In this document: positions 1 through 62,260 of the stretch, piece after piece
Layout of the letters: the number at the start of each line of letters is the position of its first letter
Position numbering within the stretch: position 1 is the first letter of the stretch
Source of the DNA: an uncultured Candidatus Saccharibacteria bacterium
Lineage (GTDB): Bacteria > Patescibacteriota > Saccharimonadia > Saccharimonadales > CAZARM01
Assembly: GCA_964463635.1 (NCBI GenBank)
Contig: CAYXCB010000002.1
Span: 1 to 62,260, forward strand
DNA length: 62,260 bases
Reading direction: 5' to 3'
Program-made: the position numbers and the translations under genes
Notes under the pieces: model-generated
Told to the model about the DNA's origin: nothing
The model's database searches: none
What the model saw: the letters and a program-made list of their open reading frames with translations, nothing else

Positions 1-83
1 ACTGGTAAGCGGGCCATTATTTGTTTCCCTCTATGGTTGTTATGGTTAGATTATACCGTAATCCCACGGTAGTTCAAGCTGTA

Positions 84-389
84 CTAGCTATTGAAAAACG
101 GGAAGAAATTACCCCGTTTCCCAGCTGCAAGCTGGGTTGTAAATATCCAATCGGTGTTGCCGGACACGTCGGTCGAGTTGTACGCGACCCAACGTCCGCC
201 TCCGGTTGCGTCCGAGCTGCTGATGGACGCATAGTTGACGTGCTGGTCGGGCGACGAGGCGACATCACCGACCACCGACATCAGCTTGCCGGCGGTGCCT
301 TGCACGTTGAACCCGTCCGCTGTGGCGATCGTCGTGGTGGTGGTCGTTGTTGGCATCGAGAGGGTGCGGACGCTGCTGCGAAGGGACAT
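84..389 (-). CDS. hypothetical small Thr/Ser-rich protein, last ORF of the tail-fibre-like/glycosidase operon
   Basis: 101-aa ORF starting a few nt after the stop of 393..1697. Has a poly-Thr linker (PTTTTTTT). No recognisable catalytic motif. Confidence 0.35.
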   Translation of the reverse strand: MSLRSSVRTLSMPTTTTTTTIATADGFNVQGTAGKLMSVVGDVASSPDQHVNYASISSSDATGGGRWVAYNSTDVSGNTDWIFTTQLAAGKRGNFFPFFNS

Positions 390-392
390 TTA

Positions 393-1697
393 TCAGGGTG
401 TTTCGAAGGTAGTGACGCTACCCGCTGGAAGCGTGGGTGAGAAGGTATTTCCTGAGACTGAGATCGAGCCAACGGCTACCCAATTCTCGCTAGCACTGGT
501 TCGCTCACCGCTCACACTGGAAGCGCCCCCGAGAGTCGCCAATGTAAATGTCGGAGTTAAACTCCCGCCAGTTGTATTGAGTGCAACAACGACCCGTTTA
601 GCACCGGTTGAATATGCTGATACCTTAACACTTGAGTCTGACGTTGTTACCCCTACACGAACTGATCCCTGTGGTATGTGCCGTGAGTATTGGCCCATAT
701 AATACGCGACTTTACGAGGCACAGAGCCGGTATAGGTGTTGCCTGAGTGATTAAGCACTACTAGCTGCGCGCCGTCTTCAGAGCCGAACCATCCCCACAA
801 ATAGTCAATGGCGCTGACATTATAGGTCACGAGCAAGTCATGCATAAGCTCCGGCCAGGCTATGTCTGTGGTAGCAAGGCCCGCTGAACTCATGGCGGGA
901 CGGGAAAATTCTGTCATCCACAGGGGCAAGTCATACTGCGAAGCAAGAGCCCCAAGCGTAGTTAAGTTACTTATCGATTCATCATATAGGTGGGTCGCTA
1001 TAGCGCCAACGTACTGGGCAGCTGTAGAGTCGGCCATGATGATTTGCGACTTTGCCAGCGCGTCCGAGGCCCGAACATCATCCGGTATTATTATAGGAAC
1101 AAGCAAATCTTCAGCGGCCATTCGGGGACAAAGATTTTTAATAACATCCCGTATAAACGCTCCGCTCAGCGTATTGCCAGTGTAGCTCGGCTCATTAGCA
1201 ATTGACAGATGTGTCAACGGCTGGCCATTAGTACTGTAGCGGCGGACCATGGCCAGTAGCCATTCGGCGTATTCTGCAGCGTCGTTAGCGGTACTTGTAC
1301 CCATCCATGACTCACGATTTACGGGTGAAATCCAACGCATATTTACCCCTTGCGCAATAGATGTATTAAGGTTTGTAACGTGCGTATTTATGCGCTCGAA
1401 AGAAAAACCGGCCTCATTTGTCACCAAGGGATCTGAGTTGTCGTTAGTCTCTTCAACCGGATAGAAAACCCCGCGAACAAAGGGTCGATTCCGATTCAGT
1501 TTCATTTGAACGTTCAGAAACTCCAAAACGGCATTTTGCTCCGATGCAGTCATAGTAACGGTACTCGAGGAAAACATATCACTATTGTCAAATGGCTTCG
1601 ATGAGTAGCCCCAGCCATCGACTGTTTGAAAGAGTGTTTCAGCAACGTCAGTCGATGAGCTAACAAGCTTGGCCGCGCCGATCCGTGAGGTACTCAC
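393..1697 (-). CDS. glycoside hydrolase, clan GH-A (GH30-like)
   Basis: 434 aa. SIANEPSY (acid/base Glu context) and LWMTEFS (nucleophile Glu context). C-terminal beta-sandwich-like tail ends ...LPAGSVTTFETP. The N-terminus carries the TDVAETLFQ motif shared with the upstream ORF. Confidence 0.6.
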   Translation of the reverse strand: MSTSRIGAAKLVSSSTDVAETLFQTVDGWGYSSKPFDNSDMFSSSTVTMTASEQNAVLEFLNVQMKLNRNRPFVRGVFYPVEETNDNSDPLVTNEAGFSFERINTHVTNLNTSIAQGVNMRWISPVNRESWMGTSTANDAAEYAEWLLAMVRRYSTNGQPLTHLSIANEPSYTGNTLSGAFIRDVIKNLCPRMAAEDLLVPIIIPDDVRASDALAKSQIIMADSTAAQYVGAIATHLYDESISNLTTLGALASQYDLPLWMTEFSRPAMSSAGLATTDIAWPELMHDLLVTYNVSAIDYLWGWFGSEDGAQLVVLNHSGNTYTGSVPRKVAYYMGQYSRHIPQGSVRVGVTTSDSSVKVSAYSTGAKRVVVALNTTGGSLTPTFTLATLGGASSVSGERTSASENWVAVGSISVSGNTFSPTLPAGSVTTFETP

Positions 1698-2338
1698 AGT
1701 GTCGTCGCTATAATCGAATCTATATGTTCAGCAGTTGAGTTTGTGGCTGCACCTGCACGTATACCAGCTCGATTGGCACTTGCTATAACGTTCGTACTCG
1801 AACTAATGCGCAAAACGCCATCGATATATGCCAGCTTATCGGTGTTAGTGACTACAAGCTTGGCCGTCCGAACATCACCACTTACCAGCGTTTCCGCCCA
1901 GGTACCGAGTGTGGTGAAAACATTGTTTACCACTTGAAGTAATTCCCATTGAGTGGCAGAATAACGGAGTTGGTAAAAAGTTGATATGGTCGACGCCTCC
2001 AGCCGGGCCACCGGACCCGAGGACGAACTTGTTGAGAATATCTTGATAACTGCCTCTACCTCATATTCTGCTGAAGGCGGTATAGCAGATGAGTAGTATA
2101 TTCCCACGCCAGTGTCGCCCCGTACCCGGTTAGCATCGCTAATTTTTGCATCTGAGGTGGCTCCGGTGTGCTTTGTCCAGGTAGCGCCACTGTCAGAGGT
2201 GTGGGATTGTAGCAGCGTTTCAGCAATGTCGGTGAAAGTATCGGTGAGAAACGTAACCGGAGCCGTTGTGATCGGTCTGGACAAAATACCCCGGCGTATA
2301 ATAGCAAAACTCAAACAATATCCCCTTCCATATGCCAT
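1694..2338 (-). CDS. hypothetical beta-rich (lectin-like?) protein sharing an N-terminal motif with the glycosidase
   Basis: 214-aa ORF overlapping both neighbours (ATGA-type overlap at 1694-1697). Motif TDIAETLLQ matches TDVAETLFQ of 393..1697. The true start is uncertain because it overlaps the 3' end of 2311..3624. Confidence 0.45.
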   Translation of the reverse strand: MAYGRGYCLSFAIIRRGILSRPITTAPVTFLTDTFTDIAETLLQSHTSDSGATWTKHTGATSDAKISDANRVRGDTGVGIYYSSAIPPSAEYEVEAVIKIFSTSSSSGPVARLEASTISTFYQLRYSATQWELLQVVNNVFTTLGTWAETLVSGDVRTAKLVVTNTDKLAYIDGVLRISSSTNVIASANRAGIRAGAATNSTAEHIDSIIATTL

Positions 2339-3624
2339 TCATCCGTTGAGCGTTTACGCAGAGAAACAGACGAGTACTGATTGACGACTGTTCTGGAGCT
2401 AGTACCTGCGGGCTGGATACGGTTAGGAATAGTTACTCCCGATCCCGGTGTGATTGTCAAACTCCCCGAGCCAAGGCGTACCACCTCGATAACTGTGTTT
2501 GATGGGAAAGCCACACTACTATTCGGTGGAACGGTCAGGACGGTGGCACTGGACGAGTTCATTTCGACCGCTTTACCTGCGTCCCCTAAAACGAGCGTAT
2601 AGCTAGTAGTCTGAGTATTTTTGGGAATTGTTTTAATTGCTGCGAGGGCAGCCGCGTCACTCTCTAAGCCCAGTGATTCCGCTCTAAAAGTAGTATCGTC
2701 GATCCACCGGACCAGCACAATAAATGAGTCATTGGCTGCTAAGGGGATCTGAATGGCTATACCAGCAACAGTCAGTGTGTGCCCTCCAGTTGCATCCTGT
2801 ACACCAGAAACAAGCAGGCGCGATCCAGCGGTAGCTCCGTTAACAGTGATGGCTAGGTTTGCGTTCAATATTCCGTCGAGCCAGAGCTCTTCTGCCGCAG
2901 TGAATGTAACAGTCCTTGTTGATCCAAGGTTCCCTGGAGCACTTACCGTCGGCGTGGCAGTAGTGATCACAGCATCCAGTTCGGCTTGGGTAGCGACATC
3001 AAAGGAGAGTTTGGCAGCTGAGAAGGAGCTATCTGGTACTACTGGAATGGAAGAGAAAGTCTTGATCCCAGCAATGGTTTCAGTGCCCGTGTTATGCACC
3101 ACGGCGCTGTCGTTGGCTTTGGTAGCTAAGTCACTGGTCAGGTTGGCGATCTTAGACTGGGCAATGGCTGCGGCGGCATCGACGTCAGCATTAACAATGT
3201 TAAGAGCGGCTAGTTTGGATTTGGCGATAGCCGCCGAGGCATTGATGTCGGCGTTTACTATGACACCGGCAGCTATCTGCGGGCTGACAGCAGTACCACT
3301 GAGGTCACCGGTCAGCTGAAGCTTGCCTTTGGTAGTGGCGTCAGCATCGGGGGTACCACTTGAGCCAACCGAGTCTACGTAAGCTTTGTTAGCAGCGTCT
3401 GTATTGCTACCGGGGGCTGGGACTACCGGCGAGGAAGAGAAAGTTTTAATACCAGCGATGGTCTCATCGCCGGTGTCGTGGACTACAGTGGAGTCATCAG
3501 CTTTAGAAGCTAATGAGCCGGAACTTTTGAGCGTACCGTCAGTGTTATGTTCAACGCTTAGGTATTCGTTGAGGATGTCTCCCCAGGTCCCTGTGTCACC
3601 TCCTGGTATTGGTAGTCGGGCCAA
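2311..3624 (-). CDS. phage tail-fibre-like repeat protein (putative surface adhesin)
   Basis: 437 aa with a TTG start. N-terminus is ARLPIPGGDTGTWGDILNEYL. Contains two copies of D-S-x-VVH-x-TG-x-ETIAGIKTFSS-x-PVVP separated by an Ala-rich coiled segment (SAAIAKSKLAALNIVNADV...). Confidence 0.6.
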   Translation of the reverse strand: MARLPIPGGDTGTWGDILNEYLSVEHNTDGTLKSSGSLASKADDSTVVHDTGDETIAGIKTFSSSPVVPAPGSNTDAANKAYVDSVGSSGTPDADATTKGKLQLTGDLSGTAVSPQIAAGVIVNADINASAAIAKSKLAALNIVNADVDAAAAIAQSKIANLTSDLATKANDSAVVHNTGTETIAGIKTFSSIPVVPDSSFSAAKLSFDVATQAELDAVITTATPTVSAPGNLGSTRTVTFTAAEELWLDGILNANLAITVNGATAGSRLLVSGVQDATGGHTLTVAGIAIQIPLAANDSFIVLVRWIDDTTFRAESLGLESDAAALAAIKTIPKNTQTTSYTLVLGDAGKAVEMNSSSATVLTVPPNSSVAFPSNTVIEVVRLGSGSLTITPGSGVTIPNRIQPAGTSSRTVVNQYSSVSLRKRSTDEWHMEGDIV

Positions 3625-3716
3625 GTACTTATCTCCCTAGTGGTTATGTTTTGAATTATAGCATAGCCATAAAAAACGACCCTAGTTATGGCCGCCTTAA
3701 TGCACAATTTGTTTTA

Positions 3717-3869
3717 GGGGAGAGCAGCTCTTCGAGTCTGAGCCTGAGGGCTCATACCTCAGAGTCGAATGACCGGAGACGCGGATTCATTCCGCGCCCC
3801 GCGCGATGAGAAAAACCGGGGTCCCCGCAAAACCTGTTTTGTGGGGTGATAGTACCGTAGGTTTGTCTC
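3717..3869. repeat. intergenic repeat family copy A (conserved ends GGGGAGAGCAGC ... GAAAAACCG / TAGGTTTGTCTC) carrying an inserted terminator hairpin
   Basis: Aligns end-to-end with the reverse complements of 21195..21265 and 22762..22838. The central part is a different set of hairpins in each copy. Confidence 0.5.
3808..3846 (-). terminator. groEL terminator hairpin (CCCCACAAAA-CAGG-TTTTGCGGGG, then a T-run)
   Basis: 10-bp stem (3823-3832 / 3837-3846) with a 4-nt loop. On the minus strand TTTTTC follows a few nt later. A related hairpin occurs at 23131..23160. Confidence 0.6.
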
Positions 3870-3877
3870 TATTACTT

Positions 3878-5563
3878 TTACATCCCCATCATGCCGCCGC
3901 CGCCCATGCCGGACATATCCGGTGCCGGAGCAGCTTTTTCTGGTACATCAACCACTAAAGCACCCATGGTCATGCTGGTACCGGCAATCGACACTGCATT
4001 CTGAACTGCTTCTTTAACAACACGTACTGGGTCAATGACCCCCACGGTCTTCAAGTCCACTAACTTAGAAGGATTGTTGACGTCAACTCCATGCCCGAGT
4101 TTCGCAGATTGTACTTTGTCCAGTAGAGCCGAGGAGTTTAGGCCAGCATTCTCGGTCAAGATTAGGAACGGAGTCTGTAACGCACCCGCAAGTAGAGCGA
4201 TGCCTGGTATCATTTCCGGGTTCTTTGCAACATCTTCACGAAGTCTCTTGCCAAGCTCCCCTTCTGGAGAAAGTGCTAACCCCAAGCGCACCAGTGTCAC
4301 CCCGCCGCCCGGCACGATGCCTTCATCCAGCGCCGCTTTTACGGCGTGCACAGCGTCATCAACCCGGAATTTCTTTTCCTCGATTTCAGTTTCGGTAGCA
4401 CCGCCGACTTTGATAACAGCGACTTTGCCTTGCAGCGCGGCCCGGCGCTTCTCATGGTTTTCTTTGTCATATTCACTGCTGGCAGCATCCGCCTGGGAAG
4501 CGATTTGCTTGATCCGTGCGTCGACTTCCATAACATCGCCATTGCCTTCGATGATGGTAGTTTCGTCTTTGGTAACAAGTACCTTGCGCGCGCTTCCGAC
4601 CATATTGAGCTCAGCGTCTTCGAAACTATGGCCTAAATCTTCGGAGATAACCGTCGCGCCAGTTAGAATTGCGATGTCCGTCAGGATTTCCTTGCGCTGG
4701 TCGCCAAATGCTGGTGCCTTAACAGCTACGGCATTGAAAGTGCCCTTTAATTTGTTCAGCACTAGGTTCGCCAGGGCGTCGCCCTCGACATCTTCAGCCA
4801 CCAGTACTAAATCTTTTTTGCCTGATTGGACTAGTTTTTCCAGTAGTGGCAGCAGGTCTTGGATAGAACTAACTTTCTTGTCCGTAACGACGATAGCTGG
4901 CTTGTCATAAACAGCTTCCATACGAGCCGGATCGGTTACCATGTACGGACTGACAAAGCCGCGGTCAAAGGTAAAGCCCTCGACGACTTCGCTCTCTAGA
5001 GCTAAGCCCTGGCCTTCTTCAACAGTAATTACGCCGTCTTTGCCGACTTTTTCAATTACGTCTGCAATCAAATTGCCGATTTCACTGTCGCCGGCGGAGA
5101 TAGTAGCGACTTCAGCCACCCGGTTTTTCTTGCCCTGGATGTCTTCGGCCATAGTATTGAGCTTAGCAATGACATCATGGGCGGCCGCTTCCAGGCCTTT
5201 GCGCAGGGCTATTGGATCGTGTCCGGCGGCAATCAGTTTGTTGGCTTCGTTCAAGATGTGGTAAGTCAGCACCGTAACAGTGGTAGTACCGTCGCCAGCA
5301 ACATCGTTCATCTTGTTGGCAGCTTGCTTGATCAGCTCGGCGCCGACTTTGTAACCTAAGGTTTCATCGTCCACATCAGCGATTTCGACGCCTTTAGCTA
5401 CCGTTACGCCGTCATGGGTAACGGTCGGATTGCCATAGGACTTGCTGATAACAACATTGCGGCCTTTAGGGCCCATTGTGGTCTTCACGGCGTCGTATAA
5501 AATTTGAGCTCCGCCTAAAACCCGGCGGCGGGCATCATCATCATAAAAAACTTTTTTTGCCAT
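3878..5563 (-). CDS. groL: chaperonin GroEL
   Basis: 561 aa. MAKKVFYDDDARRR..., GDGTTT ATP-binding motif, C-terminal GGM-type tail (SGMGGGGMMGM). Confidence 0.97.
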   Translation of the reverse strand: MAKKVFYDDDARRRVLGGAQILYDAVKTTMGPKGRNVVISKSYGNPTVTHDGVTVAKGVEIADVDDETLGYKVGAELIKQAANKMNDVAGDGTTTVTVLTYHILNEANKLIAAGHDPIALRKGLEAAAHDVIAKLNTMAEDIQGKKNRVAEVATISAGDSEIGNLIADVIEKVGKDGVITVEEGQGLALESEVVEGFTFDRGFVSPYMVTDPARMEAVYDKPAIVVTDKKVSSIQDLLPLLEKLVQSGKKDLVLVAEDVEGDALANLVLNKLKGTFNAVAVKAPAFGDQRKEILTDIAILTGATVISEDLGHSFEDAELNMVGSARKVLVTKDETTIIEGNGDVMEVDARIKQIASQADAASSEYDKENHEKRRAALQGKVAVIKVGGATETEIEEKKFRVDDAVHAVKAALDEGIVPGGGVTLVRLGLALSPEGELGKRLREDVAKNPEMIPGIALLAGALQTPFLILTENAGLNSSALLDKVQSAKLGHGVDVNNPSKLVDLKTVGVIDPVRVVKEAVQNAVSIAGTSMTMGALVVDVPEKAAPAPDMSGMGGGGMMGM

Positions 5564-5572
5564 AAAATTCTC

Positions 5573-5839
5573 CTACTTAACGGTTGCTAAGATATCTTCT
5601 TCTTTAACTAGAATGTACTCTTCTTTGTCGACTTTTACATCGGTGGTGCTGTAGCTTTTGTAGATAATCTTGTCGCCAGTCTTGATTTCCTTGACTGCCT
5701 TGCCGACTGCTACGACTTTAGCGGTTTTGGGCTTTTCCTGGGCGGTTTGGGTCAAATACAAGCCGCTGGCCGTCTTGCTTTCGGCTTCCTCGCTCTGGGC
5801 GACAACATAATCAGCTAGTGGTTGAATATTAACTGCCAT
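5573..5839 (-). CDS. groS: co-chaperonin GroES
   Basis: 88 aa, immediately upstream of groEL. IQPLADYVVAQ...GDKIIYKSY...EEYILVKEEDILA pattern. Confidence 0.95.
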   Translation of the reverse strand: MAVNIQPLADYVVAQSEEAESKTASGLYLTQTAQEKPKTAKVVAVGKAVKEIKTGDKIIYKSYSTTDVKVDKEEYILVKEEDILATVK

Positions 5840-5863
5840 TTTTCCTCCTATTACTTCTGAGTT

Positions 5864-5890
5864 TTAGCACTTTAACCATGAGAGTGCTAA
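5864..5890. promoter_or_regulatory. CIRCE operator (HrcA-binding inverted repeat)
   Basis: TTAGCACTT-N9-GAGTGCTAA between the promoter and groES. One mismatch in the left arm compared with consensus TTAGCACTC-N9-GAGTGCTAA. Confidence 0.85.
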
Positions 5891-5902
5891 TTACCAACCC
5901 CC

Positions 5903-5932
5903 ATAATAAGCGACCTCTAATTCCGCTGTCAA
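5903..5932 (-). promoter_or_regulatory. sigma70-type promoter of groES-groEL
   Basis: On the minus strand: TTGACA, then an 18-nt spacer, then TATTAT, directly upstream of CIRCE. Confidence 0.6.
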
Positions 5933-5997
5933 GTGACTAGCTAATGTTATTACAAAATGTATTGTTAGTTTTACTACTTTATGCTATAATTACGCTT

Positions 5998-6294
5998 ATG
6001 AAACTGCTTGTCCAGAACGAAGTTCTAAGAATGTCGCCTACTTCTCAAGAATCAGTAGTCCGATTTGAAATAATGACAAAAAGTCCTACTGCTGCTCGGG
6101 TTGTTCATCAATTGATCGAAAATTCTCGAGAAAACGAAGAAAATCAACCGTTTTGGTTTGGGGGCCAGCATGCTGGCATGCCGCTGCAGCATGTGTGGGC
6201 CGGAACCACTTCGGGCGAGCCTATGGATGAAATTCAAGCTTCCCTGGCTCAACTTCAGGTTGAAAAATTTATATTAGATTTGCAGGGCAAATAG
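5998..6294 (+). CDS. hypothetical protein (probably leaderless)
   Basis: ATG at 5998 lies 7 nt after an extended -10 (TGcTATAAT, hexamer 5985-5990), with TTGTTA at -35. The longer track ORF (5944) would start inside the promoter. Confidence 0.4.
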   Translation: MKLLVQNEVLRMSPTSQESVVRFEIMTKSPTAARVVHQLIENSRENEENQPFWFGGQHAGMPLQHVWAGTTSGEPMDEIQASLAQLQVEKFILDLQGK

Positions 6295-6303
6295 GAGCAT
6301 ACG

Positions 6304-6684
6304 GTGGGCGCGCAATTACCTAATGAGCAGGAATGGCAAGCCATCAATGGCGGAGAGCCTACCCTGCTTGAATCGCCTGATTCTAAACTGTACGAAATTA
6401 TCCACCCGAATGGCGCTATCGTCCCTACTCCAGCCGAGCAATTACTAGGCTCGCTTTCAGCGTCAAATTTGTTAAGGTTAAACGTCCACGGCAAAGATAT
6501 TACCGTACCGGCTGTTTTACTATGGAAATACCATGGCCAACCCTGCGAAGAACGATCAGGCTCAGGCAGCGATGGCTACAAAAGAATTCCCGAAGAAAAA
6601 ATTAATGAACATATAGCAAATCAAGTCGCAGCCGGCTGGCGCCAAAAAAGCCTGCAAGTCTCTAGCAAATCAGACCAGCAATAG
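6304..6684 (+). CDS. hypothetical protein
   Basis: 126-aa ORF with a GTG start, 9 nt after the previous stop. No recognisable motif. Confidence 0.4.
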   Translation: MGAQLPNEQEWQAINGGEPTLLESPDSKLYEIIHPNGAIVPTPAEQLLGSLSASNLLRLNVHGKDITVPAVLLWKYHGQPCEERSGSGSDGYKRIPEEKINEHIANQVAAGWRQKSLQVSSKSDQQ

Positions 6685-6798
6685 CCAACCCTTAAATCAT
6701 TTAGTCCGATATTGATTAGTTATACGCATGGTGTAAAATGCAATTAAAGGTAATTGGCTATTGCTAAATAAATAGTTTTATTGTAAAATATAAATAAT

Positions 6799-7560
6799 AT
6801 GATCGATGTCAGGACGACGCTTCCGTTGAAAATGCGGACTTTTGAACAGTTTGACGGCTCAGAATGGCGCCAGTACGAATCTGATAGAGCCATTATTTTG
6901 CTGACTGGGACAGGGCGCAAGCTTGTAGCTGGTCAAAACATAGGCAGGTTACTAAGGCATTATGCCGACGACTACCACCACGGTCGAGAAGCCGATACTG
7001 ACACTCGACGTTTCATGGCTGAAGGTGGCAGCGCTCGCATATTTTCATTAGGAGATACTAGCTTGGCGGTCAAAGAAAAACGCCTACTTGGCGATGATTT
7101 ATTTGCATCTCTTTACCGTATGGATAGGCTTATTGATGCGGTGGATAATTATGATCCAGGCAAAAACGCTGCATACGATCCTAGCTGGATAGGAGTACCC
7201 CAACATTACGGAATCATCGCCATGAAAGAGGATACGAGAAAGCAATTTATGCTTATGCAAAAGATTGATAACGGCGTCACTGTTGGGGACGTATTGGGCT
7301 ATCACCATGAGCCTCGCGAGCAACATTTAAAGGAATCCATCGACAATTTGTATGGTGGGGTAACTGACGAATTCCAAGAAGAAATTGCTGGACGGTATGG
7401 TATGACTTTGGGCATACTTAGAAAAGCCTTAATGGCAAAGTACCTAAGCCCTGATGAGTATATCCCTGATATTGACCAGAACCCTTATAACATCGTCTTA
7501 GAACCTTTGGAAACGCCAGTTGGTGGCAGTAATATCAAGTTCTGGATAATCGACCAATAA
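6799..7560 (+). CDS. hypothetical protein with protein-kinase-like motifs
   Basis: 253 aa. SLAVKEKRL (VAIK-like Lys), IPDIDQNPYNIVL (catalytic-loop-like D..N) and FWIIDQ (DFG-position Asp). Assignment is weak. Confidence 0.4.
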   Translation: MIDVRTTLPLKMRTFEQFDGSEWRQYESDRAIILLTGTGRKLVAGQNIGRLLRHYADDYHHGREADTDTRRFMAEGGSARIFSLGDTSLAVKEKRLLGDDLFASLYRMDRLIDAVDNYDPGKNAAYDPSWIGVPQHYGIIAMKEDTRKQFMLMQKIDNGVTVGDVLGYHHEPREQHLKESIDNLYGGVTDEFQEEIAGRYGMTLGILRKALMAKYLSPDEYIPDIDQNPYNIVLEPLETPVGGSNIKFWIIDQ

Positions 7561-7591
7561 GCTATTAAGTCTAGCTGTTAAAATAGACTTT

Positions 7592-8476
7592 ATGCTTAAC
7601 TCCATAGTTTTGATGTCCGGGGCTGATTATTTCAGCGATGAGTTTGCCATCAATGCCCACATGGATTCGCATATACCTGTCGATGTCGAGCGGGCCAAAA
7701 AAGAACACGCCGCCATTCGCGAAGCCCTGCAATCAGCCGGAGTAACAGTTAAGCAAGTCGCGCCGCCCGAAAACTGCCAGGACGGCGTTTACACCGCTAA
7801 TTGGGGCTTATGCCGCGGCGACAAAGTAGTCCTGTCTTCCCTGCCCAATAAGCGCAAGGCCGAAGAGCCTTATGCCGAACAAGTCTTGCAAAGCTTGGGC
7901 AAAAAAACAGTTAAAGTGCCCGATAATTTGCGCTTCAGCGGCCAGGGTGATGCCCTGCCCTGCGGCAATTATTTATTCATTGGATCAGAATATCGGACCG
8001 ACCGTGCCGCCCACGACTTTATTGCTAAAACGCTGAATTACGAAGTTATTGGGCTGCAAACTATTCCTAAGCGCCGCTTTTTTGGCCTCGGTCCGCGGGT
8101 GATAAATAAAACCACCGACTGGCCGGACAGCTACTATTACGATTTGGATTTAGCCCTGGCTGTTTTGCGTGGTCCTTCAGACACTCAAAAAGGCTTAATT
8201 GCTTGGTGCCCAGAAGCGTTTACCCCTGATAGCCGGCAAAAACTGGCGGCTTTTGAGGGTGTCGACAAGCTAGAAGTGTCTCGCAGCGAGGCAACCAAAG
8301 GCCTAGCCCTGAACCTAGTTTCGACCGGTGAAATAGTTATCATGAGCGCCCATGCCCCAGATTTTCAATATGCCCTGGAGTCCGAAGGTTTTAAAACCAT
8401 CACGCCTAACGTCGAAGAGCTGCGCAAAGGCGGCGGTTTCATCCGCTGCTCGACTTTAACCCTTGATAATAGATAG
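7592..8476 (+). CDS. amidinotransferase / guanidino-group-modifying enzyme superfamily protein (DDAH/arginine-deiminase fold)
   Basis: 294 aa. C-terminal KGGGFIRCSTLTL (catalytic Cys context of this superfamily). The length fits the amidinotransferase/DDAH class rather than ArcA. Confidence 0.6.
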   Translation: MLNSIVLMSGADYFSDEFAINAHMDSHIPVDVERAKKEHAAIREALQSAGVTVKQVAPPENCQDGVYTANWGLCRGDKVVLSSLPNKRKAEEPYAEQVLQSLGKKTVKVPDNLRFSGQGDALPCGNYLFIGSEYRTDRAAHDFIAKTLNYEVIGLQTIPKRRFFGLGPRVINKTTDWPDSYYYDLDLALAVLRGPSDTQKGLIAWCPEAFTPDSRQKLAAFEGVDKLEVSRSEATKGLALNLVSTGEIVIMSAHAPDFQYALESEGFKTITPNVEELRKGGGFIRCSTLTLDNR

Positions 8477-8478
8477 CT

Positions 8479-8817
8479 TTAAGCAGCCGTATCGGCTACA
8501 GGCTGAAGGTAGGGATCGAAGACTTTGACATCAGGAGCCCTCAAAAGTTCTGTCAACGAGTCAAGTACAATCCGCTCTTCATTAAGCACAAAGATATGGG
8601 CAGTACCTTCTTCTTCTCGCCCGTCCAGCATATCTCCGCGTAGTGTATCGTAGCGTTCAACGGTCATGACACTCATGCTGTAGCATTTACCTTCGTCGTC
8701 ATATACAAACATATCAAGTTCTACCGGCTTCCCATCAGGAGCTGCTAGTGAACCCGTGATTTCCATTCGAGTAATATGGTTTGCCATTTCGTGTGTTCCT
8801 GAAGGTAGGATAGTCAT
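8479..8817 (-). CDS. hypothetical protein (downstream partner of 8814..9344)
   Basis: 112-aa acidic ORF. Its start overlaps the upstream stop by 4 nt (ATGA). Confidence 0.45.
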   Translation of the reverse strand: MTILPSGTHEMANHITRMEITGSLAAPDGKPVELDMFVYDDEGKCYSMSVMTVERYDTLRGDMLDGREEEGTAHIFVLNEERIVLDSLTELLRAPDVKVFDPYLQPVADTAA

Positions 8818-9344
8818 AAACTTACTCCTCCGTCAAGTCCTAACGCCCTATAAAGTCGACGTTCGTCTTCTTTAGTACGACAGGCTGCAATCTTTGCGTA
8901 GACTGGTAATTTATCGATTTGCCCAACCTTGGTCATGTAGACCCGTAGCAACCGTCCGTTACTCACCCCTACGTTGCCATCATAAAAAATAGTGTTTTTA
9001 GGGCCTACGACAGCTTTAACTCCCTGCCCTGGATTATCCACTACATTTTTAAGCATACGAAGGACATAAGCTTGAATTGATGCCGAGTGCTGGGGTTCTT
9101 TACTGTGCTTGTCTTCGATGTTACGTGCAATTTCTGTTAGTTTGGGATTATTGCCTATCAGGCTACAAAGTAAAGCCTGGTTGCCATGATCGGTTTCAAG
9201 CAGTTGTGTTGGCACAGGTTCTCTAACCAGCCCATTGAATACCGGCATTAAATCTTCCGGTTTGGGTAGGAAATCTGGCCCGGCTTCGTGCTTAACGAAG
9301 CCGAATTCCTGAGGTGTAATACTGGGTTGTTTTTCGTGTGACAT
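8814..9344 (-). CDS. hypothetical protein
   Basis: 176-aa ORF, translationally coupled to 8479..8817. No recognisable motif. Confidence 0.45.
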   Translation of the reverse strand: MSHEKQPSITPQEFGFVKHEAGPDFLPKPEDLMPVFNGLVREPVPTQLLETDHGNQALLCSLIGNNPKLTEIARNIEDKHSKEPQHSASIQAYVLRMLKNVVDNPGQGVKAVVGPKNTIFYDGNVGVSNGRLLRVYMTKVGQIDKLPVYAKIAACRTKEDERRLYRALGLDGGVSL

Positions 9345-9410
9345 TTTTTATTTTAGTAATTAACAGTGGCATTGTATCATGCTTTTGCTTATTTGTCAAT
9401 GAGTGGTATG

Positions 9411-10772
9411 TTACATATGTTTTCTGAGGGCAGCTCGGGCGACTGAGACTTCATCGTAGACACGTTTGGCGACCCGTTTGGGATCGTCGTCGTTCTGCTG
9501 CAAGTGGCGGAATTCCTCGGCTTGGGGACCGTTTGTCAGTATTGATTTCTCGTGGCCCTTGCCTAGCAGCAATATAGCATCGCCTTTTTGGGCATGGTCA
9601 ACAGCGTACTGGACGGCGTCTTCACGCTTATGAATTAGGAATAAATTCTTGTCTTTTTGCTTGCCGGCGGCAATCGCGCCGGCGGCAATTTGCTCCAGGA
9701 TTGCCTGGCCGTCCATGTCGCGGTCGTCTTCTTCGGTGACCACCACCATATCGCAGTATTTTCCGGCTATCTCACCCTGGGCGGCCCGCTTGGTTTCATC
9801 CCGCCGCCCGGCCGAACCGAAGACAACCCACATCCGGTTTTCGACTAGCGGCTTAACTTCGTTAAAGATCTTCTCGAAGCTCTCCGGCGTGTGGGCATAG
9901 TCGACAATCACTGTGAAAGCTTGGCCTTCGTCAACCCGCGTCATTCGGCCTTCAACTGATGTTAGGCTGGCAATCCCCTGCTCTATTTCTGGTGCGCTTA
10001 AGCCCAATGCTCGGCCCACACCTACAGCTGCCAGCGAGTTATAGACATTGAAGCTGCCTGGCAAATGGCACTCGATATGGTAATCGTCATTCTCAATCCG
10101 GGCGATGTAATGGCTGCCGGCCGGGGTTAGCTTGACGTCATTTGCCCGCAATTTGCCGTTTTTTACTCCGTATAAGACTGGGTTAGCAACTTCTCCGGCA
10201 AACAACTCGCCGCTCGGGTCGTCAGCGTTAGCAATGCCGACTTGCAAGCCTTTTTTGTTGCGATTTACAAGTTTAAATAGTTTCTTTTTGGCGTCGCGGT
10301 AACGCTCAAATGTGCCGTGATAATCCAGGTGCTCGTGGTTGACATTGGTCATGACGCCAATCGTATATGGCACGCCCCAAACCCGGTACTGGGCCAGCGC
10401 TTGGCTAGTCGTTTCCAGCACCAGCCACTCCGCCCCAGCCGTTTTGACCTGCTTCAGTTTGTGGACTAAGGAGCTAGCACCTTGAGTCGTCAGCCGCGAT
10501 GGATTAGGCTGCTCGCCTTTGCCATCGCCATAATCGATTGAAATGGTGGTCATCATGGCCACTTTATAGCCGTTATGGCGCAGCATTTGGGTAATCAGGC
10601 TGCAGGTACTGGTCTTGCCGTCAGTGCCAGTTACGCCGATAACTTTGAGGTCGCGGGCTGGAAAACCATACTTTATCTGCATAATTACAGACTCGACCCA
10701 GTGGCCATACGGCTCAATCTTTTTGAACAAACCAACCGGGATCAATTTCTTAACAACAGATCGAAAATTCAT
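9411..10772 (-). CDS. murE: Mur ligase family, UDP-MurNAc-tripeptide synthetase (MurE-like)
   Basis: 453 aa. VIGVTGTDGKTST P-loop, NHEHLDYHG and DYAHTP motifs typical of Mur ligases. Confidence 0.75.
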   Translation of the reverse strand: MNFRSVVKKLIPVGLFKKIEPYGHWVESVIMQIKYGFPARDLKVIGVTGTDGKTSTCSLITQMLRHNGYKVAMMTTISIDYGDGKGEQPNPSRLTTQGASSLVHKLKQVKTAGAEWLVLETTSQALAQYRVWGVPYTIGVMTNVNHEHLDYHGTFERYRDAKKKLFKLVNRNKKGLQVGIANADDPSGELFAGEVANPVLYGVKNGKLRANDVKLTPAGSHYIARIENDDYHIECHLPGSFNVYNSLAAVGVGRALGLSAPEIEQGIASLTSVEGRMTRVDEGQAFTVIVDYAHTPESFEKIFNEVKPLVENRMWVVFGSAGRRDETKRAAQGEIAGKYCDMVVVTEEDDRDMDGQAILEQIAAGAIAAGKQKDKNLFLIHKREDAVQYAVDHAQKGDAILLLGKGHEKSILTNGPQAEEFRHLQQNDDDPKRVAKRVYDEVSVARAALRKHM

Positions 10773-10796
10773 TACCTCTAGTATACTGTTTCTGTC

Positions 10797-12026
10797 GTGA
10801 AAATTTTAGGGATTGAGACTTCTTGTGATGAAACAGCGGCCGCCGTCGTAGAAGACGGCCGCAAACTGCTGTCTAACGTAGTGCTGAGCAGCATGGATCT
10901 GCACGCCGCTTACGGTGGTGTCGTGCCAGAAATTGCCGCCCGCTCCCACATCGAAGCCATTATGCCAGTAATAGAGCAGTCTTTGAAGCGAGCCAATTGT
11001 AGCTGGGATGACATCGATGCGATTGCTGTAACATATGGCGCTGGCTTAGGTGGTTCCCTGCTAGTCGGTGTTATGACCGCCCGGACACTAGCGATTATCA
11101 AAAATAAGCCGTTGTACGCCATCAACCACGTCGAGGGCCACATTTATGTAAATTTCTTGACTGACACTTCGCTGTCCGGCTATAAATTGCCGAGCAAGCA
11201 GCCCGAATTTCCTCTGTTAGGATTAATCGTCTCCGGCGGCCATTCGCAGCTAGTTCTCTGGCGAAATCACTTTGATTACACCTTATTGGGTCAAACTCAC
11301 GATGACGCCATCGGCGAAGCTTTTGACAAGGTCGCTAAAATCCTAGGCCTGCCCTACCCTGGCGGCCCAAGTGTCGGTGAAGCTGCCAAAAAAGGCGACC
11401 CGCATGCATTCAACTTCCCCAAAGCCAAGTTGTACAGTCCGACTCGGTCTCAATTTGGTGATGCAGTGCAAGGCAGCAACGAGGACAGCAAGCGAGCCGT
11501 ACCAGATAGTACGGTGAGTGCTGCCCGGAGTGATAACGCAGCAATGCGCGCCATAATTGAGTCGAGGAAATATGATTTTAGCTTCTCGGGGTTAAAAACT
11601 GCCGTTCTAAGGGCCGCCCAGGCTGAAATTGAAGAGAACCACACATTTCCCTCCTCTGGACTGCCAGAGAGGCTCTCAGAGTCTCAGAAAGCTAACATTG
11701 CTGCCAGCTTCCAGCGTATCGCCATTGAAACGGTGGTTGATAAGACAATTCAGGCTTATGAAGAGTTCCAGCCTAAAAGCGTAGTTATCGGGGGCGGCGT
11801 AGCCGCCAGTTTGGAATTACGCCGGCAACTAACAACCAGACTAGCTTCTGCTATAGGGTGCGACCCTATAGCACTCGAAACAGAGGGGATTTTGCAGTTT
11901 CAAGACTATAAGCTCATGACCGACAACGGCGCTATGATCGCAACTTTAGGTTGTTATAAAGCTATGTGTGATCAGACAATCGCCGACCCTTACTCTCTCA
12001 GTATTGAACCAAATCTATCAATGTAA
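10797..12026 (+). CDS. tsaD: tRNA N6-adenosine threonylcarbamoyltransferase TsaD
   Basis: MKILGIETSCDETAAAVV..., NHVEGH metal site, TDNGAMIA near the C-terminus. Carries an internal insertion (409 aa). Confidence 0.9.
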   Translation: MKILGIETSCDETAAAVVEDGRKLLSNVVLSSMDLHAAYGGVVPEIAARSHIEAIMPVIEQSLKRANCSWDDIDAIAVTYGAGLGGSLLVGVMTARTLAIIKNKPLYAINHVEGHIYVNFLTDTSLSGYKLPSKQPEFPLLGLIVSGGHSQLVLWRNHFDYTLLGQTHDDAIGEAFDKVAKILGLPYPGGPSVGEAAKKGDPHAFNFPKAKLYSPTRSQFGDAVQGSNEDSKRAVPDSTVSAARSDNAAMRAIIESRKYDFSFSGLKTAVLRAAQAEIEENHTFPSSGLPERLSESQKANIAASFQRIAIETVVDKTIQAYEEFQPKSVVIGGGVAASLELRRQLTTRLASAIGCDPIALETEGILQFQDYKLMTDNGAMIATLGCYKAMCDQTIADPYSLSIEPNLSM

Positions 12027-12046
12027 CTGTTGTGTTTATAACATTA

Positions 12047-12075
12047 TTGTATCACTGATTCTTCCCTGTTATACT
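12047..12075 (+). promoter_or_regulatory. candidate sigma70 promoter giving a ~335-nt valS leader
   Basis: TTGTAT (12047-12052), 17-nt spacer, TATACT (12070-12075). Confidence 0.4.
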
Positions 12076-12323
12076 TGTAGGTGAAAACAAAAATGTGGGT
12101 AATATCCGGCTAGCCAACCGGTTCGCACTTACAAATCAAAAGTCCTTCGACTAGGCTCAGGATCATTCAATAAATTTGAAGGTTCAGCTCACTTCCTGGT
12201 TCAAACTTGTATGTTTACCACGAGAGAGCAAAGCGAGTCGAATGGTGGGCACAACTTGGCGTTAGTTATGAGGGTTTCACGTGAAACTTTATTAAGTATT
12301 GCCAAAAATTTAAGAAAAGTTAA

Positions 12324-12351
12324 CAGGTTACTGTAGACAGTACACAGTTTC
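12324..12351. repeat. heptanucleotide array, left arm (CAGGTTA CTGTAGA CAGTACA CAGTTTC)
   Basis: Four 7-nt units. Reverse-complementary in consensus (AGTNNAC) to 12371..12405. Confidence 0.5.
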
Positions 12352-12370
12352 GAAAGCAGCTGGAATTGGC

Positions 12371-12405
12371 GTAAACTGTTAGCTGTAAACTGTTTACTGT
12401 ATACT
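12371..12405. repeat. heptanucleotide array, right arm (GTAAACT GTTAGCT GTAAACT GTTTACT GTATACT)
   Basis: Five 7-nt GTNNACT units ending 6 nt before the valS start. Only 19 nt separate the two arms and no ORF lies between them. Confidence 0.55.
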
Positions 12406-12411
12406 CTCCTT

Positions 12412-15000
12412 GTGAATTTGCCCAAAAGTTACGAACCAAAAGATTATGAAGATAATATTTATGCACTCTGGGAAAAGGGCGCGGCATTCACGCCGCAGAA
12501 CAGAGGCGGGGACGGCAGTTTTAGCATCGTGGTGCCGCCGCCAAATGCCAACGCCAGCGTTCATATAGGGACAGGGATGACTTTAGCACTAGAAGACATA
12601 GCTACTCGCTACAACCGGATGAAAGGTAAGGCTACATTGTTCGTACCAGGGGCCGACCACGCCGGTTTTGAAACCCAAGCAGTGTTTGAAAAACACCTAG
12701 CCAAAGAGGGGAAGAGCAGATTTGATTTCAGCAGGGAAGAGCTTTATCAACAGATCTGGGATTTTGTAGCCCAGAACCGTAAATTATTCGAAACCCAGTT
12801 CCGCCGCTTGGGCGCCAGTGTCGACTGGTCACGATATACTTACACCTTGGACGACAAAGTCGTAAAACTAGCTTATAAAACGTTCAAAAAGATGTGGGAT
12901 GAGAAGCTAATTTACAGAGGCGAACGCCTGGTAAATTACTGCACTCTGCACCAGACAGGATTTGCTGACATCGAGGTGGCATATGAAGATACGACCACGC
13001 CGCTGTACTACATGAGATATGGGCCGTTTGAGCTGGCTACTACCCGGCCAGAAACTAAGTTCGGCGATACGGCCGTAGCCATACACCCCGATGACAAGCG
13101 CTACCAAGAGTGGATAGGGAAGAACGTGACGGTGGAGGGAGTCAATGGGCCGTTTGAGGTTATGGTAATTAGTGATCCGATGGTAGATCCGAAGTTCGGA
13201 ACAGGGGTGGTGAAGATCACTCCGGCCCATTCGTTTGACGACTGGGAAGTGGCGCAGCGTCATAATCTACCAGCAGTGCGAGTTATTAATCATGACGGTA
13301 CCATGAACGAGAAAGCCGGCCGTTTCCGCGGCATGACAGTACTCGAAGCTCGCAAAGCCGTCGTTGAAGCACTGAAAGAGAAAGAGCTACTGGTCAAAGT
13401 TGATGAAAATTACAAGAACCGAGTAGGGAAGTGCTATAAGTGCGGCACGGTGATCGAGCCGATGCTGATGGAGCAGTGGTTCGTCGATATGCAACCTCTG
13501 GCTGAACCAGCTATAAAGGCTCTCAAGGACAAGAAAATTACGTTTTACCCTGACGCTAAGAGGGAGCAGCTAATTAAATACTTAGAGAGCTTGCGTGATT
13601 GGAACATCTCCCGGCAAATCGCCTGGGGCATCCCAATACCAGCTTTCCAAAACGTCGACGATGCTGACGATTGGATCTACGACGAGCGAGTCGACCAGGA
13701 ATTTATTGAACTCGGCGGCAAGACTTACAAACGAGACTCAGACGTTTTCGACACTTGGTTTTCTAGCGCCAGCTGGCCCTATGCCACACTTAATTATCCG
13801 GACGGGGAAGACTACAAACAGTTCTATCCGCTGAGCCTCATGGAAACCGGCGGTGAAATCCTCTACCCGTGGGTTTCTCGGATGATCGTGCTCGGGTTAT
13901 ACATGACCAAGCAGGTACCGTTCAAAGACGTCTACATCCACGGCTATGTCATGGCTGAAGATGGCGCCAAAATGAGCAAGAGCCTGGGCAATGTAGTTGA
14001 CCCGATGCCAGTTATTGATAAATATGGCTCGGACGCTCTCCGAATGGGTGTCATAAGCGGCCGAGCACCAGCCGTTAATCGCCCCTATGACCAAAGCAAA
14101 ATTATTGGTGCCCGTAACTTTACCAACAAACTTTGGAATGTCGCTAGGTTTATCGAAAGTAAAGTCGGTGATGATTTTAGCCTAAAAGGTGACCCCCAAC
14201 CGACCGCCAGTGCTGATTACTTTATATTGACTAAATTACAACAGTTGACAGAGGCGGTCTCTACCTTTTTAGACCAGTACCGCTTCTCTGAAGCCTATGA
14301 TGCCATCTATCATTTTGTTTGGGACGAGCTGGCCGATTGGTACATAGAAACTAGCAAGACTAACCCGAACAAGAGCGTCCTGGCTTACGTTCTGGAGTCG
14401 GTTTTGAAATTAACGCATCCGTTCGCGCCGTTCGTAACTGAAACAATTTGGCAGACATTGAAGTGGGAAGGCCTGTCCTCCGAAGCTTCAGCGAAGGAGG
14501 GGGACAGCCTGCTAGCCATCAGCAAATGGCCCGAGCCGATTAAAGTTGATGCTAAAAAGGGCCAAGCCTTTGAAGAAATTAAGTCCATCGTCAGTGAAAT
14601 CCGCTATATCAAAACAGTCCTGGGTCTGCGCGATTTAAGCCTTTATTACTCCAATGAGCCATTCCTGAGCGAGCATGCTGAACTAATTAAGACCCTGGCT
14701 AAGATCAACGACGTCAAAGAAGTCCGTGACGGCCACGGCCTGCGCCTGACTCAGACGGCTTACAACTGCTGGCTGGACCTGGACCATGATTCGATCAAGC
14801 ATTTCCTGCATGAGCTTCAGGAGCAGATCCGTCGTCACGAACAAGCCATTGTCCGGCTCGAAGCCCGCCTGGACAACAAAGACTACGTCAAAAGCGCTCC
14901 TAAGGCGCTGGTGGACGAAACTAAGCAGCAGCTAGACGCCACCAAAGCCCTGTTGACTAAAACCCAGGCCGAATACGACCGCTTCAGCGGCGCCAACTAG
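12412..15000 (+). CDS. valS: valine--tRNA ligase
   Basis: 862 aa with a GTG start. Class I motifs (PPPNANASVHIGT; KMSKSLGN) and a C-terminal coiled-coil arm. Confidence 0.95.
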   Translation: MNLPKSYEPKDYEDNIYALWEKGAAFTPQNRGGDGSFSIVVPPPNANASVHIGTGMTLALEDIATRYNRMKGKATLFVPGADHAGFETQAVFEKHLAKEGKSRFDFSREELYQQIWDFVAQNRKLFETQFRRLGASVDWSRYTYTLDDKVVKLAYKTFKKMWDEKLIYRGERLVNYCTLHQTGFADIEVAYEDTTTPLYYMRYGPFELATTRPETKFGDTAVAIHPDDKRYQEWIGKNVTVEGVNGPFEVMVISDPMVDPKFGTGVVKITPAHSFDDWEVAQRHNLPAVRVINHDGTMNEKAGRFRGMTVLEARKAVVEALKEKELLVKVDENYKNRVGKCYKCGTVIEPMLMEQWFVDMQPLAEPAIKALKDKKITFYPDAKREQLIKYLESLRDWNISRQIAWGIPIPAFQNVDDADDWIYDERVDQEFIELGGKTYKRDSDVFDTWFSSASWPYATLNYPDGEDYKQFYPLSLMETGGEILYPWVSRMIVLGLYMTKQVPFKDVYIHGYVMAEDGAKMSKSLGNVVDPMPVIDKYGSDALRMGVISGRAPAVNRPYDQSKIIGARNFTNKLWNVARFIESKVGDDFSLKGDPQPTASADYFILTKLQQLTEAVSTFLDQYRFSEAYDAIYHFVWDELADWYIETSKTNPNKSVLAYVLESVLKLTHPFAPFVTETIWQTLKWEGLSSEASAKEGDSLLAISKWPEPIKVDAKKGQAFEEIKSIVSEIRYIKTVLGLRDLSLYYSNEPFLSEHAELIKTLAKINDVKEVRDGHGLRLTQTAYNCWLDLDHDSIKHFLHELQEQIRRHEQAIVRLEARLDNKDYVKSAPKALVDETKQQLDATKALLTKTQAEYDRFSGAN

Positions 15001-15003
15001 AGC

Positions 15004-15165
15004 TCATTTCATAACCCACTTGTTTCCAAGGAGCCTCCTTGGAAACCTGCCGCTGTGGGTGGTCGACGTCCCGTAGCCCATGGGTGACCTCCCGATGCCT
15101 GTCCGCTCGTTGAGGATGCCTCCCCAAGTACCTTTGTCGGAGCCGGGAACGGGTAAGCGTGCCAT
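15004..15165 (-). pseudogene. 5' remnant of a tail-fibre-like gene (paralog of 2311..3624)
   Basis: My own translation gives MARLPVPGSDKGTWGGILNE..., matching (M)ARLPIPGGDTGTWGDILNE of 2311..3624 with many synonymous differences. It diverges after about 20 codons and stops after 53 aa. The region is GC-rich. Confidence 0.5.
15022..15046. terminator. hairpin GTTTCCAAGGA-GCC-TCCTTGGAAAC after valS
   Basis: 11-bp perfect stem 22 nt after the valS stop, with no clear U-tract. A related TTCCAAG...CTTGGAA hairpin lies at 44528..44548. Confidence 0.4.
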
Positions 15166-15238
15166 TTTGTTTTGTCCTTTATACCTTTTTCAACACTTAT
15201 TGTCTAATAATAAAGCAGACTTCTCAAAAGCGTAAACA

Positions 15239-16105
15239 CTAATCTGCTGGTTCTAGTGCTTGCCGGACGCGGTTAACACTTTCCTCAGGCCGATAGTCGT
15301 CAAACCACAGCACGTGCCAGCCAGCCCGCTCGGCGGCTATAACGTTGGATCTGGAGTCATCGACCAGCAGGATTTCATTTGGTTCGCAGCCGGCCTTTGC
15401 AGCGGCAATTTTATAGATCTCGGCCTCTGGTTTAATGGCTTTGGCCTCTGAGGAATCCACAATCGCCGAGTATGGGATGTTGGGGATCAGACCTTTGTCG
15501 ATCATGGCCTTTATCTGACCCGGCATTATATTGCTCAGCAGTCCGACATGGTACAGCGAGCTCGCCCACCCTAGGAGCTCGTGCATTTCCTCGATCGGCT
15601 CGATCGCAGTCAGGTAATACGTCCGCCAGTCAAACCCGGGCAGCTCAAACTGGTTGCCTAGAATCTGGTTGAATTCATCGATCGGCATCTCACCCCGACA
15701 AACTACGTCGTTATAATGCCAGAAAGTTGTTTCTATCATGTCGGCTGGCTTGCCGCTCTCGACAGCAATCTGGGTAAAGGCCCTGTGAAAGAACCGCACC
15801 AAACAGCCATTGACATCAAAGAATACAAAACGCACGCCGCTTTTAGAAGTTTTCTTGGTCTCTGGCGGCAGGTCGGGCAGGGCGTTGCCGACTAGCTCAT
15901 CCAGGGTCGTACCCAGTACTAACGCAATAGTGTGGATCGTAAATACTGACGGGGCTTTGATGGCGCCGCGCTCGATTTTGGCTAGTGTGGAATAGCTTAA
16001 GTTAGCTTTGTGGCAGAGCTCTTGCTGCGTTAACCCAGCAGCCTTACGCGCCGCCTGCAATGCCTCGCCTAAGGCCGTTTCCGCCCCCGCCTTATTACCA
16101 CTCAT
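15239..16105 (-). CDS. XRE-family HTH domain fused to a HAD-superfamily hydrolase domain
   Basis: N-terminus LTQQELCHKANLSYSTLAKIERG (HTH_3 type). C-terminal part has VFFDVNGCL (motif I, with Asn in place of the second Asp) and ILLVDDS (motif IV). Confidence 0.7.
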   Translation of the reverse strand: MSGNKAGAETALGEALQAARKAAGLTQQELCHKANLSYSTLAKIERGAIKAPSVFTIHTIALVLGTTLDELVGNALPDLPPETKKTSKSGVRFVFFDVNGCLVRFFHRAFTQIAVESGKPADMIETTFWHYNDVVCRGEMPIDEFNQILGNQFELPGFDWRTYYLTAIEPIEEMHELLGWASSLYHVGLLSNIMPGQIKAMIDKGLIPNIPYSAIVDSSEAKAIKPEAEIYKIAAAKAGCEPNEILLVDDSRSNVIAAERAGWHVLWFDDYRPEESVNRVRQALEPAD

Positions 16106-16160
16106 ATAAACCTTATAATACTAGCTCCAGGCGCAGAAAACTAGTATTAAATGGCTAGTT

Positions 16161-16334
16161 TTAGAAGAGCATGCTGAGAAGAACTAATATAACTAGAAAG
16201 ACCAGGCCGCCGACCGCAGCGGCTACGCTTAGAGAAGATTTGGTATTGTTGCCAGTCCGGCGCTGAGTCTTGGAATACACCCAGCCGGCCGCGCCGATGG
16301 CGCCAATGAAGGCAACTAATACATTTGAAAACAT
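16161..16334 (-). CDS. small two-TM membrane protein (57 aa)
   Basis: My own translation: MFSNVLVAFIGAIGAAGWVYSKTQRRTGNNTKSSLSVAAAVGGLVFLVILVLLSMLF. A cleaner reading of this stretch than the track ORF 16147..16356. Confidence 0.4.
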   Translation of the reverse strand: MFSNVLVAFIGAIGAAGWVYSKTQRRTGNNTKSSLSVAAAVGGLVFLVILVLLSMLF

Positions 16335-16355
16335 AACCGAATTCTACCACACCCA

Positions 16356-16397
16356 CTTACCCCAATTTACGTCCGATCGGACCAAAATGAGGGTAAG
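16356..16397. repeat. palindromic element P1 with core GTCCGATCGGAC
   Basis: Outer stem CTTACCC/GGGTAAG around ACGTCCGATCGGAC. Lies just downstream of the HIT gene stop. Confidence 0.5.
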
Positions 16398-16416
16398 GTA
16401 GAACTCCGGCAGAGAG

Positions 16417-16809
16417 TTAGAAGGCTAGCTTTTTGGCCATGACCGCTAATCGTTCGTCGGTTGGTTTAGAAACCTGGTTTTCAATTGTGGCTTCGAGGCC
16501 GGTTTCCATTGGAAAAACATGTATGTGCGCGTGGGGAACCGCAAAGCCTTCGACAATAACACCGACACGAGCGGGCCTTAAGACTTCGCGCTGCCGCTGC
16601 GCCACCCGTTTAACGACACCCATTAGGTGTTGGTACCGCTCATCTTGGATATCCCATAAATGGTCAATTTGTTCTTTGGGAACCACCAACGCGTGGCCTT
16701 CGGTATAGGGTGAAATGTCTAGAAAGGCGATGGTTTGATTGTCCTCGTAGATTTTGTAGCAAGGGATTTCACCCTTGATAATCTTCGTAAAAATACTGTC
16801 ATTTCCCAT
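16417..16809 (-). CDS. HIT-family (histidine triad) nucleotide hydrolase
   Basis: 130 aa. The histidine triad reads VPHAHIHVFP. Confidence 0.9.
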   Translation of the reverse strand: MGNDSIFTKIIKGEIPCYKIYEDNQTIAFLDISPYTEGHALVVPKEQIDHLWDIQDERYQHLMGVVKRVAQRQREVLRPARVGVIVEGFAVPHAHIHVFPMETGLEATIENQVSKPTDERLAVMAKKLAF

Positions 16810-16874
16810 ATACCCAACTATACAACATGGTGCTACACTGAATTAAATAACAATAACTATCTCTTGGGGGACAA

Positions 16875-17762
16875 ATGGCCACTCCATCAATGGAAATGCT
16901 TACTGGTAATGCAGGAAACTTACCTGCAATAGGTGCAAAAGTGGCAGTAGGGCTTGGGGGCTTAGCTGCTGCATTTAAGCTACACGAGTCAATCGATACA
17001 GACGAACAGGCGATCATTCTGAACCGAGGCAAGGTTAAGCTGGATCGAAAAAAAGTTGCGACAGTTTTTAATCCTCCTGACGCCGGAAGAATTCGAAGAA
17101 TATGGCCAAACATGAGGCGAGCCCGGAGAATAATGGATGCCAGGGCTGAGTTTCTGGGAGCGGCTAACCTTAATGCGGGGATTGATGTGCCTCATCGGGA
17201 TGCTGCTGAATATGCCAAGATTTACGGAAACGGTGGTAAGTTTACATTTTTCAGTATGCGTAGCCTTCGAAAGATAAAGACCAGCCAACACATCAGCGGT
17301 CTACCTAAGCAAAGAGTGATGCTAAATGGTGAATTAAGAGAAGTTGACTCTACTGTCACATGGGAAATTGGAAATTTCGGTCAAAATGCTGCTCGTGCGC
17401 TGTTACGCGTTACGTCTGAGACAGATCTTGAGCAGAAATTAGTTTCTACGACTGCAAAAGAATCAGAAGAAATAATTGAGGACTTTGACATTAATCAACC
17501 CGGGGTTCGTATAACTTCCAGGGATGTTTATAAAAACATTGGGGCGCGTTGCGCAACATCTCTTAATGCAGACTATGGCATTGTTCTGAAGAACTACGAA
17601 ATTGGTACCAAGGGACTTTCTGAAGCCGAAAGAAGCCGGCGAATAATATTTGAGGTACCAGGAGAGGGTAACCCAACATCAAGAGAAGTGGGAGAACGTG
17701 CCTTAAGTTTGGTTGTAGGCCACCAAGCTAGCCAGCCCGTTCTAGACGACTCCGGTACTTGA
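16875..17762 (+). CDS. hypothetical protein (possibly SPFH/band-7-like)
   Basis: 295 aa. N-terminal hydrophobic segment, then EQAIILNRGKV, reminiscent of the start of SPFH domains. Weak call. Confidence 0.35.
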   Translation: MATPSMEMLTGNAGNLPAIGAKVAVGLGGLAAAFKLHESIDTDEQAIILNRGKVKLDRKKVATVFNPPDAGRIRRIWPNMRRARRIMDARAEFLGAANLNAGIDVPHRDAAEYAKIYGNGGKFTFFSMRSLRKIKTSQHISGLPKQRVMLNGELREVDSTVTWEIGNFGQNAARALLRVTSETDLEQKLVSTTAKESEEIIEDFDINQPGVRITSRDVYKNIGARCATSLNADYGIVLKNYEIGTKGLSEAERSRRIIFEVPGEGNPTSREVGERALSLVVGHQASQPVLDDSGT

Positions 17763-17892
17763 GTAAAATCGCCTAAGTCCCTGTTACAATACTGCTTATG
17801 AATCCCGTAGGAACCCAAAAAACTTTCATAAACCATTTCACGATTGAACACCAGAAGAAAGATTCAAGCGTCAACCAGCATCAAACGGTAAA

Positions 17893-19005
17893 GTGGGTTC
17901 TGACGGGATGAAAAACTTTCTTAGAATTACAAGCTCTGGACTCCTGAAGCTGGCATTATTTTCAGCTGCTATAACCGCGTCTCTGGTGTCGGTGTTCGCA
18001 TCGCCTACATCACTCAAGGAATCACTAGCCGACAATAAGCTCTATGACGGCCTAGTCCAAAATGTTCTAGACGCCGCTAGGAAAAATAATGATATATCCG
18101 GTGAATCCGCCGCACCGGCCGACAAGCAGCTCAGCTTGAATGCTCTGGAAACGGCTGCCAAGCAGGCTTTCACCCCAGAAGTGTTGCAAAGCTCAACTGA
18201 GCAAGCATTGGATGGTATTTACCACTGGCTGAACGGGGAAGTCGAGTCACCGGATTTCCGGATTGACTTAACCCAAGCCAAGGCTAACTTCATCGCCGCG
18301 GCCGGCGCTGAAGTCGAAAAACACGCCGCCTCACTGCCAGTCTGCACAACGACTCAGGCCAGGACAATTGATCCAGATGCTGATCCGTTTTCACTGACGT
18401 GCCGACCGGCAACGCTTAGCCCAGCGGATGTCCGTAATAACGCCGTAGCTGAGCTAAACAAAGATAACAAATTTATACCTAACCCCGTATTGTCAGCTGA
18501 TAACTTGTCGAAAGACGCTAATGGCGAAACTTTCTTTGACAAAGCCGAGGGAGCCCGGTCGCTGTATCAAGTTGCCAAAGTCTTGCCGTGGATTTTGCTA
18601 ATTTTGAGTGGCCTTTTGGCTGCGGGCTTGCTGTTCTTAAATGAGACCAAGCGCAAGGGTATAAAAAATATTGGTGTCACTCTGCTTGGAACGGGGCTAT
18701 TCCTGCTAGTTACCGGTTGGTTGACCGGCTTTCTGTTTGACAAAGCAGCCCGTCCAGGAGGGATGTTAAGCAAATCCATAGAGAACGAATTCCAGGAATC
18801 CATCCTAGCGGCCGTGCGGTCACTAAATAGCTTGTTCAATCGAACGATTCTGATTTATTGCTTGGTTTACATAGCCCTGGGGGCGGCCGCGCTGATCGCG
18901 CTGCGTTTCACCCGTCCAAAAGTCGCTGAGGCAATACCAGAAGAAAATAAGGAATTGGGCACAAAGCCAGACACCAAAGCTACGGAAAAGAAAAAGAGCG
19001 CTTAG
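17893..19005 (+). CDS. hypothetical membrane protein
   Basis: 370 aa. N-terminal signal/TM, a large extracytoplasmic part, several C-terminal TM helices and a Lys-rich tail. The start may be the ATG for MKNFLRI 15 nt downstream. Confidence 0.5.
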   Translation: MGSDGMKNFLRITSSGLLKLALFSAAITASLVSVFASPTSLKESLADNKLYDGLVQNVLDAARKNNDISGESAAPADKQLSLNALETAAKQAFTPEVLQSSTEQALDGIYHWLNGEVESPDFRIDLTQAKANFIAAAGAEVEKHAASLPVCTTTQARTIDPDADPFSLTCRPATLSPADVRNNAVAELNKDNKFIPNPVLSADNLSKDANGETFFDKAEGARSLYQVAKVLPWILLILSGLLAAGLLFLNETKRKGIKNIGVTLLGTGLFLLVTGWLTGFLFDKAARPGGMLSKSIENEFQESILAAVRSLNSLFNRTILIYCLVYIALGAAALIALRFTRPKVAEAIPEENKELGTKPDTKATEKKKSA

Positions 19006-19377
19006 AGTCTGCGCTTGTGGTGGATTAAGAATATAAGCTGATCAGTTTTAGGCGAAAAGTTTGAAGAGCGAGGAAGCGTAACCTTAGTTACGTTGACGAG
19101 CGATGAGGACTTTGCAGGCAAAAGTGACGACTTATAAATTAAGCCTACCGCCAGGGTAGACTCTATATTAGGCGCTCTTTGCTTTGAGCTTCGTTTTGCC
19201 GGTGAAATACTTGGTGTCGAAACACCACAGTTCGTTGGTTTCGCTATCACGGATGTAATAGCGTGGTTGAGAAGTGTGTTGTCCCATAACGTGCCCCTTT
19301 CCAATCTCATCATAGCAAAGTTTATTGCTGTTACTGTGTGATTTCCGTCACTCCTGGTTTACCGTGAGTTTGTCGAA

Positions 19378-19467
19378 TGGCGGAGAGAGTGGGATTCGAA
19401 CCCACGGTACCCGTGAGAGCACAACGCTTTTCGAGAGCGTCCAGTTCAACCACTCCTGCATCTCTCC
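19378..19467 (-). tRNA. tRNA-Ser (anticodon CGA), CCA encoded
   Basis: Hand-folded: acceptor GGAGAGA/TCTCTCC, discriminator G, anticodon arm ACGCT-CTCGAAA-AGCGT, long variable arm, T-arm GTGGG-TTCGAAT-CCCAC. Confidence 0.9.
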
Positions 19468-19498
19468 GCAACCAGGTCATTTTACCACCCGCTACCGA

Positions 19499-20230
19499 TC
19501 ATTCGACATCGACAACCAGAGCGCGGTGGTCGCTGATCAGAGAGTACTCGGTACTCACGACGCGAATTGTCAGCCCACTAACTGCTATATGGTCGATGCT
19601 CTTCACTGGATTAGGCGCCGGAAACGTCGGCGGGCCGTCAACTAACTCCAGCGCGGTTCCTGAAAGGTGAGCTAGAACCTGGTCTCTCCTGAGGTTGAGG
19701 TCGCCCATCAATACCTGTGGTCCCGGCCGGCCGGCAAGAGCATTGATCACTTTGGGCAATTGTTCTCGTTTAAGACGCGGCTGGGTGGATAAGTGAGTAG
19801 CGGCTACCGAAATTGGGCGGCCGCCAATACGAACTGTGGCCAGTATGGCGTTGCGTGGTTCTTCGCGGCCAACTCTGTGTTCACTGTCGCCAAGCCGCAC
19901 TTGAAACCGTGGGCCGCCCTTTAGCGGCAGGATGTCCTCATCCTCGATTTCACCTCGTACCAGCAGAGCGTTGCCGTAGCTACCCCAATAAAACCTCATT
20001 GTACGGGCAAATCTAACTTCCATGCCTGACGCCTCAGCCGCCATCTTGGCTATATGTCTAAAATTTGACCGAGGGGTTCTTTTATCTACTTCCTGCAATG
20101 CGAGTATGTCGGCATCCAGAGCGGCACACGCTTCCGCCACTTGCTCGGGGTTGCCTCGATATTTATCAGAGAGGGCACCGTGTTGGATATTCCACGTCGC
20201 CAGCCGGATGCTGCCATTCTGCTCACTCAT
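19499..20230 (-). CDS. endonuclease/exonuclease/phosphatase (EEP) family protein
   Basis: IRLATWNIQHG, DILALQEV and the C-terminal SDHRALVVDVE motifs. Confidence 0.85.
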   Translation of the reverse strand: MSEQNGSIRLATWNIQHGALSDKYRGNPEQVAEACAALDADILALQEVDKRTPRSNFRHIAKMAAEASGMEVRFARTMRFYWGSYGNALLVRGEIEDEDILPLKGGPRFQVRLGDSEHRVGREEPRNAILATVRIGGRPISVAATHLSTQPRLKREQLPKVINALAGRPGPQVLMGDLNLRRDQVLAHLSGTALELVDGPPTFPAPNPVKSIDHIAVSGLTIRVVSTEYSLISDHRALVVDVE

Positions 20231-20406
20231 AGGCCCATAATCACTAAACTAGTACAAGATTGCAAGCCTAGTAGTAGACTTTCGAGCCTTTCATCGAAGA
20301 TGAGCTAGGCTTCCCGGCCACTTGGCCGAGAAGTTCTCGAAAGCTCACTACTGGGCAAGCATGAGCGAAATAGTCCAGCACCCTTATCAAAGTTAGAACT
20401 GGGCTC

Positions 20407-20436
20407 TTGACAGGAGTGATACACTTTTGATACAGT
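20407..20436 (+). promoter_or_regulatory. promoter of the RHH-RelE module (probably leaderless)
   Basis: TTGACA (20407-20412), 18-nt spacer, TACAGT. The ATG at 20443 lies 6 nt after the -10 and there is no SD. Confidence 0.5.
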
Positions 20437-20442
20437 ACCTGT

Positions 20443-20661
20443 ATGGCTACTACAAAAAGCAGGCTCAATATCACTCTTACTCGTGAAGCAAAACGGGCTA
20501 TTGCTAAACTTGCCCAGCGTGATGAAGTACCTGATGCTACGCTTGCTGCTCGCTTGATTGAGACTGCACTTGAGTTGGAGGAGGACACCGTGTGGGATAC
20601 GCTTGCAACTGAGCGTGATACAAAACATGCTTCCTACGTTCCACACGATAAAGCTTGGTAG
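20443..20661 (+). CDS. type II antitoxin, ribbon-helix-helix family
   Basis: 72 aa. SRLNITLTREAKRAIAKLAQRDEVPDATLAARLIE. Overlaps the toxin start. Confidence 0.8.
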   Translation: MATTKSRLNITLTREAKRAIAKLAQRDEVPDATLAARLIETALELEEDTVWDTLATERDTKHASYVPHDKAW

Positions 20662-20939
20662 TAATGATTTTTGAAATAGCTTATCACGAGCTGGTGATAA
20701 CCAATGACATGCCTAAATTGTCCTCTGTCTGGAAAGACAGAATACGTAAAACGATTGAAGAACGTCTCACAATAAGACCAGATTTTTATGGCAAACCTCT
20801 CCGGAAGTCATTGAAGGGCTACCGTAAATTACGAGTTGAAGATTATCGAGTAATTTTTAAGGTTGAAAATAAAACAGTCAAAATATTGATGATCGCTCAT
20901 CGTTCAGTGGTGTACACAAAGATTAGCAAGCGAACATAG
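20655..20939 (+). CDS. type II toxin, RelE/ParE superfamily
   Basis: 94 aa. LKGYRKLRVEDYRVIFKVENKTVKILMIAHRSVVY. Confidence 0.85.
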   Translation: MVVMIFEIAYHELVITNDMPKLSSVWKDRIRKTIEERLTIRPDFYGKPLRKSLKGYRKLRVEDYRVIFKVENKTVKILMIAHRSVVYTKISKRT

Positions 20940-20961
20940 CAATTTATATGCTACATGGAAA

Positions 20962-21037
20962 TGGTACACCCGGCGCGATGGTTACTTCTTGCGGCGTGCT
21001 CGGAGCCAGCTCCTGTGCGCGTCCTCGAAGATCGAAC
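20962..21037. repeat. exact 18-nt copy of the tRNA-Arg 3' end (20962-20979) plus a conserved 58-nt module (20980-21037)
   Basis: TGGTACACCCGGCGCGAT is identical to 21110-21127. The adjoining 58 nt match 22897-22954 at 53/58 positions. Confidence 0.65.
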
Positions 21038-21070
21038 GTCGCTCGAATCACGGCTCGACTATCGAGCAGA

Positions 21071-21097
21071 ATTTAAAACCGCCACGATGTGGCGGCC
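21071..21097 (-). terminator. intrinsic terminator after tRNA-Arg
   Basis: Minus strand: CCGCCAC-ATC-GTGGCGG followed by TTTTAAATT. Confidence 0.7.
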
Positions 21098-21109
21098 ATA
21101 AAATTCTCC

Positions 21110-21186
21110 TGGTACACCCGGCGCGATTCGAACGCACGACCTCCTGTACCGCAAACAGACGCTCTATCCAGCTGAGCTACGGGTGC
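21110..21186 (-). tRNA. tRNA-Arg (anticodon read as GCG), CCA encoded
   Basis: GCACCCGTAGCTCAGCTGGATAGAGC... with anticodon loop TTGCGGT, T-arm GTGCG-TTCGAAT-CGCGC, discriminator A. 77 nt. Confidence 0.88.
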
Positions 21187-21194
21187 TTGGTAAT

Positions 21195-21265
21195 GAGACA
21201 AACCTACGGTTTTTCTCATCGCGCCGGCAAAATGGAATACATTTTAGTCGGGCTGCTCTTTTCCC
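21195..21265. repeat. intergenic repeat family copy B
   Basis: GAGACAAACCTACGGTTTTTCTCATCGCGCC...GCTGCTCTTTTCCC. Abuts the 5' side of tRNA-Arg. Confidence 0.5.
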
Positions 21266-21343
21266 TTAGGGTTATCAAGAACAGGGTATATCCTAGCACG
21301 GAACAGGGGTGATTACTAGGTTTATATGTTCTCTAGTAAAGAA

Positions 21344-22126
21344 TTACTTGGCCCGAATGCTGTTAATAATTTCCTCAAACTTCGCTCCATTGTGTTCGAA
21401 ATCAACCTTGTCCGCCCCCACAACCATACCCGCCGTTATACCGTTTTTCCTGGGCACCACTAGGACGGCTGCCATTGTTTTTTCATGACCATCAAGCAGA
21501 CAAGTGCCTGTGGATTTTAGAGCCATAAACGTATCAGGGTAAGTTACGTCTTGAAAGCTTGTAAATTTGGGATTTTCGCAATCTTTGAATGGTGTAAACT
21601 CGATGAAATTCTCTGCCTTGGCGATCTGTCTCACTTTCTCTATAAGTGTCTGCTGAAGCGAAGCTGGCAAGCTGGGAAAGTTCTCGCCAATCGGCTCATA
21701 GCCTGCGGTTACACTTAAACTTGCAACTCCATGACCATTTTCTTCTGCTAACATGCTATATATTTGCGTACTTCTATCGTCACTCGTTTGTCTTTCCCAG
21801 TCAGCAGGGCTACTAAATGTAACGTCATTCAAGGAAGCTTGTGACAGGTTAGCAAATGTTTGAGGCTTAGGTTTTTTAGCAATTAGAAGGCCCGCTATTC
21901 CACCCCCCAGAAGTAATAACACTATTATGCTAATAACAAAAATACGGTGATGAGACCTCTTTTTTGTACTATCTGGTCTTATTGGCTGGCTAAAAGAGGC
22001 TGGTATGAAGGTCTGTAAGCGTTCGGGTGGCCATCCCGCATCTAGCAGTTGGGTTCGGATGGTTTCATCTGGGGTGCCAGCAAGCCTTTGGTCGGCTATA
22101 AATTGTTTGAGCTGGGAGTCATCCAT
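21344..22126 (-). CDS. hypothetical membrane-anchored protein
   Basis: 260 aa. N-terminal cytoplasmic segment, one TM (IFVISIIVLLLLGGGIAGLLIA), then an extracytoplasmic domain. Confidence 0.55.
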   Translation of the reverse strand: MDDSQLKQFIADQRLAGTPDETIRTQLLDAGWPPERLQTFIPASFSQPIRPDSTKKRSHHRIFVISIIVLLLLGGGIAGLLIAKKPKPQTFANLSQASLNDVTFSSPADWERQTSDDRSTQIYSMLAEENGHGVASLSVTAGYEPIGENFPSLPASLQQTLIEKVRQIAKAENFIEFTPFKDCENPKFTSFQDVTYPDTFMALKSTGTCLLDGHEKTMAAVLVVPRKNGITAGMVVGADKVDFEHNGAKFEEIINSIRAK

Positions 22127-22138
22127 GAAATATTTATC

Positions 22139-22741
22139 CTAAAATCTGACTTTGCGCATGAATCTGTCAATCGGATCGACGGCTAATTCCTCGTGGGGCA
22201 GGTAATCGGCCACGAAGTTGATAATGTCTTCTTCCTGATCGGGCGGATAATAAATTGTCAGACCAGGCATAAACCGCTTCATGCTGGTGAACAAAACCGA
22301 ACTGATACCGCCGTTCTCCTGGACTGAAAAAGACTTGAAATCGACGTATGGGTAAAACTTTTGTCCAGCCTGGACGCCTTGTTGGCTAAGCTGGTAGGAA
22401 AGTACCCGCGGTTGCCTGGCCGCGAAAACACCCAGCATAATAACTCCCAGTGATGTGACAACAGTTGAAACTAAGTCTTTGGTCACCACAAAAACAATGC
22501 CCGCCAGCAGCGCTGCGCCCAAGCCAAGCAAAACGTACCAAGACATGCCTTTTTGATGGGCTATATATTCTGACGCCGTCCAGCTAACTCCTGGACCAGT
22601 GTCGCGGGGCTCGTCATGGGTTTCGATGATTTGAGGCTGCGGGGCTGGGGCAGCTTCTTGATGTTCGACTGGCTCGGTAGTCGCTGGAGTAGGGTTAGGC
22701 TGAGGAGAATTCCCCGGTGTTATTGTTTCACCTGGTTGCAT
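22139..22741 (-). CDS. hypothetical membrane protein (probably leaderless)
   Basis: ATG at 22741 (MQPGETI...) lies 6 nt after an extended -10 (TGGTACAAT on the minus strand). Pro-rich N-terminus followed by two TM helices. The track start (TTG 22768) lies in the promoter/repeat. Confidence 0.55.
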   Translation of the reverse strand: MQPGETITPGNSPQPNPTPATTEPVEHQEAAPAPQPQIIETHDEPRDTGPGVSWTASEYIAHQKGMSWYVLLGLGAALLAGIVFVVTKDLVSTVVTSLGVIMLGVFAARQPRVLSYQLSQQGVQAGQKFYPYVDFKSFSVQENGGISSVLFTSMKRFMPGLTIYYPPDQEEDIINFVADYLPHEELAVDPIDRFMRKVRF

Positions 22742-22761
22742 AAGCGTATTGTACCAAACTT

Positions 22762-22838
22762 GAGACAAACCTGCGGTTTTTCGTTAGCACCGTCGGCTAA
22801 GCCGACCTGTAAACAGGCAGGCTCGCTGCTCTTTTCCC
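22762..22838. repeat. intergenic repeat family copy C
   Basis: GAGACAAACCTGCGGTTTTTCGTTAGC...GCTGCTCTTTTCCC with its own internal hairpins (GTCGGC-TAA-GCCGAC). Confidence 0.5.
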
Positions 22839-22869
22839 TAAAAATAAAAGAGCTCAGGCAAGCCTGAGC
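22838..22869 (-). terminator. intrinsic terminator downstream of the Ser-GCU module
   Basis: Minus strand: GCTCAGG-CTTG-CCTGAGC followed by TCTTTTATTTTT. Confidence 0.7.
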
Positions 22870-22878
22870 AAATTTATT

Positions 22879-22954
22879 TGGCGGAGGAGGAGAGATGTTT
22901 ACTTCTTGCGGCGTGCTCGGAACAAGTTCCTGTGCTCGTCCTCGAAGATCGAAC
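22879..22954. repeat. exact 18-nt copy of the tRNA-Ser(GCU) 3' end (22879-22896) plus a conserved 58-nt module (22897-22954)
   Basis: TGGCGGAGGAGGAGAGAT is identical to 23031-23048. The module is homologous to 20980-21037. Confidence 0.65.
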
Positions 22955-22995
22955 TCTCTGCTTTCGCAGTACGAGTTCTCAAATCTACATGCCAA

Positions 22996-23021
22996 TTCAA
23001 AAACCCTGACTAAAGTCAGGG
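22996..23021 (-). terminator. intrinsic terminator after tRNA-Ser(GCU)
   Basis: Minus strand: CCCTGAC-TTTA-GTCAGGG followed by TTTTTGAATT. Confidence 0.7.
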
Positions 23022-23030
23022 CTCTCGAAT

Positions 23031-23123
23031 TGGCGGAGGAGGAGAGATTCGAACTCTCGCTGGAGCTTGCGCCCCACTAATGATTTAGCAAACCATCCCC
23101 TTCAGCCACTTGGGTACTCCTCC
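23031..23123 (-). tRNA. tRNA-Ser (anticodon GCU), CCA encoded
   Basis: Acceptor GGAGGAG/CTCCTCC, discriminator G, anticodon loop TTGCTAA, long variable arm, T-arm GAGAG-TTCGAAT-CTCTC. Confidence 0.88.
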
Positions 23124-23166
23124 GCGAACCCCCATAAAACAGGTTTGATGGGGACCCCTGTGTTAT

Positions 23167-23258
23167 TGGCGGAAGGGGTGGGATTCGAACCCACGGTACC
23201 TCTTGCAAGGCACAATAGTTTTCAAGACTATCATCATCAACCACTCGATCACCCTTCC
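23167..23258 (-). tRNA. tRNA-Ser (anticodon UGA), CCA encoded
   Basis: Acceptor GGAAGGG/CCCTTCC, anticodon arm ATAGT-CTTGAAA-ACTAT, long variable arm, T-arm GTGGG-TTCGAAT-CCCAC. Confidence 0.9.
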
Positions 23259-23302
23259 TGGGGAATAACAGGGGAGATTATACCAGCTATATCTGTTTCC
23301 GG

Positions 23303-23983
23303 CTACTGCTTCTGAGCGAAGACGGCGCCATTGACGTGCTTGGCACCAGACGCTTTTAAAACTTTAGCGCAAGCACCTAGTGAAGCACCGGTGGTCACGA
23401 TGTCATCAATCAACAATATTGACAGGTCTTTTGTCGATTTATTGCTTTTCGGTCGAAAAGCTGACTCTAGCTGCTTCAGTCGCTGCTCGCGCTTAGCGCC
23501 GACCTGCCTGGTTTGGCCAATTCGGTGGAGCAGGGGCATAAATGATAAACCTCGCACCTTGGCAAAAGCCTTGGCGAGCTCAGCGGCCTGGTCGTAGCCG
23601 CGCTCGCGCACCCGGCTGGTAGCCGTTGGCACATAGCTGACAATCGTATCTGGTTTTAGATAGGGCAGCGTTTCGTCCATTTGCTCAGCTAAAAGCTTGG
23701 CTACGTCCTTAGCCCTTTCAAACTTATAAGCCCTGAGCAATTGCTTGGAGTATCCTTCGTATCCTGTGGCGACCCATACGTGGGACAGTGGGGTAAATCG
23801 TCGGCAGTTTTCACAGACCTTGCTGTCGATAGACATTTTATGACAGCGAAAACAGCGTTCAGGCAATGGCGCAAAAGCGTCAGGTTTGCACCAGGCGCAT
23901 AACAGAGACCCTTCGCGCCCACAACGCAGACAGCGGTATGGGGCTAGCAATTGAAACAGCTTCTCGAGTATCAACATGGCCAT
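23303..23983 (-). CDS. comFC: ComF family protein (ComFC-type phosphoribosyltransferase)
   Basis: N-terminal Cys clusters (CLRCG...CAWC, CFRCH...CENC) and PRTase motif ILLIDDIVTTGASL. Start placed at MAMLILEKL; the track ORF extends to 24037. Confidence 0.8.
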   Translation of the reverse strand: MAMLILEKLFQLLAPYRCLRCGREGSLLCAWCKPDAFAPLPERCFRCHKMSIDSKVCENCRRFTPLSHVWVATGYEGYSKQLLRAYKFERAKDVAKLLAEQMDETLPYLKPDTIVSYVPTATSRVRERGYDQAAELAKAFAKVRGLSFMPLLHRIGQTRQVGAKREQRLKQLESAFRPKSNKSTKDLSILLIDDIVTTGASLGACAKVLKASGAKHVNGAVFAQKQ

Positions 23984-24188
23984 ACTGTAGATAGTAACTT
24001 GGAAGTAGTAAATAGGCTTGCAAACTACAAATTTCAAGTGTCAAAATTCAGAAAAAGATCAAACTTCAATGCGCCAACAGTTTGGTATTTGATTCTCTGA
24101 AGTTTATCTGAAGTTTGATATTTGGTGTTTGAACTTTAGCGCTACTCAAGTGTTGTATTTATAGTGTTGTAAATAAGCTGTCTCGTAG

Positions 24189-24218
24189 TTGCGCCCCTTT
24201 TCATACATAAGCTATACT
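24189..24218 (+). promoter_or_regulatory. candidate hsp20 promoter
   Basis: TTGCGC, 18-nt spacer, TATACT. Would give a ~165-nt leader with four hairpins. Confidence 0.35.
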
Positions 24219-24388
24219 GAGTACTAACAAAAATTGCAAACATTCCTGCACTAACTATATAAACCAAAATCTCAAACCAAGCGCAGCTGTTTGAGATTTT
24301 GAGAGGAAAAAACGACCTGAGGTCGGAAGGAAAGTGATGTGTCACTTTCTAGAGACCGAACGTCGGTTTTGACGAGGAGGGTAACACG

Positions 24389-24859
24389 ATGGCGCGCAGA
24401 AACCGCGATGAAGACCTGTTGATGGAAGACGAACTAACGGCAGCATTTCTGGGAGACGATGATCTGGGCACCGATGATACTGCTGCACAGCCTGCAGCTA
24501 CAAATGACGACTGGGAAGAGGACGACGCCGTCCTGCCGGGTCAATTAGCAGTTGACGTATACGAGACCAAGGAAAGATTGGTGGTCAAGGCCCGTACGGC
24601 TGGCGTAAACAAGAACGACCTGGATGTCAGCATTGCTGACAATACGTTGAGTATTCGCGGTACGTTATCAGCTGGTAATGAAGAAGACGTTGAAAACTAC
24701 TTTGTACAGGAATGTTATTGGGGCGAATTTAGCCGCAGCATCGCATTGCCAGTTCCAGTTAAAGAAGACGAGATTGAAGCTGTTCTAAAAGACGGCGTGC
24801 TGACAATCAGCTTCACAAAATTGAAACAGGACACGGTCAAAAAGATCCAAGTCCTATAA
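24389..24859 (+). CDS. Hsp20/alpha-crystallin small heat-shock protein
   Basis: 156 aa. Acidic N-terminus, then the alpha-crystallin domain (AVDVYETKERLVVKARTAGVNKNDLDVSIADNTLSIRG...GVLTISF). Confidence 0.9.
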   Translation: MARRNRDEDLLMEDELTAAFLGDDDLGTDDTAAQPAATNDDWEEDDAVLPGQLAVDVYETKERLVVKARTAGVNKNDLDVSIADNTLSIRGTLSAGNEEDVENYFVQECYWGEFSRSIALPVPVKEDEIEAVLKDGVLTISFTKLKQDTVKKIQVL

Positions 24860-24874
24860 GCCGAAGGCTTAGAT

Positions 24875-24902
24875 GTCATCAGTCATCTGTTATCCGTATT
24901 CA
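24875..24902. repeat. heptanucleotide array flanking cassette 1 (GTCATCA GTCATCT GTTATCC GTATTCA)
   Basis: Four GTYNTCN units between the hsp20 stop and the cassette ORF stop. Confidence 0.55.
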
Positions 24903-24903
24903 G

Positions 24904-25248
24904 TTAGATTTTAAGTGACTTAATAAACCCAGTCAGCAATCTTGAAATGTCCTTAGCTAGGATCAGGCGATTATCGGAATCCTTTATGTAACCATGCCCT
25001 TGACCAATTAACAGCATTGACCTTACCTCCGCCGCTGATCCTCTGGCGATTATAAGAAACTGTCTTAGCTCCTTATCAGACCCCCTGTCGAAGCCTTCGG
25101 CGATATTATTGCTAATTGATAGTGTCGCCCTTAATAATTGATCCTTGTAGGCGTATGCTCTGCAAGTTTCCATATCATGAACAACCAGACCATATAACAG
25201 TTTGGCTTTTTGCCAGGAAACAACGTCTTCGAAAGTCTTAATTGTCAT
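24904..25248 (-). CDS. four-helix-bundle protein (23S rRNA intervening-sequence protein family), cassette 1
   Basis: 114 aa. FEDVVSWQKAKLL...ISNNIAEGFDRGSDKELRQFLIIARGSAAEVRSML. Paralogous to 34560, 36027 and 45656. Confidence 0.85.
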   Translation of the reverse strand: MTIKTFEDVVSWQKAKLLYGLVVHDMETCRAYAYKDQLLRATLSISNNIAEGFDRGSDKELRQFLIIARGSAAEVRSMLLIGQGHGYIKDSDNRLILAKDISRLLTGFIKSLKI

Positions 25249-25250
25249 AG

Positions 25251-25285
25251 TGACGACTGATGACAGAGGACAGACAACAGGTGAC
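25251..25285. repeat. heptanucleotide array flanking cassette 1, inverted arm (TGACGAC TGATGAC AGAGGAC AGACAAC AGGTGAC)
   Basis: The reverse complement gives GTCGTCA GTCATCA GTCCTCT GTTGTCT GTCACCT, the same GTYNTCN consensus as 24875..24902. Confidence 0.55.
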
Positions 25286-25299
25286 TACAACTTAGCAAG

Positions 25300-25716
25300 C
25301 TAAGTTGTAGTTGTAACTTTGGTGAGCACAAATCGTACGATGAACTGCGCCAGGGCAACTACGACCAGGCCAATGACAGCGTAGACGATGGTGCTTTTGG
25401 CACCGGCCACGTTACTATCATTACCGCCAGACGTAATGTATTTGAAGCCTCCGACGATAATCATAATCACTGAGACAATACCCACAAACAGAGAGAACAG
25501 ATTAATTATAGTCTTCAGGATACTGTTGATACGGTCATTGGCCTCAGTGTCATTGGTTGGATCACATTCTGTATCGTTAGCATTTAGCTGCGTACCGGCA
25601 CACAGACCTTTTTCAATTTCTGTCTGGGCATAAACTGCTGTAGGTACGGCTACAGGAACAGCTACCATGCCGAACACAGCCAGGCTGGTTAGAAGCGCTT
25701 TAATTTTTTTGATCAT
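25300..25716 (-). CDS. T4SS pilin-like protein, paralog 1
   Basis: 138 aa. Signal peptide, Cys pair (GLCAG...ECDP) and a conserved C-terminal two-TM hairpin ...VSVIMIIVGGFKYITSGGNDSNVAGAKSTIVYAVIGLVVVALAQFIV. Confidence 0.7.
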   Translation of the reverse strand: MIKKIKALLTSLAVFGMVAVPVAVPTAVYAQTEIEKGLCAGTQLNANDTECDPTNDTEANDRINSILKTIINLFSLFVGIVSVIMIIVGGFKYITSGGNDSNVAGAKSTIVYAVIGLVVVALAQFIVRFVLTKVTTTT

Positions 25717-25780
25717 CTTTTTAGTTACCCTTTCTTAAAATATAACTTTACTTATACCATACACTTCTTGGTGACATCAA

Positions 25781-26179
25781 CTACGGCGCAGTGACACGGT
25801 TGACTACAAAGCGGACAATTATTTGCGCCAAAGCCACAATAGCCAGGCCAACTAGAGCAAACAGAATAGTGTTTTTGGCACTGTTAATGGCATTGGAATC
25901 TCCGCTTGACATGATGTACTTTAGTCCGCCGACGATGATCATAATAACGGCTATAACTCCCACAACCAGGCTCAATAAGTTTATGACTGTTTTGATAGTG
26001 CTATCAACATCAGGGCTTCCGGTCGGATTAGCACAGGTATTGCCACCACCGCCTGTCAGACCTATGCCCTCACAGACATCGGCTTTGCTTTGGGCTGAAA
26101 CAAGTACTGCTGGGCTAAATGCTAGAAGGCAACATAAGGCAGTGAGGCTAAGGCTTAGTTTTTTGATAAATGATTTCAT
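25781..26179 (-). CDS. T4SS pilin-like protein, paralog 2
   Basis: 132 aa. Signal peptide, Cys pair, ...IAVIMIIVGGLKYIMSSGDSNAINSAKNTILFALVGLAIVALAQIIV. Confidence 0.7.
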   Translation of the reverse strand: MKSFIKKLSLSLTALCCLLAFSPAVLVSAQSKADVCEGIGLTGGGGNTCANPTGSPDVDSTIKTVINLLSLVVGVIAVIMIIVGGLKYIMSSGDSNAINSAKNTILFALVGLAIVALAQIIVRFVVNRVTAP

Positions 26180-26202
26180 ACGATAAATCTCCTTTATTAA
26201 AA

Positions 26203-26604
26203 TTATAACTTGTTTAGCACGAATGTAATTATTGCCCGCGACAGCAAAGTAATAACCATGCCGACTAAGGCATAAATAATGGTATCTTTAGCTTTATTAA
26301 GCCGTGCTGGGTCGCCGCCGGATATAACATACTGAACGGCACCAATTAATATCATTAATACCGAGGCGATTCCCACAACTATGGTGATTATGCCGGCCGC
26401 TTTAGTGACGACGCCGTTAGGGCCCAAAATCGAATTGTTGCCAGGAGTCTGTGGGGTAGCATTGTCTTTGCATAATGTAGCTTGCGGATTATTCAAGCAG
26501 ACTGGATCTAAAACTGCCTCTTGGGCCAATGAGACTCGGGGCACGGCCAGAAGTACTAGAACAAATAATGACACAAGGCTTAGGTAAGTGAATAAGTTTT
26601 TCAT
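26203..26604 (-). CDS. T4SS pilin-like protein, paralog 3
   Basis: 133 aa. Signal peptide, Cys pair (PVCLNNPQATLC), ...ASVLMILIGAVQYVISGGDPARLNKAKDTIIYALVGMVITLL. Confidence 0.7.
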   Translation of the reverse strand: MKNLFTYLSLVSLFVLVLLAVPRVSLAQEAVLDPVCLNNPQATLCKDNATPQTPGNNSILGPNGVVTKAAGIITIVVGIASVLMILIGAVQYVISGGDPARLNKAKDTIIYALVGMVITLLSRAIITFVLNKL

Positions 26605-26909
26605 ACTCGTCTTATCACAAAGTTTACAATACTAAAGCCAGCCAAACAGATAACTAACCCGAGCAGAGCGTATATAATTGTATTCTTGGCTTTGGCTATG
26701 CCTTGGGGGTCGCCATTGGACAAGGCGAACTTTAAGCCCGATATGGCAATAATAATCAGGGCTGCCCCGCCAGCCGCGGCAAAAACCAGCCTGAGTACTG
26801 AGCCCACAGTTCCTCCTGGACCATTAGTAATTTGGATTCTGGGCAGATTAACACTTGTATTTGGGTCTTTGATAATACTTTCGGCAAACATGTATAGATG
26901 CTTAATCAT
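26601..26909 (-). CDS. T4SS pilin-like protein, paralog 4 (short, no Cys pair)
   Basis: 102 aa. ...AALIIIAISGLKFALSNGDPQGIAKAKNTIIYALLGLVICLAGFSIV. Overlaps both neighbours by 4 nt. Confidence 0.65.
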   Translation of the reverse strand: MIKHLYMFAESIIKDPNTSVNLPRIQITNGPGGTVGSVLRLVFAAAGGAALIIIAISGLKFALSNGDPQGIAKAKNTIIYALLGLVICLAGFSIVNFVIRRV

Positions 26910-27412
26910 TTAATAGCTCCTGCGACTAAGTTAACTATAGCAGTCGCGAATATGGCAATAACCAGACCAATCAAGGCATTGATTATGGTGCTTCGGGACT
27001 CTTTGGTTCGCTCGGGTTCGCCTTGGCTGAGTATATATTGAATACCGCCAAATATGACAAAACCGATTGCCACAATTAAGCCTATCCTAAGGATGATTTC
27101 AAATACTGCCAGCAGGATAGACCCGATGGCGGCCCGCCAGTCAGTATTTTCTACTATTTCGCCTTTAGAATTTGTGGCCTTGTATGTTGGTAACTCAACG
27201 TTGCAGGATTTACCGTCATGTTTTACATCTAAATATTTGTACCAGGTCGGAAATTCCAGAAATGACCTGGATTTATCGCATTTGGGATCGACTGCCGCGT
27301 ATGCAGTATTTGGAGCCACTATTAAGCTACCGACGCTAAGACTGATAACTAAAAATATCAGTAACGTAATCTGCTTTGCTAGTTTCATAAAATACCTCCG
27401 GGCACCAGCCAT
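26906..27412 (-). CDS. T4SS pilin-like protein, paralog 5 (extended N-terminal domain)
   Basis: 168 aa. Signal peptide, Cys pair, ...FVIFGGIQYILSQGEPERTKESRSTIINALIGLVIAIFATAIV. Confidence 0.65.
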   Translation of the reverse strand: MAGARRYFMKLAKQITLLIFLVISLSVGSLIVAPNTAYAAVDPKCDKSRSFLEFPTWYKYLDVKHDGKSCNVELPTYKATNSKGEIVENTDWRAAIGSILLAVFEIILRIGLIVAIGFVIFGGIQYILSQGEPERTKESRSTIINALIGLVIAIFATAIVNLVAGAIK

Positions 27413-27933
27413 TGTAAGAGCGCAAACCCCATTAGGTAGAAAACCAAGGCCAACAGGGCATTGACTATGCGCCCCTTGGCAGCCGCTATGGCTTGTGGGT
27501 TATCTCTGGCCGTTGAGTATTGTATGCCCCCAACCGCCACCATAATCACAATCACTACGCCAACAACTGCCGACAGCACATTGATAAAAATTATCAAATA
27601 AGCGACTATGCCACAGGTTTCCTGGTTGATACCGACGTCGTTGCCGGCCGCGTCTTTACCAGTACAATCTGCGTCAGTAGTACCGCCGCCGCTTCCGCCT
27701 GCTGACTCAACACTGTCCAGGGTTGGGCTGCCAGTTTTGTGGTCAGCACATTTTTCATTATATTCTTGAGGGGTATAAGAGCCCCCTGGGAAGGTCGCCA
27801 ACGCGCCATCAGGACATGACTCCTCTATTAAAGCTGCAGCAGGCCTAGCAAAGCCGACGCCCGCAAGTAAAGATATGGCGAGAGCTGATATTAATACGTA
27901 ATAAAAGCGCAATTTGTATTTTGAGCTAAGCAT
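27385..27933 (-). CDS. T4SS pilin-like protein, paralog 6 (four Cys, longest variable domain)
   Basis: 182 aa. Signal peptide, ...VIVIMVAVGGIQYSTARDNPQAIAAAKGRIVNALLALVFYLMGFALL. First gene of the minus-strand pilin operon. Confidence 0.65.
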   Translation of the reverse strand: MLSSKYKLRFYYVLISALAISLLAGVGFARPAAALIEESCPDGALATFPGGSYTPQEYNEKCADHKTGSPTLDSVESAGGSGGGTTDADCTGKDAAGNDVGINQETCGIVAYLIIFINVLSAVVGVVIVIMVAVGGIQYSTARDNPQAIAAAKGRIVNALLALVFYLMGFALLQWLVPGGIL

Positions 27934-28038
27934 TTAGGATAACTATAATCTCTTTAGGCCACCCTGGCAAGTCATGTCAACAGTGTAAAGCTTGACAACG
28001 ATGATAATAATTTCACCATAGACCAATTTGACTGTTTG

Positions 28039-28047
28039 TGGTATAAT
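28039..28047 (+). promoter_or_regulatory. extended -10 promoter (TGgTATAAT) of the plus-strand T4SS operon
   Basis: TGGTATAAT lies 50 nt upstream of the ATG at 28098, in the divergent region shared with the pilin operon. Confidence 0.5.
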
Positions 28048-28097
28048 TGCATAATAAACCATTGGTGAGTGAGATTAAGTTTAGGAAAAGGAAAACC

Positions 28098-28916
28098 ATG
28101 GCACACGGAACGGATCACGACAAAATAACTAGCCCCGAAGCCCCGGATTTAACACCTGGCCAGGAAAAGGTTCCGCACGCTGGCCGTCTGCCGGCCGAGC
28201 TAGGTGGCGAACGTCCGGTCAGGATATTCCCTGAATCACTTGAGGAAGCCGACGCCAGAAAGCTAGTACACCCCGTCCCACCTGACGCTAGTCAACTCCT
28301 TGAAACAAAGCGAGGCTGGCTTAGACCTCTTGCTATAGGTGCATTCGGTGCCCTAGGTGTTGGCGTTGCGATTTTTGGACTTACCAGAGGGAGCGACAAG
28401 GACCAGACTGCTGTGGCTGTGGCTACTACCGAAAAAGATCCGTCTACCACCGAGACCACCTATCCGCCCCTTGAACTTTTCCCCTCTTATACTGAGAAGT
28501 TTGAGCCGGAGCCAGTAACAGGCCCCGGAGCAGAGACAATTACATCCCAGCTGCGAAAAGATTTTTATTATGCCATTGTTGCCCGGAAGGATCCTTTGAG
28601 GGAGCAGTACATAAATTACATGGTGAATGATGATCCGGAGTTGGCTACCATACTCCTGGATATATTGACCGACGCACGAGCAGCTTATGCTTTTTCCGGG
28701 CTGTCAGAGGAAGAATACTTTGACCAGCAAATGGACACATGGGAGCCAACTGCCGAAAGTGTCGTAGGTGATGAAACCCTGCGCCTTGCTATTCTTCATA
28801 CCGACCCTACCGTAGGCGAGTCGGCACTGGTCAACTGGGATGTCCGCATGATTGAAGACACTAAGTCACCGACGGGCAAGCGTTTCATAGTTACCGGTTA
28901 CCAACGAGTCGAATAA
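28098..28916 (+). CDS. hypothetical single-pass membrane protein, first gene of the T4SS operon
   Basis: ATG preceded by AGGAAAAGGAAAA. One TM (LRPLAIGAFGALGVGVAIFGL) and an acidic C-terminal domain. The track start (28047) lies in the promoter. Confidence 0.55.
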   Translation: MAHGTDHDKITSPEAPDLTPGQEKVPHAGRLPAELGGERPVRIFPESLEEADARKLVHPVPPDASQLLETKRGWLRPLAIGAFGALGVGVAIFGLTRGSDKDQTAVAVATTEKDPSTTETTYPPLELFPSYTEKFEPEPVTGPGAETITSQLRKDFYYAIVARKDPLREQYINYMVNDDPELATILLDILTDARAAYAFSGLSEEEYFDQQMDTWEPTAESVVGDETLRLAILHTDPTVGESALVNWDVRMIEDTKSPTGKRFIVTGYQRVE

Positions 28917-28988
28917 ATCCCGCTCAACTCCTTGGATCAGATGGTTGTATCTTGTTTATGGCTAGTTTTTTTGCTTATATATACCTAA

Positions 28989-31900
28989 ATGCGTCGTAAA
29001 TTAGCCACCCTTGCAGCCTGCGGACTGATCCTGCTTTCAGTCTCTATGTCTTTATTAGTTAGCCTTTATCCGGTGCCAGTGAGCGCTACGGAAACTGTAG
29101 CAAAGGATGAGGAAAGGCGCCTGCTGATTGCCTTTAAATATTGTCTAAGCAATCAAAAGATCGATGAAAGCGACAATGGGAACCCTGCCGAAGATTTCAA
29201 CGACATATGGGATGACGGCAATAACGGCTTCAGTCGAGAAGACGTTGTGGTGGGGTTTGAGCTGGAAGGTGATAATGGCGTCAAGTCTTGCCAAACTAGC
29301 GTTATGCCAGGGCTGCAGCTTTTAGAGTCAAACGTATCGTCTCCCGAACAAGCCAATGCCCGACTATACGATTTGCTGGCAGATTCGGATGGCGGTAAAT
29401 TTAGGTCAAACCGAGACACCCTAGTTCGCCGAATAGATGAAGCCATTACAAAACTCGGCCCTGACCCCAGGCGAGGCTTTACCGCCAGCCGGCTGGCACC
29501 CCTTATAACGCATTGTTATGACCTTAAGACAGATGACCCCCAGCTAGATGCTGGCAGCCAGAACTTTCGGGCCAAACTAAAAGGTACTACTTATTTCTTT
29601 GAGCACACTAAGCCGGATGACGATAGTTTTGAATGGATCGACCAAGGAGACGGCGGCCGCGATGCGGGCGTCGGACAACGCTACAACACCATCGGCGATG
29701 TTTCACTTTCTTTCACGGCGGGCGGTGCTAAAGATTTTGAATCGTTTGAAGATGACTTTTTCCCATTTGGTTCAGACTTACAAAACTTTACAAATTCTGG
29801 GCACACCGGAACTGGGAATAATGGCATTTTAGATTGTAGGTTTATAAAGGAAAAGGTGGAGTCAGGATTCTTTACTGATGACGTCGTAGAATCAGTCAAT
29901 GTCGACACAAATTCTATAGTAACTGGTATAGATATCGATGGTGACGGTAAGGTTGACGAAGTAATTGAACAAGTAAACACCGGCCCGACTGGCGGTGGGG
30001 CCGGAGACGAGCCCTCGTGTGAAAACGACGGCGGCGAGTCGAGCTGGATCTTGTGTCCGGCGCTCCGGGTGGCCAGCAGCTTTTTGCAAACTATCGACGA
30101 GAAGCTAAATGACTTACTGAGTTTGGATAGCGATTATTACAATAATAGTGACCTGCGTGAAACGTGGCAGAGAATACGCAACCTGGCTTATGTGATCCTG
30201 ATACCTATTATGCTAGTAATGGTTATCAGCACAGCTCTGGGCTTTGAACTTATTAGCGCTTATACAGTTAAAAAAGCTTTGCCTAGATTTTTTGTGGCAA
30301 TACTATTCATGACTCTATCGTTTGATATTACTAAGTTTTTAATTATTCTAACTAATGACGTTGGCCAGGGGATGCAGGGCCTGGTAATTTCCTCTTTCAC
30401 AGGCCAAGGCGAGCTGACGCTGGCCAGTTTGTTTGACCCGGGTGGCTACTCTGGGGCGTTATTTACTGGAGCAGCCGTAGCGGGTGTCGTTCTTGGCCCA
30501 GGACTTATTCTTGTCCTTGCCAGCTATCTATTTGTCGGAGGCCTCGCACTGCTTATAGCGCTGTTGGCTTTTTCTCTCCGTCAAATGCTGCTAATAATGT
30601 CTATGGTCTTGGCGCCTTTAGCAATTTTGGCTTGGATATTCCCTGGCAATGATAAGCTTTGGAAATTATGGTGGGGAGCATTCTCAAAACTTCTCCTGCT
30701 TTACCCGCTTATTATGGTTCTGATTGGTGGTGGCAAGGCATTTGCAGCAATTGTTCAGCAAGTAGGCGTTAGCGACTTTTTGGCAACAGTTCTCAAGTTA
30801 GCGGCATATATAGGTCCTTACTTCTTTATACCAGCCATGTTCAAGTTTGCCGGCGGTATCTTTGCTACCGTTACCGGTATGGCCAACGACCGGAGCAAGG
30901 GCCTCTTTGACCGCCAAAAGAAATACCGTGAGCGTAAGCTTGGCGAAAAATTCACTGACGCCAAGCGCGGTGAGTACTACAAACGAGACAATGCCATTAG
31001 CCGGGCGGTTAATCGCGGCGGTATAGGAATTGGCGCAGGCTACAAAGGCGGGTTTGGTTTTGGCCGACGTGGCGAAGAAGCGCGAGCCAGAATCGGTCAG
31101 GAAGCAGCCACAGACGCTACGCAAAACAACAAAAAACTCCGTGAACTTATTCTCAATGACGACCATGGCGGCGCCGTGATGGCACTAAGTGGAGGAACAT
31201 TACGAGGCGCCGAGCAAGCCTCACATGATTTAGCCGCTGGTTGGATGCGATCAGATCCGACTTTGTCTGCCGCTGACGCTGAAACCCGCCGTGTTCGAGC
31301 TTTGGCCGCAGCACGGGCAACTGGTATTACGCGTACTAATGCCCAGGCCGCGATGACAATGATGATGCAAAACAAAGCTCGCTCAGTTGGTGATGGTGAC
31401 TGGGCTACTGTTCAGGCAGGTATCGATAGGCTCCATCCAAATAACACAACCGCGGCCGAGCAAATGAGAGACAGCGCCCAGTTCTTTGCGCGCGGTAATG
31501 GCCGAGCCGATCTTGGCGGTGCTACGCCTGGTGCCGGATATGGGCGCATCCAGCCAGGGCAATTGGTTACTGGCCATCCTTCTGGAGTACGTGCAGTAAC
31601 ACAAGAGCTACAGACTAGGTATAACATGGCGCTGGCGACTGGTAATTACGATGATGCTACCGATGCAGCCAGCGAAATCACAGCCTTGCGTAGTGTGGCC
31701 GGATCTGCCACGCCAGAAAACCGTGTTATACTTGGCGAATTCTTTGATGGAGTTGCCGGAATCGACACAGGTGATCAAAGAAGCCTGGACGAGCAGTTTG
31801 GTGATTTTCTTTCGTTTACATCCGGAGGTACGGCTGGAACCACAAATGAAGTCACCAATAGAATAAGAGCCCAAGCAGGCCTCTACGATCAAGGAACCAG

Positions 31901-32261
31901 AGGATTGCCCGTGGGCGCCCCGGGTGGACCGGGCGCTCCGGGTGGACCTCCTATCCCTCCCGCACCTCCTGCTGGTGGTGCCGGTGGGGCTGCAGGTGGG
32001 CCTCCCCCTCCTTCTGACCGCCGACTTAAAAGAAACATAGAGCCCCTAGTGGAGCTAGAAAATGGTATAAAACTTTATAAGTTCCAGTATTTGTGGAGCA
32101 ACCAAAGCTACGTTGGTGTTATGGCGCAGGATTTACTTGATACACACCCATCAGCAATTTCTATAGGTGCAAATGGTTTTTATCGCGTAAATTACACTCT
32201 CTTAGGACTAGAGATGCTCACCTGGGAAGAATACCTGAAGCGCACCAAAGCACCAGTATAA
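28989..32261 (+). CDS. VirB6/TrbL-like polytopic T4SS channel protein with a C-terminal tail-spike intramolecular-chaperone (peptidase S74-like) domain
   Basis: 1090 aa. Signal peptide, ~360-aa extracytoplasmic domain, a block of TM helices (about nt 30170-30910), a soluble region, a Gly/Pro linker (GAPGGPGAPGGPPIPPAPPAGGAGG...PPPP), then SDRRLKRNIEPL...VGVMAQDLLDTHPSAI...YRVNYTLLG. Confidence 0.65.
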   Translation: MRRKLATLAACGLILLSVSMSLLVSLYPVPVSATETVAKDEERRLLIAFKYCLSNQKIDESDNGNPAEDFNDIWDDGNNGFSREDVVVGFELEGDNGVKSCQTSVMPGLQLLESNVSSPEQANARLYDLLADSDGGKFRSNRDTLVRRIDEAITKLGPDPRRGFTASRLAPLITHCYDLKTDDPQLDAGSQNFRAKLKGTTYFFEHTKPDDDSFEWIDQGDGGRDAGVGQRYNTIGDVSLSFTAGGAKDFESFEDDFFPFGSDLQNFTNSGHTGTGNNGILDCRFIKEKVESGFFTDDVVESVNVDTNSIVTGIDIDGDGKVDEVIEQVNTGPTGGGAGDEPSCENDGGESSWILCPALRVASSFLQTIDEKLNDLLSLDSDYYNNSDLRETWQRIRNLAYVILIPIMLVMVISTALGFELISAYTVKKALPRFFVAILFMTLSFDITKFLIILTNDVGQGMQGLVISSFTGQGELTLASLFDPGGYSGALFTGAAVAGVVLGPGLILVLASYLFVGGLALLIALLAFSLRQMLLIMSMVLAPLAILAWIFPGNDKLWKLWWGAFSKLLLLYPLIMVLIGGGKAFAAIVQQVGVSDFLATVLKLAAYIGPYFFIPAMFKFAGGIFATVTGMANDRSKGLFDRQKKYRERKLGEKFTDAKRGEYYKRDNAISRAVNRGGIGIGAGYKGGFGFGRRGEEARARIGQEAATDATQNNKKLRELILNDDHGGAVMALSGGTLRGAEQASHDLAAGWMRSDPTLSAADAETRRVRALAAARATGITRTNAQAAMTMMMQNKARSVGDGDWATVQAGIDRLHPNNTTAAEQMRDSAQFFARGNGRADLGGATPGAGYGRIQPGQLVTGHPSGVRAVTQELQTRYNMALATGNYDDATDAASEITALRSVAGSATPENRVILGEFFDGVAGIDTGDQRSLDEQFGDFLSFTSGGTAGTTNEVTNRIRAQAGLYDQGTRGLPVGAPGGPGAPGGPPIPPAPPAGGAGGAAGGPPPPSDRRLKRNIEPLVELENGIKLYKFQYLWSNQSYVGVMAQDLLDTHPSAISIGANGFYRVNYTLLGLEMLTWEEYLKRTKAPV

Positions 32262-32310
32262 GTAATATAATATTGACTATTATGCATTTTTATGCTACCA
32301 TAAAGTAGTA

Positions 32311-33342
32311 ATGGAAACGCCTACAACACAAACAGATCTACAACCCGCTCCTGATGCCCACTTACCGGAAGAGCAGCACAAACATGAACTGCTTGCAAGA
32401 GTAGGCGAGGAACTTAGGCTTGCTTATCATGGCGTGCTAAGAAACATTTCGGAACGGCGCATGTCCATGGGTGGTGACCGCATGGAAACCATGGACCACA
32501 AGGACGCTCTATACGCCGACATAGGCAACATAGCGGCCGGACAGGAAGCTGTGCTTACTGATACCGTTTCAGGTCAGACGGCAAGGCCTAGATCCTTCGT
32601 AGAGCGCTATATGGACAAGCGTCTGGATAAAAAGAACTGGCGAGCTGAACTCCAAGCCTCTGAGCGTAAGCGAACTGTCGCCGCTTACGGCGGTGAACGG
32701 TCGCAGACTATGCGCTCTGATAGCTTGATAGACACTTTTGCGCGTAAACGGGTCGCGGGTTCAGTGTACCGCGCTGGTGATATGTCAGCCGCAGAGTTAA
32801 GGCTCGCCCGCGCAGATATTCAAGCGACCCCCAGGGCGTTTGAGAATTCAGAACAGCGCAAGACCAGGCGTCGAGCTGATGGTGCCGTCAATGATCTAGA
32901 AAAAACAGCTGAGCAACCAGTACTTTCCAGATGGCGCGGGTGGCGGCGCGGGGAAGCCATCAAAGATATAAAGCGCCACCACTCGCGTGCCGAAAAGCAC
33001 CGTGTTCAGGAAGATAAGTTTGCTGCCAGGCGTGCCGAATGGCAAGCTGGAGCGCCTCAAAGAGTTCAAGCCGCGCAAGCGGAAAAGCAAAGGAAGCAGG
33101 AAAGACGTCGTGAACGAATGCAGAGAGTCGGTAATTTCGCACTGTCTGTTGGTCGTGGGATTTCGGATCGATTAAGTCAGCATAAAGACGAAACGGTCAA
33201 TGCTTACCACGAGGGTCTCTCGAATGAAGATGTTGCTGGCGGCCGGGTACAACAGCGTATCGATAAACTAGCTCGCTTAAGCGGCCGAAGATACTCCCGG
33301 ACCAAAACCAAATTAGCGGCTCGTCGCAACCCCGAAGCATAA
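32311..33342 (+). CDS. hypothetical highly basic Arg/Glu-rich soluble protein
   Basis: 343 aa with no TM. Long charged helical runs (RRAEWQAGAPQRVQAAQAEKQRKQERRRERMQR). Visibly GC-richer than its neighbours. Confidence 0.5.
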   Translation: METPTTQTDLQPAPDAHLPEEQHKHELLARVGEELRLAYHGVLRNISERRMSMGGDRMETMDHKDALYADIGNIAAGQEAVLTDTVSGQTARPRSFVERYMDKRLDKKNWRAELQASERKRTVAAYGGERSQTMRSDSLIDTFARKRVAGSVYRAGDMSAAELRLARADIQATPRAFENSEQRKTRRRADGAVNDLEKTAEQPVLSRWRGWRRGEAIKDIKRHHSRAEKHRVQEDKFAARRAEWQAGAPQRVQAAQAEKQRKQERRRERMQRVGNFALSVGRGISDRLSQHKDETVNAYHEGLSNEDVAGGRVQQRIDKLARLSGRRYSRTKTKLAARRNPEA

Positions 33343-33392
33343 CAACAGCATAACCTTTATACTTTAGGGTTTGTCCCTTATAATTAACCCTA

Positions 33393-34520
33393 ATGGCGAC
33401 GTATAAGGTACTTCAAGATATCGAGGCTGAAGATAAGCTGATCGGGCCGCTGAGCTTACGGCAGTTTATTTATGCCATTATGGTGATTGTTATTTTGTTT
33501 GTAGCTTGGCAGATGGCCAGAATCCAAATATTTCTAGGCCTGCCTCTGTTAATTCCAGCGTTATTTTTTGGGTTGCTGGCCGCGCCATTAGGAGCTTATC
33601 AGTCTAGTGAAATCTGGTTGCTGGGCAAAATACGCTTCTTTATAAAGCCGCGCCGGCGGATTTGGGATCAAAGCGGTATCAAACAGCTCGTCACTATTAC
33701 CGTACCGAAGAAAATCGAGCATCAGCTTACAAATAATCTGTCGCAGGTGGAAGTGAAGAGCCGGCTTAAGGCCCTGGCAAACACCATCGACAGCCGCGGC
33801 TGGGCTATCAAAAACGTTAATGAAAACCTATTCGCCCAACCCAGCTATATTAACAACCAAACCACTGATCGCTTGATTGATATTAGTAGCCTGCCACAAG
33901 AAGTAGCTAGTTACGACGTGTCGGCAACGGAGGATATACTGGATGAACAAAATAATCCGACCGCACAGCATTTAGATCAAATGATTAGTACATCTACTAA
34001 GACCCGGCGGCAGGATCTATTAGCAAATATGCGCAACAAGAGCCAGCCGACAACAACTCAAACACAGCCAGATTACTGGTTCATGAATCAAAACCCACCC
34101 GCTAAAACAGCGCCGGGTAGCGCTACGTTTAATAACTCCACCCTTGTAGCTCCTGGCACAACTTCTGACACAAACCCTACTACGAAAGCTGATGAGCAGG
34201 CTATTTTAAACCAGCTGCACGCCGACCACCAAAGAGGGAGTGCGGCTTATGGACACATGCGAACAATTCGTCCTGCGGACGAAAGTACACAGTACACAGT
34301 ACACAGTACACAGCAAAAAACTAAGACCAACGACAGTCAACAGTCAAACCAAGGACAGGCGACCGATAACGGAGGACGGACGACTGGCCGTACGGCCTCT
34401 GATCCTGCTATACTTGGACTTGCTAACAACGATGACCTAGATGTGGCTACTATCGCCCGGCAGGCCAATAAAAAACGAGGGCAAGAACCACCAGATGAAG
34501 TAGTGGTCAGCCTGCGCTAG
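33393..34520 (+). CDS. PrgI/VirB3-like T4SS membrane protein with a long Q/T/N-rich tail
   Basis: N-terminus YKVLQDIEAEDKLIGPLSLRQFIYAIMVIVILF plus a second TM, typical of PrgI-family proteins. The C-terminal ~180 aa are low-complexity and include a heptad-array-encoded STQYTVHSTQ. Confidence 0.65.
   Translation: MATYKVLQDIEAEDKLIGPLSLRQFIYAIMVIVILFVAWQMARIQIFLGLPLLIPALFFGLLAAPLGAYQSSEIWLLGKIRFFIKPRRRIWDQSGIKQLVTITVPKKIEHQLTNNLSQVEVKSRLKALANTIDSRGWAIKNVNENLFAQPSYINNQTTDRLIDISSLPQEVASYDVSATEDILDEQNNPTAQHLDQMISTSTKTRRQDLLANMRNKSQPTTTQTQPDYWFMNQNPPAKTAPGSATFNNSTLVAPGTTSDTNPTTKADEQAILNQLHADHQRGSAAYGHMRTIRPADESTQYTVHSTQQKTKTNDSQQSNQGQATDNGGRTTGRTASDPAILGLANNDDLDVATIARQANKKRGQEPPDEVVVSLR
34282..34309. 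repeat. heptanucleotide array inside the PrgI-like coding region (AAAGTAC ACAGTAC ACAGTAC ACAGTAC)
   Basis: Four 7-nt units read directly from the sequence, translated as ...ESTQYTVHSTQ.... Confidence 0.6.
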
Positions 34521-34525
34521 CAGGC

Positions 34526-34553
34526 GGAGTACTGAGTACTTAGTACAGAGTAC
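34526..34553. repeat. heptanucleotide array flanking cassette 2 (GGAGTAC TGAGTAC TTAGTAC AGAGTAC)
   Basis: Lies between the PrgI-like stop (34520) and the cassette ORF stop (34560). Complementary to 35074..35108. Confidence 0.6.
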
Positions 34554-34559
34554 GGGCTG

Positions 34560-34910
34560 CTAAGACGGTAACTTTCGAATAAAACCAGCCAGTATCATCG
34601 ATACCTCGTTAACCTTTATTAGTAACTCCTTCTGTTCACCTTCTTTGATATAGCCTAGGTCCAACGCAATAATTAGCATGGACTCAACCTCAGCCGCCGA
34701 TCCTTTGGCAATAAAAAGATAGTTTTTAAACGATTTATTGCTCTGTTTGGCATAGCCTTCAGCCACGTTATTCATGATTGATATAACAGCGCGTTGAATT
34801 TGGTCTCTGAAACTATAATCTCGACAGTCATTAAACGCACTATAAATATTAACTGTCAGATCCCGCCCTTTTTGCCAAGCAAGTATTTCTTTAAATGATC
34901 TTATGGGCAT
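34560..34910 (-). CDS. four-helix-bundle protein (IVS-protein family), cassette 2, antisense to the T4SS operon
   Basis: MPIRSFKEILAWQKGRDL...IMNNVAEGYAKQSNKSFKNYLFIAKGSAAEVESML. Start set at the ATG that aligns with the paralogs; the track start (34934, GTG) lies in the repeat array. Confidence 0.85.
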   Translation of the reverse strand: MPIRSFKEILAWQKGRDLTVNIYSAFNDCRDYSFRDQIQRAVISIMNNVAEGYAKQSNKSFKNYLFIAKGSAAEVESMLIIALDLGYIKEGEQKELLIKVNEVSMILAGFIRKLPS

Positions 34911-34930
34911 TGCGTCTATTTTAGCACCTG

Positions 34931-34958
34931 GCACTCTGTACTACACACTTGGTACTAT
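34931..34958. repeat. heptanucleotide array, inner right arm of cassette 2 (GCACTCT GTACTAC ACACTTG GTACTAT)
   Basis: Four 7-nt units just upstream of the cassette ORF start. Confidence 0.5.
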
Positions 34959-35073
34959 AAGCGGTTTCCCCTATACTTGTATTATGTAGTCTTGTTCTTG
35001 TATGGTGGGAATTACTAATGAAAATTATAATCTTGAATACTAAAATTATATACAAATTTGCGACGTTAGATCT

Positions 35074-35108
35074 GTACTCCGTACTCTGTACTCCGTACTC
35101 TGTACTCC
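35074..35108. repeat. heptanucleotide array, outer right arm of cassette 2 ((GTACTCY)x5)
   Basis: GTACTCC GTACTCT GTACTCC GTACTCT GTACTCC. Reverse complement of the RGAGTAC units at 34526..34553. Ends 20 nt before the next T4SS gene. Confidence 0.65.
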
Positions 35109-35127
35109 AAAGTCGGAGACTCTGCTA

Positions 35128-36027
35128 ATGGACCCAAATACACAGAATCAAAACCCCAATAACATACCCGGACCAGCGGCTCCTGGCGTACCACCACCTC
35201 CGCAATATGCGCCCATGCCAGGTATGCCCCCTCAGTACGCTGCCGGACAGCCATCTGCCCAGCCCGGGCCGGCCACGCCGCCACCACCGCACGTAAAAAG
35301 CAACCCTAACAGTACCCAAAACACTTTGCAGATCGCTGAAATTCGCGACGGCGTTGTGATTATGAACGATGGGTCATTCCGTTCGGTTGTTATGGTCAAA
35401 TCGATTAACTTTGACCTGATGAGTCCCCAGGAGCAGGAAGCTGTCGAATTCAGTTTCCAGGGCTTCCTAAATTCATTATATTTCCCGGTTCAGATTTTTG
35501 TACGGTCGCAAAAGGTTGATCTGCGGCCATATATAGAGAAGCTAGATAAAATCCGCACCGAGCACGATAATATGCTACTCGCATTATTAATGGAAGATTA
35601 CATAGATTACATTGCTAATTTGTCTATGCAAACCAACATTATGGATAAACGTTTTTACGTTATAATCCCGTACTACCCGACTACTGATATTCAGAAAGCC
35701 ATCACTCAAAGTAAAGACTTTTTCTCCGGGCTTAAGGGCTTGTTTAGCAATAAGGAATCCCATGTCACTATCAATGAACAAGACCTGGTCAAAGCCAAAG
35801 ACGAGCTGCGCAACCGTGTCCAGTCGGTTTTGAATGGGCTGCAGCAGAGCGGGATCCAGGGTTTGCCGCTTGATACCCAGGAGTTAATCGAGCTCTACTA
35901 CGACACTTATAATCCTGATACAGCTACCCGGCAGCAACTCAAAAACTTTGATGATTTATCAGCCCCGGTTGTAGGCAAGGGCCAGGGCAGTGCGCCTCAG
36001 CCGCAGCTAGACAGGGAGCTCAAGTGA
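35128..36027 (+). CDS. T4SS-associated protein with a proline-rich N-terminus
   Basis: 299 aa. PGPAAPGVPPPPQYAPMPGMPPQY..., then a globular part (LQIAEIRDGVVIMNDGSFRSVVMVKSINFDLMSPQEQEAV). Sits between the PrgI-like gene and VirB4. Function unknown. Confidence 0.55.
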   Translation: MDPNTQNQNPNNIPGPAAPGVPPPPQYAPMPGMPPQYAAGQPSAQPGPATPPPPHVKSNPNSTQNTLQIAEIRDGVVIMNDGSFRSVVMVKSINFDLMSPQEQEAVEFSFQGFLNSLYFPVQIFVRSQKVDLRPYIEKLDKIRTEHDNMLLALLMEDYIDYIANLSMQTNIMDKRFYVIIPYYPTTDIQKAITQSKDFFSGLKGLFSNKESHVTINEQDLVKAKDELRNRVQSVLNGLQQSGIQGLPLDTQELIELYYDTYNPDTATRQQLKNFDDLSAPVVGKGQGSAPQPQLDRELK

Positions 36028-36428
36028 TGAAAACTGAAGCACGAAGCCCGAAAGCAGAAACAAGCACGAAGCCCGAAAGCAGAAACGTAAAACGTTTCGA
36101 TCTAGAGGATCGAACTCTATTATTCGCAAGGGACGTGCGAAGTTTTATTTCTCAGCTTCCTAAAACAACTGCTTATTTTGAGGATGGTAAACAAGTAGTA
36201 CGATCATCGGGATCAGTCGGTGCTAACTATTTAGAGGCGAACGAATCGCTTAGCAAGAAAGACTTTGCGATGCGGATCAAAATTGCTAAAAAAGAAGCCC
36301 GAGAGACTATATACTGGCTTGAGGTAATAACTGCTCCGCCAGAATTATTGGTAGCACAACAGTCTTTGCTAAAAGAAGCGACGGAATTGATGAACATATT
36401 AGGTGCAATTTTAAGGAAGAGTCAGTAA
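36027..36428 (+). CDS. four-helix-bundle protein (IVS-protein family), cassette 3, sense within the T4SS operon
   Basis: ATG overlaps the upstream stop (TGATG). The core RFDLEDRTLLFARDV...SVGANYLEANESLSKKDFAMRIKIAKKEARETIYWL is a diverged member of the family. The first ~20 codons are encoded by the repeat array. Confidence 0.75.
   Translation: MKTEARSPKAETSTKPESRNVKRFDLEDRTLLFARDVRSFISQLPKTTAYFEDGKQVVRSSGSVGANYLEANESLSKKDFAMRIKIAKKEARETIYWLEVITAPPELLVAQQSLLKEATELMNILGAILRKSQ
36036..36086. repeat. repeat array, left arm of cassette 3 (GAANNNN heptads; 23-nt GCACGAAGCCCGAAAGCAGAAAC present twice, period 25)
   Basis: Exact copies at 36039-36061 and 36064-36086. Contains CCCGAAA, which is complementary to the right arm. 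Confidence 0.65.
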
Positions 36429-36455
36429 TGTTTCATAATTCTGATTTCAAATTTG

Positions 36456-36483
36456 TTTCGGGTTTCGGGTTTCGGGTTTCGGG
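36456..36483. repeat. (TTTCGGG)x4 array, right arm of cassette 3; also a canonical G-quadruplex motif
   Basis: Four perfect heptads. G3 tracts at 36460-62, 36467-69, 36474-76 and 36481-83 are separated by TTTC. Ends ~10 nt before the virB4 SD (GGAGG). Confidence 0.7.
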
Positions 36484-36507
36484 TTTGAAAAACCGGAGGT
36501 TCTTCTA

Positions 36508-38424
36508 ATGGCTTTCGGCAAAAACAAACGTCCCCAATTTGATCCTGTTACCCTAGCCCAGAGCCAACGCCATGCTGAACAGCAAGAAGTCCAGGCTGCT
36601 TTCCAGAAAGGCATTACGGCTTTGCGTGATTTTATCGCACCGTCTTCATTGGAATTTGGCAGCACACACTTCCAACTTGGTACCCGCTATGCTCGAACCT
36701 ACTACGTCTATGGGTACCCTCGTCAGGTTTATACGGGCTGGCTATCGCCCATGATCAACATGGACGAAGTAATGGATATGTCGCTGTACATTTATCCTGT
36801 CGAGAGCCAAGTTGTCTTGGAAAACTTGCGCAAAAAAGTTGGCCAACTGGAAGCCGGCCTACAAATCGATGCTGAAAAGGGTCGAGTCCGTGATCCTGGC
36901 AAGCAGGCGGCGATTCAAGACGCCGAAGAAATGCGCGACAAGCTACAGGTTGGTGAAGAGCGCTTCTTCCGCTTTGGTTTTTACTTCACGATTTATGCCG
37001 GTAGCTTGGACGAACTCGAGTTTGTAGCCCACAAGGTTGAATCAATTCTGGGTCAGCAGTTGGTTTACTCCAAGCCGGCAACTTCGCAGCAAGAGCAAGG
37101 GCTCAATAGCACGATTCCGGCCTTTACGGACCAGCTGCAAATCCGCCGCAACTTTTCAACTGGTGCGCTATCAACCAGTTTCCCATTTACCTCAGCTGAC
37201 CTAAGCCAAGAAAATGGTATTTTATACGGTGTAAATATGCATAACTCCGGCCTGGTTATCTTTGATCGTTTTAGTCTAGAAAACAGCAACTCAGTAGTCT
37301 TCGCTAAATCCGGCGCTGGTAAATCGTTTACGGTTAAACTCGAGGCCCTGCGCAGCATGATGTTTGGTACCGAAGTGTTTATCATTGACCCGGAAAACGA
37401 ATACCAGCGAATGGCCGAAGCTGTCGGCGGAGCTTACGTTCGACTAAGTTTAAATTCAGCGACTCGTATCAACCCATTTGACTTACCAAAAGTTGTCGAT
37501 ACTGAAGAAGCCGACAATGCTCTTCGTAGCAACCTGATTACCCTGCACGGCTTGCTCCGACTCATGATGGGCGGAGCCCAGGCCCAAATGCTAGGTGGGG
37601 GCGCTACTATGATGCCGGCTCTAAGCCCGGTTGAAGAGTCAGACTTAGATGCCGCCCTAATTGAAACTTACGCCAAGGCCGGTATTACTAATGACCCCTT
37701 AACTCACACCGGTCAGCCTCCCACGATTGCTGACCTCTATGACACTCTGCTGCATATGGGCGGGAGCGGACCCCAGCTAGCTCAGCGCCTGCGCAAATAC
37801 ACCACAGGTACATTTGCCGGTATTTTCTCTCAGCAAAGCAATACCGATATCAACAACCCGTTAGTAGTCTTTAATATCCGCGACCTAGAAGATGAATTAC
37901 GCCCGGTAGCCATGTACATTGTGCTCAATTACATCTGGAATAAGACTAAATCTGATCAAAAACGCCGTATCTTGATTGTTGACGAAGCATGGCAATTAAT
38001 GAAGTATGAGGATTCAGCCAACTTCTTGTTTAGCCTAGCTAAACGAGCCAGAAAATATAACCTAGGTATTACTACTATCACTCAAGATGTGGAAGACTTT
38101 ATGGGTTCTAGGATGGGTAGAGCTATTGTGGCTAACGCTAGTATGCAGATATTGCTCAAGCAATCACCCTCAGCAGTTGATGTCTTGACTGATGTGTTCA
38201 AATTAACCAGCGAAGAGAAGAAACGTTTAAGCCAATTCCCGGTCGGGCAGGGACTGTTCTTTGCCGGCCAGAACCACGTTCATATCCAAGTTACTGCTAG
38301 TCCAACAGAGACTGGGCTGATTACCACCAACCCTGAGCAAGTCCAGCAAATGGCCTTAGCCGGCGAGTTAAATCAACCCCAAGGCACCATTGACCTTAAT
38401 AACCCGGCACCGCCGGCGGTATAA
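36508..38424 (+). CDS. virB4: VirB4/PrgJ/TraE-type T4SS ATPase
   Basis: 638 aa. Walker A VFAKSGAGKSF, Walker B RRILIVDEAWQL, ITTITQDVEDF, and an N-terminal domain with ...YPRQVYTGWLSPMI.... Confidence 0.9.
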   Translation: MAFGKNKRPQFDPVTLAQSQRHAEQQEVQAAFQKGITALRDFIAPSSLEFGSTHFQLGTRYARTYYVYGYPRQVYTGWLSPMINMDEVMDMSLYIYPVESQVVLENLRKKVGQLEAGLQIDAEKGRVRDPGKQAAIQDAEEMRDKLQVGEERFFRFGFYFTIYAGSLDELEFVAHKVESILGQQLVYSKPATSQQEQGLNSTIPAFTDQLQIRRNFSTGALSTSFPFTSADLSQENGILYGVNMHNSGLVIFDRFSLENSNSVVFAKSGAGKSFTVKLEALRSMMFGTEVFIIDPENEYQRMAEAVGGAYVRLSLNSATRINPFDLPKVVDTEEADNALRSNLITLHGLLRLMMGGAQAQMLGGGATMMPALSPVEESDLDAALIETYAKAGITNDPLTHTGQPPTIADLYDTLLHMGGSGPQLAQRLRKYTTGTFAGIFSQQSNTDINNPLVVFNIRDLEDELRPVAMYIVLNYIWNKTKSDQKRRILIVDEAWQLMKYEDSANFLFSLAKRARKYNLGITTITQDVEDFMGSRMGRAIVANASMQILLKQSPSAVDVLTDVFKLTSEEKKRLSQFPVGQGLFFAGQNHVHIQVTASPTETGLITTNPEQVQQMALAGELNQPQGTIDLNNPAPPAV

Positions 38425-38453
38425 TAAACGAAGCATTACTAAGATAGAGATTT

Positions 38454-41249
38454 ATGGGCGAACCAGCACCAATATACGATGACGAACAGTCCCCAGATCC
38501 ATACACGCCGAAACCGCGTTTTGGCGTTGTTGATGGTGAAGGCCAGTCAACGCCTAGGAGCAAAGGACATTTAAAAAGTGTTAGCAGTAATGACTTAAAT
38601 GCTGCCGAGCAAGCCGGTGCAACACCAGAACTGGATCTACCAAGCACCGCTGAGAAAAACTTAACCGGTGATAGCGACCAGATTGGAGGCGGCTTCAAAA
38701 AAGAAGGTGACAGGCGCAAGGGCCGCTTTTCAAGAAAACAGAAGATTGCTGGCGGAGGCATAATAGGCTTATTGCTTGGCGGGGGTGTTGGGATAATAAC
38801 GCTCATTAGCGGCCCTTTGCAGCTATTGCATTTATCTAAAACTCTTTTACCCAACTTTGCCAATCAAGATCATGCTAGCAATGTCAGGATTCGTGGCTTA
38901 TACAGGTGGGCTAAAACTGGCAACCCTGGCGAAACGCGAATAGGTGCATTGAGCAGCAAATTTGTGTATCCAGAGATCCAAAAAAGTCTAGCCAAAAATG
39001 GTATCGCCATCGGCACGGACAGGTTTACTGGTCAAATAACAACGTTAACGATTGAGCCGGCCAAAAACCCCCAGTATCAGGGATTGTCACCCGATGAGGC
39101 GAGAGCCCGCATTGCGGCCGATAACGGTATTGACCCAGCCAAGGTATCTCAGACAAGCGGACTAAATGGTGGAAAGTTTTCATTTAACCTTAGGGACTCG
39201 AATATTGCCGCTAAAAGGGCGGCCATAAGAACCCATGTTGAAAGCCAAAATCTTGGCAAGATCAAGACGGCCTTACAAATCAGAACGCTTGGCAAGGTCC
39301 ACAATGCGCCTTCCTGGCTGCACCCCTTGAAACGGGCGGGGGCTTCGATCGACCTTAAGATATCTACTCGCATCCAAAGATCTAACCTATTTAAGGAATA
39401 TGAAGCAAGACGTACCGCTAAAGCGGCGGCCAGAACCGCCGCTGCCGAAGCGCGGGTAGCTGCGGTCAAATCAAAGTTAAGGATTGGTGCCGGCGCCGCC
39501 GGAGCTGTACTGCTTGGATCTACTGCTGTTTGCGTAGCAAAGGATGTGGCCAGCGAAGTTCCAGCCCTCAATCGCGAGAACATCGTGATACCGGCTATGA
39601 AGTCGTCCGTGGACGCCATGGCGCTAGGTGCGCAAATCCAGTCCGGCCACGTGCCATCCGACGGCTTTGAACAAATGGGCACAATTGTTCAAAACCTTAA
39701 GGACGAGGAAGGCAGGAGTATTTGGGAAGGCAGGGCCCTACAGTCCGAACTGGGCCATGAAACTGGCGAGGATATTGACCCGGATCTTAAGCAAGCATTT
39801 TCACCCGAGAGCTCAGCGTCGAATATCGAACAAGCCCTTGATTCACTTGGAGCTGATGCCCTATGCAGTAAGGCCGGACAGTTGTTTTCGACAGTTGCGG
39901 GTACAGCGCTATTATTTGTTCCGGGGGTTGGCGTGGCAACCAAAATCGTCTCGACAGCCGCTGGTGCAGCCGTTATTACTGCTATCACCACACTTCTGCC
40001 AAGAATATTGGATAATGATACTGCTATTGGGGTCTTGCACCAAGGTCCCAACGGGGGTAATGTCGACGCCTACGGCGCCCGTGAGGCCGCTAATTCTTCA
40101 TTCCGCTCAACCGGCGGCTCAGAGCTCAGCTCAGCTCAAAGCGCGGCACTAAAAAAACAACACGATCAACTGGACAAGGAAGAATTTCAGGCCAAGAGCT
40201 TTGCCAGCCGGATATTTGACGTATACGACCATCGATCAATCGCAGGTAAGCTTATCGACAAAACAAGCAGCAGCCCCGTCCAGAATGTGGCAAGTGCTGC
40301 GCGCGGGCTAACGAGCGGAGCCTGGTTGACAGGTTTGTCATCTCTATTCACACCTAAAACATACGCCGCTACTGAAGTCCCTTATGATTATGGCTTCCCG
40401 GAGTACGGATTTAGCCTTAGTGACCTTGAAGACCCTTTAGTAGAAGATCCTTATGCCAATGCCGATGAAGTGGCAAAAATCCTTAATGGACTTGAAGGTC
40501 AGAAATATATCGATAAAGCTAAGGTTTGTTTTGGTGTTGACATAGTAAAAGGCGCCGATGGCTGGGATGCCATTACCAGTACTGATGTTAACCCCAGCAC
40601 CGCCGACTATGCCGAGGCAAACTGTCTAGAGGCCGGCAATAATGATTGGTTGCGAGTCCGCTTCTTTGTTTTCGACTCCCAAGCAATGAATAGCTACGCA
40701 TGTTACGAGGGGGACGAGTCTTCCTGCACCCAGCTTGGTTTTGGTGCCAATACAAGCAGCTCCACCGGAGCGGCCACAGGATCTGGTGTAGATACTTCAG
40801 CAATGGCTTGTCCGAGCGATCCTGATATCACCGACGGCGGGGTTGTGGAAAAGTATGGGCCAGGTAAAATTCTGCAGTATAGGATCAGGCTGTGCCTCGT
40901 GTTTGGCATCGATGTCAATGTTTCAATAGCGCAAAATACCGCCAATATGATCCGGGCTGCAGCGGCCCAAGGAGTAACACTGCAAGGGGGAGGCTATCGA
41001 ACTTATGAGGAGCAAGTAGCTTTAAGAGTAGACCATGGATGCGCCAGTGATTCCTTACCAGCGAGTGCTTGTTCGCCCCCCACGGCCTCGCCAGGAACCT
41101 CCAATCACGAAGATGGCGAAGCAATCGACTTTACTAATTGTGGATCGCGTGGCACAGCCTGTTATCAGTGGCTAGCAACTAACGCGGCGACATATGGGCT
41201 AATTAATCTACCTAGTGAGCCGTGGCATTGGTCAAGGACGGGCAACTAG
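38454..41249 (+). CDS. large membrane-anchored T4SS protein with a C-terminal LAS-type (VanY/peptidase M15-like) peptidoglycan peptidase domain
   Basis: 931 aa. TM GGGIIGLLLGGGVGIITLISG. The C-terminus has GGGYRTYEEQ, SNHEDGEAIDF (SxHxxGxAxD) and EPWHW. Confidence 0.7.
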   Translation: MGEPAPIYDDEQSPDPYTPKPRFGVVDGEGQSTPRSKGHLKSVSSNDLNAAEQAGATPELDLPSTAEKNLTGDSDQIGGGFKKEGDRRKGRFSRKQKIAGGGIIGLLLGGGVGIITLISGPLQLLHLSKTLLPNFANQDHASNVRIRGLYRWAKTGNPGETRIGALSSKFVYPEIQKSLAKNGIAIGTDRFTGQITTLTIEPAKNPQYQGLSPDEARARIAADNGIDPAKVSQTSGLNGGKFSFNLRDSNIAAKRAAIRTHVESQNLGKIKTALQIRTLGKVHNAPSWLHPLKRAGASIDLKISTRIQRSNLFKEYEARRTAKAAARTAAAEARVAAVKSKLRIGAGAAGAVLLGSTAVCVAKDVASEVPALNRENIVIPAMKSSVDAMALGAQIQSGHVPSDGFEQMGTIVQNLKDEEGRSIWEGRALQSELGHETGEDIDPDLKQAFSPESSASNIEQALDSLGADALCSKAGQLFSTVAGTALLFVPGVGVATKIVSTAAGAAVITAITTLLPRILDNDTAIGVLHQGPNGGNVDAYGAREAANSSFRSTGGSELSSAQSAALKKQHDQLDKEEFQAKSFASRIFDVYDHRSIAGKLIDKTSSSPVQNVASAARGLTSGAWLTGLSSLFTPKTYAATEVPYDYGFPEYGFSLSDLEDPLVEDPYANADEVAKILNGLEGQKYIDKAKVCFGVDIVKGADGWDAITSTDVNPSTADYAEANCLEAGNNDWLRVRFFVFDSQAMNSYACYEGDESSCTQLGFGANTSSSTGAATGSGVDTSAMACPSDPDITDGGVVEKYGPGKILQYRIRLCLVFGIDVNVSIAQNTANMIRAAAAQGVTLQGGGYRTYEEQVALRVDHGCASDSLPASACSPPTASPGTSNHEDGEAIDFTNCGSRGTACYQWLATNAATYGLINLPSEPWHWSRTGN

Positions 41250-42370
41250 TGATCCGACGCATTTACATACTAGTAACACTCTTTGTTATGTTGGGTAGTT
41301 TTGTGCCAAGAGCCAGCGCCCTTACTGCAGATCAGAGAAGAGTTATTGATTCAGGAGTCCATTACTTCGATGTAGAGACCGGCTGCGCCACAGCACCCGT
41401 TGTCAGCCTGTCGGGCAGTACGTACGGTACTAACATTACGGGCGGTGATACAACTATACAAAAAATTACACCATCTCCTTTTAGCGGCACTCCAATCACT
41501 CCAACTGGCGTAACCCTACACTGGACAGGAGGTAACCCCAATCAATCTGTAGAAAGTTTTATATCTAATATCAGCAGCAGAGGCTTTTCGGTACAGCTGT
41601 ACATTGATGGCAATGGAAATGTCTACCAGCTGGTTGATCAGTTAAATACTCTAACCGCTCACGCAGACGGGGCGAACAGCAAGACCATCGGTATAGAAAT
41701 TGCCGCCGGCAGCGATGGTACCGTAGAAACAGCGGCTAGAGAAATTAACGCTAATACTATTCAAAAACAAGCCGTCGCGCGTACTGTAAAATATCTTGTT
41801 GACACTTACGCTATGAGCATCGCCCCAGATGTCCCGAACCTCAAAGGTATCTTGTCCCACCACCAAATTTCTCCCGATCGTAAAAGTGATGTGGGAGATC
41901 AGTACCATGCAGAGATTGTAAGCGCTGTTAAAAATAATGGCCAGTTGACCATATCAAACAGTGGGAGTTGCTCGCCAGTAGCGACCGAGGGGGGTGGAGG
42001 TGACTCAGAAGCGAACAAGCTCCTTGGCCAGCAGTTGGCAGCCGATAAAGGCTTTGCCGGATCCGAGTGGGCCTGTCTGCTTGAATTGTGGACCAGAGAA
42101 TCCGGTTGGAACCAGGCGGCGGATAACCCCAAATCATCAGCTTATGGCATCCCCCAAGCGCTTATGGGTGTACATAAAGCCAATATTGACGCTAGCTACC
42201 CAGGATACTATGATGCCGAAGTGCAAGTCACACCCGGAGAAAAAGCCACCTACAATTATACTGGCGGAGACCCCGTTGTCCAGATTAAGTGGGGCTTAGA
42301 TTATATAAATGGGCGATACCGCACACCATGCGCTGCACTGGCGTTTCATGACGCGGAGGGTAATTACTAG
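41222..42370 (+). CDS. bifunctional cell-wall hydrolase: N-acetylmuramoyl-L-alanine amidase (amidase_2/PGRP type) plus lytic-transglycosylase-like domain
   Basis: 382 aa. GVTLHWTGG...TAHADGANSKTIGIEIA...SHHQISPDRKSDVG, then a C-terminal LELWTRESGWNQAADNPKSSAYGIPQAL. The start is uncertain because it overlaps the previous gene by 28 nt. Confidence 0.7.
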   Translation: MALVKDGQLVIRRIYILVTLFVMLGSFVPRASALTADQRRVIDSGVHYFDVETGCATAPVVSLSGSTYGTNITGGDTTIQKITPSPFSGTPITPTGVTLHWTGGNPNQSVESFISNISSRGFSVQLYIDGNGNVYQLVDQLNTLTAHADGANSKTIGIEIAAGSDGTVETAAREINANTIQKQAVARTVKYLVDTYAMSIAPDVPNLKGILSHHQISPDRKSDVGDQYHAEIVSAVKNNGQLTISNSGSCSPVATEGGGGDSEANKLLGQQLAADKGFAGSEWACLLELWTRESGWNQAADNPKSSAYGIPQALMGVHKANIDASYPGYYDAEVQVTPGEKATYNYTGGDPVVQIKWGLDYINGRYRTPCAALAFHDAEGNY

Positions 42371-42379
42371 GAGATTATT

Positions 42380-43696
42380 GTGAACAAGAGAAAACTGGTA
42401 ATAATTACATTGGTAGTCCTGTTAGCGGCCTTAGTTGTGTGGCTACTCATCAGGAAAGACCCTAAACCACCCGAGACACTTGTCGCCAGTGAAATTGTTG
42501 CGACGAACATTAAGCATACCGACCAGTTGCCGCAGTCCAGCGATAGTTTAACCTTCTTCACCGGTACGGCTATCGCAGATATTACTTTCCCTAAGGGAGG
42601 TGGGGCGGCTATTAGTCTGACCGGGTTGGATGATGTGCCCTTTGAAGATGTAGACAAAATAAGTAGTAGTGATGATCTTACCCTCGTTCGAAGCTATTTT
42701 GATCCGGGATCGAGTCTATTGAATTTTGCCCCTGGTGCCAGACTTACGGGCAGAAGCGGGGCAGGCAAAAGCTGGTTTGTGATTAATAAAAGCGGGCAAG
42801 TTAGTCCGCTAACCTTGCAAAACCAAGATACGATCGCCGACGGCCTAGTCGATGGGGAGCAAATTTATCTGCTCGTGAACCAGTCGGGGGGCAAGCAGCA
42901 GCTAGTTTCCATTAAGGGAACCGCGGAGCCAAAAGTTGTTGCTGATGGATTAGCGGCAACCTCTTTTGTAGGAGCGTTAGAGGGCAGAATAGTAATGCGA
43001 GACTTCCGAGGGAAGGTATATATTCACTACGGAGGCGCGACGGACGAAGTCGCATCAAACGTTGGCGAAGTCTGGCTGGACAGAACGAGCGGTCGCTTGG
43101 TTTTGTCGCCAATAAATGAAAGTGAAGTTGGCGAAGAGGGGGGAATAGCCGCGAGCCAAACGACAGAAAAACCGCCGACAAAGGTAGATATTATCCGCGT
43201 GGATAGCCGAGAGAAACAAACTTTGACCCTGCCATATCCTATCTTTTTTGTAAGCAAAGGTTTTGTTTTAAGCGTACCAGAGCTAAGTAGGCCTTCACGG
43301 ATCGAGTTAAGCAACCTCGTAACGGAAGAACAGTTTGGTATTGCTATTGACCAGTCGGGCAACAAAGTAACAGGTCCGGTTAGCTCCTTGCATATATTAA
43401 AGGGCGATTTTAGTTTGATTGGCGCAATCACCACGAACAATCAGCTTGTCTTATACGGCGAGGGCGATTTTATCAAAAAACAAGCACCCGCCAAGCTGCC
43501 GATTGTTAAGTCCACTATTGGTCTATATGGCTACGAATATAATATTCGGGCTAATCAGTTAACGATCTTTTATGACTCTGCTGCCGATACGGATATTATC
43601 TCCGCTTCTTTGGTCTTGTTTGAAGACCAGTGTGACTGCGATATCAACCAGTTAAGCAAGCAGTGGCGAGAGACAGCGTCGGAACCCGGGCTTTAA
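42380..43696 (+). CDS. hypothetical N-terminally anchored extracytoplasmic protein, last gene of the T4SS operon
   Basis: 438 aa. One N-terminal TM (LVIITLVVLLAALVVWLLI) and a beta-rich remainder. Its position corresponds to PrgL/VirB8-like genes in Gram-positive systems, but this is a position-only argument. Confidence 0.5.
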   Translation: MNKRKLVIITLVVLLAALVVWLLIRKDPKPPETLVASEIVATNIKHTDQLPQSSDSLTFFTGTAIADITFPKGGGAAISLTGLDDVPFEDVDKISSSDDLTLVRSYFDPGSSLLNFAPGARLTGRSGAGKSWFVINKSGQVSPLTLQNQDTIADGLVDGEQIYLLVNQSGGKQQLVSIKGTAEPKVVADGLAATSFVGALEGRIVMRDFRGKVYIHYGGATDEVASNVGEVWLDRTSGRLVLSPINESEVGEEGGIAASQTTEKPPTKVDIIRVDSREKQTLTLPYPIFFVSKGFVLSVPELSRPSRIELSNLVTEEQFGIAIDQSGNKVTGPVSSLHILKGDFSLIGAITTNNQLVLYGEGDFIKKQAPAKLPIVKSTIGLYGYEYNIRANQLTIFYDSAADTDIISASLVLFEDQCDCDINQLSKQWRETASEPGL

Positions 43697-43709
43697 TAAT
43701 CAGCCAAGA

Positions 43710-43788
43710 GGGATGATGTGGCAGCGGTCCATGAAGTGCTGAACCACGACATCGGCGTCAGTAGTGGTTATAAACGTTTGATGGCCGC
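43710..43788. repeat. orphan copy of the last ~26 codons of recF (direct repeat of 44567..44645)
   Basis: 77/79 identical. Both mismatches are synonymous in the RecF frame. Stop codons lie immediately upstream in that frame. Confidence 0.8.
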
Positions 43789-43801
43789 ATCAACTTCAGT
43801 G

Positions 43802-43830
43802 TTGACTTTGTATACAATACTATGTATACT
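43802..43830 (+). promoter_or_regulatory. vapBC promoter with a palindromic operator (probably leaderless)
   Basis: TTGACT, 17-nt spacer containing TTGTATACAA, TATACT. The ATG at 43837 lies 6 nt after the -10. Confidence 0.6.
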
Positions 43831-43836
43831 GTAGGC

Positions 43837-44091
43837 ATGAAAAGTATACAATATACGATACGCAACATCCCTTCAACGGTGGATAAAGCCCTGCGCAACC
43901 GCGCACGCAAGCAAGGCAAGAGTTTCAACACAACGCTAGTGGATGCTCTCAAGGACGCCGCCGGCGTAGACAAAGACGCCAAAGAGTATCATGATCTCGA
44001 TTGGTTCTTCGGCAGTGGCATGATCGACAAGCAGGCATTCGATGAAGCACTGCGCGAGCAAAGAAAAATTGACCCAGAGATGTGGACGTGA
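43837..44091 (+). CDS. vapB: type II antitoxin (VapB/RHH-like)
   Basis: MKSIQYTIRNIPSTVDKALRNRARKQGKSFNTTLVDALK.... The start is moved to the second ATG because the first lies inside the -10. Confidence 0.75.
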   Translation: MKSIQYTIRNIPSTVDKALRNRARKQGKSFNTTLVDALKDAAGVDKDAKEYHDLDWFFGSGMIDKQAFDEALREQRKIDPEMWT

Positions 44092-44477
44092 TAGCCGTAG
44101 ATACGAACGCGTATAGTGACTTGGATGCCGGTAATGCATCATTGGAACAATTAGTGCGTGTTGAGGATATTATTGCTCTACCTGTTATCGTTATTGGAGA
44201 AATCCGTTTTGGCTTCGAACTCGGTAATAGAAAAGCGGTTAATGAAGGTCGGTTGACTGAATTCCTGAGAAACCAGCGCGTGAAAGTCCTGAATATCGAC
44301 GAGAAAACAACTACCGTATACGCCCAACTACACGCCGAACTCAGGAGCAAGGGGACGCCCATACCCGCTAACGATCTCTGGATCGCGGCACTTTGCTTGC
44401 AGTACGGCTGTCCGCTAGCAACTGCTGACAAACATTTCGATAATGTCCCGCTCTTGCAAACCATCACCGTAAAGTAG
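44082..44477 (+). CDS. vapC: PIN-domain toxin VapC
   Basis: 131 aa. ...IAVDTNAYSDL..., conserved acidic residues, ANDLWIAALCLQYGCPLATADKHF. GTG start overlapping the vapB stop. Confidence 0.85.
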   Translation: MDVIAVDTNAYSDLDAGNASLEQLVRVEDIIALPVIVIGEIRFGFELGNRKAVNEGRLTEFLRNQRVKVLNIDEKTTTVYAQLHAELRSKGTPIPANDLWIAALCLQYGCPLATADKHFDNVPLLQTITVK

Positions 44478-44527
44478 CCTTGGGAGACCTATCTTAAGCG
44501 CAAGTGTCGGGACACCTAATTTCTAGT

Positions 44528-44548
44528 TTCCAAGAACCGTCCTTGGAA
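44528..44548. terminator. hairpin TTCCAAG-AACCGTC-CTTGGAA between the convergent vapC and recF
   Basis: 7-bp stem. Same stem sequence family as 15022..15046. Confidence 0.4.
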
Positions 44549-44556
44549 TTGGCGGT

Positions 44557-45618
44557 TTACCTTAGGGGGATGATGTGGCAGCGGTCCATGAAGTGCTGGA
44601 CCACGACGTCGGCGTCAGTAGTGGTTATAAACGTTTGATGGCCGCTTAAAAAGTCGGTTAGGGCCCGTCGCCTGGAGCCATCAAGCTCGCTAAAAACATC
44701 ATCCAGTAGCAAGATGGGCCGCTGGTCGCGGGCTGCTTCAATTAGCTGCATTTCGACAATCTTTAGGCTCAAAACCATCGTCCGTACTTCGCCCCTGGAA
44801 GCTGCGTCGTCAGCAAGGTAGCCATTTAAGGAAACCTGCAAATCGTCCCGGTGCGGGCCGTAGGCCGTGAAGCCACGCTGATAGTCTAGCTCACTGCCTT
44901 GGTCTAGTTTGTGTAGTAGTTTCGAGCTGTAGTTCTCCGTGCCGCAAGAACTTTGATAGCTAATCTCGAGCTTGGCTTTGGTCTTGGACAGTTGGCGGTA
45001 AAGTTTTTGCACCGAACCGTTCAGTTTGGCCACCAGTTCTATGCGCCTAGCAGCTATTTGGCCGCCCAGTTCGCTCAGGCGAATATTCCAAGCGAACAGC
45101 TGTTGGTTAGCCTGATTAGGGTTTTGCTTGAGCAGGGCATTGCGCTGAGCCAGTGCCCGTTTGTATTGGCGGCGAACAATTCCAAAGCCGCCAATAGTTT
45201 GTTCTAGTAGATTATCCAGGAACTCCCGGCGGTGCTCCGGCGAGCCGTGCAGTAGTTGCAAATGGTTGGGCTCAAACAACACGACTGGCTGGGTTTTATG
45301 CAGCGGCAGCCGTATGTATGGATGATTGTCGACAATGAATGATTTCTTGATTCGAGCCGTGCCCTCAACCGCTTCCAGCTTAACCGTCCTGGAGCCATTC
45401 TCGCCGTGGCTGTCCAGCCTAGACCAGCTTTGGCCGTGTCTTATCAACTCGGGGTCGCGAACCCGGTAAGAGCCGCCCGCTGAAGCCACCAGCAGAGCTT
45501 CTAGTAGGTTGGTCTTGCCGCTGGCGTTCGGGCCAACAATTATATTAACGCCGGGATCGAGTTCAAAGGTTTCGTCCTGGTAGGAGCGAAAGTGCTGCAA
45601 GCGAATGTCGCTGATCAT
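44557..45618 (-). CDS. recF: DNA replication/repair protein RecF
   Basis: 353 aa. Walker A GPNASGKTNLLEAL, signature/Walker B region ILLLDDVFSELD. Confidence 0.93.
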   Translation of the reverse strand: MISDIRLQHFRSYQDETFELDPGVNIIVGPNASGKTNLLEALLVASAGGSYRVRDPELIRHGQSWSRLDSHGENGSRTVKLEAVEGTARIKKSFIVDNHPYIRLPLHKTQPVVLFEPNHLQLLHGSPEHRREFLDNLLEQTIGGFGIVRRQYKRALAQRNALLKQNPNQANQQLFAWNIRLSELGGQIAARRIELVAKLNGSVQKLYRQLSKTKAKLEISYQSSCGTENYSSKLLHKLDQGSELDYQRGFTAYGPHRDDLQVSLNGYLADDAASRGEVRTMVLSLKIVEMQLIEAARDQRPILLLDDVFSELDGSRRRALTDFLSGHQTFITTTDADVVVQHFMDRCHIIPLR

Positions 45619-45620
45619 AT

Positions 45621-45658
45621 GAGTATAAAGTCCATAAAGTTCTTAAAGTCTAAAGTCA
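45621..45658. repeat. short tandem repeat array (7-9-nt GTNNNTAAA units), left arm of cassette 4
   Basis: GAGTATAAA GTCCATAAA GTTCTTAAA GTCTAAA GTCATAG, between the recF start and the cassette ORF stop. Confidence 0.5.
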
Positions 45659-46000
45659 TAGGCTCTTTATAAATCCAGAAAGAAGTTTGGATGTTTCAAT
45701 AGCCAGATCTATAAGCTGCTTGGCACTTTTTTGTTCGATATAGCCCAGTTCTTCGCCCAGACGAACCATAGAGCGCACTTCGCCGCAAGAACCTTTTGCG
45801 ATGAACAGAAATTGTTTGAGTTCTTTGTTGCTTCTTCTCTCAAAACCCTCGGCAATATTATTCATAATCGAAACGCTTGCCCGTTGAAGTTGAGAGTTAT
45901 AACCAGCATCTCTAATTACCTTACATTCGAAATAGATCAGTTTTGTTAACTCTTTTGCTTTTTGCCAGGCTATTACTTCTTCAAAAGAGTTTATCGTCAT
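45656..46000 (-). CDS. four-helix-bundle protein (IVS-protein family), cassette 4, inside the dnaN-recF interval
   Basis: 114 aa. MTINSFEEVIAWQKAKELT...IMNNIAEGFERRSNKELKQFLFIAKGSCGEVRSMV. Confidence 0.85.
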   Translation of the reverse strand: MTINSFEEVIAWQKAKELTKLIYFECKVIRDAGYNSQLQRASVSIMNNIAEGFERRSNKELKQFLFIAKGSCGEVRSMVRLGEELGYIEQKSAKQLIDLAIETSKLLSGFIKSL

Positions 46001-46040
46001 GTCTTAACTTTACACTTTTTACTTGTTACTTTCGACTTGC
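46001..46040. repeat. short tandem repeat array (ACTT every 6-8 nt), right arm of cassette 4
   Basis: GTCTTAACTTTACACTTTTTACTTGTTACTTTCGACTTGC. Its reverse complement carries AAAGT/CAAGT units like the left arm. Confidence 0.5.
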
Positions 46041-46046
46041 TCAAAT

Positions 46047-47132
46047 CTAAGATTTGAGCGGCATAATGATGTGCAAATAATCAGGCTCTTTAGGGTCTTG
46101 TAGCAAGCTAGCTTCCAGCTTACCGTTAAAACCAAAAGTAACCGTGTCGCCACTGAGTACGTTTAAACTGTCGAGCAAGTAACGAGAGTTAATAGTAATT
46201 GAACCCTCGCCAACTACTTCGGCCGTGGCGCTTGAGGTGTTTTCACCTAGTTGAGACGCAATTGAGTGGATGTTAACCTGGTCTTTTTCGACATTAATAG
46301 TGATGCTGCCGGCGCTTTCGCGGGCAAACAGGCTCGAGACTTTGGTTATATTGACTAGTTCGGCTCGTTTCAGCGTAGCCGAAGTCGCGAAGTTTTCGGG
46401 TATCAGCTTTCTATAGTCAGGGTAGTTGCCTTCAATTAGCCGGGCGACTAATTCAACGTCACCGACTTTGAACAAAACCTGTTGGTCGTCGTGGGTAACT
46501 TCTACCTCTTCATCGTGGTCGCCTAGGATTCTTAGCAAGTCTTGCATGGCGCTAGCGGGTATTAACAGCTTTACATCGCCAGGTGCTTTCATCAGCTGTT
46601 TTTCGGCTAAACGGTAGCTGTCAGTTGCGACGGCATAAAGCTTGTTTTCAAAAGTATGGAAATAAACCCCAGTTAGGACGGGCCGGGCTTCGTCCGACGA
46701 GGCAGCTACAATAACTTGCTGCAAGCCGTGTTTGAGGACCTTGCCTGGTATAGTCCAGTTTTGGCCGCCGGCAATGGCCGGCATAACAGGGAAGTCTTCC
46801 GCCGAAATACCGTTGATCGTCGACTCATATTTATCAGTGGTGATATTGAGTTTGTTGTCTTCGAGTTTCAGTTCAATAATGCCGGACGGTAAACTACTGA
46901 CAAAATCTTGCATCAAGCGGGCAGGGACAGTAATAGCGCCTTCTTTGGTTTGTTTGGAGCCAATGAAATGAGTAATTGCGATGTCGAGGTTGGTCGCGGC
47001 AATGCTGAGGCGGTTATCAACTGTTTTAAGTAGGACGTTTGATAGTATCGGCAGGGTACCGCGGCTATTAGCCACCCGAGCCACGGTATTTAGGGCTTTG
47101 CTTAGGTTTTCCTGGGTGACTTGCAGCTTCAT
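46047..47132 (-). CDS. dnaN: DNA polymerase III beta sliding clamp
   Basis: 361 aa, located between dnaA and recF. MKLQVTQENLSKALNTVARV...LPILSNVLL.... Confidence 0.93.
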   Translation of the reverse strand: MKLQVTQENLSKALNTVARVANSRGTLPILSNVLLKTVDNRLSIAATNLDIAITHFIGSKQTKEGAITVPARLMQDFVSSLPSGIIELKLEDNKLNITTDKYESTINGISAEDFPVMPAIAGGQNWTIPGKVLKHGLQQVIVAASSDEARPVLTGVYFHTFENKLYAVATDSYRLAEKQLMKAPGDVKLLIPASAMQDLLRILGDHDEEVEVTHDDQQVLFKVGDVELVARLIEGNYPDYRKLIPENFATSATLKRAELVNITKVSSLFARESAGSITINVEKDQVNIHSIASQLGENTSSATAEVVGEGSITINSRYLLDSLNVLSGDTVTFGFNGKLEASLLQDPKEPDYLHIIMPLKS

Positions 47133-47390
47133 TTATATGTCTCCTTACTATATATGTATTAATTAGTAGTAGTTACTATAGGGCCTGTGGAAGATGGGTA
47201 AAACCAACCTACTAACAGGGGTAAATATAGACGAAATGATAGTGGTACAAACTGCTGCTTGGCTGGGTACAAATAGTGTACAAACTGCTGACTTATACCA
47301 CTATAGGGCTGAGCAAGTTTAGGACTGTGGGTAAACAGCCCAAAACGTCCACAACCATCGCGCAACTTATACGCAGTCTCTGCACAGGTT
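47133..47390. promoter_or_regulatory. dnaA-dnaN intergenic region with DnaA-box-like motifs and direct repeats (possible second oriC half)
   Basis: TGTGGGTAA (47326-47334) is one mismatch from the reverse complement of TTATCCACA. TGGGTAAAA lies at 47195-47203. GTACAAACTGCTG occurs twice (47245, 47278). Confidence 0.4.
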
Positions 47391-48761
47391 TTACGCATAG
47401 AGACGGTCCTTGATTTCTGATATTGCCGCCTTGATGTCGGCATCGTAGCTTACTTCTTTTTCAATCTTATCAACCGAGTGTATAGCGGTAGTGTGGTCTT
47501 TGCGGCCTAGTTCGCGGGCAATTTTAGGGAAACTCAGGTGTAGCTCGCTCCTGAGCATGTACATAGCAATTTGGCGCGGCACCACGATGTCTTTGTCGCG
47601 CTTCGGGCCTAAGATATCCTCCATTTGTATCTGGAAATGCTTGGCAGTACGTTCAATGATCTGTTTGGCACTAATGTGTTTCGGCCGGGCTTTGCCGGCG
47701 CCCAGCAAGCTAGTAGCTATACCTAAGTCGGGTTCAAGCCCGCGCATTTCACAAAAGGCTAACAATTGGTTGAGGGCACCCTCCAGCTCGCGGATGTTGG
47801 TCTGTACCAGGTTAGCCAGAAACTCCACCACTGGCGGTGGCAAGGTGACGTCGTGGCCGCCAGCTTTGGTTTGGACGATGGCGCAGCGGGTTTCAAAGTC
47901 AGGATTCTGCATATCAATTGCCATACCCATCACAAAGCGGCTACGCAAACGCTCTTCCAGGGTCGGGATATCACGTGGCGGCTTATCGCTGCTTAGGATA
48001 ATCTGTTTGTTAGCTTGGTGCAGGGCATTAAAGGTATGGAAAAATTCTTCCTGGGTCTTTTCTTTGCCGGCTATAAACTGGACATCATCAATAATCAGCA
48101 CATCAGCACTGCGGTAATAGCCGGCAAAATCAGTATTTTTCTTGTAACGGATAGCATCTAAGAACTCCTGGACAAACTGCTCAGTCGAAACATACACCAC
48201 ATGGGCGCTGGGGTTGTTGGCGACCACGGCGTTGCCCACAGCTTGGATCAAATGGGTTTTACCAATCCCGACACCGCCGTAAATAAATAACGGGTTGTAC
48301 TTAGTGCCGGTGTTTTGGGCTACGGCCTGGCAGGCGGCGTACGCTAGTTCGTTGCCTGAGCCTACGATAAAAGACTCAAAAGTATAGCGCTCATTCAGGC
48401 CTTGGCGGTAAGTGTGGGTCAGGGTAGTCGTGGCCGGCGGTGCCTGGCCCTTTTCATGCCCACTGCTAGCGTTATTAAGCACCAGCGGCTCTTCCTCAGT
48501 TTTTTTCGGCAAAGTAATCGCCGAGTGGATCTTGTATTCGATTTTCTCAGGGGTTAAGCCGTTTTTAGCTAGTGTGTCGGCGATCAGTTGGTTAAACTTG
48601 CGCTCCAGTTGCTGTTTTATGAAGACATTCGGTACGCCGATTACTAATATATTGTCTTTGTGACGGAGCAGGCGGGTGTTTTTGAACCACGTCACAAAAC
48701 TGCCACGCGAAACTGTTAACTCAATTTCGCCTAACACTGCCTGCCACAGCTTATCGTGCAT
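47391..48761 (-). CDS. dnaA: chromosomal replication initiator DnaA
   Basis: 456 aa. AAA+ Walker A GGVGIGKTHL, Walker B LIIDDVQF, and the C-terminal DNA-binding domain (...DHTTAIHSV...). Confidence 0.96.
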   Translation of the reverse strand: MHDKLWQAVLGEIELTVSRGSFVTWFKNTRLLRHKDNILVIGVPNVFIKQQLERKFNQLIADTLAKNGLTPEKIEYKIHSAITLPKKTEEEPLVLNNASSGHEKGQAPPATTTLTHTYRQGLNERYTFESFIVGSGNELAYAACQAVAQNTGTKYNPLFIYGGVGIGKTHLIQAVGNAVVANNPSAHVVYVSTEQFVQEFLDAIRYKKNTDFAGYYRSADVLIIDDVQFIAGKEKTQEEFFHTFNALHQANKQIILSSDKPPRDIPTLEERLRSRFVMGMAIDMQNPDFETRCAIVQTKAGGHDVTLPPPVVEFLANLVQTNIRELEGALNQLLAFCEMRGLEPDLGIATSLLGAGKARPKHISAKQIIERTAKHFQIQMEDILGPKRDKDIVVPRQIAMYMLRSELHLSFPKIARELGRKDHTTAIHSVDKIEKEVSYDADIKAAISEIKDRLYA

Positions 48762-49096
48762 AAAACCCTCTCCATCTCGAACCTTAGTGGATCTACTATA
48801 ACAAAAATCCCGGACTTTTCCACAAGCAATCAGGCATTAAAGAGATGAGTGATCAAAATCACACGAAACAGATAGGCTTTTATACACACAAATTTGTGGC
48901 CTCTGTTAAATCTGTGGAAAATATTTGGTGTAAGGTGGATAACTTGTTAAGATAAGTGGGTAAACATTGTCAAAATCACGCCAGCCTGGACCCTTTAGGG
49001 TCAAACACCGTTTCATCGTATAATGTAAGGCGAAGCAATAGGCGCCCGAGCTATCAGGCGTGTCCAGATCCGGAAGATATTAAGGAGTAATAGAAG
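48762..49096. promoter_or_regulatory. oriC candidate: DnaA-box cluster between dnaA and rpmH
   Basis: TTTTCCACA at 48816-48824, TTATACACA at 48880-48888, TGTGGAAAA at 48913-48921, GGTGGATAA at 48934-48942, GTGGGTAAA at 48956-48964. Confidence 0.65.
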
Positions 49097-49234
49097 ATGC
49101 CTAAACGAACATTTCAACCCAAGAAGCGCAAACGGGCTCGCGAGCACGGTTTTTTTGCGCGCATGGCCACTAAGGCAGGGCAGAACGTGCTGCGCCGCCG
49201 GCGGCTCAAGGGCCGCCACAAGCTCAGCGCCTAA
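49097..49234 (+). CDS. rpmH: 50S ribosomal protein L34
   Basis: My own translation (45 aa, below the track cutoff): [49 protein letters not shown] lies upstream. Confidence 0.93.
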
Positions 49235-49291
49235 TTAAATATTGTTTTGTAATTTTAACAGCAGTTTGTCAAATGAGTAAGGGCAGGGCAG

Positions 49292-49639
49292 ATGATTTCC
49301 AAGTTCCATCGGTTTCACGGCTACGGATCGCTCCGGTTTGTTTACCGGAACGGCAAAACTGTCCGCGGGCCGCTGACAGCTATTAAGTTTACGCCCAATC
49401 CTAAGCGCAATTCCTACCGCCTGGCGGTGGTCGTCAGCAAAAAAGTCCACAAATCAGCCGTGGTCCGCAACCGGATCCGCCGCCGTCTATATGAGGCAGT
49501 CAGACAGCTTGAACCCCAGTTTAAAGCCCCATACGACATTGTTTATACGGTGTTTCACGAGCAAGTCGCCGAATTGCCGGCTGATGATCTAAAGCGTCTA
49601 GTCCAGGCTCAGCTTCGCGAAGCGGACATTATTAACTAA
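49292..49639 (+). CDS. rnpA: ribonuclease P protein component
   Basis: 115 aa, follows rpmH. ...RLAVVVSKKVHKSAVVRNRIRRRLYEAVR.... Confidence 0.88.
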   Translation: MISKFHRFHGYGSLRFVYRNGKTVRGPLTAIKFTPNPKRNSYRLAVVVSKKVHKSAVVRNRIRRRLYEAVRQLEPQFKAPYDIVYTVFHEQVAELPADDLKRLVQAQLREADIIN

Positions 49640-49695
49640 CGGATAGGTAGGCTTTAGCTTTAACAGCGGTCGCGCATGTTATCATAGAGTGAATC

Positions 49696-50607
49696 ATGTT
49701 TGAGTTATTGATTGTAAAACCGATTTTCAACCTCTTGGTGCTGATCTATGCCCTGCTGCCGAGCCATAATTTTGGCTTGGCTATTATTCTATTTACGATC
49801 GTGATCCGCTTCTTGATGTGGCCGGTAGTTAAAAAACAGCTGCACCAGACCAAAGCTATGCGGGCGCTGCAACCCGAACTCAAGCGCATCAAGGCCGCCG
49901 CCAAAGGCGATAAACAAAAACTGAACCTGATGACCATGGAGCTCTACAAAGAGCGCGGCATCAATCCTTTCGCGCCCATCGGCACCCTGATCGTCCAGCT
50001 AATCATCTTAATTGGTCTTTATTCCGGTTTGAACCGGGTTATTAAGGATCCGCAAGCTATCATCGACTTCTCTTATTCGTGGCTCAGGGGTCTGAGCTGG
50101 CTGCAAACACTCTCGTTTGACATCAATCAGTTTGACGACACATTATTTGGAGTTATTGATCTGTCTCGCAGCGCTGTTAGCAACGGTCAAATTTACTGGC
50201 CGGCCATGTTCCTAGTAGCTGGCAGCGCAGCCTCCCAGTTTTTCCAAAGCAAGCAGCTAATGCCGAAAGACCAAGACGCTCGGGGGCTCAAACAGATTCT
50301 AAAGGACGCTTCCGAAGGCAAACAAGCCGATTCTAGCGAAACCAATGCTGCTGTCGGCCGCAGCATGCAATATTTCATCCCGATCATGATCTTTGTTTTT
50401 ACAATCGGCCTGCCCTCTGCCCTGAGCTTGTACTGGTTTGTCGGCGGGGTCGTAGCCTATTGGCAGCAATCGCGGGTATTAGGCCAGGACCAAACTGAAC
50501 TTGCTACTCTAGCAAACAAAAACGGCAAAACCGTCATCGAGGGCGAAGTCATTCCGCCTAAGAAAACCAAAAAGAAAACCTCTAAATCTAAGAGGAAGAA
50601 ACGATGA
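49696..50607 (+). CDS. yidC: membrane protein insertase YidC
   Basis: 303 aa, polytopic. ...VIRFLMWPVVKKQLHQTKAMRALQPELKRIK...NPFAPIG..., Lys-rich C-terminal tail. Confidence 0.88.
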   Translation: MFELLIVKPIFNLLVLIYALLPSHNFGLAIILFTIVIRFLMWPVVKKQLHQTKAMRALQPELKRIKAAAKGDKQKLNLMTMELYKERGINPFAPIGTLIVQLIILIGLYSGLNRVIKDPQAIIDFSYSWLRGLSWLQTLSFDINQFDDTLFGVIDLSRSAVSNGQIYWPAMFLVAGSAASQFFQSKQLMPKDQDARGLKQILKDASEGKQADSSETNAAVGRSMQYFIPIMIFVFTIGLPSALSLYWFVGGVVAYWQQSRVLGQDQTELATLANKNGKTVIEGEVIPPKKTKKKTSKSKRKKR

Positions 50608-51152
50608 GTGACGAAGTCGAAGTAACCAGCATCTCAGTGGACGAGGCAATTTTGTATGCCAAAAAGTACCTAGAGGACCTGCTGTCCTTTTTTGGCCTGA
50701 ACACCGATATTTACGCCACGACCGAGGATAACGAAGTTATTGAGCTGCATGTACCCAGCACCCACCTGAACGGCTTTCTGATCGGCCAGCGTGGCGACAC
50801 TATGCGAGCCCTGCAATTTATGGTCAGTAATGCCCTGCGCAACAATGGCTTTGCGGTCACTCGGGTAAACATCGACATTGCTGACTACAAGAAGCAACGG
50901 GCCGACCGTCTCGTCAAAGTAGCCGAGGAATGGGTAGCTAAAGTCAAAGAAACCGGTGAGCCCCTACACCTCCAGCCCATGAATGCCGCCGACCGCCGGA
51001 CGGTCCACAAAATGGCCAGCGACGAAGGACTAATCACTGAGTCCGAAGGCGAAGGCCCAGACCGCCACGTCGTCCTAAAACCCGAAGCCGACAAACCAAC
51101 CAAACCAACTCCCGAAGACTCCCCTCAAGCATCTTCCGACGAATCCGAATAG
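50604..51152 (+). CDS. jag: Jag/KhpB-like RNA-binding protein (KH + R3H domains)
   Basis: 182 aa, follows yidC with a 4-nt overlap. R3H region PMNAADRRTVHKMAS. Confidence 0.8.
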   Translation: MSDEVEVTSISVDEAILYAKKYLEDLLSFFGLNTDIYATTEDNEVIELHVPSTHLNGFLIGQRGDTMRALQFMVSNALRNNGFAVTRVNIDIADYKKQRADRLVKVAEEWVAKVKETGEPLHLQPMNAADRRTVHKMASDEGLITESEGEGPDRHVVLKPEADKPTKPTPEDSPQASSDESE

Positions 51153-51168
51153 ACCAAAAATCATTCAA

Positions 51169-51204
51169 CCATCATTAGACGTCCGATCGGACTCTTAATG
51201 ATGG
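51169..51204. repeat. palindromic element P2 (CCATCATTA-GAC-GTCCGATCGGAC-TCT-TAATGATGG)
   Basis: 9-bp outer stem plus the 12-nt palindromic core, between the convergent jag and 51207..51695. Confidence 0.6.
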
Positions 51205-51206
51205 AA

Positions 51207-51695
51207 CTATTTGGGATACAGTCTAGCGCATTCAAAAACCTGGACACATTTTTTTAACCCTAGTTCCTCAATTGCTCTTACGAGCTCTTTCTTGTAATCG
51301 AAATCGCTTATCCAAACGCTCTTTTGCGCTTGGGAAAAATGCCATTCACGCAGGAGTAGTCGAAACCTGCGGCGCATCCGGGCGTTTTCTTCTGGTATAT
51401 CAAAGATGACCATAAGCCTAGCAGTACCAATAAGTTTCTTTGGCTCAAAGGGCTGCAGTTCTCTCAAACCGCTCGCCGTTATTTCTAACAGGCTATCCTC
51501 GGTTTTTATTAAGCCGTCTTTTTTAGCTTTCCGAAATGTATTTTTTAATGATTCTTGCTTGAAACCTGATTGGCGCTCCAGGTCATTAAAAAACTTATGC
51601 GGGTGGAAGCTTAGTTGAATGTTCTCGCGAGTGTAGGGGATCAGCGCTTTGAGCAATATATGCAAGGAAGACTTTGGCTTAGTGGCATTACTCAT
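51207..51695 (-). CDS. putative regulator: winged-helix-like N-terminus plus a Cas2-fold/PaaX-C-like domain
   Basis: ...LMVIFDIPEENARMRRRFRLLLREWHFSQAQKSVWISD... resembles the beta-alpha-beta-beta-alpha-beta ferredoxin motif of Cas2/PaaX C-domains. Start set at MSNATKPK; the track start (51710) lies inside P3. Confidence 0.45.
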   Translation of the reverse strand: MSNATKPKSSLHILLKALIPYTRENIQLSFHPHKFFNDLERQSGFKQESLKNTFRKAKKDGLIKTEDSLLEITASGLRELQPFEPKKLIGTARLMVIFDIPEENARMRRRFRLLLREWHFSQAQKSVWISDFDYKKELVRAIEELGLKKCVQVFECARLYPK

Positions 51696-51733
51696 CCCAT
51701 CATTATACATCCGATCGGACGTCTAGTGATGGG
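51696..51733. repeat. palindromic element P3 (CCCATCATTA...TCCGATCGGACGTC...TAGTGATGGG), an inverted copy of P2
   Basis: Same outer-stem sequence as P2. The core flank ACGTC is on the opposite side. Abuts the start of 51207..51695. Confidence 0.6.
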
Positions 51734-51758
51734 ATTAAGGACAACGTCCAGAAAGGTA

Positions 51759-51787
51759 TTGACAAACGTACACTTGTAACGTACAAT
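51759..51787 (+). promoter_or_regulatory. promoter of the Phd-RelE module
   Basis: TTGACA, 17-nt spacer containing ACGTAC twice, TACAAT. A 25-nt leader carries AGGAAA before the ATG at 51813. Confidence 0.6.
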
Positions 51788-51812
51788 CCAAATGTAAAGT
51801 TAGGAAAATATT

Positions 51813-52067
51813 ATGACAATTAAAACAATTGACGCGACAGTACTTAGAAACAACCTAAGCGATGCCATGGATGCTGTAACTAGCGGACAGGCACTGATAG
51901 TAAAAAAACGTGGCAAAGACCGCGTAGTTATGATTGATGTTGATGCTTATGAAGATTATCTAGCTGCCCAAGACCCAGAATATCTAAAAAGTATTGCTGA
52001 AGCACGAGCTGAGAAAGAGGTTTACTCGCCAGAAGAAGTTTTTGGGGAGCTTTGGAACCAGGAATAA
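51813..52067 (+). CDS. type II antitoxin, Phd/YefM family
   Basis: 84 aa. IDATVLRNNLSDAMDAVTSGQALIVKKRGKDRVVMIDVDAYEDY. Confidence 0.85.
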   Translation: MTIKTIDATVLRNNLSDAMDAVTSGQALIVKKRGKDRVVMIDVDAYEDYLAAQDPEYLKSIAEARAEKEVYSPEEVFGELWNQE

Positions 52068-52330
52068 TGGGTCAATTTAAGCTCGTCTTTAAGCCTAAAG
52101 CTAATAAAGATATACAGAAAATTGATATCGTAAGTCAGAAGCGAATAATTAAAAAGCTAAAGTTCTTTATGTCACAGAGTAACCCGCTTGATTACGCAAT
52201 CAAGCTTGCAGGCGAGGATGAGGCTAACTACAGGTGGCGCATCGGCACGTATAGGGTGGTCTTTGATGTAAATAAAGACAGCATTACCATTCTACGAGTA
52301 CAACACAGGCGAGAAGTTTACAAGAAATAG
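52067..52330 (+). CDS. type II toxin, RelE/ParE superfamily
   Basis: ATG overlaps the antitoxin stop (TAATG). ...YRWRIGTYRVVFDVNKDSITILRVQHRREVYK. Confidence 0.85.
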   Translation: MGQFKLVFKPKANKDIQKIDIVSQKRIIKKLKFFMSQSNPLDYAIKLAGEDEANYRWRIGTYRVVFDVNKDSITILRVQHRREVYKK

Positions 52331-52348
52331 CCAACTCCCATCTACTAA

Positions 52349-53500
52349 CTACTGTTTGCGAGCTGCTGCAGTGTCTAGCACTGCTTCGTAGACTTCTAGG
52401 GTTTCGTCGGCCATGCGCTTCCAAGAGAACTTTTTAGTCTGAGCGTAGCCTTTGGCCACCAGCTTCTGTCTTAGTTTATCGTCATCAATAACTTCAGCAA
52501 TCTTAGCAGCCATTTCTTCTACGTTTTCTGGATCAAAATAGTGAGCCGCATCCTCATACACCTCCGGCAAACATGTTGCATTGCTGCTTACAACTGGGCA
52601 GCCGTGAGCCATGGCTTCTAACCCTGGCAAGCCAAACCCCTCGCTGAGGCTCGGGAATACATAGGCCTTAGCATTTTGATAAAGCCACTTGAGCTCACTA
52701 TCAGGCACAAAACCCGTGAACACCACACCATTAATGTTCAGTTTATTAACCCAGCGCTCCAATTTCTTAGCATGCTGCTCCTTTTTCCCTACCAGGAATA
52801 GTTTAAGCGTCGGATGTGTTTCTTTGAGCAGTTCAAAGGCCTTAACTAAACGCCGCAGGTTTTTATGAGGAAAAGAACTGCCGACATAAAGTATGAAGTC
52901 GCTAGTTGTGTAATAGCTAGGCTGTTCGGCTTGGCCAGGGATTGGCGGTTCGCTGGCCTCCGGTGTAATGACGATTTTGCGGTTAGTAAACAAATGAAAC
53001 TTGGCCACGGCGTCGCGGACGTATTGGGTCGGTACCAGGATAACTTTGGCTTTACGGTGAGCTTGCCACATCAGCAGCTTATAACCCTTCATGCGCAGCC
53101 AGTGGGCCCACCACGGCAAACGACCTTTTCTAGCAAACTTAAACATAATCAGATCGTGGGTCATGGTGACCTGCCTACCAAAGTAAAACAACGGTTGCTG
53201 GCCAGTCATTGTGAAGTGCACCAAATCTGGCTTCAGACGGTAAAGCTGCCAGCTAAAGGCGATTTGGTTAAGCGGGTTAAAAGAAAACTGACTAAACCGA
53301 CAAGACACGGTCTTAAAGTTCTTTGCTTTTGGCTGCCAGGGGTCATCAGGCTCTAATAAGACAGTGTAATGATTCTTGGTATCCAGGGCTTGTAAGTATT
53401 CAAGCAATCGATCGATAGGCCTACCGGTACTCGCACGCCTAATTCTTGCATCAATAACAATGTGTTTTGGCTTCATCTTTCGTACAATTATAAAGTGCAA
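52349..53500 (-). CDS. glycosyltransferase, GT4 (GT-B, group 1) family
   Basis: 383 aa. C-terminal EX7E-type region FPSLSEGFGLPGLEAMAHGCPVVSS. The start may be MKPKHIV 24 nt downstream. Confidence 0.85.
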   Translation of the reverse strand: MHFIIVRKMKPKHIVIDARIRRASTGRPIDRLLEYLQALDTKNHYTVLLEPDDPWQPKAKNFKTVSCRFSQFSFNPLNQIAFSWQLYRLKPDLVHFTMTGQQPLFYFGRQVTMTHDLIMFKFARKGRLPWWAHWLRMKGYKLLMWQAHRKAKVILVPTQYVRDAVAKFHLFTNRKIVITPEASEPPIPGQAEQPSYYTTSDFILYVGSSFPHKNLRRLVKAFELLKETHPTLKLFLVGKKEQHAKKLERWVNKLNINGVVFTGFVPDSELKWLYQNAKAYVFPSLSEGFGLPGLEAMAHGCPVVSSNATCLPEVYEDAAHYFDPENVEEMAAKIAEVIDDDKLRQKLVAKGYAQTKKFSWKRMADETLEVYEAVLDTAAARKQ

Positions 53501-53595
53501 ACTATTAAACGCCTATCTCGTCCAGTTGTTCTGCTTGAGCGACGGAGTGGTTTTATTGGCGAGGAACGGAATAAGCCGTACAAAAGGTACCGCGC

Positions 53596-54945
53596 ATGAG
53601 TACCGGAGGTAAAAAACTTCTACGACGCCAAGAAGCCGGCAAACAAGTGGCTTTGCCGGTTGTTGGTTGGGCTGGCAGGGTAGCTGGCTGGATTTTCGTC
53701 GGCCTGTTGGCTTACATGCCGCTGCACATTTTCCTATCAACCTGGCTAGGTACAAGTTTCAATGTGCTGCCAGCTGCCAAGGTGGCCAAAGACGCAGTTC
53801 TAGTTATAGGTTTCCTCGGAGCTTTGACAGCTAGCCTGCGGCAGCCGTGGTTCAAACAGCTGCTGAAAGATAAGTTAATGTGGCTGATTCTAGCTTACGC
53901 GGCCTGGACCTTAATTTTGGCTGCAATAAAGTCCACTGACCTAGATGCCGAAGTGCTGGGAGTGGTTTATAACCTGCGTTTTTTGCTATTTTTCCTCTAC
54001 GGCCTACTATTAACCAAGTTGTTTGATAGAAATGCCGTAATACGCAAATCTCTAACTGCTGTTTTATCCGTGGCGGCAATCGTACTGTTCTTTGGCATAG
54101 TTCAATATACAGCTTTGCCCGACGACGCCCTAGCCCGGGTTGGTTATTCCAGGGCCAATGGTGTTCTGCCAGCCTTTTTTATCGATGATAAACCAGATCT
54201 TGAACGGGTAATGTCTACCTTGCGCGATCCTAACTCGCTGGGCTCATACATAATTATTATCGGATCAATTGCTTTAGCCTTTTTTCTAAACAAAAAAGCT
54301 TCTAAGCAAACTACAGCTGGTTTTCTGATACTTTGCGGCCTATGTCTATTATTCACGTTCTCACGCAGTGCCTGGCTAGGATTTATCCTGAGTATGGTTG
54401 CTCTTGGTATCTTGGCTTATAAAAAAGCTTCAACGACACTGCGTACCAAACAACTAGCTTTAATTGGAGTTGCAGTGTTATTGATTGGATTGCCAGCCCT
54501 GTACGTCGCCCGAGACTCTTACTTGGTTCAAAACGTAGTTTTACATGCCGACGAGACTACGACTTTAGAAAATCCGAATGAGCTGCGTGCTCGTTTTTGG
54601 CAGGAATCTGTCAACGAAGTGGTGGATGAACCACTAGGCCATGGGCCAGGCACAGCCGGGCTGGCCTCAATACGGAATAATGTCCAAGGCACGAACCTTA
54701 ATGAAAATTACTATCTGCAAATTGCCCACGAGGTAGGGTTAGTGGGGCTCGCCCTATTCCTAGCGATCATCGGATGGACTGCCTGGAAACTATTGGCTCT
54801 GCGCAAAAAACCTTTAGCCAGGGCTTTGCTAGCTAGTTTTATAGGCCTAGCATTTACCAATTTCCTAGTTCATATATGGTCCAATGAAGCCGTTGCTTAC
54901 ACCTGGTGGGGGCTGGCGGGTTTAATTATGTGGAAGCAGAAATAG
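53596..54945 (+). CDS. O-antigen ligase/polymerase-like (Wzy_C domain) polytopic membrane protein
   Basis: 449 aa, more than 10 TM helices. FTFSRSAWLGFILSMV motif region and a large periplasmic-type loop. Confidence 0.7.
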   Translation: MSTGGKKLLRRQEAGKQVALPVVGWAGRVAGWIFVGLLAYMPLHIFLSTWLGTSFNVLPAAKVAKDAVLVIGFLGALTASLRQPWFKQLLKDKLMWLILAYAAWTLILAAIKSTDLDAEVLGVVYNLRFLLFFLYGLLLTKLFDRNAVIRKSLTAVLSVAAIVLFFGIVQYTALPDDALARVGYSRANGVLPAFFIDDKPDLERVMSTLRDPNSLGSYIIIIGSIALAFFLNKKASKQTTAGFLILCGLCLLFTFSRSAWLGFILSMVALGILAYKKASTTLRTKQLALIGVAVLLIGLPALYVARDSYLVQNVVLHADETTTLENPNELRARFWQESVNEVVDEPLGHGPGTAGLASIRNNVQGTNLNENYYLQIAHEVGLVGLALFLAIIGWTAWKLLALRKKPLARALLASFIGLAFTNFLVHIWSNEAVAYTWWGLAGLIMWKQK

Positions 54946-55924
54946 TCGGAACACGCGGCGGCCGGTTTTTGTAGAGCAAACTATCAATTTGTTTAATACT
55001 GGCCCTACGGCTGCGTTGAATTTTGTGGCGGTCTTTCAATAATGAAGGCAAACTGAGTAGGACCCGCCCGAAACCACGGGCGTAAGCTAAGCCGCCGCCC
55101 TTTAGGGCGCTGGTAACTGCCAGTCTAATCATCCAAAGGCTGAATAACGGCAAGTATTTCCAAAACAGCCATCCAGGCATGTTCTTTAGATAAGTCATCA
55201 TGATGTTTTTGGTAGCGTGATAGCGGGTAAATGAGCCTAACTTCGAACTTGTGGCTGAAACATGATGAAGGGCAGTTGCCGCAGGCACATATTCTATTTC
55301 CCAGCCAACTAGGCGAGCCCGGAAGCTAATGTCATCATCCTCGTAATAAGCAAAGAACCGTTCGTCAAAAATGCCAATCTCTTGCAACATCGTTGCACGA
55401 TAAAGCGTAGCTCCTCCAGTGGCGCCAAACACACGGGTTTGGCTATCGAACTGGCCTTCGTCCTTTTGGTTGCGGCCTCTAGGAAAAGGCGCGCCCCAAA
55501 CGGAATACAGCTGTCCGGTACTATCTAGATACTGGCCGCTCATCCTTAATAATTTTCCAGTGGCTATGCCAACAACAGGATCATCTTCCAGTGCTTCTGA
55601 TAGATGTTTTAGCCAGTCTTTATCGGCTACGGCGTCATTATTGAATAAAGCTACAGTATCAGCACCACGTTCAAGAGCGTAGCGTATACCCGTATTCACG
55701 CCGCCCGAAAAACCTAAATTAACAGGATTTTTAATTAGGACAACATCAGGAAAGTCTGTCTCGATAATCTTAATAGATTGATCTGCTGAACCGTTATCAA
55801 CTACAACTATAGTCGAGGGATGCGACTGGGCCTGAAGGGAGTTTAGGCATTCGGCAATTATGTCCTCGCCGTTCCAATTGGGGACAACCACCCACGCATC
55901 GCTGCCATTTGTCATAGACTCCAT
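54926..55924 (-). CDS. glycosyltransferase, GT2 family (rhamnosyltransferase-like)
   Basis: 332 aa. VVVPNWNGEDII...VVVDNGSADQS...FNNDAV.... The 3' end overlaps the convergent 53596..54945 by 20 nt. Confidence 0.85.
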   Translation of the reverse strand: MESMTNGSDAWVVVPNWNGEDIIAECLNSLQAQSHPSTIVVVDNGSADQSIKIIETDFPDVVLIKNPVNLGFSGGVNTGIRYALERGADTVALFNNDAVADKDWLKHLSEALEDDPVVGIATGKLLRMSGQYLDSTGQLYSVWGAPFPRGRNQKDEGQFDSQTRVFGATGGATLYRATMLQEIGIFDERFFAYYEDDDISFRARLVGWEIEYVPAATALHHVSATSSKLGSFTRYHATKNIMMTYLKNMPGWLFWKYLPLFSLWMIRLAVTSALKGGGLAYARGFGRVLLSLPSLLKDRHKIQRSRRASIKQIDSLLYKNRPPRVPTISAST

Positions 55925-55998
55925 TGTATCTTAATACCAAGCCAACACTTGTTCATATCTTTAAATTCTGTTTACATAAACGATAGGTAAAAGATCTT

Positions 55999-57321
55999 TT
56001 GAAAATCTTAATTCTATCTCATAGTTCAGATATAGCCGGCGGAGAACAATCAATGCTCGGCTTATTTGATTATTGGCGAAAAACCACCGATATGGAATCA
56101 GAGTTTATCATCCGAAAGCCGCTCGGTAAATTAGCCAACGAGTTGAAAAGACGCGGGCTTAGATACCACGCTTTGTATTACACTAACTGGGCCCAGCGTA
56201 ACTCGGCTGAGGATCCCATGGATATCTACTGGTATGCTAAGCAGAATACTAAAGCTGTAGCCAAGATCGAAAAAATTATCCAAGAGATGAAGCCGGACGT
56301 GGTTATGACCAATACTCTGGTGGCTCCGTGGGCTGCAATTGCAGCCCACAATCAAAAAGTTCCTCACATCTGGTTTATCAGGGAGTTTGGCGATCTGGAC
56401 CATGGTTTTGAATTTAGAGTTGGCCGCCAGCAAACATATAAAATTATGGGTCAACTTTCTGAGTTAGTTGTGACTAACTCAAAGGCTCTTAACGAATTTG
56501 CCGCTAAATACATAGGCAAAAATAAAACAACAACTCTCTATCCTTTTTTGGATTTTAACGAAGTAGACAAACTTGCCCGGGTGAAAATCAAGCAGCCATT
56601 CAAAGAACCAGACAGCTTAAAAGTTGTTATAACTGGAAGAATTGCACCCTCCAAAGGACAGGCCGTCGTGGCGACTGCGGTGGGTGAATTGAACAAGGAA
56701 GGTATTAACTGCGAGTTATGTATAATTGGCGGCTACTCCGATAAACGCGACGACGATTCCTTGCAGACAGCTATCAATAAGTACCATATTGCCGATAAAG
56801 TGCACCTAGTTGGGTATCAATACAATCCCTTGCCGTATGTTGCCCCAGCCGATATCGGCATTATGGCTTCAGGCAAAGAGGCGTTCGGTCGAGTAACTCT
56901 GGAATACATGGCTTTAGGTAAGGCTGTAGTTGGTGCCAACTCTGGCGGTACCCCAGAACTCATCGAAACAAACGTTGACGGGTTTTTATATGATCCAAAT
57001 AATCCTAGTGAATTAATTGAAGCATTGCGCGTATACGCAAACGATAGACGGTTAATCGATAAACACGGACAAGCTGCAAAACGAAAAGCAATCTTATTAA
57101 TGGAGGGAGAATATACGCCCGATAAACTGTACGAAAAAATCGTGGGTATTCTCAGTTCGTCAAAAAATTTTAAGCCCACCACCTCCGGAACAGGCGCCTG
57201 GAACCAGTACCCCATCATGATTAATCCAGCTTCTAAAAAACCCCGCGTAAAATATTCTAAGCGGTGGCTGCGAGGAGCCACCAAGCGCTTCTTAAAAAGC
57301 CTATACGTACATTTAAAATAA
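55999..57321 (+). CDS. glycosyltransferase, GT4 family
   Basis: 440 aa with a TTG start. ...ASGKEAFGRVTLEYMALGKAVVGANSGGTPELI.... Confidence 0.8.
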   Translation: MKILILSHSSDIAGGEQSMLGLFDYWRKTTDMESEFIIRKPLGKLANELKRRGLRYHALYYTNWAQRNSAEDPMDIYWYAKQNTKAVAKIEKIIQEMKPDVVMTNTLVAPWAAIAAHNQKVPHIWFIREFGDLDHGFEFRVGRQQTYKIMGQLSELVVTNSKALNEFAAKYIGKNKTTTLYPFLDFNEVDKLARVKIKQPFKEPDSLKVVITGRIAPSKGQAVVATAVGELNKEGINCELCIIGGYSDKRDDDSLQTAINKYHIADKVHLVGYQYNPLPYVAPADIGIMASGKEAFGRVTLEYMALGKAVVGANSGGTPELIETNVDGFLYDPNNPSELIEALRVYANDRRLIDKHGQAAKRKAILLMEGEYTPDKLYEKIVGILSSSKNFKPTTSGTGAWNQYPIMINPASKKPRVKYSKRWLRGATKRFLKSLYVHLK

Positions 57322-57340
57322 ATGCGTGACGAGCCCTTGC

Positions 57341-59716
57341 CTAGAAATTATTTTTAAACAAAGCAAATGTGTTATCGCGGAACTTCTGCAAAGTCGGATT
57401 TGCTAGCACGCTTTTAATTGCTCTTTCAATTCGTTCCTTACCCCTAAGGGCCCGAAGCTTTTCATTGCCTTGCTTCATAAGTTTAATTCGTCTGTCGTCT
57501 TGATAACTTTTCGACTTGGCATGAAAAATATATGTATTTGTCGCAACAATCAAACCGAAACCGGCGTCTGTTGCCCTGAAGCAATAGTCATTCTCCTCGC
57601 CGTAACCACTAGGAAAACTCTTTTCGTCGAAATAGCCAACTTTATTAATAGTCTCGCGAGTTATGCCAAAGCAAAAGCCATGCACTAGCGGAACAAGAGG
57701 ATAAAATCCTGAAACCGACCATTCCTCGCAGTGTTTATTGATATCATCTGCATCGAGTCCATCTGGCAATTCGTTTGTAGCCGTTTGCGTAGCAGTGCCT
57801 ATATGGTTAGGTATCGACTGGTGGCTGGCTGCTGAAGAGAGAGGACCAACAATACCAGCACCTGGGGTTGAAAAAACTGCGTCCGCCATTTTTTCACTCC
57901 AGCTATCTGTAACAATCGTATCGCTATTTAGCAAGATTACCATTTCTCCGGTTGATGCTTTGAGGCCTTGATTGGCTGCCTTTGTATAGCCAGACGCAGA
58001 TTCGTTACGAAGTAATTTTACCCATTCACTATGCTTTTTTTGGAATTTCTGCAAAAAATTAGCTGTTGGGGCGTCTGAGCCATCATCGACAATTATTAAC
58101 TTCAAGTTCGGACTCTGGCGGTGTTTAACCACGCTCGAAAGGCAAATTTTAACATCTTCAAACGCATTGTGAACACAATAAACTACATCAATTTTGCAAT
58201 TCAGCTGAGCCTTGACCATCTTATTTTTCATGGAGGCAAAAGATGGTCCATTGTACGGATCAACCATCTTATTACTCAGTGCTTGATTCAAAATCGCGAC
58301 ACTTTTTTGCTTAATGGAATGGGGGACAAGCGTAAAAAGCGGGTGATTACGAGCGTTTTGGGGGCGTTTCATTATTTTGTGCCAGCTTATTTTATTCTGA
58401 TCAAGCGAGTAATTAAGGCTAAGCTGGTCTCTGCGCGTATGTTTATCAATTTCCGACCACCAGGTTGCAAAAAACCCTGGTAAACTGTTGTTCTTTAAGT
58501 CAAACATCATTATGTTGCTTTCAATGAGCTCGTTGGTGTCATACCTTAGGGTTCTGTAATGCTCGACCTGCTCTTTGAGTAGTCGTTCATCTTCTTTACT
58601 ATAAAAAACACACGCGTCAGCCTCTTGGTATATGGTATTCCTGATGGGGTGCTGTATGGCCCCGACTGGTTTTTTTGATTTCACAAAATCTGTAATCATC
58701 GGCGAAATGTCATCTGTGATTAAAATATTGGCATCTATCCAGATCGCTATGTCGTACCCTGCCAGCAATTGGTGGGGGTGGGTTTTCACATAGCGAGTCA
58801 TTCTTGGAGTATCAATATGATAGTAAGGCAAGGGCTTAATTTTAAATATTCCCGATTCGGGCGCTGCGTTATCGGTAAACAAAAAATAATCTACATTCGG
58901 CAAGAGGTTTTCAGGCAACTTAATAGTGTCATAACCTCCAGCGATAGCGGTATAGATAGCAATACCGGGGTTCTTACTGGCCTCGTTGTACTTATTTATG
59001 TATTTTTTATACTGGTCAATATTAATTAAGCGATTAATTACTGAAATATTGAATCTAGCTTCGTTGATGTACTCGAGTTTCGGACTACTTCTTTTAGAAT
59101 CGCTCGGAACAGACAGAAACAATTTGGCTCTTTTTTTCCGGGCCCTGGCTCTTAAAGTACGTATAGTTCTGCCGGGAAGCGAGTGCCTAAGAGGCAAATA
59201 GATTCTTTGGTAGATAAAAATTAGGAATTTGGTGATCAATATAAACAAAGGGCGGATAACAATTAACAACAGATTCGTCCGCCATTTCTTGGAATTTTTA
59301 ACCTTTTTGTAAACCTGGTGAACACGATGCTTTAAGGGTATTGGTTTGATAATGCTAACGGCCACCGTCTCTTTGACCCGAACTTCTTTTGCCTGCTCCC
59401 TTGCCAGGCCAAGCCCAAATGCACGTTCGGCAATTCTCCACATTTTGACGCGTGCCGAAAGCCTTGCTATATCGTAAAAGATTGTAGTTAAGTCAAAAGC
59501 TGTGATTCTATTTCTGACTCGGGATCTTAGAGTACGTATAGTTTTGCCCGGACGTGAACGTTTAATCGGTAAATAAACTTGTTGATAGCCAAAAATCAGA
59601 AACGCGATGGCTAATTTGAAAATAGGATGAACTATGACTAACAACGAATTTGTCTGCCATTTCTGGGAATTTTTAACTTTTTTGTAGTTTTTGTGCAACA
59701 GGTGCTTTGAGGTCAT
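57341..59716 (-). CDS. multidomain glycosyltransferase: duplicated N-terminal TM module + central DUF616/TOD1-like region + C-terminal GT2 domain
   Basis: 791 aa from MTSKHLL. The GT2 part reads KIDVVYCVHNAFEDVKICLSSVV...LIIVDDGSD...LLNSDT. Two ~65-aa N-terminal repeats (KVKNS[QK]KW[QR]TN...LP[IL][KR][RH]S[RL]PG[KR]TIRTLR[SA]R). Confidence 0.75.
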   Translation of the reverse strand: MTSKHLLHKNYKKVKNSQKWQTNSLLVIVHPIFKLAIAFLIFGYQQVYLPIKRSRPGKTIRTLRSRVRNRITAFDLTTIFYDIARLSARVKMWRIAERAFGLGLAREQAKEVRVKETVAVSIIKPIPLKHRVHQVYKKVKNSKKWRTNLLLIVIRPLFILITKFLIFIYQRIYLPLRHSLPGRTIRTLRARARKKRAKLFLSVPSDSKRSSPKLEYINEARFNISVINRLINIDQYKKYINKYNEASKNPGIAIYTAIAGGYDTIKLPENLLPNVDYFLFTDNAAPESGIFKIKPLPYYHIDTPRMTRYVKTHPHQLLAGYDIAIWIDANILITDDISPMITDFVKSKKPVGAIQHPIRNTIYQEADACVFYSKEDERLLKEQVEHYRTLRYDTNELIESNIMMFDLKNNSLPGFFATWWSEIDKHTRRDQLSLNYSLDQNKISWHKIMKRPQNARNHPLFTLVPHSIKQKSVAILNQALSNKMVDPYNGPSFASMKNKMVKAQLNCKIDVVYCVHNAFEDVKICLSSVVKHRQSPNLKLIIVDDGSDAPTANFLQKFQKKHSEWVKLLRNESASGYTKAANQGLKASTGEMVILLNSDTIVTDSWSEKMADAVFSTPGAGIVGPLSSAASHQSIPNHIGTATQTATNELPDGLDADDINKHCEEWSVSGFYPLVPLVHGFCFGITRETINKVGYFDEKSFPSGYGEENDYCFRATDAGFGLIVATNTYIFHAKSKSYQDDRRIKLMKQGNEKLRALRGKERIERAIKSVLANPTLQKFRDNTFALFKNNF

Positions 59717-59720
59717 TAGG

Positions 59721-60686
59721 TTACTCCGTACGTGACTCAAACCAGGCAATGGTTCGCTTTAGTCCCTCTTCGAATTTTACTCGGGGATCATAGCCTAGGA
59801 GTTCTTTGGCCTTAGAAATATCGGCGTGGGTATGTTTGACATCGCCCTTCCGCGGCGGGCGTTTCTCAAGCTCGAGTTTTTTGCCGGTGTATTTTTCAAT
59901 TAACTCCAGCACTTCATTAACCGTAGTTTTTTCTCCATGAGCTACATTTACAGCCTGGCCTTTGAAATTGCTTTCAGACTCCATGGCTGACATATTGGCC
60001 ATCACGACATTGTCGATATAGCAGAAATCCCTGGATTGAGTGCCATCGCCCTCGATAAAAGCTTGCTTCTTGTCGGGAAAATATAAAGCCTCTAGCCAAG
60101 CCGAAACCACTGTGGAATAGGGAGAGTCGCCATATTGACCAGGACCAAAAACGTTAAAGTAGCGCAAGCAAACGGTATCCATTCCGAACAGATCGCTAAA
60201 CACTCGGCAGAACGGTTCACCTACATATTTTTGGACAGCGTAAGGGGATTTGGGATCAGGAAAGTTTTCGGACTCTTTGGTAGGTAATTTCTTGGCGCCC
60301 CCGTAAACTGAGGAGGAAGAGGAGTAGATGAACCGTTTCACGCCGTGACTTCTGGCGGCTTCAAGCAAGGCAACCGTACCAATGATATTGACTTCACTGG
60401 TGAGCCGAGGCTGCTCAATTGAATAAGAAACTCGCGGCAACGCGGCGAAGTGGAAAACGTATTCTGGCTTATGGCTGGCAAAAAGCTTTTCAAGCAGCGC
60501 CCCATCTAGAATCGAACCTTCATAAAGTGTAACTGATAAGTCAACCTCGGCCTTTCGGCCAGTTGAAAAATCATCGATACCAATTATTTTTACCTGAGGG
60601 TATTTCTCTTTGACTTGACGAACGAAGTTGCTACCAATAAAACCCGCGCAGCCAGTTACTAAAATCGCCTTGGTGTCTGTCATCAA
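59721..60686 (-). CDS. NAD-dependent sugar-nucleotide epimerase/dehydratase (extended SDR)
   Basis: 321 aa. VTGCAGFIGSN Rossmann motif, SSSSSVYG, catalytic YAVQK (YxxxK). Confidence 0.88.
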   Translation of the reverse strand: MMTDTKAILVTGCAGFIGSNFVRQVKEKYPQVKIIGIDDFSTGRKAEVDLSVTLYEGSILDGALLEKLFASHKPEYVFHFAALPRVSYSIEQPRLTSEVNIIGTVALLEAARSHGVKRFIYSSSSSVYGGAKKLPTKESENFPDPKSPYAVQKYVGEPFCRVFSDLFGMDTVCLRYFNVFGPGQYGDSPYSTVVSAWLEALYFPDKKQAFIEGDGTQSRDFCYIDNVVMANMSAMESESNFKGQAVNVAHGEKTTVNEVLELIEKYTGKKLELEKRPPRKGDVKHTHADISKAKELLGYDPRVKFEEGLKRTIAWFESRTE

Positions 60687-60801
60687 ACTCCTAATCGCTT
60701 ACTAGCTCATAGTATAACCTAATCCACGGCCGCGCGTCCGACAGGCTACTTCCATTTTTATAACAGATAGAAGTAGCCTATAATACTGGCTTAGGCCAAC
60801 A

Positions 60802-61611
60802 ATGATATATAGAGTCTTATCAAAGAAAAATCGCGCCTTGCTCAGTGAAATGATCAGGACTGACTTCAAGCTACGCTACCAGAGTTCAGTTCTTGGCTAC
60901 CTATGGTCATTGCTGAAACCGCTGATGCTGTTTGCAATTCTGTATATTGTGTTCACAAAGTTTTTGAGGATTGGCCGTGATGTCCCAAACTACGCAATTT
61001 CGCTGCTGCTTGGAATAGTATTATGGAACTTCTTCGTGGAGGCTGCCTCAAATGCTCTCAAATCAATTGTCGGCCGGGGTAGTCTGATTCGCAAAATCAA
61101 TATTCCTCGATACCTCATCCCAGTTTCTGTTATCGCTTCGTCGTTTATTAATATGTTACTTAACCTGATAGTAGTGTTTATATTCGTGCTGTTTGCAAAA
61201 AATACGCCATTATCCTGGGAAACTCTTATTATTTTCCCATTACTTGTCATAGAATTAGTAATCGTAGCGGTTGCTGTCGGGTTTTTCTTATCCGCTCTCT
61301 TTGTTAAGTATCGAGATATAGAGCACATATGGGACATATTTAAACAAGCGCTCTTTTATACCATACCGATAATTTATCCGCTCACTATGATTCCATCCGT
61401 ACAAATACAAAAAATCCTCATACTTAATCCCATAGCTCAAATTATCCAGGATGCCCGAGCGGTTGTGACGTATGGGGGTACACCTCAAATTAGTGATCTC
61501 TATGTTAATCGGTTTGCCGTACTTTTGCCTTTTGGCCTCATTGCCGCGGCATTGATTATCAGTGCAGCCTACTTCAGGAAGCACTCCAAAAACTTTGCTG
61601 AGGATATATAA
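60802..61611 (+). CDS. ABC-2 type polysaccharide/teichoic-acid export permease (TagG/Wzm-like)
   Basis: 269 aa, six TM. N-terminus ...DFKLRYQSSVLGYLWSLLKPL... is typical of ABC-2 permeases. Confidence 0.85.
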   Translation: MIYRVLSKKNRALLSEMIRTDFKLRYQSSVLGYLWSLLKPLMLFAILYIVFTKFLRIGRDVPNYAISLLLGIVLWNFFVEAASNALKSIVGRGSLIRKINIPRYLIPVSVIASSFINMLLNLIVVFIFVLFAKNTPLSWETLIIFPLLVIELVIVAVAVGFFLSALFVKYRDIEHIWDIFKQALFYTIPIIYPLTMIPSVQIQKILILNPIAQIIQDARAVVTYGGTPQISDLYVNRFAVLLPFGLIAAALIISAAYFRKHSKNFAEDI

Positions 61612-61612
61612 G

Positions 61613-62260
61613 ATGACAATAAATAACAACGACATTGCAATCCGCATCCAGAATCTCAGCAAAAATTTCAAGTTGCCACACGAAAAACACCAATCTCTAA
61701 AAAGCTTGTTTCTAAATAGCTTTCGACACAAGAGCTATGAAGTCCAGCATGCCTTGCAAGACATTAGTTTTGAAATTAAGAAAGGCGAGTTTTTTGGTAT
61801 CGTCGGCCGCAACGGCAGCGGCAAAAGCACGTTATTGAAATGCATCGCAGGCGTTTATAACCCGACTAGCGGGAAGATAAATATCAACGGCAGCCTAGTG
61901 CCTTTTATTGAACTTGGTGTTGGTTTTAACCCCGAACTGACTGGCCGCGACAATGTTTTCCTGAACGGGGCTTTACTTGGCTTTAGCCGAAAACAGATAG
62001 AGGCCATGTACGATGACATAGTGGAATTTGCCGAACTAGAACAATTCATGGATCAAAAGCTCAAAAACTACTCTTCCGGCATGCAGGTCCGCCTAGCCTT
62101 TTCTATCGCAATCCGGGCTAATGGCGATATATTACTGCTTGATGAAGTTTTGGCTGTCGGTGATTCAGCTTTTCAGAGAAAATGTCTGGATTATTTCAAG
62201 GAGATAAAAAAATCAAACAAAACAGTTATCCTGGTTACGCACAGCATGGCCACCATAGAA
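61613..62260 (+). CDS. ABC exporter ATP-binding protein (TagH/Wzt-like), 3' end truncated by the window edge
   Basis: My own translation: MTINNNDIAIRIQNLSKNF...Walker A GRNGSGKSTLL, signature YSSGMQVRLAF, Walker B ILLLDEVLAVGD. The frame is open to position 62260. Confidence 0.88.
   Translation, partial: MTINNNDIAIRIQNLSKNFKLPHEKHQSLKSLFLNSFRHKSYEVQHALQDISFEIKKGEFFGIVGRNGSGKSTLLKCIAGVYNPTSGKININGSLVPFIELGVGFNPELTGRDNVFLNGALLGFSRKQIEAMYDDIVEFAELEQFMDQKLKNYSSGMQVRLAFSIAIRANGDILLLDEVLAVGDSAFQRKCLDYFKEIKKSNKTVILVTHSMATIE

What the first reader, a model, noticed from the sequence alone, without database searches (positions are those of the whole stretch)
36027..36487. Cassette 3 is translationally coupled into the T4SS operon; its right arm is a (TTTCGGG)4 G-quadruplex motif just upstream of the virB4 ribosome-binding site
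Seen in sequence:
- The cassette ORF's ATG overlaps the stop of 35128..36027 (TGATG).
- Its first ~20 codons (KTEARSPKAETSTKPESRN) are simply the left repeat arm, which contains an exact 23-nt duplication with a 25-nt period (36039-36061 and 36064-36086).
- The right arm is four perfect TTTCGGG units (36456-36483), followed by GAAAAACCGGAGG and the virB4 ATG at 36508.

Established knowledge: G3N4G3N4G3N4G3 fits the canonical intramolecular G4 definition.

Inference: the 5' region of the virB4 message can either pair with the upstream CCCGAAA arm (long stem, possible RNase III target) or fold into an RNA G-quadruplex next to the SD. That makes a plausible switch controlling expression of the T4SS ATPase.
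Basis: partly seen in the sequence, partly recalled or inferred. Interest (0 to 1): 0.65.

Follow-up and report, generated by a model that had tools for sequence, protein, structure and literature searches.

The report
IVS-like gene cassette splitting VirB4
The repeats are real, but they are the two arms of a small cassette of the kind known from 23S rRNA intervening sequences, here inserted between the two halves of a secretion ATPase gene in a Saccharibacteria genome, and its G-quadruplex motif is a lineage-specific by-product, not a conserved switch.

Summary
Every sequence observation checks out: the TGATG stop/start overlap, the exact 25-nt duplication, (TTTCGGG)4, the GGAGG, and the virB4-like ATG at 36508.

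The cassette ORF (36027-36428) is a PF05635/TIGR02436 four-helix-bundle "23S rRNA intervening-sequence protein". It is bracketed by inverted arrays of ~7-nt tandem repeats. The window holds four such cassettes.

In 64 of 79 Saccharibacteria relatives the upstream gene (a TraC-like, VirB4-N-domain ORF) overlaps or abuts the ATPase ORF (54 by one base, TAATG). That is the empty site. Nine lineages carry the orthologous cassette there.

- **Coupling:** its ATG overlaps the upstream stop in 9/9, and virB4 has its own SD in 9/9.
- **Real gene:** the ORF core is under purifying selection (pN 0.22, pS 0.84).
- **G4:** the motif occurs in 1/9 orthologues, 0/4 related cassettes in other phyla, and 1/70 cassettes of another subfamily. 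The arm-arm stem out-competes it in folding.
- **Arms:** what is conserved is a GAAA(C)/(G)TTTC block every 7 nt, as in the Coxiella IVS, which has GACAGAT heptamers and is cut by RNase III.

Verdict: translational coupling is supported and an RNase III stem is plausible by analogy. The G4 switch is not supported. This is a new variant of a known kind.

The parts
35128..36027 (+). TraC-like / VirB4 N-terminal-domain ORF (299 aa). It holds the SD-like GGGAG (36014-36018) that in relatives drives the overlapping virB4 start. Its stop is TGA 36025-36027.
   Evidence: NCBIfam hits to TrsD/TraD and to the N-terminal parts of VirB4 models. Orthologues carry PF26593 TraC-like. Empty-site junction ...AGGGAGCTNCAGTAATGGC in relatives.
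36027..36428 (+). Cassette ORF: four-helix-bundle '23S rRNA intervening-sequence protein' (133 aa). Its ATG overlaps the upstream stop (TGATG). Codons 1-20 are the left arm read in frame.
   Evidence: PF05635, 50 bits. TIGR02436, 69.5 bits. PDB 2RLD, E 5e-13. At least 7991 relatives. pN 0.22 versus pS 0.84 across 9 orthologues.
36029..36093 (+). Left arm: degenerate heptamers (GAAGCAC GAAGCCC GAAAGCA GAAAC...), including an exact 25-nt tandem duplication at 36037-36086.
   Evidence: (D2, I3, I6-I8).
36455..36487 (+). Right arm: (GTTTCGG)x4.6, a perfect array that is the reverse complement of the left-arm motif. It contains the canonical G4 motif at 36460-36483.
   Evidence: Pairs with the left arm in the MFE and centroid structures.
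36495..36499 (+). Independent Shine-Dalgarno sequence (GGAGG) for the downstream ATPase ORF, 8 nt before its ATG. A relic TAATG overlaps that ATG.
   Evidence: An SD is present before virB4 in all 9 cassette-bearing orthologues, and a relic T(A/G)ATG in 5/9.
36508..38424 (+). VirB4-like T4SS ATPase (638 aa), the C-terminal half of a split VirB4.
   Evidence: PF19044, PF12846 and PF01935. 84-90% identical homologues in 80 Saccharibacteria genomes.
34526..35108 (-). Cassette 2: PF05635 ORF (34560-34934, minus strand) between inverted arrays of GAGTACT / GTACTCC units, inserted between the PrgI-family ORF and the TraC-like ORF.
   Evidence: (I1, I5). Relatives have a 20-60 nt spacer at this site. 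An orthologue with GAGTAC/GAGTCC arms is at the same site in L183.
24874..25272 (-). Cassette 1: PF05635/TIGR02436 ORF (24904-25248, minus strand) between inverted arms built of TGTCATC-type units.
45615..46035 (-). Cassette 4: TIGR02436 ORF (45656-46000, minus strand) between AAAGT-type and ACTTT-type arrays. It belongs to the large AAAGT subfamily.

Best explanation
Cassette 3 is an intervening-sequence (IVS)-type element. It is a four-helix-bundle protein gene (PF05635/TIGR02436, the family encoded inside 23S rRNA IVSs and related to DGR Avd) enclosed by two inverted arrays of ~7-nt tandem repeats.

**Where it sits.** It lies in a Saccharibacteria type IV secretion operon, exactly at the one-base stop/start overlap (TAATG) that ancestrally couples a TraC-like VirB4-N-domain ORF to the VirB4 ATPase ORF.

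**Shown.**
- The insertion is discrete and shared by at least 9 lineages.
- The cassette ORF starts at the 5' edge of the left arm, always overlapping the upstream stop. It is therefore placed to be translated by termination-reinitiation from the ancestral SD.
- The ORF core is under purifying selection.
- The ATPase ORF has its own SD just past the right arm.
- The arms conserve a GAAA(C)/(G)TTTC block every 7 nt with variable spacers.

**Inferred.**
- In the polycistronic RNA the arms pair into an imperfect stem. As in the Coxiella and Leptospira 23S IVS, this stem is a substrate for RNase III, which would separate the upstream, cassette and downstream segments.
- Ribosomes entering by coupling melt the left arm, which allows the cassette protein to be made.
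- The perfect (TTTCGGG)4 array, and hence the G-quadruplex motif, arose by slippage and homogenisation in this lineage only. It has no conserved role.
For: **Protein family.**

**Four cassettes with the same plan in the window.**

**Empty site.** The stop/start gap is 2 nt or less in 64/79 relatives, 54 of them with a 1-nt overlap.

**Orthologous cassettes.** They sit at the same junction in L011, L161, L163, L165, L168, L169, L171 and L172, with the start overlapping the upstream stop in 9/9 and an SD before virB4 in 9/9.

**Selection.** Core pN is 0.22 against a saturated pS of 0.84. Synonymous change is lower in the arm-encoded codons (pS 0.56).

**Stem.** The arm-arm stem is in the MFE and centroid structures, z = -2.99. 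Duplex z is -2.3 to -5.1 in 9/9 orthologues. The RNAalifold consensus keeps a 21-pair terminal stem.

**G4.** Present in 1/9, 0/4 and 1/70 cassettes. It is not in the MFE of the whole cassette.

**Generality.** Of 70 AAAGT-subfamily cassettes from metagenomes, 50 have at least 2 AAAGT upstream and at least 2 ACTTT downstream, spaced 7-9 nt. Arrays are typically 3-5 units and abut the ORF.

**Precedent.** The Coxiella 23S IVS has a 28-bp terminal stem, an S23p ORF, and (GACAGAT)x2-3 heptamers whose number varies between strains. RNase III cuts at the first repeat (PMC4990558).
Against: - **No RNA data for this locus.** Only DNA runs hold the window. A rhizosphere RNA run gave just two read-sized contigs on L011, one spanning the upstream-ORF/cassette junction.
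- **No sign of RNA-level selection on pairing.** G.U-type and A.C-type mismatches are equal (75 vs 74 in the AAAGT subfamily; 19 vs 30 in the c3 set).
- **No locus-specific co-evolution.** A cassette's own arms pair no better than arms from other loci.
- **Little covariation.** Consensus pairs are nearly invariant, and the spacers between the GAAA/UUUC blocks are unpaired. In several orthologues the stem would be four short helices, a poor RNase III substrate.
- **Orientation varies.** Cassette 2 and its orthologue L183 lie antisense to the operon.
- **No RNase III gene in the window**. With only 62 kb this is uninformative.
Confidence: 0.6

Rival explanations
1. The right arm toggles between pairing with the left arm and folding into an RNA G-quadruplex next to the SD, and this acts as a switch for VirB4 ATPase translation.
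For: The canonical G3N4 x4 motif is real, lies on the sense strand, and is one of two in the window. Folded alone, the right arm prefers the G4 (-11.3 vs -5.5 kcal/mol for 36455-36490; -23.1 vs -20.9 with the SD region). The left arm is translated, so ribosomes could free the right arm.
Against: G3 tracts are absent in 8/9 orthologues, with no G2 motif either. They are also absent in 4/4 related cassettes from other phyla and in 69/70 AAAGT-type cassettes. With G4 energies on, the full cassette MFE keeps the stem. The G4 ends 11 nt upstream of the SD. All orthologues keep an SD regardless of arm sequence.
Confidence: 0.06
2. The arms are DNA-level features. They are the ends of a non-autonomous mobile or recombining cassette (hairpin or cruciform, or repeat arrays used for insertion and excision). 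Any RNA stem is a side effect.
For: The mismatch spectrum is strand-symmetric. The motif, not the pairing, is what is conserved. Cassettes occur in either orientation at the same junction: window cassette 2 and L183 are antisense, L033 and L163 are sense. Presence is patchy, needing 8 gain/loss events for 9 carriers among 88 VirB4 sequences. L168 (carrier) and L046 (empty) have 96% identical VirB4. T(A/G)ATG flanks both junctions in several loci. ORF-less inserts with heptamers lie at the same junction in L001, L020, L061 and L073.
Against: No transposase or recombinase is in or next to any cassette. The four cassettes in the window share no arm sequence and are only 24-54% identical in protein, so they are not recent copies. 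Cassette and VirB4 distances correlate (rho 0.65), which fits long vertical residence. The duplicated ATG is required anyway for two start codons, so a target-site duplication cannot be proven.
Confidence: 0.22
3. The heptamer arrays are binding sites for the cassette's own pentameric four-helix-bundle protein, about one unit per subunit as in TRAP. This would give autoregulation or protection of the transcript or DNA.
For: Relatives are homopentamers: 2RLD has 5 chains, and Xcc0516 is described as a homopentamer in PMC4990558. Arrays are typically 3-5 units. A short conserved block recurs at fixed 7-nt spacing with free spacers. The unit is conserved within large protein subfamilies across phyla: AAAGT in the c4-like group and CGAAA in the c3-like group from Saccharibacteria, Doudnabacteria and Phycisphaerae.
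Against: The unit does not always follow the protein. A 63%-identical relative of cassette 2 has GCTNNTA units instead of GAGTAC, and a c3-like protein in L163 has AATTT units. There is no binding data. Up- and downstream array lengths are uncorrelated.
Confidence: 0.12
4. The perfect heptamer array is a simple-sequence contingency locus. Changes in repeat number tune virB4 expression, as with the 7-nt repeats upstream of the H. influenzae hmw genes.
For: It is a perfect 4.6-copy SSR 8 nt from the SD region. Arm copy number and higher-order duplications differ among orthologues. Coxiella strains differ in IVS heptamer number. Heptamer SSRs combined with RNase III-targeted 5'-UTRs are described in PMC12721329 (abstract only).
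Against: No length variants were seen in the source metagenome, though only contigs at 3-6x depth were available. Most orthologues have degenerate arrays that are not slippage-prone.
Confidence: 0.08

Closest known systems
ORF-containing 23S rRNA intervening sequences (Coxiella burnetii IVS with S23p; Leptospira and Xanthomonas types)
   Same: Size is about 430-460 nt. Both hold a PF05635 four-helix-bundle ORF and terminal inverted repeats able to form a stem around it. Both have tandem heptamer repeats in the arm next to the start codon, and the number of repeats varies.
   Different: The host site is an mRNA operon junction between two protein genes, not helix 25 or 45 of 23S rRNA; no Rfam family matches the region. 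The ORF is under purifying selection and translationally coupled, whereas Coxiella S23p is reported as decaying and probably untranslated. RNase III cleavage is untested here.
DGR accessory variability determinant (Avd)
   Same: Same Pfam family and fold class. Homologues are pentameric and basic.
   Different: No reverse transcriptase or template/variable repeat pair lies among the neighbours at 32311-41249 or in the orthologous loci. The flanks are short tandem-repeat arrays instead.
Translationally coupled overlapping genes (TAATG/ATGA junctions) in operons
   Same: A 1- or 4-nt stop/start overlap with an SD inside the upstream ORF, conserved in 9/9 cassette carriers and in the empty sites.
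   Different: Here the coupling partner has been replaced by an inserted cassette gene, and the original partner now relies on a separate SD.
Bacterial RNA G-quadruplex translational regulators
   Same: A canonical G3N4 x4 motif on the sense strand, 11 nt upstream of an SD.
   Different: It is not conserved in orthologues, and predicted folding does not favour it over the competing stem.

Membership tests
ORF-containing 23S rRNA IVS element | Encodes a PF05635/TIGR02436 four-helix-bundle protein | tested here: met
   PF05635, 50.2 bits against a cutoff of 33.8. TIGR02436, 69.5 bits against a cutoff of 24. PDB 2RLD, E 5e-13.
ORF-containing 23S rRNA IVS element | Terminal inverted repeats that can form a stem enclosing the ORF | tested here: met
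   Arms 36029-36093 and 36455-36487 are 76-83% complementary. The stem is in the MFE and centroid structures, z -2.99, and in the consensus of 9 orthologues.
ORF-containing 23S rRNA IVS element | Inserted in a 23S rRNA gene (helix 25 or 45) | tested here: not met
   It lies between two protein-coding ORFs of a T4SS operon. No Rfam match at E<=1 in 33000-39000.
ORF-containing 23S rRNA IVS element | Excised from the primary transcript by RNase III | not testable with these tools
   No RNA runs hold the window. Only two RNA-library contigs lie on orthologue L011.
RNA G-quadruplex regulatory element | Canonical G3+N1-7 x4 motif on the transcribed sense strand | tested here: met
   36460-36483.
RNA G-quadruplex regulatory element | G-tracts conserved in orthologous or related elements | tested here: not met
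   1/9 orthologues, 0/4 c3-like cassettes from other phyla, 1/70 c4-like cassettes.
RNA G-quadruplex regulatory element | G4 competitive with alternative folds in its native context | tested here: not met
   ViennaRNA with G4 energies gives a whole-cassette MFE unchanged at -143.3 kcal/mol with the arm stem. The G4 appears only when the right arm is folded alone. This is a prediction only.
DGR (Avd-containing) | Adjacent reverse transcriptase and TR/VR repeat pair | tested here: not met
   Neighbouring ORFs are PrgI, TraC-like, the VirB4 ATPase and a VanY-domain protein. The orthologous loci are the same.
Transposon or MITE with terminal inverted repeats | Transposase in cis, or near-identical dispersed copies, plus a target-site duplication | tested here: inconclusive
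   No transposase is present. The four window cassettes share no arm sequence and are 24-54% identical in protein. T(A/G)ATG occurs at both junctions in several loci, but the ATG is required functionally.
Translationally coupled gene pair | Stop/start overlap with an upstream SD, conserved among orthologues | tested here: met
   TGATG in the window with GGGAG 8 nt upstream. Overlap of 1 or 4 nt in 9/9 orthologues.
Phase-variable simple-sequence repeat | Repeat-number polymorphism within a population | tested here: inconclusive
   No variants were seen in contigs of the source permafrost runs, but depth is 3-6x and contigs break at the repeat.

The most novel reading that the evidence does not exclude
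PF05635 four-helix-bundle proteins and their flanking heptamer arrays form one self-contained protein-repeat module, in which the pentameric ring binds the ~4-5 tandem units of its own arms. On this reading the classic 23S rRNA IVSs are only the rRNA-resident minority of a very large family of such cassettes. Most members sit at stop/start junctions of ordinary operons, especially in CPR bacteria, and are gained or lost precisely at T(A/G)ATG overlaps.
Probability: 0.15. Interest if true: 0.8.

Novelty: new variant of a known kind. Interest (0 to 1): 0.5.

Why it matters
The role and origin of 23S rRNA intervening sequences and of their S23p/PF05635 proteins have been unclear for about 30 years (PMC4990558).

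This locus shows the same architecture (a four-helix-bundle gene between inverted heptamer arrays) outside rRNA. It is under purifying selection and plugged into a translationally coupled junction between the two halves of a split VirB4. It belongs to a family with thousands of members and recognisable arm motifs. That gives a large comparative dataset and clear experiments (RNase III mapping, protein-repeat binding) for the question.

For annotation, it explains many 'four helix bundle protein' genes and odd tandem repeats in CPR operons. It also warns that a textbook G4 motif can be a by-product of repeat homogenisation.

I found no paper in the searched library that describes such cassettes in mRNA operons. 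The library is incomplete.

Tried and rejected
- **Arm co-evolution:** a cassette's own arms pair no better than cross-locus arms (own mean -37.4, cross mean -40.3 kcal/mol).
- **Strand asymmetry of wobble mismatches** (a test for RNA-level selection): none found.
- **Alignment-based covariation:** pairs are nearly invariant, with only 3 of 47 showing double changes.
- **Rfam on 33000-39000:** no match.
- **Promoter and terminator scan:** no convincing terminator between the ORFs.
- **RNase III signature in the window:** none, which is uninformative for 62 kb.
- **RNA evidence:**
  - No RNA runs hold the window.
  - One RNA-library run on L011 gave two read-sized contigs only.
- **Repeat-number variants in the source metagenome:** none seen, but only low-depth contigs were available.
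- **Viral-contig scans with cassette proteins 1, 2 and 3:** no relatives.
- **Strict co-variation of repeat unit with protein subfamily:** rejected as a rule, because L184 and L163a break it.
- **ORF-less inserts at the same junction:** only L027 folds significantly better than shuffles. L001, L020, L061 and L073 contain heptamer arrays but have weak hairpin z-scores.
- **First metagenome scan with a 6-protein alignment:** failed for lack of a conserved stretch. It was repeated with 3 proteins.
- **Literature searches for a prior description:** nothing beyond the IVS and DGR papers.
Full report
**1. Observation**

The sequence is as described.
- The 299-aa ORF 35128-36027 ends with TGA at 36025-36027. 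The cassette ORF starts at ATG 36027, giving TGATG. An in-frame GTG lies at 36024.
- Tandem Repeats Finder and the repeat finder give an exact 25-nt unit x2 at 36037-36086, and a perfect 7-nt unit x4.6 at 36455-36486.
- A 21-nt version of (TTTCGGG)n is expected 0.00 times in shuffles.
- GGGTTTCGGGTTTCGGGTTTCGGG (36460-36483) is one of two canonical G4 motifs in the window, where about 0.6 are expected.
- GGAGG (36495-36499) lies 8 nt before the ATG at 36508 of a 638-aa ORF with TraG P-loop, AAA_10 and DUF87 domains.
- The two arms (36029-36093 and 36455-36487) are 76-83% complementary.

**2. What the cassette is**

The ORF 36027-36428 is a PF05635 '23S rRNA-intervening sequence protein', also TIGR02436 'four helix bundle protein'. 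Its closest solved relative is 2RLD, E 5e-13.

The window contains four such genes. Each is bracketed by imperfect inverted repeats built from its own short tandem units:
- cassette 1, 24874-25272;
- cassette 2, 34526-35108, with GAGTACT / GTACTCC units;
- cassette 3, the one in the finding;
- cassette 4, 45615-46035, with AAAGT / ACTTT units.

An ORF-less heptamer hairpin lies at 12318-12405. The window comes from a permafrost metagenome, and its relatives are Saccharibacteria.

**3. The host site**

The upstream ORF is a TraC-like / VirB4-N-terminal-domain protein. It hits NCBIfam TrsD/TraD and the N-terminal parts of VirB4 models, and orthologues carry PF26593. Together with the ATPase ORF it therefore forms a split VirB4.

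Among 79 Saccharibacteria loci with both genes:
- 64 have a stop/start gap of 2 nt or less. In 54 of these the genes overlap by one base, with consensus ...AGGGAGCTNCAGTAATGGC and the SD inside the upstream ORF.
- Fourteen carry 19-169-nt ORF-less inserts. Several of these contain their own heptamer arrays (L001, L020, L061, L073).
- One (L011) carries an orthologous cassette.

Protein search then found further orthologues (65-81% identical) at the very same junction in L161, L163, L165, L168, L169, L171 and L172. L163 has a cassette at three successive junctions of the operon.

**4. Translational coupling**

- In all 9 cassette-bearing loci the cassette ATG overlaps the upstream stop by 1 or 4 nt, and the ancestral SD-like purine run precedes it.
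- In this clade there is no start codon after the arm, so the conserved N-terminus MK.E.RS.K.ET is the left arm read in frame.
- In more distant family members the ATG lies after the arm. There the arm-encoded peptide appears only as an optional ORF extension.
- The ORF core is under purifying selection. Median pN is 0.22 against a saturated pS of 0.84. Synonymous change is lower in the arm-encoded codons (pS 0.56), as expected if the nucleotides themselves are constrained.
- All 9 loci have a separate SD before the ATPase ORF. Five of 9 retain a relic T(A/G)ATG overlapping its ATG, where about 1 in 8 is expected by chance. The cassette therefore went in just upstream of the ancestral overlap and brought its own ATG.
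- One read-sized contig from an RNA-labelled rhizosphere library spans the upstream-ORF/cassette junction of L011. This is weak evidence for co-transcription.

**5. The G-quadruplex idea**

- Of the 9 orthologous cassettes, only the window has G3 tracts. The others have RTTTCNG-type units such as GTTTAGA, ATTTCAG and ATTTCGA, and lack even a G2-type motif.
- Four c3-like cassettes from Doudnabacteria, Phycisphaerae and Paceibacterota have none.
- Among 70 cassettes of the AAAGT subfamily, one has a G4 or C4 motif in either flank.
- With G4 energies enabled, the MFE of the whole cassette is unchanged and keeps the arm-arm stem. The G4 is preferred only when the right arm is folded in isolation, at -11.3 vs -5.5 kcal/mol.
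- The motif ends 11 nt upstream of the SD.

The perfect array is therefore a lineage-specific homogenisation. Similar higher-order duplications of 25-32 nt occur in the arms of L161 and L163. Near-copies of (GTTTCGG)n are frequent in other contigs of the source metagenome.

**6. What is conserved in the arms**

- The arm-arm duplex is stronger than shuffled controls in 9/9 orthologues (z -2.3 to -5.1). However, own arms pair no better than arms from other loci.
- RNAalifold on the 9 cassettes keeps a terminal stem of 21 pairs. These fall into four GAAA(C)/(G)UUUC helices spaced 7 nt apart, separated by variable, unpaired spacers. Covariation is almost absent.
- Mismatches between the arms show no excess of G.U-type over A.C-type (75 vs 74; 19 vs 30).

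What is conserved, then, is a short sequence block at 7-nt spacing in inverted orientation, not a continuous helix.

The same holds at large scale. In 70 AAAGT-subfamily cassettes from unrelated metagenomes:
- AAAGT occurs 3.6 times per 100 nt upstream, and ACTTT 3.3 times per 100 nt downstream. That is about 35-39 times the random expectation.
- Spacing is 7-9 nt.
- Arrays are mostly 3-5 units. They end a median of 11 nt before the start codon and begin a median of 7 nt after the stop.

The unit is shared within large subfamilies (AAAGT; CGAAA), but not strictly. L184 and a c3-like gene in L163 have other units.

**7. Comparison with what is known**

The Coxiella burnetii 23S IVS has the following features (PMC4990558):
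- It is 428-444 nt and carries an S23p (PF05635) ORF.
- It has terminal inverted repeats forming a 28-bp stem.
- It has tandem heptamers (GACAGAT x2-3, the number varying among strains) just upstream of the start codon.
- RNase III cuts it in the stem, at the first repeat.

Cassette 3 shares the size, the protein family, the inverted arms and the heptamer build. It fails the defining location, which is 23S rRNA, and RNase III cleavage could not be tested. I therefore call it IVS-like, a new variant, not a member of the rRNA IVS class. It is not a DGR, because there is no RT or TR/VR pair. It is not a conventional transposon either, because there is no transposase and no near-identical copies.

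**8. Mechanism**

Shown:
- a discrete insertion at a coupled junction;
- conserved coupling of the cassette ORF;
- purifying selection on the ORF;
- an independent SD for the ATPase ORF;
- conserved periodic arm motifs.

Inferred:
- the arms pair in the operon transcript and are cut by RNase III, as in rRNA IVSs;
- ribosomes arriving by termination-reinitiation open the left arm, so the four-helix-bundle protein is made;
- the ATPase ORF is translated from its own SD.

The symmetric mismatch spectrum, the variable orientation and the patchy distribution keep a DNA-level role for the arms as a serious rival. On distribution, 8 gain/loss events are needed for 9 carriers on the VirB4 tree, and carrier L168 and empty L046 have 96% identical VirB4. 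Even so, cassette and VirB4 distances correlate (rho 0.65). The 7-nt periodic block and the 3-5-unit arrays also make binding by the pentameric protein a testable idea.

**9. Verdict**

The coupling claim is supported, and the RNase III stem is plausible by analogy. The G4 switch is not supported.

The underlying object is an IVS-type cassette that splits a split-VirB4 junction and belongs to a very large family of repeat-armed four-helix-bundle cassettes. It is of moderate interest, and I did not find it described in the searched literature.

Noticed in passing
window 12318-12405: An ORF-less hairpin built of heptamers (ACAGT-type units on the left, ACTGT-type on the right; (GTAAACT)x5 at 12371-12405). 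It lies just upstream of a long ORF and looks like a miniature of the cassette arms without the four-helix-bundle gene.
   Followed up: partly
window 34284-34313: (AGTACAC)x4.3 perfect heptamer array inside the PrgI-family ORF, about 210 nt upstream of cassette 2. Cassette 2's arm unit (GAGTAC) resembles it.
   Followed up: no
window 31913-31948: An 18-nt tandem repeat, GGGCGCCCCGGGTGGACC x2. It forms the only other canonical G4 motif in the window.
   Followed up: no
window 35109-35131 and 36489-36511: The ribosome-binding contexts just downstream of cassettes 2 and 3 are 78% identical over 23 nt (AAAGTCGGAGACTCTGCTAATGG vs AAAACCGGAGGTTCTTCTAATGG). Homologues of the 35128 ORF in relatives use a GGTGGG site instead. 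L001 shares CCGGAGGTT before virB4.
   Followed up: partly
L163:894-5374: One Saccharibacteria T4SS operon carries three four-helix-bundle cassettes at three successive gene junctions (PrgI / TraC-like / VirB4 ATPase / next gene). All are in the sense orientation, and each has different arm units.
   Followed up: partly
window 34560-34934 (minus strand); L183:1501-1851: Cassette 2 and its 73%-identical orthologue lie antisense to the T4SS operon at the PrgI/TraC-like junction. L033 and L163 have unrelated cassettes in the sense orientation at the same junction. The annotated GTG start of cassette 2 is probably too far upstream; homologues start at the MPIRSF-equivalent ATG (about 34910).
   Followed up: partly
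L168 vs L046; VirB4 tree of 88 loci: Cassette presence is scattered on the VirB4 tree (at least 8 events). A carrier and an empty-site genome have 96% identical VirB4, yet cassette and VirB4 divergence correlate. It is unexplained whether this reflects repeated precise loss or allele exchange.
   Followed up: partly
window 36451-36489 in the source permafrost runs: Dozens of other contigs in the same metagenome carry near-copies of the (GTTTCGG)n array, some followed closely by the complementary CTCGAAAC units. This heptamer family is therefore common in the community.
   Followed up: no
L174:1501-1863, L178:1501-1890, L184:1501-1860: Related cassettes sit between co-directional housekeeping genes: LemA / peptidase M48; V-type ATPase B / D subunits; dnaN / recF. 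Operon junctions therefore seem to be the usual habitat.
   Followed up: partly

What the first reader, a model, noticed from the sequence alone, without database searches (positions are those of the whole stretch)
43710..44645. vapBC module inserted at the 3' end of recF, flanked by 79-bp direct repeats that duplicate the RecF C-terminus
Seen in sequence:
- 43710..43788 and 44567..44645 are 77/79 identical direct repeats.
- The right copy is the real end of recF (...GHQTFITTTDADVVVQHFMDRCHIIPLR*).
- The left copy is an orphan fragment (stop codons immediately upstream in frame) that would encode the same 26 residues.
- Both nucleotide differences are synonymous (GAC/GAT, GTC/GTT).
- Between the repeats lie only a strong promoter with a TTGTATACAA operator, vapB, vapC and a hairpin, about 780 bp in all.

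Established knowledge: integrative elements that target the 3' end of a gene carry a replacement copy of that end and leave exactly this repeat structure.

Inference: synonymous-only divergence implies both copies evolved as functional recF ends in different genomes. This points to site-specific insertion of a minimal, integrase-less TA cassette (mobilised in trans or reduced from a larger element).
Basis: partly seen in the sequence, partly recalled or inferred. Interest (0 to 1): 0.65.

Follow-up and report, generated by a model that had tools for sequence, protein, structure and literature searches.

The report
Toxin-antitoxin cassette inserted at recF's end
A small toxin-antitoxin gene pair has been inserted at the very end of the DNA-repair gene recF in an uncultured Saccharibacteria genome, bringing a replacement gene end with it. 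Other Saccharibacteria carry different small cassettes at the same spot, and none has a visible integrase.

Summary
Positions 43710-43788 and 44567-44645 are 77/79 identical; the full repeat is 82 nt, or 89 nt in codon register including each copy's own stop. Between the copies lie only a sigma-70-like promoter, an RHH antitoxin and a PIN toxin (vapBC).

The left copy is the displaced native recF end (…IIPLG*). It abuts the convergent neighbour gene, and the nearest relatives end the same way at an uninterrupted site. The right copy (…IIPLR*) came with the insert.

I found the same architecture in independent assemblies, with different cargo:
- L021, L098 and L110: 3 of about 140 surveyed recF loci.
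- L182 and L183, found through ParE toxin relatives.
- L177-L181, with only a weak orphan.

Across three pairs of copies, 9 of 10 differences are synonymous, so both copies evolved as working recF ends.

Junction positions and filler differ in every event. No recombinase lies in the window or next to recF in the surveyed loci. Site-specific integration is therefore not supported.

The best fit is recombination anchored on the conserved recF end plus an illegitimate join, during natural transformation. This is the known class "insertion with long target duplication". The mechanism is inferred, not shown. The reads are too shallow to test for empty sites or circles.

The parts
42380..43696 (+). 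Convergent neighbour gene 'X' (438 aa). It has no Pfam domain and is the last gene of the T4SS-like cluster. Its stop lies 3 nt from the orphan recF stop.
   Evidence: ORF list; no Pfam or NCBIfam hit; no detectable similarity to the genes downstream of recF in other loci. Relatives carry a different 498-524 aa gene at this position, overlapping recF by 4 nt.
43700..43788 (-). Orphan copy of the recF 3' end. It encodes GHQTF…IIPLG plus a TGA stop at 43700-43702, and is inferred to be the displaced native end. In-frame TGA codons lie directly upstream (43790-43792 and 43796-43798).
   Evidence: The …IIPLG ending matches the closest RecF relatives. Its position next to X mirrors the uninterrupted arrangement in L003-L011.
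43802..43830 (+). Promoter-like site: TTGACT (43802-43807), 17-nt spacer, TATACT (43825-43830). The palindrome TTGTATACAA lies at 43808-43817. GTATAC motifs lie at 43810-43815, 43824-43829 and 43844-43849 and are candidate VapB operators.
   Evidence: 10 of 12 consensus positions; sequence read. Operator function is inferred from how RHH antitoxins usually autoregulate.
43837..44091 (+). vapB antitoxin, FitA-like ribbon-helix-helix. The mechanical ORF starts at 43822, but that ATG overlaps the -10 box. The likely start is the ATG at 43837 (84 aa), which would give a leaderless or near-leaderless mRNA.
   Evidence: Pfam PF22513, E = 2e-6, 28.1 bits against a cutoff of 27. The choice of start is my inference from the promoter position.
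44088..44477 (+). vapC toxin with a PIN domain (129 aa from the GTG at 44088). It overlaps the vapB stop by 4 nt (GTGA). Acidic residues are present in DTN, GEI, NDLW and TAD contexts.
   Evidence: Pfam PF01850, E = 3.5e-15. NCBIfam VapC models hit below their cutoffs. The database gene call is 129 aa (P0001). The nearest relative is only 52% identical.
44478..44556 (.). 79-nt spacer between the vapC stop and the recF stop. It contains a weak 7-bp hairpin (44528-44548) and supplies recF's new last codon (AGG, Arg) and TAA stop.
   Evidence: No terminator was predicted, and folding is no better than shuffles.
44557..44645 (-). Functional recF 3' end (the right repeat copy), ending …IIPLR*. It is inferred to have arrived with the cassette.
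   Evidence: Its final codon and stop differ from the orphan and from the relatives.
44557..45618 (-). recF, intact (353 aa).
   Evidence: TIGR00611 recF, E = 1.6e-92, 310 bits against a cutoff of 172; Pfam SMC_N.
45656..46000 (-). Four-helix-bundle gene (23S_rRNA_IVP family) inserted between dnaN and recF. It has low GC (39%) and imperfect inverted repeats on both sides. It is not part of the vapBC insert, but it co-occurs with recF-end cassettes in other lineages.
   Evidence: Pfam PF05635, E = 1e-29; GC; absent from the nearest relatives; association counts.

Best explanation
A 775-bp vapBC toxin-antitoxin cassette (promoter, RHH antitoxin, PIN toxin) was inserted at the last codons of recF in a Saccharibacteria chromosome.

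The incoming DNA came from a related bacterium in which the cassette already lay just downstream of recF. It therefore carried its own recF end.

Proposed steps:
1. The cell took up the DNA.
2. The conserved recF sequence served as the homologous anchor for recombination.
3. The far end of the incoming DNA, beyond the vapB promoter, was joined illegitimately to the resident chromosome inside the resident recF's last ~90 nt.

The result is recF reading through a donor-derived end (…IIPLR*), then the cassette, then the resident recF end as a non-coding orphan (…IIPLG*), then the intact neighbour gene.

The duplication is needed because recF and its convergent neighbour abut or overlap. Only insertions that re-create recF's end and leave the neighbour's end untouched keep both genes.

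This is the known class 'insertion with long target duplication'. It most likely arose by homology-facilitated illegitimate recombination in a naturally competent lineage.

The boundary between conserved recF and the hypervariable gene beside it is a recurrent hotspot for such integrase-less cassettes.

Shown: the insertion, which copy is native, the recurrence, the variable junctions, and the absence of a recombinase nearby. Inferred: the donor, the uptake route and the recombination steps.
For: 1. Empty sites exist. In L003-L011 (RecF 75-76% identical) recF overlaps the convergent gene by 4 nt and there is no vapBC. Across about 75 GTDB loci recF nearly always abuts a convergent gene of variable size.

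2. The orphan is native. It abuts gene X and ends IIPLG + stop, as the closest RecF proteins do. The functional copy ends IIPLR.

3. The architecture recurs in independent assemblies with different cargo:
- L021: a 266-aa membrane protein, ~40-nt orphan.
- L098: a Cas2/PaaX_M-like gene flanked by inverted repeats, 113-nt orphan at about 75% identity with an internal stop.
- L110: a ParE toxin-antitoxin pair, 27-nt orphan ending YKK*, as in its empty-site relative L172.
- L182: the same ParE pair family, 134-nt orphan.
- L183: the same family, 108-nt orphan.
- L177-L181: the same family, with only a weak orphan.

4. In every event the cargo is convergent with recF, and the cassette's end abuts recF's stop.

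5. Differences between the copies are 9 synonymous to 1 non-synonymous. P is about 8e-4 under in-situ duplication plus decay. The two copies are therefore alleles that both evolved as coding ends.

6. The upstream edge of the orphan falls at a different codon in each event: G326 in the window, about R315, Y341 and H346 in the survey events, then V307 and about R316 in the ParE family. Filler between orphan and cassette is unrelated between L182, L183, L110 and L177, although the cassette promoter is homologous.

7. No recombinase or transposase was found in the window or next to recF elsewhere.

8. Self-comparison of 1.58 Mb of recF-centred loci found gene-end duplications only at recF.

9. 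Saccharibacteria are naturally competent through ComEC and integrate DNA by homologous recombination (PMC10633639).

10. The known classes match:
- Insertion with long, variable target duplication, lacking mobility genes, often spanning stop codons and mostly in competent species, is described for restriction-modification systems (PMC2853133).
- Homology-facilitated illegitimate recombination joins one homologous and one illegitimate end (PMC3240628 abstract).
Against: - No donor genome is known. The nearest VapC is 52% identical and does not lie at recF. The claim that the cassette sat downstream of recF in the donor is therefore inference for this window.
- Microhomology at the illegitimate joint cannot be checked without the donor.
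- Only 62 kb of the genome is available, so a trans-acting recombinase elsewhere is not excluded.
- The proximal 44 nt of the repeat are identical and differences increase distally. An att core with a diverged gene-end mimic would show the same pattern.
- All orphans seen are 134 nt or shorter. A purely random joint within recF would also give longer ones, so an extra assumption is needed, such as instability of long repeats.
- The left copy and its junctions are not covered by the public unitigs. The single-base differences between the copies could in principle come from mixing of strains during assembly.
- No experiment shows homology-facilitated illegitimate recombination in Saccharibacteria.
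Confidence: 0.55

Rival explanations
1. Site-specific integration. The cassette is a non-autonomous integrative element. Its attP mimics the recF 3' end, and a tyrosine recombinase encoded elsewhere inserts it, as with cis-mobilizable elements or satellite elements.
For: - Direct repeats made of a gene's 3' end, with a replacement end that differs only synonymously, are the classic signature of such elements (established knowledge: phage 21 and e14 at icd, ICESt1 at fda).
- The proximal 44 nt are identical and the distal part diverges, as expected for a crossover core followed by a mimic.
- Cassettes recur at the same gene end in several lineages.
- The same genome carries tRNA 3'-end duplications next to a conserved block that ends in a recombinase-core-like inverted repeat.
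- Xer-like tyrosine recombinases exist in Saccharibacteria (L190).
Against: - No integrase was found in the window or adjacent to recF in about 140 loci.
- The upstream edge of the repeat sits at a different recF codon in each event, and the repeats are 27-134 nt long.
- Filler at the junction is unrelated even within one cassette family.
- No motif is shared at the insert ends of the window, L021, L098 and L110 (sequences read).
- The tRNA-associated block is absent from all recF loci.
Confidence: 0.2
2. Campbell-type integration by the host's homologous recombination. A fragment holding a recF end plus the cassette first circularised, and then entered the resident recF end by a single RecA-dependent crossover. 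The illegitimate step is the circularisation, not the insertion.
For: - It gives the same end product: two allelic recF ends flanking the cargo.
- It accounts for synonymous-only differences.
- It accounts for repeat lengths that vary with how much of recF the fragment held.
- It needs no site-specific recombinase.
- The 82-nt repeat at 96% identity in the window is long enough for RecA-mediated crossover (established knowledge of minimal homology lengths).
Against: - Homology of about 27 nt (L110) or about 75% identity over 113 nt (L098) is poor substrate for a RecA crossover, unless those orphans were trimmed or decayed later.
- Natural transformation imports single strands, which makes a double-stranded circular intermediate less direct.
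- The present data cannot separate this model from the best explanation.
Confidence: 0.15
3. Duplication in place. The recF end was duplicated locally, either as a very long target-site duplication or as a tandem duplication, and vapBC then came to lie between the copies. The differences are later drift.
For: - The two copies are 96% identical and in direct orientation.
- Insertions with long target duplication are often described in this way (PMC2853133).
Against: - 9 of 10 differences across three events are synonymous, P about 8e-4.
- Five of the 10 nt at the distal end differ, including the last codon and the stop codon, against 2 of the next 79.
- The sequence after the right copy is not the neighbour gene's end, so this is not a tandem duplication.
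Confidence: 0.04
4. Assembly artefact. Two strains, one with and one without vapBC downstream of recF, were stitched together through the shared recF end.
For: - The contig is a singleton from a low-coverage permafrost metagenome.
- Public unitigs do not cover 43600-43799, the left copy and its junctions.
- The two internal differences look like strain-level variants.
Against: - A graph path from the left copy into the vapB promoter needs recF-end sequence directly upstream of that promoter in a real molecule. The duplication itself cannot be purely artefactual (inference).
- Coverage of X, vapBC and recF is uniform at about 4-6x.
- Unitigs break exactly at the repeat edges, as expected for a true repeat.
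- The same architecture appears in at least five other independent assemblies.
Confidence: 0.04

Closest known systems
Insertion with long target duplication (Nobusato et al. 2000, Gene 259:99; Furuta, Abe & Kobayashi 2010, PMC2853133)
   Same: - A small addiction-type gene unit with no mobility gene.
- Direct repeats longer than 30 bp, of variable length, that correspond to single-copy sequence at the empty site in related genomes.
- Repeats often span a stop codon, so the target gene stays intact.
- Found mostly in naturally competent bacteria.
- Mechanism unknown.
   Different: - The described cases carry restriction-modification genes in Proteobacteria, Thermus and others. Here the cargo is toxin-antitoxin pairs and other single-gene cassettes in Saccharibacteria.
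- The same gene end (recF) is hit repeatedly in separate lineages.
- One ParE toxin-antitoxin family stays attached to it.
- The two copies look like alleles from different genomes (synonymous differences, different last codons), not two copies of one target.
Homology-facilitated illegitimate recombination during natural transformation (de Vries & Wackernagel 2002, from my own knowledge; definition in the PMC3240628 abstract)
   Same: One end of the incoming DNA recombines through homology, and the other is joined illegitimately at a variable point. It needs no element-encoded enzyme and is known from naturally competent species.
   Different: It has never been shown in Saccharibacteria. Microhomology at the joint cannot be checked here. 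Described events usually delete resident DNA, whereas here the net result looks like a duplication because the donor loop carries its own copy of the gene end.
Integrase-mediated elements that replace a gene's 3' end: phage 21 and e14 at icd, ICESt1/ICESt3 at fda and their integrase-less CIME derivatives, and tRNA-targeting islands (from my own knowledge)
   Same: Direct repeats made from the target gene's 3' end. The replacement end keeps the gene functional and differs mainly at synonymous sites. The native end is displaced to the far side of the element.
   Different: There is no integrase in or near the insert. Junction positions vary between events, and no shared core or arm sequences were found. 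The inserts are 0.7-1 kb with one or two genes.
VapBC type II toxin-antitoxin modules (PIN toxin with RHH antitoxin, FitAB-like)
   Same: Gene order is antitoxin then toxin, with a 4-nt overlap. It has a PIN domain with acidic active-site residues, a FitA-like RHH antitoxin, and palindromes in the promoter.
   Different: The closest VapC in about 5.8 billion protein clusters is only 52% identical. The NCBIfam VapC equivalog cutoffs are not reached, so its RNA target cannot be assigned.

Membership tests
VapBC type II toxin-antitoxin | Toxin has a PIN domain | tested here: met
   PF01850, E = 3.5e-15, 57 bits against a cutoff of 23.6. Acidic residues in DTN, GEI, NDLW and TAD contexts were seen by eye in the translation.
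VapBC type II toxin-antitoxin | A small DNA-binding antitoxin is encoded directly upstream and is translationally coupled | tested here: met
   PF22513 FitA-like RHH, 28.1 bits against a cutoff of 27. The vapB stop and the vapC GTG start overlap by 4 nt.
VapBC type II toxin-antitoxin | The toxin arrests growth and the antitoxin neutralises it; the promoter is autoregulated | not testable with these tools
   Only a consensus promoter and GTATAC palindromes are seen.
VapC tRNA(fMet)-specific endonuclease equivalogs (NCBIfam) | Score above the curated equivalog cutoff | tested here: not met
   NF047863 scored 52 bits against 140, and NF047959 39 bits against 80. The assignment holds at family level only.
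Integrase-mediated element targeting a gene 3' end (including integrase-less CIME-like derivatives) | Element flanked by direct repeats made of the target gene's 3' end, with the gene reconstituted | tested here: met
Integrase-mediated element targeting a gene 3' end (including integrase-less CIME-like derivatives) | A tyrosine or serine recombinase lies in the element or is available in the genome | tested here: inconclusive
   None in the insert or in the 62-kb window. None next to recF in about 140 loci. The rest of the genome is not available.
Integrase-mediated element targeting a gene 3' end (including integrase-less CIME-like derivatives) | The same crossover position or core in independent insertions | tested here: not met
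   The upstream repeat edge falls at G326, about R315, Y341, H346, V307 and about R316 in six events. Repeats are 27-134 nt. Junction filler is unrelated.
Integrase-mediated element targeting a gene 3' end (including integrase-less CIME-like derivatives) | Precise excision to a circle and an empty site within the population | not testable with these tools
   Only 4-6x unitigs of two runs are available. No joints were seen, and the left junction is uncovered.
Insertion with long target duplication | Insert shorter than 20 kb with no mobility gene | tested here: met
   The 775-bp insert holds only the promoter, vapB and vapC.
Insertion with long target duplication | Flanking direct repeat longer than 30 bp that is single-copy at the empty site of a related genome | tested here: met
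   82-nt repeat. There is a single recF end in L003-L011. Those relatives are only about 75% identical in RecF, so the exact target sequence is not known. L110 against its relative L172 gives the same result.
Insertion with long target duplication | The repeat spans a start or stop codon, so the target gene stays intact | tested here: met
   recF is full length and scores above the recF equivalog cutoff. The repeat covers its last 27 codons.
Insertion with long target duplication | Cargo is a restriction-modification system, as in all described cases | tested here: not met
   The cargo is a toxin-antitoxin pair here and in L110, L182 and L183. Other events carry a membrane protein or a Cas2-like gene. 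The original papers treat this as a property of the described cases, not a mechanistic requirement.
Homology-facilitated illegitimate recombination | Homologous anchor at one end and a variable illegitimate joint at the other | tested here: inconclusive
   Consistent with the data. The cassette's recF side is tight and conserved (0-10 nt in the ParE family), and the far junction varies. The donor is unknown, so microhomology and the anchor cannot be demonstrated.
Homology-facilitated illegitimate recombination | The host takes up DNA by natural transformation | not testable with these tools
   Shown for cultured Saccharibacteria (PMC10633639). The window ORF 23303-24037 looks like ComF by eye but was not scanned.

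The most novel reading that the evidence does not exclude
The recF 3' end of Saccharibacteria is a phylum-wide cassette-capture site that needs no recombinase. Small selfish or accessory cassettes sit directly downstream of this conserved core gene: toxin-antitoxin pairs, Cas2-like genes and others. They spread between lineages by using recF as their homology arm during natural transformation. Each transfer leaves the recipient's own recF end behind as an orphan. This would be a way for addiction modules to be mobile and site-faithful without encoding or borrowing any recombinase. It may be linked to the four-helix-bundle cassettes that insert on the other side of recF.
Probability: 0.35. Interest if true: 0.7.

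Novelty: new variant of a known kind. Interest (0 to 1): 0.55.

Why it matters
How genomes as small as those of Saccharibacteria and other CPR bacteria gain and exchange accessory genes is poorly understood.

This locus shows toxin-antitoxin pairs and other one-gene cassettes entering repeatedly at one precise place. That place is the junction between a conserved core gene and a hypervariable gene next to the type IV secretion cluster near the replication origin. No integrase or transposase is in sight.

If the recombination model is right:
- Conserved gene ends can act as portable homology arms that make cassettes mobile and site-faithful.
- 'Insertion with long target duplication' extends from restriction-modification systems to toxin-antitoxin systems and to a new phylum.
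- There is a concrete experiment, because Saccharibacteria can now be transformed.

Orphan gene ends are also a simple marker for recent gene gain in metagenome-assembled genomes.

Tried and rejected
- **Exact-protein look-ups.** Look-ups of the window's X protein and VapC found nothing. The contig is a singleton.
- **Single-protein scan.** The scan of GTDB genomes with RecF alone found only distant relatives. An alignment query was needed.
- **Peptide-motif scan.** My first motif scan for second recF ends was too strict and missed most loci. I replaced it with tail-against-locus alignment.
- **Reads.** Only two shallow runs hold the sequence. There were no joints, and the left copy is uncovered. 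Empty sites and circles could therefore not be tested.
- **Composition.** The insert's GC (48%) does not stand out from its flanks.
- **Terminator or hairpin after vapC.** Not supported.
- **Was the whole recF replaced by a foreign copy?** RecF identity tracks DnaN and DnaA identity for the event loci within noise, so there is no resolution at this depth.
- **Duplications flanking the four-helix-bundle gene.** There are no direct repeats, only inverted repeats.
- **Nearest VapC relatives.** They lie in unrelated contexts with no orphan gene ends, including one convergent with gyrB.
- **tRNA-associated block as a shared recombination site.** It is absent from all recF loci.
- **Integrases near the tRNA blocks.** One Xer-like gene among 82 neighbouring ORFs, so no enrichment.
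- **Literature.** A search for Saccharibacteria with toxin-antitoxin and recF found nothing relevant.


Full report
**1. The observation**

The repeat is real.
- Positions 43710-43788 and 44567-44645 differ at two positions, giving 77/79.
- No shuffle of the window gives a match.
- The ungapped repeat is 82 nt: 43707-43788 and 44564-44645.

Read in recF's frame (minus strand), each copy runs to a stop codon of its own.
- The left copy encodes GHQTFITTTDADVVVQHFMDRCHIIPLG, then TGA (43700-43702).
- The right copy is the true end of a full-length recF (TIGR00611, 310 bits). It encodes the same residues, then R and TAA.
- Four codons differ, all synonymously (D, V, P, L).
- The last codon (GGC or AGG) and the stop differ.
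- In-frame stops lie directly upstream of the left copy.

Between the copies are:
- a good sigma-70-type promoter (TTGACT-17-TATACT) with TTGTATACAA and two further GTATAC palindromes;
- a FitA-like RHH antitoxin;
- a PIN toxin that overlaps the antitoxin by 4 nt.

The 'hairpin' after vapC is weak. No terminator was predicted, and it folds no better than shuffles.

**2. Organism and setting**

The window is a singleton contig from a permafrost metagenome.
- The gene order is rnpA-yidC-jag / dnaA-dnaN-recF, next to a type IV secretion-like cluster. That cluster holds PrgI, T4SS pilins, a VirB4 homologue and cell-wall hydrolases.
- The best RecF relatives are Saccharibacteria.
- That this secretion cluster lies close to dnaA and dnaN in CPR bacteria has been reported (bioRxiv 10.1101/2025.01.22.634366).

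**3. It is an insertion, and the left copy is the native end**

- The closest relatives (RecF 75-76% identical; L003-L011) have recF convergent with the next gene and overlapping it by 4 nt. They have no vapBC.
- Across about 75 Saccharibacteria genomes, recF nearly always abuts or overlaps a convergent gene of very variable size and sequence.
- The orphan sits 3 nt from the neighbour's stop, exactly where recF's end should be.
- The orphan ends IIPLG as the closest RecF proteins do. The functional copy ends IIPLR.
- The native end was therefore displaced. The functional end, at least its last codon and stop, came with the insert.

**4. The same thing happened elsewhere**

I aligned each recF tail against the sequence downstream of it. 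The sample was 80 GTDB loci and 80 metagenome loci, of which about 140 were usable. Three more cases turned up.

| Locus | Cargo | Orphan |
|---|---|---|
| L021 | 266-aa membrane protein | ~40 nt |
| L098 | Cas2/PaaX_M-like gene flanked by inverted repeats | 113 nt, ~75% identical, one internal stop |
| L110 | ParE toxin with its antitoxin | 27 nt, ending YKK* |

The empty-site relative of L110, L172, has a recF that ends YKK*.

Relatives of the L110 toxin (67-71% identical) lie at the same place in other lineages.
- L182 has a 134-nt orphan that is an intact reading frame.
- L183 has a 108-nt orphan.
- L177-L181 have only a weak remnant.
- In two further contigs (L184, L185) this toxin-antitoxin family lies elsewhere.

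In every event the cargo is convergent with recF, its end abuts recF's stop, and the orphan abuts the resident neighbour gene.

Self-comparison of 1.58 Mb of these loci found gene-end duplications only at recF.

**5. What the two copies tell us**

- In the three high-identity events, 9 of 10 differences between the copies are synonymous.
- The probability is about 8e-4 if a local duplication was followed by neutral decay of the orphan and purifying selection on the other copy.
- The tails after the conserved IIPL motif differ between the copies in each event.
- The two copies are therefore alleles that both evolved as working recF ends.
- The incoming DNA thus carried a recF end from a related genome.

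**6. Site-specific or not**

- I found no recombinase or transposase domain in the window.
- I found none among the genes next to recF in the surveyed loci.
- The upstream edge of the orphan falls at a different recF codon in each of six events.
- Within the one ParE cassette family the promoter region is homologous. The sequence between it and the orphan is unrelated in L182, L183, L110 and L177.
- A single crossover core does not fit this.
- The toxin side of the cassette, in contrast, is always tight against recF's stop.

**7. Mechanism proposed**

The pattern fits a conserved join on the recF side and a variable join on the far side.
- Recombination is anchored on recF homology.
- An illegitimate joint forms at the other end, inside the resident recF's last ~30-130 nt.
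- The donor strand carries its own recF end, so the resident end survives as an orphan.
- recF and its neighbour abut, so only such events keep both genes whole.
- The neighbour is hypervariable, so no homology is available on that side.

This matches two known descriptions.
- 'Insertion with long target duplication' was described for restriction-modification systems. It lacks mobility genes, has repeats of variable length that often span stop codons, and occurs mostly in competent species (PMC2853133).
- Homology-facilitated illegitimate recombination joins one homologous end and one illegitimate end (PMC3240628).

Saccharibacteria are naturally competent (PMC10633639).

The steps are inferred. 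For this window the donor is unknown, because the nearest VapC is 52% identical and lies in unrelated contexts.

**8. Limits**

- Only 62 kb of the genome is available.
- Public reads are 4-6x unitigs that do not cover the left copy or its junctions.
- Strain mixing could therefore have shaped the single-base differences in this one contig, though not the architecture.
- A trans-acting recombinase elsewhere remains possible. I give that model 0.2.

**9. Verdict**

- The insertion and the replacement-end reading are supported.
- The integrase reading is not supported.
- The case is a new variant of a known kind.
- What makes it interesting is the recurrence at one gene end across a phylum, and a cassette family that stays attached to that end.

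Noticed in passing
window 20962-21109 and 22878-23030; also L186, L187, L189-L198, L200, L202, L205-L209: Downstream of tRNA-Arg(gcg) and tRNA-Ser(gct) lies a second copy of each tRNA's 3' end (18-19 nt: CCA, acceptor strand and T stem). In that copy the T loop is interrupted by a ~52-nt block, TTCTTGCGGCGTGCTCGGA-hairpin-TCCTG.GCGCGTCCTCGAA.ATCGAAC. The block's 19-mer occurs in about 19 Saccharibacteria genomes, in most of those examined beside a 3'-end copy of the neighbouring tRNA (in L198, L207 and L209 the copy is not evident next to the block), and the tRNA differs between genomes. Two pairs of its inner stem covary (GC/AU 9:9 and CG/UA 11:6). There is no Rfam match. It could be a miniature integrative element or att remnant aimed at tRNA T loops, or a tRNA-like RNA.
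   Followed up: partly
window 45656-46000; L012, L013, L017, L021, L033, L098, L110, L116: A four-helix-bundle gene (23S_rRNA_IVP family) lies between dnaN and recF in only 8 of 149 surveyed loci. Those 8 include all 3 surveyed loci with a recF-end cassette, and the window has one too (Fisher P about 1e-4). The genes belong to different subfamilies, so they were inserted independently. Each is flanked by inverted repeats, like a ribosomal intervening sequence. L177, which has the ParE cassette, lacks one. The association is unexplained.
   Followed up: partly
window 51169-51732; L098 5985-6580: A 167-aa Cas2/PaaX_M-like gene is flanked by 36-nt inverted repeats with a TCCGATCGGA core, just downstream of jag. 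The same kind of cassette, with similar inverted repeats, is the cargo at the recF end in L098. It looks like a mobile single-gene cassette family.
   Followed up: partly
window 20443-20939: A second toxin-antitoxin pair (RHH antitoxin with a ParE-family toxin) lies directly beside the orphan tRNA-Arg 3' end.
   Followed up: partly
window 34526-35108, 24904-25248, 36024-36428: Three more 23S_rRNA_IVP four-helix-bundle genes occur in the window. One (34560-34934) is flanked by 30-nt inverted repeats inside the type IV secretion cluster.
   Followed up: no
L174 4282-4931: In another lineage a PIN/RHH toxin-antitoxin pair sits between dnaN and recF, the slot the four-helix-bundle gene occupies elsewhere. 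Its toxin overlaps the end of dnaN. No flanking repeat was found. Both sides of recF therefore take up cassettes.
   Followed up: partly
L012 3770-3830 and 4452-4511: A 204-aa gene is flanked by two copies of a ~60-nt terminator-like sequence (85% identical), each starting at a gene's stop codon. This may be another cassette inserted with duplication of its target.
   Followed up: no
window against L003, L005, L012, L017, L174 (dnaA, dnaN, recF): RecF identity does not track DnaA identity across lineages. For example, the window against L012 gives DnaA 83% and RecF 59%, while against L003 it gives DnaA 81% and RecF 75%. This may reflect uneven rates or past replacement of recF alleles.
   Followed up: partly
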